Origin: an uncultured Chloroflexia bacterium
GTDB lineage: Bacteria; Chloroflexota; Ktedonobacteria; Ktedonobacterales; JADMIN01
DNA: 32,000 nucleotides
Assembly (NCBI GenBank): GCA_963718915.1
Contig: CAVRAI010000015.1
Coordinates: forward strand, 90,001-122,000
Direction: 5' to 3'
The notes below the pieces were generated by a model. The model had not been told where the DNA came from, made no database searches, and was given only the letters and a program-made list of their open reading frames with translations. This document shows positions 1 to 32,000 of the stretch, piece by piece. Made by a program: the position numbers and the translations under genes. Each line of letters opens with the position of its first letter. Position 1 is the stretch's first letter.

Positions 1-537
1 CGATGGGCTGGAGCGGCGGCGCGTGGATCGCCTCTCCGGCGGGCAGACACAACGGCTGCGGTTCGCGCTGGCCATCGCCAGCGAGCCACAGATTCTGGTG
101 CTCGACGAGCCAACCGCCGCGATGGATGTGGAGGCGCGCCACAGCTTCTGGGCCAACATGCGCACCTACACCGCCGCCGGGCGCACCGTGCTCTTCGCGA
201 CACACTACCTGGAGGAGGCCGAGGCCTTCGCGTCGCGGGTCGTCATCATCGCGCATGGGCAGATCGTCGCCGATGGCTACCGTCGCCGATCTGAAGCGGC
301 GCGCGGGCGCGCAGACAGTCCGCTTCCAGAGCGAAGCGTGGCGCTGCTGAGGCGCTGCGTCGGCTGCCCGGAGTCGCGCGCGTGGAGTGGCAGGGCGAGC
401 GCGTGACGCTCACCACCAGCGATAGTGACGCGACGGTGCGGGCGCTGGCCGCCAGCGATCTCGCCTGGCAGAACCTCGAAGTCCATAGCGTGGATCTGGA
501 CGACATCTTCATGGCGCTCGTCGGCAACGGCAAGTAA
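1..537 (+). pseudogene. ABC transporter ATP-binding subunit, 5' end outside the window, reading frame interrupted twice
   Basis: LSGGQ signature (LSGGQTQR), Walker B ILVLDEP and H-loop FATH are present. After ...GQIVADG (ends 277) the expected continuation [20 protein letters not shown] lies in the next frame (279-338). The C-terminus [22 protein letters not shown]...DDIFMALVGNGK* lies in a third frame (343-537, TAA 535-537). Confidence 0.75.
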
Positions 538-551
538 GACCAGGTATCTGG

Positions 552-723
552 CTCCCCTCTCCTCGCAGGAGAGGGGCCGGGGGTGAGGTCTCTGGCTGGC
601 GAGAGAACCTCACCCGGCCTTCGGCCACCCTCCCCTACGAGGGGAGGGCCAGGGCGACCACCCTGCCAGTTGGCAACACGCGTACTCCCCTCTCCTCGCA
701 GGAGAGGGGCCGGGGGTGAGGTC
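552..723. repeat. Two identical 39-bp palindromic elements (552-590, 685-723) with further hairpins between them (family 1)
   Basis: CTCCCCTCTCCTCGCAGGAGAGGGGCCGGGGGTGAGGTC occurs twice exactly. Its core is the hairpin CCCCTCTCC/GGAGAGGGG. Between the copies lie AACCTCACCC (inverse of GGGTGAGGT) and the hairpin CCCTCCCCTACGAGGGGAGGG. Confidence 0.85.
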
Positions 724-765
724 AGGCCAAGAGCACACCTACACCCAACAACAGGAGGCTTATCA

Positions 766-1506
766 ATGGCTGGCTATCTTCGCTTAGAGCTACTGCGGAC
801 GATTCGCGATCCCAAGTATATTATTCTGGCGGTACTCTCGCCGATTGGCTTCTATCTGCTCTTCTCGACCCTCTTTGGCGGGCAGAGTACCGGCTCGGCT
901 GGTATGACGGTGCAGGCGGCGCTGATGGTCTCGATGGGTCTGTACGGCGCCATGTGGGCGGTGATGTCGGCGACAGGGCCGCGCATCGCCCAGGATCGCA
1001 CGACGGGATGGGCGCGCCAGATGCGGCTGCTGCCGATTCGCACGGCCAACACGCTGGCGGCGCGGCTGATCGCGGCGGTGCTGCTCGCTGGCCCGGCGAT
1101 TGTGCTGGTGATGCTCACGGCGGTCTTCGCCAAGGGTGTCACGCTCGATGACGCCTGGCGCTGGGCGGTGCTGCTGGCGCTGCTCTGGCTCGGCTCGATC
1201 CCTATCGCGCTGCTCGGCATGGCCATCGGTTATGGCATCGGCCCGGAGGTGGCGTTCGGTGTCCTCTACGCGCTCTATCTGGCGCTCTCGGCGCTCGGCG
1301 GCCTCTGGATGCCGATCTCGATCATGCCATCTGGCATGCAGACCGTCGGCAAGCTGCTGCCCTCGTATCGCGCGGCGTCGCTCGGCTGGCGTCTCATCGG
1401 CCACAAGCCATTCGACATCAGCGATGTGCTGATTCTGGCGGCATGGGCCATCGTCTTCACCCTGCTCGCGCTCTTCTTCGCCAGCCGCCGGGCGAACTCG
1501 CGCTAA
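766..1506 (+). CDS. ABC-2 type transporter permease
   Basis: Lies in the frame of ORF 583..1506. The upstream 61 codons run through the repeat elements, so I moved the start to ATG 766, preceded by AGGAGG (753-758). Multiple hydrophobic segments; located directly downstream of an ABC ATPase. Confidence 0.8.
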   Translation: MAGYLRLELLRTIRDPKYIILAVLSPIGFYLLFSTLFGGQSTGSAGMTVQAALMVSMGLYGAMWAVMSATGPRIAQDRTTGWARQMRLLPIRTANTLAARLIAAVLLAGPAIVLVMLTAVFAKGVTLDDAWRWAVLLALLWLGSIPIALLGMAIGYGIGPEVAFGVLYALYLALSALGGLWMPISIMPSGMQTVGKLLPSYRAASLGWRLIGHKPFDISDVLILAAWAIVFTLLALFFASRRANSR

Positions 1507-1661
1507 CTAGCAGCCGTAACCAGTATCTGATACTCTGTCAGAGGTGAATTATTGAGGAGGGAGGGAAGTCGGCAACATTTTAGCTGAGTGGATACGTACC
1601 ATTGATCCATGTATATCGGCATGCCATACTGGCCGCATCCTAAACTGCGAGGAGGCACACC

Positions 1662-2349
1662 TTGTCCAGATACTTTCGTCAAGAATCGTCCACAAGCCAA
1701 CCATCCTCATCCGTACACGTCAAAGCAGATCCTCTTGCCACGACCCCTGTCCCTCGGAGGCTGCTCTGGTGGCTTACGTTCGGGTTTGCTGGCACCGCGC
1801 TGTTTCCGATCATCTATACGATTGAGGGCACGACCCGTCCCGGCTATGACGCCATGCGGCAAACCATCAGCGCGCTCAGCCTGGGTCCAGGCGCATGGGC
1901 ACAGCAGCTCAATTTTGCGCTCTGTGGGTTAAGCGTCCTCTGGATGGCTTTTGTCTGGCGCAAGATCCTCGTGGGAGGCGTACTGCGCGACCTGGTATCC
2001 CATCGTTCGTGGCATCGAAGGCTTTGGATTGATTGCCATTGCGATTTTCACGCTGAACCCGCTTCATACGGTCTTCAATGTGGTGATCGTGAATGCCATG
2101 AGTTTGGGCCTATTTGTCATCGCCCGGCGTTTCTGGAAGCGCCCACTCTGGCGCGGGTGGGTGACATTCTCGCTGGCCTGCGCCTTCCTGCCATGGGTTA
2201 TTTATCCCTTCTTCTTTGCGGCCCTGAACTCACACGGTGCACTCAGCGCTTATACCGGCCTCTTCGAGCGCCTGGCAACCAACGCCGACACCCTCTGGTC
2301 GCTCGTGTTGCTCGTACGTCTGTGGACACGTCGGTCAATCGGTATCTGA
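1662..2349 (+). pseudogene. DUF998-like integral membrane protein, frame broken near 1980-1995
   Basis: The N-terminal part (TTG 1662, GAGGAGG at 1649-1655) reads ...LWWLTFGFAGTALFPIIYTIEGTTRPGYDAMRQTISALSLGPGAWAQQLNFALCGLSVLWMAFVWRKILVGG, then becomes Cys/His/Arg-rich nonsense. The hydrophobic continuation ...TWYPIVRGIEGFGLIAIAIFTLNP...LVLLVRLW is in the +1 frame (ORF 1951..2349). Confidence 0.65.
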
Positions 2350-2395
2350 GAATGTCCAAGGAGGCAATCCTCACAGACACGTGACGAGTAGGCGC

Positions 2396-2469
2396 CCGGC
2401 GTGGTGCGGGCCATCGTCTTCTCGCTGGCGGCGCTGTTCTTCGCCAGCCGCCGTTCCAATGCGCGCTAG
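2396..2469 (+). other. Relic copy of the last ~20 codons of an ABC-2 permease gene (distal part)
   Basis: 2408-2469 aligns by hand to 1445-1506 at roughly 80% identity. It translates AIVFSLAALFFASRRSNAR* versus AIVFTLLALFFASRRANSR*. No upstream coding context. Confidence 0.6.
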
Positions 2470-2556
2470 AGAAGTCAGAAACGTTCTGCCGCCCCTCCCC
2501 ATCTTGGGAAGGGGCGCTGTCGTATTCCATGCGGGTTGTCTCGATGGGCGAGGGTA

Positions 2557-3813
2557 TTATTGCTGATCGAAGCCACCACCCGCCGCGACGCAGCCACCAG
2601 TAATGCGGAGCGATTCGACGGCGCCGTGTTGCTCGATGGGAGCGACGCCAGCCCCGTTCGTTTTGAGTCCGCCACTGATATCGATCTCGCGCGCCGCGCC
2701 TCCAGGCTTGATGCTTAGGCCGATGGCGGTAAGCGTCGTCACCTCGCCTTTCACCAGTGATTGGCCAGTGCCTCCGAAGGTCTCAATGCCGCGTCGTACA
2801 ATGATACTGCCAACTGGTTGGCTGATTTGAATGCCGACGGCGCCATCCCCATGCGTCACAATACGCTCAAACTCAGCGCGATTGACCGTCCCCGTATAGA
2901 CGTTGAATCCACGCGCGCCCTGGCCAAACGTCTCAATCGGGGCGTTGACCCGTAATTCATTGACAGTGCCAAAGTTGACGAAGCCAATCCCGCTGGGGCC
3001 ATGTGAGGTAATGGGCTGTTCAGCAATCCACTGGTCCACAACCCCCCAATTGTCGAGCGCCATGTCGTTTACCCCATAGGTGACGACCGGAAGGCGATTC
3101 CTGACGTGCTCCACGTGAGCGCCATAGACAGTGAAAACGCCACCAGTGATCCGGTCCGGTGTGCCTGGGGCGATCTTGCCATCACTGAACACCGCATCAG
3201 TCACCAACTGCCGCACAACCAGGCGCCCGCCAGTGTCGCCCGCGCCGCTCACGAAAATCCCACTTCCCAGCACGGGCGCTTCGCTACGTCCCGCCGATAT
3301 CCCGATGAGATCCGCACTGATGACCACATCATCATCTGGCTGCATGTTCCACAGTGTGAAGGCTCCCTGGAGAACAAAGACGCCGTAACCATGCGGTCGG
3401 TCGCTCGCATTCCGTGCGTCCGCGGCGACAATGTCAAGACCACGTACGTCCACATGGCCGCCACGCACACGCTCACGTGCGAGAATCTGCACCCGGCCGG
3501 TCGCGACAACCCTGCGGATCTCCACGCGCCCCAGCGTGGTGACACCCGGGTCGTTGTAGATTGCCCGCATGTCTGGGTCCGTATGGAGGTGGATACCGCG
3601 TACGCTGTTGTCCGAAGAGAGCTGAACGCCATCCAGCCCATCGGCGAATGTAATGCCCGCCTGGTCATCCTCCCCACTGAGTGATTGTCCGGGCGCAAGG
3701 CGGAATGGTGGCGAGTCAACGATATGACCACGAATGGTGATAGTTTGAACGCTCGCAGCCTTTGTAGCCGAGAGCAATTCGTCAACCGTAGAGACGATAG
3801 CGTTCTCCGCCAT
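2557..3813 (-). CDS. Hypothetical protein, probable right-handed parallel beta-helix repeat protein
   Basis: ORF 2557..3915 trimmed to ATG 3813, with GGAGGG 9 nt upstream on the minus strand. Gly/Val/Ile-rich short periodic segments throughout. No signal peptide or catalytic motif recognised. Confidence 0.7.
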   Translation of the reverse strand: MAENAIVSTVDELLSATKAASVQTITIRGHIVDSPPFRLAPGQSLSGEDDQAGITFADGLDGVQLSSDNSVRGIHLHTDPDMRAIYNDPGVTTLGRVEIRRVVATGRVQILARERVRGGHVDVRGLDIVAADARNASDRPHGYGVFVLQGAFTLWNMQPDDDVVISADLIGISAGRSEAPVLGSGIFVSGAGDTGGRLVVRQLVTDAVFSDGKIAPGTPDRITGGVFTVYGAHVEHVRNRLPVVTYGVNDMALDNWGVVDQWIAEQPITSHGPSGIGFVNFGTVNELRVNAPIETFGQGARGFNVYTGTVNRAEFERIVTHGDGAVGIQISQPVGSIIVRRGIETFGGTGQSLVKGEVTTLTAIGLSIKPGGAAREIDISGGLKTNGAGVAPIEQHGAVESLRITGGCVAAGGGFDQQ

Positions 3814-3906
3814 GGTAAAGTGCCCTCCGTCTACGTCGCATAGACATACGCGGCATACCTCTACACATATGGACATATGGCTTGAGGCAATTATAGCATT
3901 CGTAGA

Positions 3907-4034
3907 GCGCAGCATCGCTCGGCTGGCGGCTCATCGGCCACAAGGCATTCGACGAGACCGATGTGCTGATCCTGGCGGCATGGGCGCGCTCTATTGACAG
4001 CATGCTGAAGCGTGAGGAGGCACACCGTGTCCAG
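3907..4034 (+). other. Relic copy of permease 3' region (proximal part, 3907-3985) followed by a copy of the DUF998 RBS/start region (4014-4034)
   Basis: 3907-3985 aligns to 1370-1448 at about 70 of 79 positions, translating ASLGWRLIGHKAFDETDVLILAAWA versus ASLGWRLIGHKPFDISDVLILAAWA. GAGGAGGCACACCGTGTCCAG (4014-4034) matches GAGGAGGCACACCTTGTCCAG (1649-1669) at 20/21. Confidence 0.6.
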
Positions 4035-4045
4035 GGCACACCGGC

Positions 4046-4309
4046 TCACGCGCGCGTTCGGGACTTCTTGGGACGGCGACGGTAGCTGCGGACAGGCCCA
4101 TTTTCGGGGTCCAACCACCGGGAGATGAACAGGAACAGGATCCCGACGGCGCAGGCGATCACGCCAACTGCCAGCGCCGAACCGTCTACTGGCTGGTGGG
4201 TCTTGCCAGCGAAGTACCATGTGGCGGCTAGACTGTACAGCCCGCCGGCGAATGTGAACAACCCGATCAGGAACGTCACAACCGCGCCCACGCCACGAAG
4301 CAGCTTCAT
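4046..4309 (-). CDS. Small hypothetical membrane protein (87 aa, 2-3 hydrophobic helices, basic C-terminus)
   Basis: ATG 4309 is preceded by GGAAGGAG on the minus strand. Hydrophobic segments [19 protein letters not shown] and [18 protein letters not shown]. No family recognised. Confidence 0.5.
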
Positions 4310-4544
4310 AGCGCGCTCCTTCCCTCAACCAGTGCGGCTGTCTATACCGATATCAGCCGAACTCTCCCGCCGAAGTATACCGCGCTTTGTGTGCGCTTGC
4401 ATTGCGTCTCCCCTGGCGGATTGCCGCGGGCTATGCTACAATGCGATCAGAGATGGCCTAGTGATTCGGCCATATTTCACGCATTGGATTAGGCCAATTT
4501 GTGGCGACTGGCGTACAGTGTGGTACGCCACCAGATGCAGGAGG

Positions 4545-5441
4545 ATGTCTTCCGTGGAGAACCAGACCGGTACAACGCGCGTCAAGCGCAACTTCCCCGA
4601 GATGCTCAAGGGCGGCGTCATTATGGATGTGGTGACGCCCGACCAGGCGATGATCGCCGAAGACGCGGGGGCATCCGCCGTGATGGCGCTGGAGCGCGTG
4701 CCAGCGGATATTCGCGCGCAGGGCGGCGTCGCGCGCATGAGCGACCCTGAGTTGATTCTGCAGATCAAAGAGGCGGTCACGATTCCTGTGATGGCCAAGT
4801 GTCGCATCGGCCACTTCGTCGAGGCGGAGATTCTTCAGGCGCTCGGTGTGGACTGCATCGACGAGTCCGAGGTGCTGACGCCCGCCGATGAGGCCTATCA
4901 CGTCAACAAGCACGATTTCGCCATCCCGTTCGTCTGTGGCGCGCGCGACCTGGGCGAGGCGCTGCGGCGGATTGGCGAGGGCGCGGCGATGATTCGCAGC
5001 AAGGGCGAGGCTGGTACCGGCAATATCGTCGAGGCGGTGCGCCATCTGCGCGCGATCACCGATGGCATCCGCAAGCTGACGATCATGCCCGAAGAGGAGC
5101 TGATGGCCGAGGCGAAGAATCTCGGCGCGCCCTATGAGCTGGTGCGCGAGGTACGCGGCCTGAAGCGGCTGCCGGTGGTGCTCTTCTGCGCGGGCGGCAT
5201 CGCCACTCCGGCGGATGCGGCGCTGGTGATGCGGCTCGGCTGCGACGGCGTCTTCGTCGGCTCCGGCATCTTCAAGTCGGATGATCCCGCCCGCCGCGCC
5301 AAGGCTATCGTCAAGGCGACGACCCACTTCGAGGATCCCGCCATTCTCGCCGAGGTTTCGCGCGGGCTGGGCGAGCCGATGCGCGGCATCGAGCTGAAGA
5401 CCATCCCTGAGAATCAGCTGATGGCGTCGCGCGGCTGGTAG
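4545..5441 (+). CDS. pdxS: Pyridoxal 5'-phosphate synthase, lyase subunit PdxS
   Basis: Near-colinear with remembered Bacillus PdxS (...[11 protein letters not shown]...[23 protein letters not shown]...[15 protein letters not shown]...FVGSGIFKS...RGW*). The ORF 4125.. extension is spurious. Start is ATG 4545 or GTG 4554; AGGAGG at 4539-4544 favours 4554. Confidence 0.95.
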
Positions 5442-5449
5442 GGTGGGCT

Positions 5450-5595
5450 GGCGGCTGAAGCCGCGCCTAAGCGCCTCCGGCGGCAAAGCCTGCCTGCGCA
5501 GGCTCGTAATAGAAACGAACCTGCTTTCTGGAGGCCGCGCAGGCGGCCTTTGCGGCGGAGCGGGAGCGTAGCCCTTAGCCGCGCGTTAACGCGCC
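5450..5595. repeat. Inverted pair of ~60-bp family-2 repeat units (5450-5504 reverse, 5530-5595 forward) between pdxS and pdxT
   Basis: The reverse complement of 5450-5504 (AGCCTGCGCAGGCAGGCTTTGCCGCCGGAGGCGCTTAGGCGCGGCTTCAGCC) and 5530-5595 both match units at 24.5, 28.3 and 30.1-30.3 kb. Confidence 0.7.
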
Positions 5596-5825
5596 GGGTA
5601 TCTCTACCCATTCGGGCCTGCCCAGGAGTCCCTGGTTGGTCGAACGTTTTGGGTAATAACGATTGGCAGCCACGCCGGAATTCTCCGGGCGCTGGTTGGC
5701 GAGATGCGTCGCTGGGGCCAGCACGCAACATGGTACACTGGAAGTGCGTATAGCGTTATGAGGAAGCCGAGCCAAAACGTGTAACGCTTCCCAATACGCT
5801 TCTGGTTGAAATGAGCGGGTATCCG

Positions 5826-6431
5826 ATGACACGAATCGGTATTCTGGCGTTCCAGGGTGATTTTCGCGAGCATGCGCGGGCGGTCGAGCGGCTGGGCGCC
5901 GAGAGCCGTCTGGTGCGCCTGCCACATGACCTGGAGGGCGTCGACGCGCTGATTTTGCCCGGCGGCGAGAGCACCGTGATGGGCAAGCTGATGATGGCGT
6001 ATGATGTAGTAGAGCCGCTCCGAACGCTGCTCGCGCAGGGGATACCCGCGTGGGGCACCTGCGCCGGGATGATCCTGCTCTCGCGTGCGACCGATAATGC
6101 ACTCGCCGGGCAGCCGTTGCTCGCCTCGATCAACATGCGCACACGCCGCAACGCCTTTGGCGCGCAGCGTGAGAGTTTCGAGACGATGCTCACGATTCCG
6201 GCGATTGGGCCGGAGCCGTATCACGCGGTCTTCATCCGGGGGCCGATTGTCGAAGAGGTAGGAGAAGGCGTTGAGGTGCTGGCGCGAATTGACGCGCCGG
6301 AACCAAATATCGTCGCGGTGCGTCAGAATCGCCTGTTAGCCACGGCGTTTCATCCAGAGGTGACAGGGGATCTGCGCTTTCACGAGTACTTCCTTGGAAT
6401 GGTGCGTGACGCCCGCGCCGCAGCGGTCTAA
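5826..6431 (+). CDS. pdxT: Pyridoxal 5'-phosphate synthase, glutaminase subunit PdxT
   Basis: MTRIGILAFQGDFREH...LILPGGESTVMGKL...WGTCAGMILL...FHPE matches class I glutamine amidotransferase PdxT (Cys in GTCAG, His-Pro-Glu near the C-terminus). An alternative upstream ATG at 5811 adds 5 residues. Confidence 0.9.
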   Translation: MTRIGILAFQGDFREHARAVERLGAESRLVRLPHDLEGVDALILPGGESTVMGKLMMAYDVVEPLRTLLAQGIPAWGTCAGMILLSRATDNALAGQPLLASINMRTRRNAFGAQRESFETMLTIPAIGPEPYHAVFIRGPIVEEVGEGVEVLARIDAPEPNIVAVRQNRLLATAFHPEVTGDLRFHEYFLGMVRDARAAAV

Positions 6432-6539
6432 GCCGTCGCGGTCAGGCGAACCCATCTGAGGTTCCAGTGGCTCTGCGCTGAATCGGCTCGCAAGAGCGCG
6501 CGAAGGCGTCGAAGGGCCACGCTGGGGGCAGCAGCAGGC

Positions 6540-7736
6540 ATGATTCGTCCAGTGCTGTATGTTGATTTACCTCGCTTCGTCCACGCGCTCGATCAGCGCG
6601 CCCGGGCGCGGCAGGGTGAATTCGCCAATTTTGTGGCTGCCCCTGAGGTCGAAGAGGCCCGCAGCGGCATATCCGTTCTCCTTGGCTCCATCCTACCCAT
6701 TACCCCCACCGCCTCCACCTGGATCTGCGAGGACCACTGGCGACTGCTCGGCCTGGCCCAGGCGCGCAAGCGTCCCGGCGCGCAGGCATGGGATCTCGCC
6801 TATCTCGCCGCACTGACCAACCCCGGTGGCCAACCGACCGCCGTCTCGCAGTACGAAGTGCTCTTCGAGTTGCTGCAGTACGCGCTCAACGCCGCCATTC
6901 TCAAAGAGGTGCATCGGTTCTTCGCGCGCATCGAAGATACCCGGCCTGAGATCGAACTCTTCGGCAAGCTAGGCTTCCAGCGCTACGCGCGCGAACTGAC
7001 CTACTGGCTGGAATCTCCCGCTGAGGGGGTCGAGCGGCTGGCCGAGGCGACCCATCGCGCGACCCTGCATACGTCTGAGCGACCAATGCGCCTGCTCACC
7101 CGCTTCCAGCCCGCGCCGCCTCCGGAAGAAGGACCTGATGAGATACGCCCGGATGTGGCGCTCCGGCGCTGGCAGCGCCACGACGCCTGGGGGCTACTCC
7201 GCCTCTACGACGCCTGCACGCCGCGACGGGTGCAGCTGGCCGAGGGGCTGACGAGCGAGGAACTGGTGCATACACGCGCCGCGGGCGGACGCACCTGGTT
7301 CGTGCCGCTGCTGGAGCCAACCTCGGCGGCGTTCGTGCACGACCGTGGCGTGCGCCTAGGTGGGTGGCTGCGGCTGCGCTTTGGGCGCGGCTCCCAGCCC
7401 CACATGATCTCTGTGCTTGCGCATCCTGACGATGCCGATGTCTCGCCCGCGTTGCTCCGCTTTGGCCTGCGTGTGCTTTCCCTGGAGGAGCAGCGCCCGG
7501 TGGTCTGTCAGGTACGCGAGTATGAATCAGCGGTGGTCGACGCATTGCGCGCCGCCGGATTCGAGCACTGGGGGTCGCACGCGCTGCTCGTTCGCCATCT
7601 CACGGCGCGCGGGCTGCGCGAGCAGATGGCTCCGGCACTGGAGTCGCGGGTTGTCTATGGCGTGAAGGGGTTTGGGACGACCCCCAATCGCCTGAGCGAA
7701 GGTGAAACAACGTACTATGCCAGAGAACACGATTGA
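6540..7736 (+). CDS. Hypothetical protein (398 aa); weak resemblance to acyl-CoA N-acyltransferase fold
   Basis: Long ORF with backbone-like codon usage. Segments ending ...ELFGKLGFQRYAREL and ...DALRAAGFEHWGSHALL resemble GNAT C-terminal strands. The assignment is weak. Confidence 0.55.
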   Translation: MIRPVLYVDLPRFVHALDQRARARQGEFANFVAAPEVEEARSGISVLLGSILPITPTASTWICEDHWRLLGLAQARKRPGAQAWDLAYLAALTNPGGQPTAVSQYEVLFELLQYALNAAILKEVHRFFARIEDTRPEIELFGKLGFQRYARELTYWLESPAEGVERLAEATHRATLHTSERPMRLLTRFQPAPPPEEGPDEIRPDVALRRWQRHDAWGLLRLYDACTPRRVQLAEGLTSEELVHTRAAGGRTWFVPLLEPTSAAFVHDRGVRLGGWLRLRFGRGSQPHMISVLAHPDDADVSPALLRFGLRVLSLEEQRPVVCQVREYESAVVDALRAAGFEHWGSHALLVRHLTARGLREQMAPALESRVVYGVKGFGTTPNRLSEGETTYYAREHD

Positions 7737-9459
7737 CGATCTCAACACGCTGTTCGCCGTACTACCAGCCAACCTCCGCAAGACGCTGGCAGAGATGAAC
7801 GACAGGGAGCAGATTCTCGAGATTGTCATGGACCTCGGGCGGCTGCCCGAGGCACGATTCCCGGCGCGTGAGGTGGTGCTGAGCAACGATCCCGTCACGG
7901 CAGAGGATCTGGCTTATGTCGTAGAGCATATTGGGCAGTTTGGAGGAGACAACCGGGCAGGGATCGAACGGACACTGCACCGCATCAGCGCCATCCGCAA
8001 CCGCCGGGGCGAGGTCATCGGCCTCACCTGCCGCGTCGGGCGCGCGGTCCGCGGCACCGTCGCCTTGATTCGCGATGTCATCGAGCAAGGGCAATCCCTG
8101 CTCATCCTGGGGCGACCCGGCGTCGGCAAGACCACGCTGCTGAGAGAGGCGGCGCGGGTCTTAGCGGATGAGCTGGGCAAGCGAGTGGTGGTGGTGGACA
8201 CCTCCAACGAGATCGCGGGCGACGGCGACATTCCGCATCCCGGTATTGGGCGCGCGCGGCGGATGCAGGTGACGCGGCCGGCGGAGCAGCATCAGGTGAT
8301 GATCGAGGCGGTGGAGAACCACATGCCGGAGGTGATCATCATCGACGAGATTGGGACGGAGCTGGAGGCGTCGGCGGCGCGCACGATTGCGGAGCGGGGG
8401 GTGCAGTTGGTGGGGACGGCGCATGGGCGGACGCTGGACAACCTGGTGGTGAACCCGACGCTCGCCGACCTGGTGGGGGGGACGCAGACGGTGACGCTGG
8501 GGGATGAGGAGGCGCGACGGCGGGGGACGCAGAAGACGGTGGTCGAGCGTAAAGCTCCCCCCACCTTCGATGTGTTGGTCGAGCAGCGCAGCTGGCGTGA
8601 GGTCGTCGTCGTCGCCGACGTGGCCACTGCGGTGGATGACATCCTGCGCGGACAGCCACTGACCGCCGAGCGGCGCACCCTGGACGATCAGGGCAACGTG
8701 CGCACCGAGACGGTCCATCTGGACGAGGATGAGGAGACGATCCCGCGCGAGGGCGCCCGTCGCAATCTGGCGCGGGGCCGGGGTAGCCAGTCGGGCTGGG
8801 AGCAGTTCGGCGAGCGTACCTATAGCGCTGAGGCGTGGTGGGATGAGCAGTCGTCCAGCGACGAGGGCGAGGCTGAGGCCGAGGCGGACTACGATGTGAT
8901 GGCGGAGGAGCCAACCGGAACTACTGGCCCGTCGAGCGGCGGCAGCAACATCCACGCGCTACGCCCGGCAGGTCGGAAGCTGCGAATCTATCCCTTCGGC
9001 ATCAGTCGCGAGCGGCTGGAGCAGGCGGGCAAGCATCTGCGCGTGCCGGTGGAGATTAGCAGCGACCAGCGGCTGGCCGATGCGGTCATCACCTCGCGCA
9101 ACTACTATCGTCGTCAGGCGGAGCGGCTGCGGGACGTGGAGGGCGAGCGCAAGCCCGTCTATATCCTGCGCACCAATACGGTCGCCCAGATCGAACAGTG
9201 CCTCTCACGCCTCTTCGATCAGCGCCGCAGCCAGTCGCACCATGCCAGCGGCGTGCGCAACAATCCGACGATGGACGCGATGCAGGAGGCGGAGGACGCG
9301 ATTCACAAGCTGCTGACCGTCCACATGCCACACGCCGATCTCGCGCCGCAGAACGCCTACGTCCGGCGGCTCCAGCACCGGATCGCCGAGCGCTACAATC
9401 TGGAGTCGCGCAGCTACGGCAAAGAACCGAACCGCCGCGTGAAGATCTTCTCGCGGTAG
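7702..9459 (+). CDS. AAA-type ATPase with C-terminal R3H nucleic-acid-binding domain (SpoIIIAA/Ycf45-like)
   Basis: Walker A GRPGVGKTT, Walker B VIIIDEIG, and NEIAGDGDIPHPGIGRARRMQV typical of the SpoIIIAA/Ycf45 family. C-terminal R3H-like YVRRLQHRIAERYNLESRSYGKEPNRRVKIF. The start may be ATG 7717 instead. Confidence 0.8.
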   Translation: MKQRTMPENTIDDLNTLFAVLPANLRKTLAEMNDREQILEIVMDLGRLPEARFPAREVVLSNDPVTAEDLAYVVEHIGQFGGDNRAGIERTLHRISAIRNRRGEVIGLTCRVGRAVRGTVALIRDVIEQGQSLLILGRPGVGKTTLLREAARVLADELGKRVVVVDTSNEIAGDGDIPHPGIGRARRMQVTRPAEQHQVMIEAVENHMPEVIIIDEIGTELEASAARTIAERGVQLVGTAHGRTLDNLVVNPTLADLVGGTQTVTLGDEEARRRGTQKTVVERKAPPTFDVLVEQRSWREVVVVADVATAVDDILRGQPLTAERRTLDDQGNVRTETVHLDEDEETIPREGARRNLARGRGSQSGWEQFGERTYSAEAWWDEQSSSDEGEAEAEADYDVMAEEPTGTTGPSSGGSNIHALRPAGRKLRIYPFGISRERLEQAGKHLRVPVEISSDQRLADAVITSRNYYRRQAERLRDVEGERKPVYILRTNTVAQIEQCLSRLFDQRRSQSHHASGVRNNPTMDAMQEAEDAIHKLLTVHMPHADLAPQNAYVRRLQHRIAERYNLESRSYGKEPNRRVKIFSR

Positions 9460-9467
9460 GCGAATAG

Positions 9468-9510
9468 ACCTCACCCCCAACCCCCTCTCCCACAGGAGAG
9501 GGGGCTTTTT
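9468..9510 (+). terminator. Family-1 palindromic element acting as a probable intrinsic terminator
   Basis: GACCTCACCCCCAA is followed by the hairpin CCCCCTCTCC-cacag-GAGAGGGGG and CTTTTT (9505-9510), 9 nt after the stop of the R3H ATPase gene. Confidence 0.65.
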
Positions 9511-9633
9511 CGTCTGTGTCACCCAGCTACGTGGCGGTGGGACGCGCTGCGGGCTATACTTCAGGAAGGATAGCGCGCCCCTCAAGCGATACGTCGGCAT
9601 GAAGGGACGAATCAGCCTGGAGGGGAGCTGACT

Positions 9634-10668
9634 ATGCAGGGCGTTCCACCGGATGAGGCGGCGAAAATCCCGGCGCAGGATGGGCCGGAGCAGGTCGCGC
9701 CCGGTGTCTGGCGTATCCCCGTGCCGCTGCCGTTCGCGCTGAAATCGGCCAACATCTACCTGATCGACGACGGCCCTGGCCAGCGCATCCTGATCGATAG
9801 CGGACTGGGGCTGCCCGCCGACGAGCAGGCGCTCCGGGCGGGGTTGGCCGCGGCGGGCGTCGCGCTCGAAGATATTACTACGCTCATTCTCACCCACGCG
9901 CACCCCGACCACATCGGCCTCTCTGGCATCATCCACACGGCGGCGCCCCATATCCCCATCTACATGCTTGAGGGCGAAGCGGCGCAGATCAGCGCCGTCT
10001 GGGGTGAGGCGAGCGCGCCGCTTCAAGTAAAACTGGACGAGATGTACCGGGTGAACGGCCTGCCCGACGAGATCCGCGCGGGCAGCCAGAAGGCGGGCCT
10101 GGCGCTGCGCCGGATATTGCGCTTGCCGCCAGTCGAGGCTATCACCACCCTGAGCGATGGGCAGCGGCTTGAGCTGGGCAGTCATAGCTACGAGGTCTTA
10201 TGGACGCCCGGCCACTCCGACCACCATCTCTGCCTGCTGCGCGACGATGGCCTCTTCATCGCGGGCGACCACATTCTGCCGCATATCACGCCCAATATCG
10301 GACTCTATGTCGGGGCGCGCCCTGATCCGCTGGCCGACTACTTTGGCTCGCTGCAGCGCGTGGAGCCGCTGCCAGCGGGACTGGTCTTGCCGGGGCACGG
10401 GCGTCCCTTCGAGGGGCTGGCCGAGCGAGCGGTGGGGCTGCGCGCGCACCACGACGAGCGCAGCGCATTCGTCTACGATATCGTTACGGGCGAGCGCGAC
10501 GGGCTGAACGCCTATGGCGTCGCGGGCAGGCTCTTTGGCGAGCGCCTGCGTAGCTTCGATGACTGGCGCTTCGCCGTCGCCGAGACCCTCGCCCACCTCG
10601 AATACCTCCGCCTCGCGGGCCACATCGAGCGTAGCGCACAGGATGGATTGCTCACCTACAGCGCGTAG
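9634..10668 (+). CDS. MBL-fold metallo-hydrolase
   Basis: LILTHAHPDHIGL (HxHxDH motif), a downstream TPGHSDHH, and PGHG. A winged-helix-like C-terminal extension is common in this subgroup. Confidence 0.85.
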   Translation: MQGVPPDEAAKIPAQDGPEQVAPGVWRIPVPLPFALKSANIYLIDDGPGQRILIDSGLGLPADEQALRAGLAAAGVALEDITTLILTHAHPDHIGLSGIIHTAAPHIPIYMLEGEAAQISAVWGEASAPLQVKLDEMYRVNGLPDEIRAGSQKAGLALRRILRLPPVEAITTLSDGQRLELGSHSYEVLWTPGHSDHHLCLLRDDGLFIAGDHILPHITPNIGLYVGARPDPLADYFGSLQRVEPLPAGLVLPGHGRPFEGLAERAVGLRAHHDERSAFVYDIVTGERDGLNAYGVAGRLFGERLRSFDDWRFAVAETLAHLEYLRLAGHIERSAQDGLLTYSA

Positions 10669-11040
10669 CATTCGCCTGCCTGCGCCTCACCCAACTTCCA
10701 GCGACCAGGCGCTTCTGTATGCCTCGGCGCCTGTAGAATAGCCATCGATTTAAGCTACAATGGAGCGGTAATTTCATCACGAGATAGCGAGAATGCGCTA
10801 AACGCTGACTGGAAGCGACTTTGGTACCGTCTCGGATAGGAAATTAGTACTTACGTTCACATTGCACAATTCGTGAGTTTTTCAGCGTTTGCAATCAATT
10901 GCAATATTACAGACGCCCTGACGCCGAATGTGGCAGAATCCCTGAATTCAAGGGGATTTCAAGCAAGTGGCGGCGTTGTTGAAAAGGCCGTAAAATCATC
11001 GCGTTACGAATCGAAACGCCTCTCATAGCTGTCTGCACGG

Positions 11041-11069
11041 TTGTCGCAAGCCTTGTCCTGTGCTATATT
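11041..11069 (+). promoter_or_regulatory. Candidate sigma70-type promoter for the HU gene
   Basis: TTGTCG (11041-11046), a 17-bp spacer, then TATATT (11064-11069), about 110 nt upstream of the HU start. Pattern match only. Confidence 0.3.
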
Positions 11070-11180
11070 TGCGGCTGGCGAGCTAGTGAAAGCCTGGGTA
11101 TGGCCCGGCACAAAGCCAGTTCGCCATAATGGAGTATGAGCGCCGATGTTCGGCGCGCTCGCACCAAAGGAGCACCTCAC

Positions 11181-11492
11181 ATGCCAGTAGGTCGCCAGGA
11201 ACTGATCAAGCGCGTAGCAACCAAGACGAACAAGAGCGTCAAGGAGAGCACAGTCTTCGTCAATGGCACCCTCGAGGCCATCCGCGAGGCCCTGCAGACC
11301 GGTGACGCAGTCCGCCTGGTTGGGTTTGGCGTGTTCTCTGTCAAAGACACCGCCCCCAGCGTTCGCGTCAACCCGCAGACACGCCAGAAGATCAACGTGC
11401 CCGCTCGCAAGCGCGTGAAGTTCACCCCAGGTAAAGACCTGAACGACGCTGTCGCGGTTCATGCCCCCGCTGCGAAGGGCGGCAAGAAGTAG
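11181..11492 (+). CDS. hup: DNA-binding protein HU
   Basis: MPVGRQELIKRVA...VRLVGFGVFSVKDTAPSVRVNPQTRQKINVPARKRVKFTPGKDL is the canonical HU/IHF fold signature. AAAGGAG lies 8 nt upstream of ATG 11181. Short Lys-rich tail. Confidence 0.9.
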   Translation: MPVGRQELIKRVATKTNKSVKESTVFVNGTLEAIREALQTGDAVRLVGFGVFSVKDTAPSVRVNPQTRQKINVPARKRVKFTPGKDLNDAVAVHAPAAKGGKK

Positions 11493-11634
11493 TCGCAGCC
11501 TGCCGGGCGCAGAGCATCTGGCAGGCCAGCGCGGTAGAGGCTCGCGGCGTTGTTGTGCTGCGGGCCTCTCCTCGTTTCCTCGTACGCTATTTTCACACTA
11601 CCCCCGTCGCGGCGCCTGGCTCTGGCTCGTCTGG

Positions 11635-12654
11635 CTATGCGTCCGTGGCCGTGGTGTCGGGGAGGGTGTTGTAGTCCCTGCCGGGGCGCAGTTCTCTACG
11701 GTAGAGCGAGATGCTTTGCGTCGCATGCATCCCGGCGCGCGTGTAGACACCGGGCGCGCCTGTCGGGCTGTCAGCATCCACGCTGAGTTCCACGATGGCT
11801 ATGCCCCGGTGATAACACGCCCCAAAGGCCGTCCGCAGCATGGCGAAAGCCAGCCCATGCCGTCGCCACGGGCGCTTCACGCCGACGCCGCCAACCCATC
11901 CGCCGCCGCTGCCGGGCACGTTGCGCGCGAGACAGGTACCCACGATCTCGCCGCTCTGCTCATCCTCGGCCAGAAACCACAGCCCGGGATCCTGCCGCTC
12001 GTTCTCGGTAAACGCCAGCCAGCGCTCGAAGTCGCCTTCTGGACGGCCACGCAAGTCACGAAACGCCTCCTCGACCGCCTCGAAGGTGGCGCGCTCATCC
12101 TGGCCCGGCGCAAACGTCCGGAGACGCAGGCCATCAATGCCCTCGGGCGCGGACGGCGGCTCATCCATCTCGATACGCATCACGTAGATGGTGTGCGCGT
12201 AGGAGTATTCCAGCGCCTCCATCAGGGCGCAGGCGGCCTCGTTGCGCGTGTTGATGTAGTGCTGGACAGTGATCTGCGCGTCGTCTGGGGCGCGCTCCAT
12301 GCGATTGCGTATCCACGCCTCGCCCCAGCGCGTCAAAAATGCGCCAAGCCCACGGCGCGTGTGCTCAGGATGCACCCCGCCATAGACGGAGACCTGGATG
12401 TAGCGGCGGTTGAGCACATCCGCATGCGCCGCGAGGCTTCCATCCGGCGCGAAGACCAGCAAGCTATCCTCGGCGAGATTCGCGCCCATCCAGTCGTTCA
12501 ACTGCTCTTCGGCGCTGGTGACCGATGCATCGCCCTCATCCGCCTGGTAGGCGTTCCGTAGCCGCGCCACCGCCTGCGCATCGTCGAGTGTGGCGGCCCG
12601 CGCGCTATATCCCGCTGGTGGCGTTACGCCGTTCATGACATCCGCTGATCCCAT
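11635..12654 (-). CDS. GNAT family N-acetyltransferase with two GNAT domains (MshD-like architecture)
   Basis: Two acetyl-CoA binding-type motifs (HTRRGLGAFL and WRRHGLAFAML), each followed by GNAT C-terminal strands. 339 aa. Confidence 0.8.
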   Translation of the reverse strand: MGSADVMNGVTPPAGYSARAATLDDAQAVARLRNAYQADEGDASVTSAEEQLNDWMGANLAEDSLLVFAPDGSLAAHADVLNRRYIQVSVYGGVHPEHTRRGLGAFLTRWGEAWIRNRMERAPDDAQITVQHYINTRNEAACALMEALEYSYAHTIYVMRIEMDEPPSAPEGIDGLRLRTFAPGQDERATFEAVEEAFRDLRGRPEGDFERWLAFTENERQDPGLWFLAEDEQSGEIVGTCLARNVPGSGGGWVGGVGVKRPWRRHGLAFAMLRTAFGACYHRGIAIVELSVDADSPTGAPGVYTRAGMHATQSISLYRRELRPGRDYNTLPDTTATDA

Positions 12655-12854
12655 AGCTTTCGTAGTCCCCTCCGTAATAGCGTCTCATCCTGGCTGCGCC
12701 GATTCGCTTCATGTGCGAATGTGCCTGCCGCCAGAGTGTATCCAATCGGCAAGCGCTGGCGCTACGAAGATTTCTGCACAGCTTTTCCAGAGGGAGAATT
12801 CCACGCGCAAACTTTTTCAAAGCGCGTGAATGACCTGCTGGGTCGCGAGCGGGA

Positions 12855-13301
12855 TTACGGGCAAGGGTACAGCGGTGTGCCCTCCACCGAAACGACTCGC
12901 GGCGAGGAGGCGATCCGCGTCAACTCATCCCAGGTAGGGTAGGACATGAGCAGGTAATGTCCTGCGGCGAAGCTGGCCTGTTGCTCGGCGACCGACGGCG
13001 GGACATTGCTGCGTGGCTCATCACACGTCCACGGATAGACGTGTCCGCGAAGGATGGCCGTCGCCTGGTTGTAGGTGGTATCAGTGGTGAAGGTGATGCT
13101 AGCAAAGAGCGAGAACTGGTCTGGCGAGGCGTTATGGATGTGCGCGAGGGCGTCCACTGTGGTGCGCGTCGAGGCGGTGGCGGCGGTTGGCGTTGGCGCG
13201 CGCGATGCAACGGGCGAGCCGCTCCCAGGCGCGCAGGCGGCGACCAGCAGGAGCAACACGGCAAGCAGCAGCGTTTTCACCAACCCCGTTCTCCACGACA
13301 T
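12855..13301 (-). CDS. Putative lipoprotein, unknown function
   Basis: ORF 12855..13424 trimmed to ATG 13301, with GGAGGA 9 nt upstream. Signal peptide with lipobox LLLLVAAC, then a Pro/Thr/Ala-rich linker. Confidence 0.6.
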   Translation of the reverse strand: MSWRTGLVKTLLLAVLLLLVAACAPGSGSPVASRAPTPTAATASTRTTVDALAHIHNASPDQFSLFASITFTTDTTYNQATAILRGHVYPWTCDEPRSNVPPSVAEQQASFAAGHYLLMSYPTWDELTRIASSPRVVSVEGTPLYPCP

Positions 13302-13583
13302 AACGGCGCATCCTCCAGCGGCAAGACCATCACGCCCCGTGTGCTGGGGCGATGCCTGCTTACCAGGACGGCGCAACCGCCCGCGAAGTTCCCAGCATGT
13401 CGAATTTCTCCGTACAAGATGCAAAGGAAATTGCTGATTGTAACCTATTCGCTATCTCATCGTAAATAAAAATAGACAGACAATCGAAGATGGTCTCTCA
13501 TTGAATTCTCCTTGACAACGTGGTTACCAACTCTGAGCGAAAGGTCCATCACAAGGGTGTGATCGGACACTATGGGGGGTCAC

Positions 13584-14348
13584 ATGAAACGCACCTTGCT
13601 TATTGTGTTGAAAGACATAAGAGACCAGTTCGACGTATATGCTGCAATTGCTTCCGCTGCAATACTTGGATTCATAGTACTCGTGCAAGGACAGAATGAG
13701 CCGCGTGTAATGGGCGCAATCCTTTCAGTTCTGGCGCTTATTGCATTTTCGATCCGCCGCGATAGAAAGCTTCGACATGGCAAACCAAAAACTTTGATCG
13801 AAGCGGAGCAAGTAGAAGCCTACAAAAAGTTGATCAAAGAGGTTAGACGACATCGCCCCGATAAGGCAGTACTTATTCAATATAGCTGCTCGACTGCGTT
13901 CGAGTTGGTTCGGGAACTTTCGAGACGGAATGCTGAGATTAAGATCTACATACAAAATGAAGAAACCCCCAAGGAACTAGGAATTTTTCACCAGGCGGAA
14001 CGCATTGAGTCAAAACGTCGTGCGTTCCGCGTGGAACTAGCGCCTTACTTCAATCCTCAAAAACTTAGTGTCATCAAATATCGCACGCCTGCGTCCGTTG
14101 CAGCTGTACGTATAGATGATCGGGTAATCTTCATGGGCTGGTATCTTTATCTTGCCCCAACAGAGCAAGACGCCAAACCTGACGATAAGGCTGCAGTCTA
14201 CGCTCACAATGTTGCGGGGATTATTGCTTACAAAGGCTCAACGGATTATGATGCGCTGAACGCGACATTCGAGAAACTGCTACTCACCTTTACTGGGGAT
14301 AATGTCGAGCCAGTCAACTTTGGTTCTCCCACCTCTGTGGAGAAGTGA
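13584..14348 (+). CDS. Hypothetical membrane-anchored protein in a low-G+C island (two N-terminal TM helices plus ~190-aa soluble domain)
   Basis: The only long ORF in a markedly AT-richer block. TM segments AAIASAAILGFIVLV and VMGAILSVLALIAFSI. Start is ATG 13584 (G-run upstream) or ATG 13572. No family recognised. Confidence 0.6.
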   Translation: MKRTLLIVLKDIRDQFDVYAAIASAAILGFIVLVQGQNEPRVMGAILSVLALIAFSIRRDRKLRHGKPKTLIEAEQVEAYKKLIKEVRRHRPDKAVLIQYSCSTAFELVRELSRRNAEIKIYIQNEETPKELGIFHQAERIESKRRAFRVELAPYFNPQKLSVIKYRTPASVAAVRIDDRVIFMGWYLYLAPTEQDAKPDDKAAVYAHNVAGIIAYKGSTDYDALNATFEKLLLTFTGDNVEPVNFGSPTSVEK

Positions 14349-14586
14349 TTTGTCTTTCACAACCGAATTAGCAATGTATTAGCGAGACGTAGCACACGCC
14401 CTGAATCCCACTGGTGGCAACAGCGAATCTCCGGGCAGAATCCTTGGCAACACTCTCTCTGGAGAGCCATTGTTGCTAATTGGTCTCTTCCGTGGAGGTG
14501 TCGCTGAAAACCCATAGCCCGACGCCGTCCGCCTCATACATCCACCGAGGCTGGCGGCGTCTGGTGCGGCGACGAACTGGGATTGC

Positions 14587-15652
14587 CTACCGCTCTCCGC
14601 GCCCTTCGGGGGTGAGGCTGCTGCTGTGGATGGCGATGATCTCGCCGGGGTCGGGTAACGTGCGCACCTCAACGCGCACGATCCACTTCACCCACTGGAA
14701 TCCCCGGCGGTCGGGCGCCACCAGCCGTAGCGGCGCGCCGTGGTCGTGGCTGAGTGGCTCTCCGCTCACATGGGTTGCCAGCAGCGCCGCCCTCGCCTCC
14801 TCCAATGGTAGGCTCCAGCGGTAGCCCGTCACCGAGACGAAGCTCACCCAGGCAGCGCCGGGCAACAGCGTCACGCCGTCGAGCAGGCGTCCGACACGCA
14901 TCCCGCCCCAGCGTTGCGTGCTGTAGAAGCCGCCAGTACAGTCGAGCGTCGCCACCAGTTCATTGCCCGCCGAAGCGATCTCGTCGTAGCTGAAGGTGCG
15001 CGGCACATGCTACCGCGCCATCGATCCGCAGCCGCCAGTTCGCGACAGACAGTGGGCGCGGCGCATCGGCTACCCAACTGGTCGCGGGGAAGACGTTTCC
15101 GGCGTAGCTCTCGGCCTCGCGCGACCCGGTGAAGCGGCGATGGGAGCCAGGGGCGTCCACGACGCGCTCGATCACCTGCTGGGCGGGCCAGAGGATAATC
15201 GCGCCGCCAAGGAGCAGCCCGCCACGCAGTAGCTGGCGGCGTCCGCTCACGTCACGCCGCCGCAGCGGTTTCGCCCGCGCCAGCATATGCGACGCGATCA
15301 ACACGGCGAGCGCGAAGCCAAGCAGAATGTGCCAGTTGAGAAGGCCCCAGTCGAGGACGTAGAGCGTGCCGCCCGCTACCCACACGATGCCAGTGCCGAG
15401 CGCCAGCGTCACAATCGCCACCGCCAGCGCTCCCAGCGCCGTGCGCCGATCCCATAGTCGCGGTCGGGCCAGCCGGGGCAGCACCCGCCGCAGCTTGCCC
15501 CAGAGCAGCAGCGCCAGCCAGAGGCCCGCCGCGCCATGGGCCGCGAAGATGAGCCACTCCTCGGGATGCCCGCTGACGAGGCTGACGACGCCGGTCACGA
15601 ACGCCAGCGCGCACGCCAGCGCCAGGCTCCAGTCGGTCAGTCGTGGCGACAT
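14587..15652 (-). pseudogene. Membrane-anchored molybdopterin-dependent oxidoreductase (sulfite-oxidase family), frame broken near 15007
   Basis: The upstream ORF (15652-14960) gives 4-5 TM helices, then ...FPATSWVADAPRPLSVANWRLRIDGAV. The continuation PRTFSYDEIASAGNELVATLDCTGGFYSTQRWGGMRVGRLL...HGAPLRLVAPDRRGFQWVKWIVRVEV is in the adjacent frame (15006-14587). One extra base near 15007 explains the shift. Confidence 0.75.
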
Positions 15653-15699
15653 TGGCCTCGCCTCGCTCCCGTTCCGCTCCCAATTCCCACTGCCTATTG

Positions 15700-16644
15700 C
15701 TACGCCACCTGTTTACACCTGAGAACCGCGCCCACCGCCTCGTACATCCGCCCGAAGTGCGTGGCGTCCGGCGCGCTGACCAGCCACTCCCACGTGCGCG
15801 GCGTGCCGACCAGTTGGAATCGCGCGGCCAGATCGTCGGGGATGGCGAGCACGTCGGCGGGCAGCACTGCCAGGGTTTCGCGTGGATTGCGCGCGTGCGG
15901 CCCGCTCTTCGGCGGCAGCAGGTAGCCGGTGCGGTCGCTCGCGAGGATCGCGGCGCCCTCCGGCGCGAGCAGCCCGGCCAGCAGCGAGAGGTGCGCCAGC
16001 GCGATTCGCCGCCGGAATGCCTGCGCCGCCTGGCGGTAGCGTGGATGTGTCTCGCGCAGATCAACTGTGTCGGGCGCGTAGAGCGAGAGCGTATCCACCA
16101 GATCCAGCAGCGGCAGGCTGTAGAGCTGCGTCAGTACGAGGTCGCTAAAGACGAGGCCGTAGCCCTGTGCTATCAGTCCCGGCAACCGCGGCGGGTCGGG
16201 CATGGGGCAGCGTTCCAGGCAGGCCGCCGCCGCGTCCAGCGGGGCCGTTGCGCCGAGCCGGGTGAGGTCGCGCCAGGGTTGCGCGCGTAGCTCCACAGCC
16301 AGCGCGTCGCTCACCCCGTCGGTGATATCCGCCTGGAGCAGGTCTACCCGACTGCGCAGTGACGCCGGTAGCTCATCGCGGGCGCGCGCCATCCCTGGCA
16401 CATCCACGTCCACCAGCAGCGTATGCTCGAAGGTTCGTGCGATCCGCTCCAGCGGCGCCTCGGTACACGCGCCCGCCCCCAGGATCACCGCCCGCGATGG
16501 TCCGCCGGTCGTCCGCGCCGCCAGCGCCTCCTCCACCAGCGCCGCGACCGCCCGCAGGTGCGCCGGACTGTGGCGGCGATACCACGCGCGCCGCTCCGGC
16601 CCCTGCGTCCGCGGATTCTCCTCCGCCAGTCGCGCAATCCGCAT
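15700..16644 (-). CDS. Putative class I SAM-dependent methyltransferase-like protein
   Basis: AVILGAGACTE (GxGxG-like), an acidic LLVDVD after the next strand, and DLLQADITDG. Start is ATG 16644 or the upstream GTG/ATG at 16692. Assignment is moderate only. Confidence 0.5.
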   Translation of the reverse strand: MRIARLAEENPRTQGPERRAWYRRHSPAHLRAVAALVEEALAARTTGGPSRAVILGAGACTEAPLERIARTFEHTLLVDVDVPGMARARDELPASLRSRVDLLQADITDGVSDALAVELRAQPWRDLTRLGATAPLDAAAACLERCPMPDPPRLPGLIAQGYGLVFSDLVLTQLYSLPLLDLVDTLSLYAPDTVDLRETHPRYRQAAQAFRRRIALAHLSLLAGLLAPEGAAILASDRTGYLLPPKSGPHARNPRETLAVLPADVLAIPDDLAARFQLVGTPRTWEWLVSAPDATHFGRMYEAVGAVLRCKQVA

Positions 16645-16705
16645 ATCGCACATCCCCTTCCCTGCAACTATTGTAGCTGGTGCGCGAACCACTCCGCGCG
16701 TAGCG

Positions 16706-16977
16706 GATTAGCCGTGGCATTATGTAGTTTCATTTTTTCTTCTGAACACCATACGTCGTGGTAGGCGAGGCTGACCGTAGCATACATGCTACGGCGAATT
16801 TCCGCCTCCCAGAACCATTCGCCGTAGCGTTGACGCTACGGTCTGCTCACCCCACCACTACGCCCGTGTCCGCCACAAATGCTAAAACCACAACATGCCG
16901 CGAAGCTGGTTCACCACTCCACTCGCCATTTATGGGGACACTAGCGGGCAGGATTAGCCGTGGCCTTAAGGCTACGG
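16706..16977. repeat. Cluster of family-3 hairpin elements upstream of mutS
   Basis: GATTAGCCGTGGC (16706-16718). An ~80-bp unit (16726-16806) containing the palindrome CCGTAGCATACATGCTACGG. Hairpin GCCGTAGCGTTGACGCTACGG (16821-16841). GATTAGCCGTGGCCTTAAGGCTACGGC (16952-16977). Related copies lie at 28398 and 30017-30244. Confidence 0.7.
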
Positions 16978-17114
16978 CGCGCGTGCCCTGTTGCGTCTGC
17001 CTCCCTCACAAGGTACCGGCGGGCGCTTCTGGGCTGGGCTGGCTCGTATAATACGTAAGCGCATCGCCAGGAGTAAGGAATGCGCCATACAACACCAGCC
17101 GGGGAGCGTGCAGC

Positions 17115-20100
17115 GTGCAGCGGAAGAAGCCGCAACCAGCCAGCGCCAACAACGACCACAGCGCCAGCGACGGCGATAGCGCCAATAACGGCAGTAACGC
17201 CACTGGCGACCACAGCCCGATTCGCCAGCAGTATCTCAGCGTCAAGCAGCAACATCCCGACGCCGTCGTCTTCTTTCGCATGGGCGACTTCTACGAGATG
17301 TTCGACGGCGACGCCGAGCTGGCCGCCCGCGAACTCGAGCTGACGCTGACCCGGCGCGACTGGGGACGCGGCGAGCGCACCGCGATGGCGGGTGTGCCGC
17401 ACCACGCCGCCGATGGCTACATCGCGCGGCTGATTGGCAAAGGCTACCGCGTCGCCGTCTGCGAGCAGGTGAGTGATCCCGCGCTCTCGAAGGGGCTGGT
17501 CGAGCGTGAGGTTGTTCGCATCGTCACCCCCGGCGCTATCGTAGACCCCGCCATGCTCGCCGCTAAGCGCAACAACTATCTCGCCGCCGCCGTCCTCAGT
17601 CGCGACGCCGTAGGCATCGCCTACACCGATATCACCACGGGTGAATTCGCCTGCACCCAGTTCTCCGCCGCCCAGCCGGAAGACGCCTTGCGCCAGGAGT
17701 TGGCCCGTGTCCAGCCCGCCGAGATATTGATCGAGGCGGCCGCCCCGCGCCGGATGACGCTGCCACGGACCTCACCCCTGACCTCACCCCTCAGCCCCTT
17801 CTCCCAGGAGGAGAAGGGCAGCCAGAGGATCGCGTCTGGTTCTGCTTCCCCTCTCCCCATGGGGGAGGGGCCAGGGGAGGGGGCCGACGACGAGCCGGAG
17901 TCGCTGGCGGCGCGGCTGGGCGGGCTCGTCGCCTCTGGTTCCCTTCTCCCGATGGGGGAGGGGTTAGGGGAGGGGGCCACCGTCGTCACCCCCTTCGACG
18001 CCCGCAACTTCCGTGAGGATGTCGCCCGCGATGTGTTGCGTGAGCAGTTCGGCGTCGCGTCGCTCGAAGCGTTCGGCTGCGAGCGGCTGCCCCTGGCGGT
18101 GCGCGCGGCGGGCGCCGTCGTGGCGTATCTGCGCGCGACCCAGCGCGACACCCTGCCCCAGATCACCGCGCTCGAAACCTACAACGTCAGCGGCTTCATG
18201 ACCCTCGACGCCCACACCCGCCGTAACCTGGAACTCTTCGAGAGCGGGCGCAGTGGCGGCATCAAAGGCTCGCTGCTCTGGGTGCTGGATGCCACATCCA
18301 CCCCGATGGGCGGGCGGCTGCTGCGGCGCTGGCTGGCGGAGCCGCTTCTCGACCTGGAGCGGCTGCGTCGGCGGCAGGATGCGGTGGCCGCTGGCGCGAG
18401 CGATATCGCCCTCCGCGCCCGTCTGATGCCCCTGCTGGCCCGCGTTGGCGACCTGGAGCGGCTCATCAACCGCGTCGTCCAGCGGATCGCCCTGCCGCGC
18501 GATCTGGTGGCGCTGGCGCAGGGACTCGCCGCCGTGGATGAGTTGGCGACAACGATTCCACGCACGCACGAAAGGGATGGCCAGGGAGAGGACTCTCTGG
18601 AAGCCCCTCTCCCTGTGGGGCGCGCGCGCGCGAGCCGTCAGGCTCGGAGTCTGCGTCAAGCAGACGAAGCGCCAGCGTCGCAGAGCGAGGGGTTGGGGAG
18701 GGGTTCGCTGCCCGACGGGCTGGCGGTGGTCGCGCAATCGCTCCAACCGCTGCCTGAGCTACACGCGCTGATCGAGCGGGCGCTGGTGGACGAGCCGCCC
18801 GCGACGCTGAGCGAAGGCGGTTATATCCGCGCGGGCTACTCCACCGAACTGGATACCCTACTCGACGCCTCGCGCAATGGCCGCCAGTGGGTCGCCGACC
18901 TCGAACGCCGCGAGCGCGAACGTAGCGGCATTTCCACCCTTCGCGTCGGCTATAACAGGGTCTTCGGCTACTACCTGGAGGTCACCAACTCGCAGCTAGC
19001 CCGCGTCCCCGCCGACTTCATCCGCAAGCAGACCCTGACGACCGGCGAGCGCTTCATCACGCCCGACCTGAAGGAGTACGAGGCGCTGATCCTCAACGCG
19101 CAGGAGAAATCGGCCAAACTGGAGCAGGAGCTATTCGCCGCGCTCCGCTCGGAGATCGCGGCGCGCTGGGGCGAGGCGGCGCTGCGGACGGCGCGCATCC
19201 TGGCCGAGCTTGACGCACTGCTGGCGCTGGCGGAGGTGGCCTCGCGCCAGAACTACTGCCGTCCCGAACTGGACGAGAGCGACACCATTCATATCGTCGC
19301 CGGACGCCATCCCGTCGTGGAGGCGAGTCAGCGCGAGATCGCCTTCGTCCCCAACGATACCCAGCTTGCCACGAGCGACGCGCAGATTCTGCTGCTGACC
19401 GGGCCGAACATGGCGGGCAAGTCCACCTATCTGCGGCAGGTCGCGCTCATCACCCTGCTGGCGCAGATTGGCTCGTTCGTCCCGGCGGAGGCGGCGCGCA
19501 TCGGGCTGGTGGACCGCATCTTCACCCGCATCGGCGCGCAGGACGACCTGGCGACGGGGCAGAGCACCTTTATGGTGGAGATGGTGGAGACGGCGAACAT
19601 TCTGCACCACGCCACCGAGCGCAGCCTGGTCATCCTCGACGAGATTGGCCGCGGCACCAGCACCTACGATGGGCTGGCCATCGCCCGCGCCATCGTCGAA
19701 TATCTGCACAACAATAAGCGCTGTGGCGCGAAGACGCTCTTCGCCACCCACTACCACGAACTGGTCGAGGTGACGCGGCTGCTGCCCCGCGTGCGGGCGT
19801 ATAACGTCGCGGTGGCCGAGGAGGAGGGCCACGTGGTCTTCCTGCGCAAGATCGTCCCCGGTGGCGCGGACAAGAGCTACGGCATCCACGTGGCGCAGCT
19901 GGCGGGGATTCCGCGTCAGGTGGTGCGCCGGGCGGAAGAGGTGCTCGAAGACCTGGAGAAGAAGGGCGACGCTCGCACCCGGCGTAAGGCGATGCGCGAC
20001 GGGGTGATGCCGCAGGCGCTGCAACTGACGCTCTTCGCCGCCGAACCTGATCCGCTGATCGAGGAGTTAAAGACGATGGCGATTGACGAGCTCACCCCGC

Positions 20101-20153
20101 TGGAGGCCATCAGCCGCCTCTATGAGTTGCAGCGCCGCGCGCGAGAGGGATGA
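17115..20153 (+). CDS. mutS: DNA mismatch repair protein MutS (1012 aa, carrying two repeat-derived in-frame insertions and a low-complexity N-terminus)
   Basis: [26 protein letters not shown] (mismatch-binding domain), Walker A [29 protein letters not shown] and [8 protein letters not shown]. GTG 17115 is preceded by GGGGAG. Confidence 0.95.
   Translation: [1012 protein letters not shown]
17768..17978 (+). repeat. Three family-1 palindromic units lying in frame inside mutS
   Basis: GACCTCACCCCTGACCTCACCCCTCAGCCCCTTCTCCCAGGAGGAGAAGGGC, then TTCCCCTCTCCCCATGGGGGAGGGGCCAGGGGAGGGGG, then GGTTCCCTTCTCCCGATGGGGGAGGGGTTAGGGGAGGGGGCC. Same architecture as the intergenic copies at 552, 685 and 9468. 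Confidence 0.75.
18579..18706 (+). repeat. Second, more degenerate family-1-like segment in frame inside mutS
   Basis: GGCCAGGGAGAGG...GCCCCTCTCCCTGTGGGG...GAGGGGTTGGGGAGGGGTT encodes ...[43 protein letters not shown]..., which has no counterpart in canonical MutS. Confidence 0.55.
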
Positions 20154-20217
20154 TGGCGCTTCTGATGGTCGCGCTCACGACCGGGCGGCTGCAGCGCCGC
20201 GCGCGAGAGGGATGATG
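20128..20217 (+). repeat. Perfect 28-bp direct repeat duplicating the mutS stop region
   Basis: TGCAGCGCCGCGCGCGAGAGGGATGATG occurs at 20128-20155 (contains the mutS TGA at 20151-20153) and again at 20190-20217, with 34 bp between the copies. Confidence 0.9.
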
Positions 20218-20270
20218 ACGGGCGGCCCCCTCCCCCACAGGGAGAGGGGAACCAGAACCAGGTTCGTGGG

Positions 20271-20564
20271 CTATCCCTGAGCGGCCACGTCGTAGGTGGC
20301 GAGCGAGGGCGGCGCGGAGAAGAATGGGGCGACCTTGGCGACCTGCTCGCGATAGGTTCCGCTGGAGTCGTACGCCTCGCCATCGGCCTGTGTGTTCCAC
20401 AGTGTGATGGAGATACCGCTGCCACTGGTCGGGTCAATCAGGAGAAAGACCCCATGATTGCCGCTGGCGGCTTTGATGGCTGGGAGGATGCTCTCGTTGT
20501 AGATACGAGTGGTCTCGGCGACCTTGTCGGGATGGACAGATACGGTCGTTACTCGCGCGTGCAT
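20271..20564 (-). CDS. Small ABM/Dabb-fold (antibiotic biosynthesis monooxygenase-like) protein
   Basis: ORF trimmed to ATG 20564, with GAGGAG 7 nt upstream. The ~98-aa beta-alpha-beta pattern (MHARVTTVSVHPDK...GISITLWNTQADGEAY) is typical of the family. Assignment by general resemblance. Confidence 0.7.
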   Translation of the reverse strand: MHARVTTVSVHPDKVAETTRIYNESILPAIKAASGNHGVFLLIDPTSGSGISITLWNTQADGEAYDSSGTYREQVAKVAPFFSAPPSLATYDVAAQG

Positions 20565-20772
20565 CGGTGTTCTCCTCTGCTCCCTGTAACAGATGCCAGG
20601 CGGCTGCATCGAGTGCTAAAGTGACGCTCGTTGGCGGCTGGCGGGCACAGTATACGCTTTCCCTCGCCCGGCGCGTATGCAGTGTGTCGTCGGTAGGGTT
20701 GGCGAACATTTCCGCTTTTCTGTGGCGGCGCCGTATGAGAGAAGAGATGGCCTGACCCAATCATCCGCCCGG

Positions 20773-20801
20773 TTGCCTCCAATCTTTCCATCTGCTACAG
20801 T
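20773..20801 (+). promoter_or_regulatory. Candidate promoter for hsdR
   Basis: TTGCCT (20773-20778), a 17-bp spacer, then TACAGT (20796-20801), about 70 nt upstream of ATG 20870. Pattern match only. Confidence 0.3.
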
Positions 20802-20869
20802 AGAGCTACCCATGCGGCAACCTCACAATGCGACGCATGGCTATTTTGAACACGAGGGAGCGACGCGGG

Positions 20870-23668
20870 ATGAAGCCGGAGGACCGGGCGCGCGAGACAA
20901 TTGACGAGATGCTGCGGCAATGCGGCTGGATTGTGCAGGACCGCGACCAGCTGAACCTGGGCGCCGGGCTGGGCGTCGCCGTCCGCGAGTTCGGTCTATC
21001 CACGGGCGCCGCCGACTATCTGCTCTTCGTTGATCGTCAGGTAGTTGGTACGGTCGAAGCGAAGAAGGTGGGCCAGACACTCACTGGCGTGGAGGAGCAG
21101 AGCGCCAAGTATCGCGTCGGCCTGCCGCCCGGGTTGCCTGCCGCGCGCGACCCGCTGCCGTTCGCCTATGAGACCACTGGCATCGAGACGCGCTTCACCT
21201 CGCACCTCGACCCCGACCCGCGTAGCCGACCCGTCTTCGCCTTCCACCGGCCCGAGACGCTGGCCAACTGGCTGCGCCTCGCGCCCGCCGACGTCCCGCC
21301 TGCCGAAAACGCCACCCTGCGCGCCCGGCTCCTGCATCTGCCACCGCTGGCGACGACAGGACTGCGCGACTGCCAGTTCGAGGCGATCACCAATCTGGAG
21401 CGCTCATTCGCCGAGAACCGCCCGCGCGCGCTGGTGCAGATGGCCACCGGAACTGGCAAGACCTACACCGCCGTCAGCAGCATCTATCGCCTGGTGAAGT
21501 ATGGTGGCGCAAAGCGAGTGCTCTTCCTCGTGGACCGCGCCAACCTGGGCAGGCAGACGCTCACCGAGTTCGAGCGGTTTGTCACGCCGGATGATGGGCG
21601 CAAGTTCACCGAACTCTATAACGTCCAGCGGCTGCAATCGAATAGTATCGACGCCGCCGCGCGCGTCTGCGTCACCACTATCCAGCGCCTCTATTCGATG
21701 CTCAGCGGCGAGCCGGAGTTGGCCGAAGATGTGGAGGAGCTGTCGCTCTTCGATCTGGACGACGCGCTCAGAAATCAGCCGCCGAAAGAGGTGCGCTACA
21801 ATCCGGCCATCCCCATCGAGACGTTCGACGTGATCATCACCGATGAGTGCCACCGCAGCATCTATAACCTCTGGCGCGGCGTCCTCGAATACTTCGACGC
21901 CTTCATCGTCGGGCTGACCGCGACGCCGAACAAACAGACCTTCGGCTTCTTCAACCGCAATCTGGTGATGGAGTACGGCCACGACCGCGCCGTCGCCGAT
22001 GGCGTCAACGTAGACTATCAGGTCTATCGCATCCGCACGGAGGTCACTGAGCGTGGCGGCGTCGTGGAGGGGAGGGAATGGGTAGACCGCCGCGACCGCC
22101 AGACCCGCGCCCGCCGCTGGGAGCAGATTGACGACGACCTGCCCTTCGCGCCGAACCAGCTTGACCGCGATATCGTCGTCCCCGATCAGATTCGCACGGT
22201 CATCCGCGCCTTCCGCGACGCCCTTGGGACGGACCTTTTCCCTGGCCGGACGGAGGTTCCCAAGACCCTCATCTTCGCCAAGGATGATAGCCACGCCGAC
22301 GACATCGTGCAGATCGTGCGCGAGGAGTTTGGCCGGGGCAACGAGTTCGCGCAGAAGATCACGTATAAGACGACTGGCCGCAAGCCCGAAGACCTGATCG
22401 CCGACTTCCGCAACAGCTATAATCCGCGCATCGCCGTGACGGTGGATATGATCTCGACCGGCACTGATATCAAGCCGCTGGAGGTGCTGCTTTTCCTGCG
22501 CTCGGTCAAGAGCCAGGGCTTCTTCGAGCAGATGAAGGGGCGCGCCGTCCGCACCATCGCCGACGATGATTTTCAGGTGGTGACGCCCGACGCGCGCAGC
22601 AAGACACACTTTGTGCTGGTGGATGCCGTTGGGGTCTGCGAGCGCCACAAGAGTGACGATCCGCCGCTGGAGCGCAAACGCAGCGTTCCCTTCGCCAAAC
22701 TGCTGGATGCGGTGGCGCTGGGCATGCGCGACGACGATACGCTCTCGTCGCTGGCGGGGCGGCTCGGACGGCTGGCTCCGCGCCTGACCCCCGATGAGGC
22801 GGCGACCATCGCCACGGCGGCGGATGGCCAATCGCTGCGCGATCTGGCGCAGGGGCTGCTCACTGCGCTCGATGCCGATACGCGACTGGCGGAGGCGCAG
22901 GCAACGACCGGGCAGGCCGAGCCGGATGACGCGGCGCTCAAAGCTGCCGCCAAAACGCTGGCGGCGACCGCCTGCGCGCCGTTCGATAATCCCACCCTGC
23001 GCAATGCCCTCACCCGCGCCCAGCAGCGCGACGAACAGACCATCGCCCTCTCCGTGCAAGACGCCGTCCTCAGCGCGGACTGGGATGCGCAGGCGGAGGA
23101 TCGCGCGCGCAACGCAATCGGCAGCTTCCGCCGCTTCATCGAGGAGCACCACGAGGAGATTACGGCGCTGCAACTCTTATACAGCCGTCCGCGCCATGCC
23201 GGGGTGCGTTTCAGCGACCTGAAGCAGCTTGCCGAGGCGATCTCCGCGCCGCCGCTCAGCTTGACCACCGACCTGCTCTGGCAGGCGTACGAACACCTGG
23301 ATGCCCAGCGTGTCCGTGGGGCGCGGGCGCAACACATCCTGACCGACCTGATCGCGCTGGTGCGCTATACCCTCACCCGCGAGCAGGACGCCTCCGCCGT
23401 GCTGGAGCCGTGGGCCGAGACGGTGCGCGAACGCTTTGCCGCATGGCTGGCGGAGCAGGAGTCGCGGCGCGGCAGGTCATTCACGCCGGAGCAGCGCCAG
23501 TGGCTGGAGATGATCCGCGATCACGTCGCGTCCTCCCTCTCCATCGAGGCGGACGACTTCGACTACGACCCCTTTAGCCAGCGCGGCGGCCTGGGCCGGG
23601 CGGCGCAAATCTTCGGCGACGAGCTACCCGCGCTGCTGAAGGAGTTGAATGAGAGGCTGGCGGCGTGA
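20870..23668 (+). CDS. hsdR: Type I restriction enzyme R subunit (HsdR) with EcoEI-type C-terminal domain
   Basis: N-terminal PD-(D/E)xK nuclease region (AADYLLFVDRQVVGTVEAKK). Helicase motif I MATGTGKT and motif II ITDECHRS. C-terminus FTPEQRQWLEMIRDHVASSLSIEADDFDYDPF resembles the EcoEI R C-terminal domain. GAGGGAG lies 9 nt upstream of ATG 20870; ATG 20828 is a less likely start. Confidence 0.92.
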   Translation: MKPEDRARETIDEMLRQCGWIVQDRDQLNLGAGLGVAVREFGLSTGAADYLLFVDRQVVGTVEAKKVGQTLTGVEEQSAKYRVGLPPGLPAARDPLPFAYETTGIETRFTSHLDPDPRSRPVFAFHRPETLANWLRLAPADVPPAENATLRARLLHLPPLATTGLRDCQFEAITNLERSFAENRPRALVQMATGTGKTYTAVSSIYRLVKYGGAKRVLFLVDRANLGRQTLTEFERFVTPDDGRKFTELYNVQRLQSNSIDAAARVCVTTIQRLYSMLSGEPELAEDVEELSLFDLDDALRNQPPKEVRYNPAIPIETFDVIITDECHRSIYNLWRGVLEYFDAFIVGLTATPNKQTFGFFNRNLVMEYGHDRAVADGVNVDYQVYRIRTEVTERGGVVEGREWVDRRDRQTRARRWEQIDDDLPFAPNQLDRDIVVPDQIRTVIRAFRDALGTDLFPGRTEVPKTLIFAKDDSHADDIVQIVREEFGRGNEFAQKITYKTTGRKPEDLIADFRNSYNPRIAVTVDMISTGTDIKPLEVLLFLRSVKSQGFFEQMKGRAVRTIADDDFQVVTPDARSKTHFVLVDAVGVCERHKSDDPPLERKRSVPFAKLLDAVALGMRDDDTLSSLAGRLGRLAPRLTPDEAATIATAADGQSLRDLAQGLLTALDADTRLAEAQATTGQAEPDDAALKAAAKTLAATACAPFDNPTLRNALTRAQQRDEQTIALSVQDAVLSADWDAQAEDRARNAIGSFRRFIEEHHEEITALQLLYSRPRHAGVRFSDLKQLAEAISAPPLSLTTDLLWQAYEHLDAQRVRGARAQHILTDLIALVRYTLTREQDASAVLEPWAETVRERFAAWLAEQESRRGRSFTPEQRQWLEMIRDHVASSLSIEADDFDYDPFSQRGGLGRAAQIFGDELPALLKELNERLAA

Positions 23669-24342
23669 ACGATGACACACCAAAGCCCTATCTCTACATC
23701 TTCCTGGATGAAGGAGGGAATTTCGACTTTTCGCCCAAAGGAACCCAATATTTCACGATTACATCTCTCACCGCAACTCGTCCATTTGCCTGGGATGCCG
23801 CGTTGATGTCACTCAAATACGACGAATTGGAGCGAGGGTCGGGCGCCGAGTATTTTCATGCAAGCGAGGACAAGCAAATTGTGCGAAACAGGGTGTTTGC
23901 TACTATCGCGACGCATATGGACGCTATACGCCTGGATAGTATTATCGTTCCCAAGCGAAAGATAGTGCCTGAATTACGCCCGCCCGAGAAGTTCTATCCG
24001 CGTATGCTTGGATACCTGCTGCGTTATGTCATTCAGCGCGAGCCGCTTGATGCGTCTACCGAGGTATTGGCTATGACAGATGTTGTGCCAATGAAGGCCA
24101 GGCAAAAAGCTATAGCCAAGGGTGTGGAGGAAGCTCTGACCGCACTGCTTCCTGCTGGCGTGCGTTATCGGGTGTTGCATCACGATTCAAAGTCGTGTAT
24201 CAGTCTTCAGGTTGCTGACTACTGCAACTGGGCCATTTACCGAAAGTGGGATCGGGGTGATGAACGAAGCTATAACGTCATTCGCAGTGCCATTCGCAGC
24301 GAATTCGAGATTTTCAAGAGAAGCAACAGGCTGCATTACTGA
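23665..24342 (+). CDS. DUF3800-family protein
   Basis: N-terminal YLYIFLDEGGNFDF, then FHASEDK, then C-terminal SLQVADYCNWAIY, matching my recollection of DUF3800 hallmarks. The GTG start overlaps the hsdR TGA (GTGA, 23665-23668). Visibly lower G+C than hsdR. Confidence 0.75.
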   Translation: MNDDTPKPYLYIFLDEGGNFDFSPKGTQYFTITSLTATRPFAWDAALMSLKYDELERGSGAEYFHASEDKQIVRNRVFATIATHMDAIRLDSIIVPKRKIVPELRPPEKFYPRMLGYLLRYVIQREPLDASTEVLAMTDVVPMKARQKAIAKGVEEALTALLPAGVRYRVLHHDSKSCISLQVADYCNWAIYRKWDRGDERSYNVIRSAIRSEFEIFKRSNRLHY

Positions 24343-24443
24343 CGAATTATCTCTGGAAAATATGACCACCCCGACTACCCTTGCGGGAGAGCCCCCGGGG
24401 CTCTTGTCATCGGAGTGGAACCTTTGCAGCACCCTCATTGTAT

Positions 24444-24490
24444 CACAAGTGACACAAGTGACACAAGTCAATGAGAGGCTGGCCGCGTGA
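24444..24490 (+). repeat. 9-bp tandem repeat x3 (24444-24470) abutting a 21-bp copy of the hsdR 3' terminus (24470-24490)
   Basis: CACAAGTGA CACAAGTGA CACAAGTCA, then AATGAGAGGCTGGCCGCGTGA, which matches AATGAGAGGCTGGCGGCGTGA at 23648-23668 (20/21, including the stop codon). Confidence 0.85.
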
Positions 24491-24545
24491 TGCTTGATGT
24501 GTTGCGGTTGTTGTCGTCAAGGTTGGTGTTATTGGCGGATTCGCA

Positions 24546-24760
24546 GCGGCGCGGGCGGTTGAAACCGCACCTGAAGGGCCTCGCTCCGCTCCGCCACAAA
24601 ACCCGCCGTCGCGGGTTGCAGAACGTACGCCAACGGGGCATCCGGTGGGCCGCAATTCTGTGAAACCTGCGTAGGCAGGTTTCGTGGCCGGAGGCCCTAC
24701 AGGCGCGGTTTTAACCGCCCGCGTATGAATCGCCCGCGTATGAATCGCCCGCGTATGAAC
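24546..24760. repeat. Inverted pair of family-2 units (24546-24625 reverse, 24656-24723 forward) followed by a 15-bp tandem repeat x3 (24716-24760)
   Basis: The reverse complement of 24546-24625 matches 30094-30156. 24656-24723 matches 30291-30355. CGCCCGCGTATGAAT occurs 3 times (last copy ...GAAC), ending 34 nt before the hsdS start. Confidence 0.8.
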
Positions 24761-24793
24761 CACACGCTATGATGAACTGGATACGAGGGATAC

Positions 24794-26405
24794 ATGACCG
24801 ACGAACAACACCTGCCCGATGGCTGGGCATGCACGACGCTATTGGATGCTTGTATTGTGGAGCGAGGTATCACATTTCCAGCGTCGGCAAAGATGTCTAC
24901 TCCTGCTAATGGCGCGATTGCATGCCTGCGGACGGCTAATGTTCAGAACACCGTTGACTGGGATGACCTCATCTATGTGCCTAGAAGCTTCATGAAATCA
25001 CTATCTAAGTTGTTGCAAGAGGAAGACATACTTATCTCAATGGCAAACAGCAGAGAGCTTGTTGGCAAGGTTTCTTTTGTGAGCAGTGTACTTGTTGAAA
25101 GTACTCTCGGCGGATTCATTGCTGCATTGCGAAGCACAGCGCTGGTTGACAGCAGGTACCTGTTCTTTTACTTGCGCGCAAGTGCCACTCAGGAAGGTCT
25201 ACGTTCTAGAGCTAGCCAAACCGTGAATATCGCAAACATATCTTTGACGACAATTTACGAGACTCCGCTTTACGTTGCCCCCCTCGCCGAACAGCGCCGC
25301 ATCGTCGCCGCCATCGAGCAGCAGTTCACCCGGCTCGATGCTGGCGTCGCCGCGCTCAAACGCGCCCAGATCGCCCTCAAGCGCTACCGTGCCGCCGTCC
25401 TCAAAGCCGCCGTCGAGGGCAGCCTCACTGCCGACTGGCGCGCCGCGCATCCCGCCGCCGAGCCAGCCGCCACGCTGCTCGCGCGCATCCTCGCCGAGCG
25501 CCGCGCCCGCTGGGAGGCCGACCTCCGCGCCAAAGGCAAAGACCCCGCCAAAGCCACCTACGCCGAACCGAGAGCGCCCGACACCGCCAGCCTGCCATCG
25601 CTGCCGGACGGCTGGTGCATGGGCGACGGTGGAGCAGCTAACAACTCTTATTACGAGTGGCTCACGAGGGTGGGCTGAATACTACAGTGATGATGGCGTG
25701 TTGTTTATCAGAGCGCAAGACATTAAGACTGACGAATTACAATTAGAAGCCGTTGCCAAGGTGGCGCTACCAAGTCATATAGAAGGTGCCCGTACCCTAG
25801 TAAAGCAATACGATCTTCTCGTTACTATCACTGGGGCAAATGTTACCAAGACGGCATTGGTACAGAGCGAACTGCCAGAATCGTACGTAAGCCAGCATGT
25901 AGGGTTGGTTCGACCTGCGGAGCCTGACTGCGCTTCTTACATGTATTACTGGATTATTGCCCCAACCCACGGGCGTCGCGAGCTTGAAAAAAGTGCCTAT
26001 GGGGCTGGAAAGCCTGGTCTGAACCTCGATAATCTCCGAGAGATTGTTATGGCTTTCCCCCCACTGGCCGAGCAGGAGCAGATCGTCGCCGAGGTCGAGC
26101 GGCGGCTCTCCGTCGTCGGCGAGCTAGAGGCCACCATCGCCGCCAACCTCAAACGCGCCGAGCGGCTGCGCCAGAGCATCCTGCGCGAAGCCTTCGCCGG
26201 GCGCCTCGTCCCCCAGGATCCCACCGACGAGCCAGCCAGCCTCCTCCTGGCGCGCATCCAGGCCGAGCGCGCCGAGCAATCAGCCAACGGCAACGGGCGG
26301 AACGGCCATCGTCGGCGCAACGGGTCAGCTGCGGAGGCGTCAGAGACGATGGAGAGCATACCAACAGGCGCGCAACAGCAGCCATTGTGGCGCGAGGGAG
26401 AATGA
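24794..26405 (+). pseudogene. hsdS: Type I R-M specificity subunit HsdS, split by a +1 frameshift at about 25616-25620 into two half-subunit ORFs
   Basis: First half (24794-25678): LPDGW..TRD1..PLAEQRRIVAAIEQQFTRLDAGVAALKRAQIALKRYRAAVLKAA (central conserved coiled coil), ending LPSLPDGWC, then out-of-frame residues and a stop. Next frame from 25620: WATVEQLTTLITSGSRGW..TRD2..PPLAEQEQIVAEVERRLSVVGELEATIAANLKRAERLRQSILREAFAGRLV (distal conserved region), stop at 26405. Both TRDs are AT-richer than the conserved regions. Confidence 0.85.
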
Positions 26406-26461
26406 AGAGGACAGAAGTAGACAGACTTGGCAGGCAATTACCGAATATGTGAAAATGGCCC

Positions 26462-26490
26462 TGGACGACGTATAACATATACGTTATAAT
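26462..26490 (+). promoter_or_regulatory. Candidate promoter with a palindromic operator for the three-gene cassette
   Basis: TGGACG (26462-26467), a 17-bp spacer, then TATAAT (26485-26490). The inverted repeat TATAAC-N6-GTTATA (26471-26488) overlaps the -10 box. The start codon at 26501 would be only a few nt from the predicted transcription start. Confidence 0.4.
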
Positions 26491-26500
26491 GGAGGCACGG

Positions 26501-26926
26501 ATGGCGAAGTCAGGCAAAGGGAAGAAAACGACTTCGTCATCTAGCGGCCAGGGGCGAAGCGGCACGACGTTCTATACAACGAAGCAGTTCGACAAGGCGG
26601 TAGAAGGGTTGGGCAAAGTTCATGTCGCCAAAATCAACGCCCAGGCACAGAAGTTCGAGCAGGAATGGCAGAAAAGCAAGTCAAATGATGATTTATCCCC
26701 AGGTTTCAATTTCAAACAGCTTCATGCGCTGGCAGGCCAATACCGGGTATGCCAGATTTACGTGGGAACAGATTTCCGGCTCGCTGTGACATTTCTCATT
26801 AGTCAAGACAGAGCATACTGGGTGCATGCGTGGAAGAAAACAGCATTGAACAATCACACCGAGACAGAGCTAGCGAAAAAACGAGCGAAGTCGTTGTGGA
26901 CCGCTTTGCAAGAGGAGGGCAAGTGA
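26501..26926 (+). CDS. RelE/ParE-superfamily (HigB/Gp49-like) toxin candidate
   Basis: The C-terminal core FNFKQLHALAGQYRVCQIYVGTDFRLAVTFLISQDRAYWVHAWKKT resembles the K.L..g...yR.r.g.dyR..y.....i.ll..f.KK pattern of this superfamily. GGAGG lies 5 nt upstream of ATG 26501 (alternative ATG 26489). It is followed by an overlapping HTH gene. Confidence 0.65.
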   Translation: MAKSGKGKKTTSSSSGQGRSGTTFYTTKQFDKAVEGLGKVHVAKINAQAQKFEQEWQKSKSNDDLSPGFNFKQLHALAGQYRVCQIYVGTDFRLAVTFLISQDRAYWVHAWKKTALNNHTETELAKKRAKSLWTALQEEGK

Positions 26927-27510
26927 TGGACGAAATGTTTGAACCAACAGGAACCATCGAAGACGCCATCCGTGATCTGCTCAACAATGACGACGAGGCA
27001 GCGCGAGAATATCTCAAAGAGAGTTTTCTCACAGAGGCAATGCTTGCCCTGTTCCACGCCCGTCGCGATGCTGAACTAACACAGGCGCAACTGGCCGAGC
27101 GACTCGGTACCAAACAGTCCTCAATCGCCCGCCTTGAGCGCGACCTTTCAGGCTCGGTAACGCTTCGACGTTATGTTGAAGTGGCGCTTGCCTGCGGAGT
27201 CATGCCCCTTGATGTTGCCCTCGTACCTGTCGCACAAATCAAACAATACGCTACACACAACCCTGGCGCCGAAAAGACTCCTGCTGCCTTCAATGCCTGG
27301 CTTGCGTCACAAGTCCCTGTATCACTGTCGACAGTGATTTCCCTGCAACCCGTTATGTCCGCCAATGCAAGTATGATCGAGACTTCGACGCCGCCTGCTG
27401 TGATAGCTAGGGAGAATGCATCTACGGCACTGAGCGCGGGCGTTGAAATGCAGCAGTCCCTCTGGTCTGCTAACTCGTTTGGAGTTCAAACAAAAGGGTT
27501 CGCCGCATGA
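26926..27510 (+). CDS. XRE-family HTH antitoxin candidate with a ~110-aa low-complexity C-terminal tail
   Basis: HTH LTQAQLAERLGTKQSSIARLERD. ATG 26926 overlaps the toxin TGA by 1 nt and is preceded by AGGAGGG (26912-26918). The tail after about residue 85 is rich in Ala/Ser/Val/Pro. Confidence 0.8.
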   Translation: MDEMFEPTGTIEDAIRDLLNNDDEAAREYLKESFLTEAMLALFHARRDAELTQAQLAERLGTKQSSIARLERDLSGSVTLRRYVEVALACGVMPLDVALVPVAQIKQYATHNPGAEKTPAAFNAWLASQVPVSLSTVISLQPVMSANASMIETSTPPAVIARENASTALSAGVEMQQSLWSANSFGVQTKGFAA

Positions 27511-28244
27511 GCACAGCCATCAATGTAAAGGTGCTGACGGCCCGGGTAGGGTACGAATTCGCACTCGATGATCTTCGACTCACCATGCTGACCACCAATC
27601 CGGTCATACAGCATATCGCAGAAGCTTTCCAATTTAAGGGCGCTGCGATCACGACTCCTCCTGCCACATTTGGCCCCGTCCAGAACACTTTACCGGCGGG
27701 CGTGGTAATGCAGGGAGGAATAATGGTGTTGCCAGAAGATGGACAAATCGTGCCAATTCGATTCCTGCACATTGAGCCGCAGCGCATTATTATTGATGTG
27801 GGTGGGCCGTCATCTGTACTGGACGGCGCCTATGATCGTCTGCGTGAAGCTGTATCCTCAATCACCGCTCCTGATGGCTCACCTATCATTGGAGACCCGA
27901 CTCGTATCCTCTACTTTTCTGAACTGAGCTTCATAGCTCCAGGATTACTAGATGGCGTCTTTGCGCCAGGAGTTCGCGCACTGATGACGCGATATTTGCT
28001 AGTCGATAAACAAGAGAACGGCATGACCCTATCGCCATCACTCCAAGTCCAAGCTTTGTCCAGCAGTGCGACGTATACAGGCGATGTTACCCTCGGTGAT
28101 GGCCACACACTTTCTCTCTCTCCGCGAGCTGGTACTACCCGCGATCAGGGTGTTATTTATAGCAGTGCTCCGCTAGAGACCAAGCAGCATATTGGATTTA
28201 TCAACGAACTGGTATCGCTGCTTTCTCCTGCTAAAAGCCGCTAA
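27507..28244 (+). CDS. Hypothetical protein (245 aa), third gene of the cassette, no recognised domain
   Basis: The start overlaps the antitoxin stop (ATGA, 27507-27510). Same lower-G+C composition as genes 1-2. No TM segment, no Cys, and no Walker, nuclease or protease motif seen. Confidence 0.6.
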   Translation: MSTAINVKVLTARVGYEFALDDLRLTMLTTNPVIQHIAEAFQFKGAAITTPPATFGPVQNTLPAGVVMQGGIMVLPEDGQIVPIRFLHIEPQRIIIDVGGPSSVLDGAYDRLREAVSSITAPDGSPIIGDPTRILYFSELSFIAPGLLDGVFAPGVRALMTRYLLVDKQENGMTLSPSLQVQALSSSATYTGDVTLGDGHTLSLSPRAGTTRDQGVIYSSAPLETKQHIGFINELVSLLSPAKSR

Positions 28245-28280
28245 AGTGTCTACACCCACTGAGACCATGCAATTTCTGGC

Positions 28281-28425
28281 TAGCCCGCGCAGGCGGGCTT
28301 TGCGGTCGCGCAAGCGCGACCCATAGGCGCGGCTTCAGCCGCCATCCGCTCATTCGTCTAAGACCCTTTCACCCGTCGAGGAGAATGCTCATTGCAGGAT
28401 TAGCCGTAGGTCTTCAGCCTACGGC
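28281..28425 (+). repeat. Family-2 unit (28281-28343) and family-3 hairpin (28398-28425) upstream of hsdM
   Basis: TAGCCCGCGCAGGCGGGCTTTGCGGTCGCGCAAGCGCGACCCATAGGCGCGGCTTCAGCCGCC, and GATTAGCCGTAGGTCTTCAGCCTACGGC with a perfect 8-bp stem. Confidence 0.7.
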
Positions 28426-28507
28426 ACGGGAACCCCAGAACAATCATTGCTATCGCTGCGCCCGTACCCGCTAAAAGTACAGCACCAACCATAAGGAGCC
28501 GCCATCC

Positions 28508-30004
28508 ATGACCACCAACGCCGCCCAGACCATCGTCCAGCGCCTCTGGAACTACTGCAACCTCCTGCGCGACGACGGCATGTCCTATGGCGACTACGTC
28601 GAGCAGCTCACCTACCTGCTCTTCCTCAAAATGGCCCACGAGCGCACCCAGCCGCCCTATAGCCAGCCCTCGCGCATCCCCGCTGGCTACGACTGGCCCG
28701 CCCTCCTCGCCCGCGACGGCGACGAGCTAGAAACCCACTACCGCCATATCCTCGAAACGCTTGGCCGCGAGCCGGGTATGCTCGGCATGATCTTCCGCAA
28801 AGCCCAGAACAAAATACAGGACCCCGCCAAGCTGCGCCGCCTCATCGTGGACCTGATCGAGCCGCAGCAGTGGACCACCCTCGATACCGACGTCAAAGGC
28901 GACGCCTACGAAGGGCTGCTCCAGAAGAACGCCGAAGACACCAAGAGCGGCGCTGGCCAATACTTCACCCCGCGCCCGCTCATCCAGGCCATCGTCGAGG
29001 TCATGCGCCCCGCGCCGGGCATGCGCATCTGCGACCCCGCCTGCGGCACCGGCGGCTTCCTGCTTGCCGCCCACGACGCTATCGTCCACCACTATCCCGC
29101 CATGGATCGCGATCAGAAGCGCTTCCTCAAGCACGACGCCCTGCGCGGCTGGGAAATCGTCGATAACACCGCCCGCCTCTGCGTCATGAATCTCTTCCTG
29201 CACGGCATCGGCGACGAAAAGGGAGAAGACAGCCCCATCACCGTCGCCGACAGCCTGCGCGGCGACCCCGGCGACCGCTTCGAGATGGTGCTCACCAATC
29301 CGCCGTTTGGCCGCAAGAGCAGCGTCCTCTACGTCAACGGCGAAGGCAAAGAGGAGCGCGAATCCACCGTCGTCGTCCGCGACGACTTCTGGACCAGCAC
29401 CAGCAACAAACAGCTCAACTTCCTCCAGCACGTCCGCACGCTGCTCGCCATCAACGGGCGCGCGGCCGTCGTCGTGCCTGATAACGTGCTCTTCGAGGGC
29501 GGCGCGGGCGAGGCCATCCGCCGCAAGCTGCTCCACGAATGCGACGTCCATACGCTCCTGCGCCTGCCCACCGGCATCTTCTACGCCCAGGGCGTCAAGG
29601 CCAACGTCCTCTTCTTCGACAAGCGCCCCGGCAGCCCGACCCCCTGGACGCGCCAGCTTTGGATCTACGACCTGCGCACCAACCAGAACTTCACCCTCCG
29701 CACCAATCCGCTGACCCGCGCCCACCTCGACGATTTCGTCGCCTGCTACGCCGCCGAGAATCGCCATGCCAGGCAGGAAAGCGAGCGTTTCCGCGTCTTC
29801 AACTACGACGACCTGCTCAAGCGCGACAAAGTCAGCCTCGATCTCTTCTGGCTGCGCGACGAAAGCCTGGAGGGCGCCGATACCTTGCCCGCGCCCGACG
29901 TGCTCGCCGCCAGCATCGCCGAGGATCTGCGCGCCGCCTTCGAGCAGTTCGCCGCCATCGCCGAAGATCTTGGCGTGTCAGACCTCACGCCCGACGAGGA
30001 TTGA
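28508..30004 (+). CDS. hsdM: Type I R-M DNA methyltransferase subunit HsdM (N6-adenine)
   Basis: N-terminal HsdM domain (LWNYCNLLRDDGMSYGDYVEQLTYLLFLKM), GQYFTPRPL, SAM motif DPACGTGGFL and catalytic NPPFG. AAGGAG lies 9 nt upstream of ATG 28508. Confidence 0.95.
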   Translation: MTTNAAQTIVQRLWNYCNLLRDDGMSYGDYVEQLTYLLFLKMAHERTQPPYSQPSRIPAGYDWPALLARDGDELETHYRHILETLGREPGMLGMIFRKAQNKIQDPAKLRRLIVDLIEPQQWTTLDTDVKGDAYEGLLQKNAEDTKSGAGQYFTPRPLIQAIVEVMRPAPGMRICDPACGTGGFLLAAHDAIVHHYPAMDRDQKRFLKHDALRGWEIVDNTARLCVMNLFLHGIGDEKGEDSPITVADSLRGDPGDRFEMVLTNPPFGRKSSVLYVNGEGKEERESTVVVRDDFWTSTSNKQLNFLQHVRTLLAINGRAAVVVPDNVLFEGGAGEAIRRKLLHECDVHTLLRLPTGIFYAQGVKANVLFFDKRPGSPTPWTRQLWIYDLRTNQNFTLRTNPLTRAHLDDFVACYAAENRHARQESERFRVFNYDDLLKRDKVSLDLFWLRDESLEGADTLPAPDVLAASIAEDLRAAFEQFAAIAEDLGVSDLTPDED

Positions 30005-30016
30005 CATCCGCCCCCC

Positions 30017-30355
30017 GATTAGCCGCGGCCTTTAGGCTGCGGCCCGCTCGCTTCACCTGAAACCTCGCCCTCCGCCACCACCGTTCGCCCGTCTCTGTGC
30101 AACCCGCGCAGGCAGGTTTTGTGGCGGAGCGCAACGAGGCCCTTCAGGCGCGGTTTATGAACTTTCACTTTTTACCCCGAACACCGCGCGTCGTGGTGAG
30201 GCGAGGCTGGCCGTAGCATTCATGCTACGGCGAATGGGCTGCGGACTCCCCAGACCGTCTCCCAACAGGATATCCCGTGGCGAGCGTATCGGTGCAACCT
30301 GCGGAGGCAGGTTTCGTGGCCGCAGGCCCCAGAGGCGCGGTTTCAACCGCCCGCG
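30017..30355 (+). repeat. Dense block of family-2 and family-3 repeats between hsdM and the peptidase gene
   Basis: GATTAGCCGCGGCCTTTAGGCTGCGGC (30017-30043). Family-2 units at 30094-30156 and 30291-30355. An ~84-bp unit at 30161-30244 is about 85% identical by hand alignment to 16726-16806. Confidence 0.75.
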
Positions 30356-30373
30356 CAAGGTGGTGAGGTTCTC

Positions 30374-32000
30374 CTACCCCTCCGTTGCCAGCGGCTCAAG
30401 CTCGTCCAGCGTGCGCTCGATCAGCTCAACCGCCATGCCCAGCGTCTCCGCGTCGAAGGCAAAGCGGACGCCCGCCGCGCTATACATCTCCGGCAGCGAG
30501 ACCGTCCCGCCAAGGGCCAGCGCCCGCCGATACGCCGCCACCGCGCCCGCCTGGTCCTTGATCGCGTTCGCCCAGAGCTGCACCGCGCCCAGTTCGGCCA
30601 TGCCATACTCGATGTAGTAGAACGGCGACTGGAAGACATGTCCCTGGCCGTGCCAGAGCGTGCGCTTCAGCGGCTCCAGCCCGCTCCAGTCCCAGTCTGG
30701 CCGGAAGCGATCCGCGAGCGTCACCCAGTAGTCGTCGCAGCGCTCGATGTCCGCCGCCTCCTCCTGGTGCTCGTACATCCAGTGTTGCAGGCCATCGATC
30801 ATCGCCATGTATGGCCAGAACGAGATCACGCCCGCCAGGTTTTCGGCACGAGCGCGCGCCGCCTGCGCCTCGGTATAGAAGCCGCCGTAGTCCTGCGTCA
30901 GATAGGGCGAGGCCAGCAGCTCCATCCCCATCGAAGCGACCTCGGCGAATTCGGCGGGCAGCCGCTCTTCCTGCCGCTGTTGCAGGTATGGCAGCGCCGC
31001 CATCTCGAAGCTGTTGAACGCATGGCCGCCCTCGTGCAGCAGCGTCTGCACGTCGTCATGTGTGCCCGCGCCGTTCATGTAGATGAAGGGCCGACGTATG
31101 ACGTTGTAGCAGAGCGAGTAGCCGCCGGGCGCCTTGTTCTTGCGGCTATCCAGATCGAGCAGCTTCTCCGCGCGCATCGTCTCGAAGTATTGCCCGAACT
31201 GCGGGTCAACGTGGCTGAAGACGGCGCTGGTCTTCGCCTCCAGCTCTTCGATGCTGCCGTAGGGGCGCAGCGCTGGCTTCCCCGTCGGATCGACATCTAT
31301 ATCCCATGGGCGCAGCGTCGGCACGCCCAGTTGCTCGCGCCGACGGGCGTTCAGCCGCGTGACGGCGGGTACCATCACCTCGGCGATGGCGTCGCGGAAG
31401 CGTCTGGCGTCGTCAGGGGTGTAGTCGTAGCGATAAAGCTGCTGCCAGCGGTACTCGAGGTAGTTGGGATAGCCCGCGTTGGCCGCCACTTGCGCGCGTA
31501 GCCCCATCATCCGCCGCCAGAGGTCGCTCAACCGCGGCGTATCCTGGATGATGCGCCCGCGTATAGTGCGATAGGCAAGCTCGCGGCGGTCGCGGTCGGG
31601 ATCGAGCAGGGCGGGCCGGACGCGCGAGAGCGACACCTCCTCGCCATCCCATGTCACCGTGCGCGCGCCTGTGATGCCGTCGTATTCGAGATCGAGCTTG
31701 CGCAGGTCGGCCAGCAGCGCGACATTCACCTCGCGATAGAGCGCGGCGTCGGTGCGCATCTTGCGCAGCGGCATGGCGAAGCCTGCTGGCTCCAATCCGC
31801 TGGCGAGCAGCTTCTCCTTCATGCGCTGCTCGGCGTCGGTCGCCGGCGGCTGGATTTGATCGAGGAAGTTGGTGTAGCGCTCCTGTAACCCGGTGTCCGC
31901 TGTGTTGACGGTCGTGGCGATGCTATACCACGTATTCAACTCGTCCATCAGCGAAGCGATGCGCGTCCAGTCGAGCAGCCAGGTATCCACCGTCTCGGCG
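30374..32000 (-). CDS. pepF: M3B family oligoendopeptidase F, N-terminus probably beyond the window edge
   Basis: Zinc motif LLHEGGHAF (HExxH), with a downstream E in EFAEVASM. 538 aa are visible in an open frame that runs to the window end; the GTG at 31990 is probably not the true start. Confidence 0.9.
   Translation of the reverse strand, partial: AETVDTWLLDWTRIASLMDELNTWYSIATTVNTADTGLQERYTNFLDQIQPPATDAEQRMKEKLLASGLEPAGFAMPLRKMRTDAALYREVNVALLADLRKLDLEYDGITGARTVTWDGEEVSLSRVRPALLDPDRDRRELAYRTIRGRIIQDTPRLSDLWRRMMGLRAQVAANAGYPNYLEYRWQQLYRYDYTPDDARRFRDAIAEVMVPAVTRLNARRREQLGVPTLRPWDIDVDPTGKPALRPYGSIEELEAKTSAVFSHVDPQFGQYFETMRAEKLLDLDSRKNKAPGGYSLCYNVIRRPFIYMNGAGTHDDVQTLLHEGGHAFNSFEMAALPYLQQRQEERLPAEFAEVASMGMELLASPYLTQDYGGFYTEAQAARARAENLAGVISFWPYMAMIDGLQHWMYEHQEEAADIERCDDYWVTLADRFRPDWDWSGLEPLKRTLWHGQGHVFQSPFYYIEYGMAELGAVQLWANAIKDQAGAVAAYRRALALGGTVSLPEMYSAAGVRFAFDAETLGMAVELIERTLDELEPLATEG

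Follow-up and report, generated by a model that had tools for sequence, protein, structure and literature searches.

A DUF3800 gene and a convergent structured small RNA as a probable acquired module at the hsdR/hsdS junction of a type I restriction operon

The low-GC segment of ~0.8 kb that follows hsdR in the window, the 32,000-nucleotide stretch of DNA analysed here, is in our judgement, at slightly better than even odds, a horizontally acquired module of a DUF3800 gene and a small RNA (sRNA), which was inserted by recombination at an hsd gene junction and serves as an autonomous defence or addiction unit. It would comprise an RNase H2-like DUF3800 protein with intact conserved acidic residues and an sRNA of ~79 nt, encoded on the opposite strand, provided with its own promoter and finishing just past the DUF3800 stop codon. 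The module appears to have brought no translation-initiation region of its own and to have been inserted just inside hsdS, a few codons in, where the hsdR stop overlaps the hsdS start. From this position, DUF3800 would use what had been the ribosome-binding site and GTG of hsdS, with its translation coupled to hsdR, and the right-hand 21-mer would have been left behind as a second junction for hsdS. The insertion most likely took place by a recombination that duplicated flanking host expression signals, either of the Campbell type or homology-facilitated illegitimate, and a transposase-driven insertion is unlikely. The sRNA would bind and govern the nuclease as an antitoxin-like inhibitor or as an obligatory cofactor, and the pair, enriched in restriction-modification (R-M) and defence loci and independent of HsdR, would most likely act autonomously, as an RNA-governed module of the RNase H2-like type with a role in defence or addiction. 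Table 1 provides an overview of the features.

Table 1. Features of the hsd locus and of the inserted segment, in positions of the window.
Feature	Position	Strand	Description
hsdR	20828..23668	+	type I restriction subunit, EcoEI/EcoAI-like; ends ...KELNERLAA*
left junction copy	23648..23668	+	six final hsdR codons and TGA; GAGAGG Shine-Dalgarno; GTG start at 23665, now that of DUF3800
DUF3800	23665..24342	+	225 aa, predicted RNase H2-like enzyme; Pfam PF12686
structured sRNA	~24352..24430	-	~79 nt, convergent with DUF3800; from covariation and model, ends inferred
predicted sigma-70 promoter of sRNA	24437..24464	-	-35 GTGTCA 24464-24459; 16-nt spacer; TG-extended -10 TACAAT 24442-24437
9-nt tandem CACAAGTGA	24444..24468		2.8 copies; between the sRNA -35 and -10 boxes
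right junction copy	24470..24490	+	hsdR/hsdS junction with 1 mismatch; presumed former hsdS translation-initiation region
spacer	24491..24793		303 nt, between right junction copy and present hsdS ATG
hsdS	24794..26405	+	MTDEQHLPDGW...; two frames; Pfam Methylase_S on both ORFs
hsdM	28508..30004	+	methyltransferase subunit of the hsdR operon; Pfam N6_Mtase 1.2e-65, HsdM_N

The original prediction of a 21-bp duplication that brackets a low-GC segment was borne out. The left copy, AATGAGAGGCTGGCGGCGTGA, and the right copy, AATGAGAGGCTGGCCGCGTGA, differ by 1 mismatch and are the only matches in the 32-kb window at up to 3 mismatches, compared with 0.01 expected from shuffles. The GC content drops from ~0.68-0.70 to ~0.50-0.53 over 23600-24500, with 0.51 in the segment as opposed to 0.68. 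The reading of the segment as an insertion is likewise supported, as DUF3800 is found in none of the 77 loci encoding HsdR relatives (0/77), and in the closest cassette-free relatives hsdS begins at the hsdR stop in the order hsdR-GTGA-hsdS. In 18 cassette-free orthologues the hsdR/hsdS junction is identical to the 21-mer at 15-20 of 21 positions and is followed by hsdS (V-S-[ED]-E..LPxGW); the HsdR C-terminus is kept in orthologues. Judged by its sequence, the 21-mer is the conserved translational-coupling junction of the hsdR stop and the hsdS start, with the Shine-Dalgarno sequence and the overlapping hsdS start. The hsdR and DUF3800 ORFs overlap, as had been claimed, with the GTG start and the TGA stop as GTGA; this overlap recurs with hsdR in an unrelated clade (L093, L114, L119), and an overlap with another upstream ORF is seen in L112 and L113. 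The first ~4 codons of DUF3800 (MNDD) resemble the first codons of hsdS, and L10 (23692) marks the beginning of the conserved core; the N-termini MNDD, MSDE and MSEE in DUF3800 proteins correspond to V-S-[ED]-E in HsdS. DUF3800 has apparently taken over the first codons of hsdS together with its start codon and ribosome-binding site, and the right copy, initially regarded as the displaced hsdR end, is indeed a duplicate of the junction but probably better read as a spare junction for hsdS. Orthologues in which hsdR is followed without the cassette were found as anticipated, but the sequence expected directly after their hsdR stop, the spacer from 24491 to 24793, is absent there. This spacer holds a palindromic repeat unit of ~175 nt, whose arms lie at 24550-24582 and 24691-24723, and a 15-nt tandem at 24716-24759; partial copies are present at 30094-30356 and 5447-5576. 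At the right edge of the cassette (~24468), where homology to the related cassette L086 stops (24468), the 9-bp tandem described earlier as three copies is present, but with 2.8 copies and inside the sRNA promoter region; other 9-mers occupy the equivalent place in L078 (ATCACACGC x2) and L159 (ATCACACGA, three or more copies). In L078, an analogous repeat is also placed, relative to the cassette, like the 21-mer pair of the window.

The DUF3800 protein matches PF12686 with 35.2 bits (cut-off 21), residues 11-194 spanning the profile from 1 to 149 of 149, and a Pfam scan found no other domain in it and nothing resembling PrrC. The AF2 model (pLDDT 91) conforms to a predicted alpha/beta fold of the RNase H-like kind, with RNase HII as its nearest match: Foldseek against the PDB placed RNase HII (1eke) and human RNase H2A (3puf_M) first, with a probability of 1.0 and a TM of only 0.39-0.49, and PIWI domains next, and no solved structure was matched at sequence level. 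Eight residues (D15, E16, H65, D91, D139, H173, Q182 and D185) do not vary among 40 homologues; D15 and E16 sit in an LDEGG motif, and D15, E16, D91, D139 and D185 are all kept in the window protein. The structure prediction suggested at the outset thus yielded an RNase H2-like fold with invariant acidic residues as candidates for an active site. DUF3800, for which no established function had been known at the outset, is not a blank in the literature: the family is described with a predicted RNase H2-like fold as the effector of retron type VII (PMC7736814) and in association with Cas12a2/a3 (PMC10910872, PMC13594972), Csx32 of the Cas13 CASK operon is a DUF3800 protein (bioRxiv 10.64898/2026.08.25.746378), and 11 named RNA motifs accompany DUF3800 genes (PMC5737381); its biochemistry is predicted.

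The host locus, with an EcoEI_R_C-containing HsdR, an HsdS and an HsdM, corresponds to the EcoEI/EcoAI-like type I definition, with a +1 frameshift in hsdS, and NCBIfam equivalog cut-offs were not reached. HsdR matches EcoEI_R_C (2.5e-37), ResIII (4e-37) and HSDR_N in Pfam and REase_I in PADLOC, HsdM is 75-84% identical to the HsdM of orthologues, and the two hsdS ORFs cover positions 7-297 and 296-543 of the PADLOC profile PDLC03109. According to a comparison of frames with orthologues, hsdS is split by a single additional A near 25618, and because of this frameshift the host R-M system of the window may be dead. The enrichment of the DUF3800 subfamily beside R-M and defence genes, which had been proposed for a survey, was found: they are the immediate upstream neighbours in ~15/38 loci (~40%) and the immediate downstream neighbours in ~10/39. 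The DUF3800-sRNA pair recurs beside such genes in many phyla, and a recognisable defence neighbour is absent in more than half of the loci.

These neighbours bear on a second reading, which we consider unlikely although it carries real weight, namely that DUF3800 is a PrrC-like guard that rests latent on the type I complex, kept in a fixed ratio to HsdR through translational coupling. A phage anti-restriction protein that inhibits the enzyme would unleash DUF3800, the sRNA acting as a sensor or a cofactor, and as the release would follow inhibition of the restriction enzyme, the function would depend on the R-M system. The gene prrC in EcoprrI is a precedent (PMC1484252, PMC2610378), type I genes, seen in at least 15 loci, dominate the neighbour lists, and the GTGA overlap with hsdR in two unrelated clades is joined by overlaps of the DUF3800 start with the hsdS stop in L100 and L151. 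In L119 the order hsdR-DUF3800-hsdS-hsdM is retained despite an HsdR identity of just 27%. However, the partners vary by locus (hsdR, hsdS, other methylases, McrBC, GmrSD, Abi, Cap15), and the pair is also found by itself, surrounded by housekeeping genes in Actomonas aquatica and within a plasmid maintenance region in Phaeobacter. The absence of the cassette from all 77 HsdR relatives, the lack of a PrrC-resembling domain and the frameshifted hsdS of the window also speak against a guard.

Cassettes with 81-83% nucleotide identity occur in three differing contexts (L078, L086, L159), hsdR-less loci at which a junction-like leader is kept, and L118 contains a relic of it. As the leader, derived from the junction, moves together with the cassette, the duplication in the window is no simple one-off target duplication. 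Flanking duplications of 13-111 nt with 82-100% identity were found in six or seven contexts (L101, L079, L155, L125, L081-83, the window and L078), their sequences differ between loci, and ~90% of loci have none. The divergence between repeat copies could reflect age instead of a two-parent origin. An insertion sequence, transposon or MITE was rejected in view of the missing terminal inverted repeats, none being found at the cassette ends, and of the lack of a fixed-length target-site duplication; an integrative element with att sites was rejected as well, as there is no fixed att core, no tRNA gene was found in the window and no integrase domain in the Pfam scan of neighbouring ORFs. The RNase H fold is that of DDE transposases and RuvC-like recombinases. 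An improbable explanation by analogy, modelled on the bridge RNA of IS110 or the omega RNA of IscB/TnpB, is that the cassette mobilises itself, the RNase H-fold protein and the sRNA inserting it at stop/start overlaps and leaving junction duplications. Near-identical cassettes in different contexts, their foreign GC content, an RNA that is always present near the right edge, and precise insertion at coupled junctions in two independent cases (window, L101) would agree with this. However, the sRNA has no variable guide-like segment, the left boundary is unfixed with a host-derived leader, the nearest folds are RNase H2 and PIWI rather than transposases, and the cassette is rare on phages and plasmids; the duplications, which vary from 13 to 111 nt, do not fit a transposase.

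DUF3800 had been regarded as the sole gene of the segment. Instead, the insert appears to carry two genes, DUF3800 and a convergent sRNA gene with its own promoter, whose transcript is predicted. The sRNA forms a three-helix junction with a P1 stem (24410-24418 with 24366-24374), two internal hairpins, of which the second is capped by a GCAA (GNRA) loop, and a U-rich 3' tail; on the 5' side AAAGGUU (24419-24425) is conserved, the unpaired AAAGGU, UGAYAAG and UAG are invariant, and loops and junctions are near-invariant across phyla. In alignment A4 (69 loci), 99.5% of cells pair and 14 of 19 pairs show double changes, for a structure drawn by eye from the same sequences later used to test covariation; the observed values were reached in 0/500 shuffles, and slid controls paired at 40-58%. 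The covariance model R1 matches the window sRNA with 89.8 bits (E 8e-23), and the MFE fold equals the consensus at -33.6 kcal/mol. The element was found 3' of the DUF3800 stop in 77/81 loci by regular expression and in the remainder by the covariance model, so that it lies downstream of DUF3800 in all subfamily loci for which sufficient sequence is at hand; the model also finds it in isolate-genome, plasmid and viral loci, and gave no match on the 77 cassette-free HsdR loci. The promoter is a consensus match from a promoter scan; comparable antisense promoters occur in 30/67 loci as opposed to 3.3 expected, and a GTCAA (-35 TTGAC) box in 49/73 as opposed to a 7% background.

That the structure is a mere bidirectional terminator or an mRNA-stabilising 3' element, with neither an sRNA nor an RNA-protein partnership, is highly improbable. 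Its position 0-20 nt past the DUF3800 stop, its GC-rich stem followed by a U-run on one strand and a promoter known as a consensus match would suit a terminator. However, a three-helix junction with invariant unpaired bases and GNRA loops (58/69 loci) exceeds by far what a terminator needs, the excess of G·U over A·C pairs (25 vs 2) points to the antisense strand, antisense promoters are ~9-fold above expectation, and eleven complex RNA motifs are already known beside DUF3800 genes (PMC5737381), one of which, DUF3800-IX, gives a sub-threshold Rfam match on the same strand in L133. Finally, a 21-bp repeat arising by chance or as an assembly artefact, with DUF3800 as a resident operon gene, is effectively refuted, even though the window probably derives from a metagenome-type assembly and the 1-nt frameshift in hsdS could be an assembly or sequencing error, by the expected number of matches, the orthologues without DUF3800, the conserved junction, the coincidence of the repeat with the GC break and the end of L086 homology, and the analogous repeat in L078.

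Among known systems, the CRISPR-associated DUF3800 proteins share the domain family and are likewise accessory to an immune system that targets nucleic acids; in contrast to TPR-DUF3800 (PMC10910872, PMC13594972), the window has neither a TPR domain nor CRISPR-Cas nearby. Campylobacter rlo-type accessory genes are embedded in type I R-M operons. Similarly, prrC sits embedded in the type I EcoprrI locus (PMC1484252, PMC2610378), and in both cases, as in the window, an extra nuclease-type gene lies between hsd genes and is co-expressed with them, which by analogy suggests a second line of defence. However, the window protein is unrelated to PrrC and has no ABC-ATPase or anticodon-nuclease domain, and compared with prrC/rlo, DUF3800 has an apparently obligatory sRNA partner, extends beyond type I loci and sometimes stands alone.

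As a compact mobile pair of a protein and a small RNA that occurs in defence islands as well as on plasmids, the module also resembles type I and III toxin-antitoxin systems, and an RNA gene antisense to the 3' end of the mRNA for the protein, as in the window, is a feature of some type I systems. A ToxIN-like type III system was rejected because the RNA is a single unit, downstream and convergent, and not upstream same-strand tandem repeats, the sole tandem near the sRNA being the promoter 9-mer. For type I, the antisense arrangement alone fits, as the protein, with 225 aa and an enzyme fold of the soluble type, is neither a small membrane peptide nor a hydrophobic toxin of <60 aa; the conserved covarying structure argues for recognition by a protein and not pure antisense pairing.

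Like the window, retron type VII pairs a structured ncRNA, in a defence context, with a DUF3800 protein that has the N-terminal DE motif and a predicted RNase H2-like fold, and PADLOC DUF3800_VII matches the window protein weakly (1.5e-4). However, no reverse transcriptase domain was found among the Pfam-scanned ORFs (6540-31990) and no retron RNA by Rfam, the sRNA shows no msr/msd features, and the subfamily keeps QxxD (Q182, D185), the Q of which is lacking in retron-linked DUF3800 (PMC7736814).

The DUF3800-associated RNA motifs (PMC5737381) are, as in the window, structured RNAs adjoining a DUF3800 gene. The L133 RNA matches RF02968 (DUF3800-IX) with 30.8 bits (E 0.009), below the gathering score of 36.8; 19/20 relatives tested gave no match to RF02968, and the window sRNA (111-nt query) matched no Rfam model even at E<=10. 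The sRNA was previously unnoticed, and the window RNA lies outside Rfam detection. When the structure lines are compared, the closing stem is long and G/C-rich in both RNAs, the junction contains GA, two hairpins lie inside, and a UAG precedes the closing strand, followed by a U-rich tail. Compared with DUF3800-IX, P3 is shorter in the window RNA (3 bp and a GNRA loop), and the window-type RNA has a fixed convergent orientation, stop-codon distance and promoter.

In the window, a foreign two-part module made up of an RNase H2-like protein of the DUF3800 family and a convergent structured small RNA (sRNA) occupies the junction between hsdR and hsdS and is bracketed by the duplicated junction. 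Protein and RNA form an obligatory, mobile pair that is enriched in restriction-modification (R-M) and defence loci. The gene order is mutS, hsdR (Pfam domains EcoEI_R_C, ResIII and HSDR_N), DUF3800, a 303-nt spacer, hsdS, three small ORFs, hsdM and a convergent M3 peptidase. The original prediction had described a DUF3800 gene inserted at the hsdR stop codon in a segment of lower G+C content, flanked by a 21-bp duplication of the hsdR terminus, and much of this holds: the 21-nt repeat (21-mer) is present twice, the second time with one mismatch, the GC content falls from about 0.68-0.70 to about 0.50-0.53, and the TGA of hsdR and the GTG of the DUF3800 ORF overlap as GTGA. A chance background is very unlikely, with only two matches in the window at three or fewer mismatches and 0.01 expected from shuffles. 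However, the DUF3800 gene is not the only gene of the segment, as had been claimed, since a conserved structured sRNA gene lies on the opposite strand, and the 9-bp tandem at the right junction exists in 2.8 copies, not in three. The coordinates of these and other features are compiled in the table.

Coordinates of features in the window and in related loci (L-numbers)
Feature	Locus	Coordinates	Strand	Remarks
mutS terminus and its repeat	window	20128-20158; 20190-20220
hsdR	window	20828-23668
21-mer, left and right copy	window	23648-23668; 24470-24490
Lower-G+C segment	window	23600-24500
DUF3800 ORF	window	23665-24342	+
sRNA, match to covariance model R1	window	24350-24429	-	89.8 bits; ends predicted
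Predicted -10 of sRNA promoter	window	24442-24437	-	TACAAT, TG-extended
9-nt tandem	window	24444-24468		CACAAGTGA
9-nt tandem	L078	1753-1770
9-nt tandem	L159	1250-1278
9-nt tandem	L086	~2355-2390
Broken DUF3800 gene	L086	1583-2275
Direct duplication	L079	120-230; 1089-1199		111 nt, 82% identity
Palindromic unit	window	24549-24723		~175 nt; 33-nt arms, 91% complementary
Partial copies of palindromic unit	window	30094-30356; 5447-5576		both intergenic
15-nt tandem	window	24716-24759		CGCCCGCGTATGAAT x2.9, 100% matches
hsdS ORFs	window	24794-25678; 25275-26405
Extra A in hsdS	window	25600-25640		GGCTGGTGC-A-TGGGCGACGGTGGAGCAG
hsdS target-recognition domains	window	24800-25250; 25700-26000		GC ~0.46-0.49
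hsdS conserved regions	window	within 24800-26400		GC ~0.70
Second low-GC block	window	26406-28507		hsdS-hsdM gap
Small ORF	window	26489-26926		no family
Small ORF	window	26830-27510		HTH_3
Small ORF	window	27507-28244		no family
GC-rich hairpin	window	28281-28304	-	CRISPR-DR28 gathering score reached (38.6 bits)

The left 21-mer belongs to the native end of HsdR, the C-terminus ELNERLAA being common to the closest orthologues (Ktedonobacterales and Chloroflexia MAGs, 66-75% identity), and it is also part of a conserved gene boundary. DUF3800 is found in 0 of 77 HsdR relatives, and in 18 cassette-free orthologues, which match the 21-mer at 15-20 of 21 nucleotides, the GTG or ATG start codon of hsdS overlaps the TGA of hsdR and opens the sequence V/M-S-[E/D]-E-x-x-L-P-x-G-W. 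The Shine-Dalgarno sequence GAGAGG and the overlapping start codon both lie within the 21-mer, and its conservation together with the overlapping hsdS start in the orthologues identifies it as the translational-coupling junction of hsdR and hsdS. A DNA-level empty site was not found in a close relative of the source genome, the nearest HsdR loci having a protein identity of only about 70-75%.

The window DUF3800 begins at the junction GTG with the N-terminus MNDD, and its three closest relatives begin with MSDE or MSEE (GTGAGCGA[AT]GA...), which correspond to the first hsdS codons. As the conserved DUF3800 core starts only at residue 10, with homology to the related loci L086 and L159 from 23691-23692, the cassette must have entered hsdS some codons past its start and relies on the initiation region of that gene. 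The right-hand 21-mer, previously taken for the displaced original end of hsdR, is indeed a duplicate of the junction, but is best read as a second copy of the hsdS initiation region; the single mismatch is too little to tell which copy is the original. At the right edge, the homology to L086 ends at 24468, one or two bases short of this copy. The 303-nt spacer, which orthologues lack, parts it from the present hsdS and is a later addition to the locus, and the present N-terminus MTDEQHLPDGW resembles VSDEQRLPDGW of the relative L004. A clean spacer insertion with TGA target duplication (GTGA/.../ATGA) is suggestive, but its exact boundaries are left unclaimed, because only the central palindromic unit recurs elsewhere. 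This unit gives the impression of a REP/MITE-like repeat resident in the source genome, and the 15-nt tandem lies directly upstream of the present hsdS start codon.

The second gene of the cassette stands out in a comparison with L078, a soil contig with the closest DUF3800 relative (90% amino acid identity) in a different context without hsdR. It aligns to window positions 23639-24447 at 83% nucleotide identity, and the approximately 90 nt 3' of the DUF3800 stop are nearly identical and thus better conserved than the coding sequence. In almost all of 80 further DUF3800-subfamily loci from metagenomes (50-58% amino acid identity, one at 77%), an element of about 70 nt immediately follows the stop; it was matched by a regular expression in 77 of 81 loci and recovered by a covariance model in L131, L134 and L145; L096, whose contig runs only 26 nt past the stop, is too short for a judgement. 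The alignment of 69 distinct minus-strand copies was scored with three helices, a 9-bp closing stem (P1) and two enclosed hairpins of 7 and 3 bp. Standard pairs occupy 99.5% of the cells and both-sided changes occur at 14 of 19 pairs, in a structure derived from the same sequences; none of 500 shuffles reached any observed pairing measure, and sliding the partners by 1-3 columns gave pairing in only 40-58% of the cells. Non-Watson-Crick cells comprise 25 G·U as opposed to 2 A·C, and in the minus-strand reading a GNRA loop caps the small hairpin in 58 of 69 copies, which identifies the element as an RNA antisense to DUF3800. Folding of the window copy by itself (-33.6 kcal/mol, z = -2.3) reproduces the consensus structure. 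The covariance model R1 gave no match in the 77 HsdR loci without DUF3800 (about 1.3 Mb in total), and matched directly 3' of the DUF3800 stop in the chromosome of an Actomonas aquatica isolate, the conjugative plasmid pP14_b of Phaeobacter piscinae and three viral contigs.

A sigma-70-type promoter predicted on the minus strand would place the 5' end of the sRNA near 24430. Antisense promoters of this kind in the appropriate position are present in 30 of 67 non-redundant loci (expectation 3.3; sense strand 3), and a GTCAA box 30-100 nt past the element, present in 49 of 73 loci versus a background of 7%, is the corresponding -35. In all four members of the cassette clade of the window, 9-nt tandem repeats of differing sequence (CACAAGTGA, ATCACACGC, ATCACACGA) lie between the -35 and -10 of the predicted promoter; since a change in copy number would alter the promoter spacing, they could be a phase-variable switch. 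In one of these members, L086, DUF3800 is broken by small indels (81% nucleotide identity to the window) and the sRNA is intact, nearly identical to the window copy over 24361-24421. Rfam assigned no family to the window sRNA (whole window at gathering thresholds; 1.5-kb region and 111-nt slice at E<=10), and the only match anywhere was sub-threshold, L133 to RF02968 (DUF3800-IX) on the same strand with 30.8 versus 36.8 bits for gathering.

The protein reaches 35.2 bits in Pfam against a cut-off of 21 and belongs to a tightly conserved subfamily with more than 1,250 detectable members in many phyla, in which D15, E16, H65, D91, D139, H173, Q182 and D185 are invariant. A sequence search detected no solved structure. 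The AlphaFold2 model is confident (pLDDT 91, pTM 0.88). In the PDB its fold is matched best by archaeal RNase HII and human RNase H2A and next by Argonaute PIWI domains and short pAgo complexes, with TM-scores of only 0.3-0.5. This agrees with the RNase H2-like fold predicted for DUF3800 earlier (PMC7736814; PMC10910872). Our literature search returned no reported activity for a DUF3800 protein; the Cas13 CASK study names the DUF3800 protein Csx32 without characterisation (bioRxiv 10.64898/2026.08.25.746378), and DUF3800 genes are reported to be accompanied by eleven structured RNA motifs, unrelated and without a known function (Weinberg et al., 2017; PMC5737381).

The proposed association of DUF3800 with R-M and defence genes is borne out by the neighbourhoods of this subfamily. 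Type I genes adjoin the cassette in 15 loci, as probed with the window's own Hsd proteins only, and L119/L120 repeat the order hsdR-DUF3800-hsdS-hsdM of the window with an HsdR that is only 27% identical. According to Pfam, the immediate upstream neighbours in 38 non-redundant loci include HsdS (4), N6_Mtase (3), EcoEI-type HsdR (2) and one each of Type ISP, McrBC, GmrSD, Abi_C, Cap15, DUF559 and patatin, and those downstream in 39 loci HSDR_N (3), HsdS (3), Mrr, two more methylases, Cas4 and RhuM; these are raw counts without a matched background, and lower bounds because the metagenome contigs are mostly short. In at least 12 loci, the upstream gene ends in a stop codon that the start of DUF3800 overlaps. 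Solitary pairs exist as well, in Actomonas amid housekeeping genes and on a plasmid in its partition region, and carriage on mobile DNA is rare (three full-length viral loci and one fragment; three plasmid records). We propose that the sRNA would bind and control the nuclease and that the pair would act as an autonomous defence or addiction device. A PrrC-like guard dependent on HsdR, with which the repeated translational coupling of DUF3800 to R-M genes would fit, is unlikely in view of neighbours that vary from locus to locus and of the solitary pairs, and autonomy is preferred on the same grounds.

A junction-like leader travels with the cassette. In L086 and L159, hsdS (ending in AFRGEL and AFAGEM) and not hsdR is located upstream, and about 30 nt past it a leader matching the 21-mer at 15 and 14 of 21 positions, respectively, precedes MSEE. 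L078, with no R-M gene nearby, has a decayed copy (KEL-stop-KRLTA-stop), a 13-nt part of which is repeated to the right of the cassette. The pattern recurs in a second, distant clade (L093, L114, L119), where the DUF3800 GTG overlaps the end of an EcoEI-type HsdR (ETKERIFxA), and L118 of this clade has kept a relic of the HsdR terminus without hsdR. Besides the repeats of L078 and the window and that of L079, direct duplications around the gene and sRNA unit measure 86 nt in L101 (91% identity), 51 nt in L155 and in L081-83, and 45 nt in L125. L101 mirrors the window, its cassette being placed at the ATGA stop/start overlap of two other genes, where the left-copy start serves DUF3800 and the right-copy start the downstream gene. 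The L079 repeat includes a near-consensus promoter (TTGACA-17-TATAAT), and what this cassette duplicated was apparently a promoter with its leader and not a ribosome-binding site. Flanking repeats are not a universal feature, as about 90% of the loci have none above the non-cognate null.

An origin as a transposon, MITE or integrase element was rejected, as no terminal inverted repeats, fixed duplication length, tRNA or integrase was found. The variable duplication length, the divergence between copies and the absence of inverted repeats make a transposase unlikely and favour insertion by a recombination event in which part of the host DNA is duplicated. Such an event may have been the integration of a junction-bearing circle by a single crossover, or else homology-facilitated illegitimate recombination. 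It is very improbable that the RNase H-fold protein and the invariant sRNA are themselves a recombination machine that places the cassette at the stop/start overlaps of coupled genes and copies host expression signals: this would explain the variable-length duplications in six or seven contexts and would amount to a new kind of RNA-assisted mobile element parasitising translational coupling, but the invariance of the RNA and the irregular duplications speak against self-mobilisation.

Further observations concern the host operon. An extra A splits hsdS into two frames where orthologues read LPxGWCWATVEQ; it is either a true +1 frameshift, in which case the specificity subunit is dead or of half size, or an error of the assembly, and the host R-M system may accordingly be inactive or the assembly wrong there. 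The alternating GC content of hsdS suggests that its specificity domains were swapped in from elsewhere. The hsdS-hsdM gap measures only 60-400 nt in the closest orthologues and contains 1-5.6 kb of unrelated DNA in others, which marks it as an insertion hotspot in this R-M family. The CRISPR-DR28 match between the last small ORF and hsdM is a lone hairpin and not an array, most likely a terminator or repeat hairpin. The mutS terminus (last ~24 nt and stop, …CTGCAGCGCCGCGCGCGAGAGGGATGA) is a second duplicated gene end with an ATGA overlap and recurs 62 nt downstream (97% identity). A mini-ORF of 21 codons (MMALLMVALTTGRLQRRAREG), which starts at the ATG that overlaps the stop of mutS, closes with this same terminus sequence.

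Since 2017, DUF3800 genes with their eleven enigmatic RNA motifs have posed an unsolved problem, and the domain, for which no activity is known, recurs as an accessory to retrons, Cas12 and Cas13. The window locus and its approximately 90 relatives offer a minimal, self-contained system of one 225-aa RNase H2-like protein and one sRNA of about 79 nt in fixed geometry, which should readily lend itself to assays of toxicity and rescue, of RNA binding, of nuclease activity and of phage defence. The cassette also illustrates a way for promoterless genes into operons, in which it takes the initiation region of the downstream gene and the duplicated junction keeps that gene translatable.

Compared with known systems, a retron reading was rejected, as the Pfam scan of ORFs in 6540-31990 showed no reverse transcriptase, and the module lacks the defining features of retron type VII as well as those of type I and type III toxin-antitoxin systems. 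If the pair is an RNA-governed nuclease, this mobile accessory of restriction operons would represent a toxin-antitoxin or defence architecture that is neither type I nor type III. The DUF3800-IX RNA (RF02968) has the same architecture as the window-type sRNA, which falls short of the Rfam threshold and resembles a diverged relative of motif IX. The module is therefore assigned to none of these and is kept as DUF3800 with an associated RNA.
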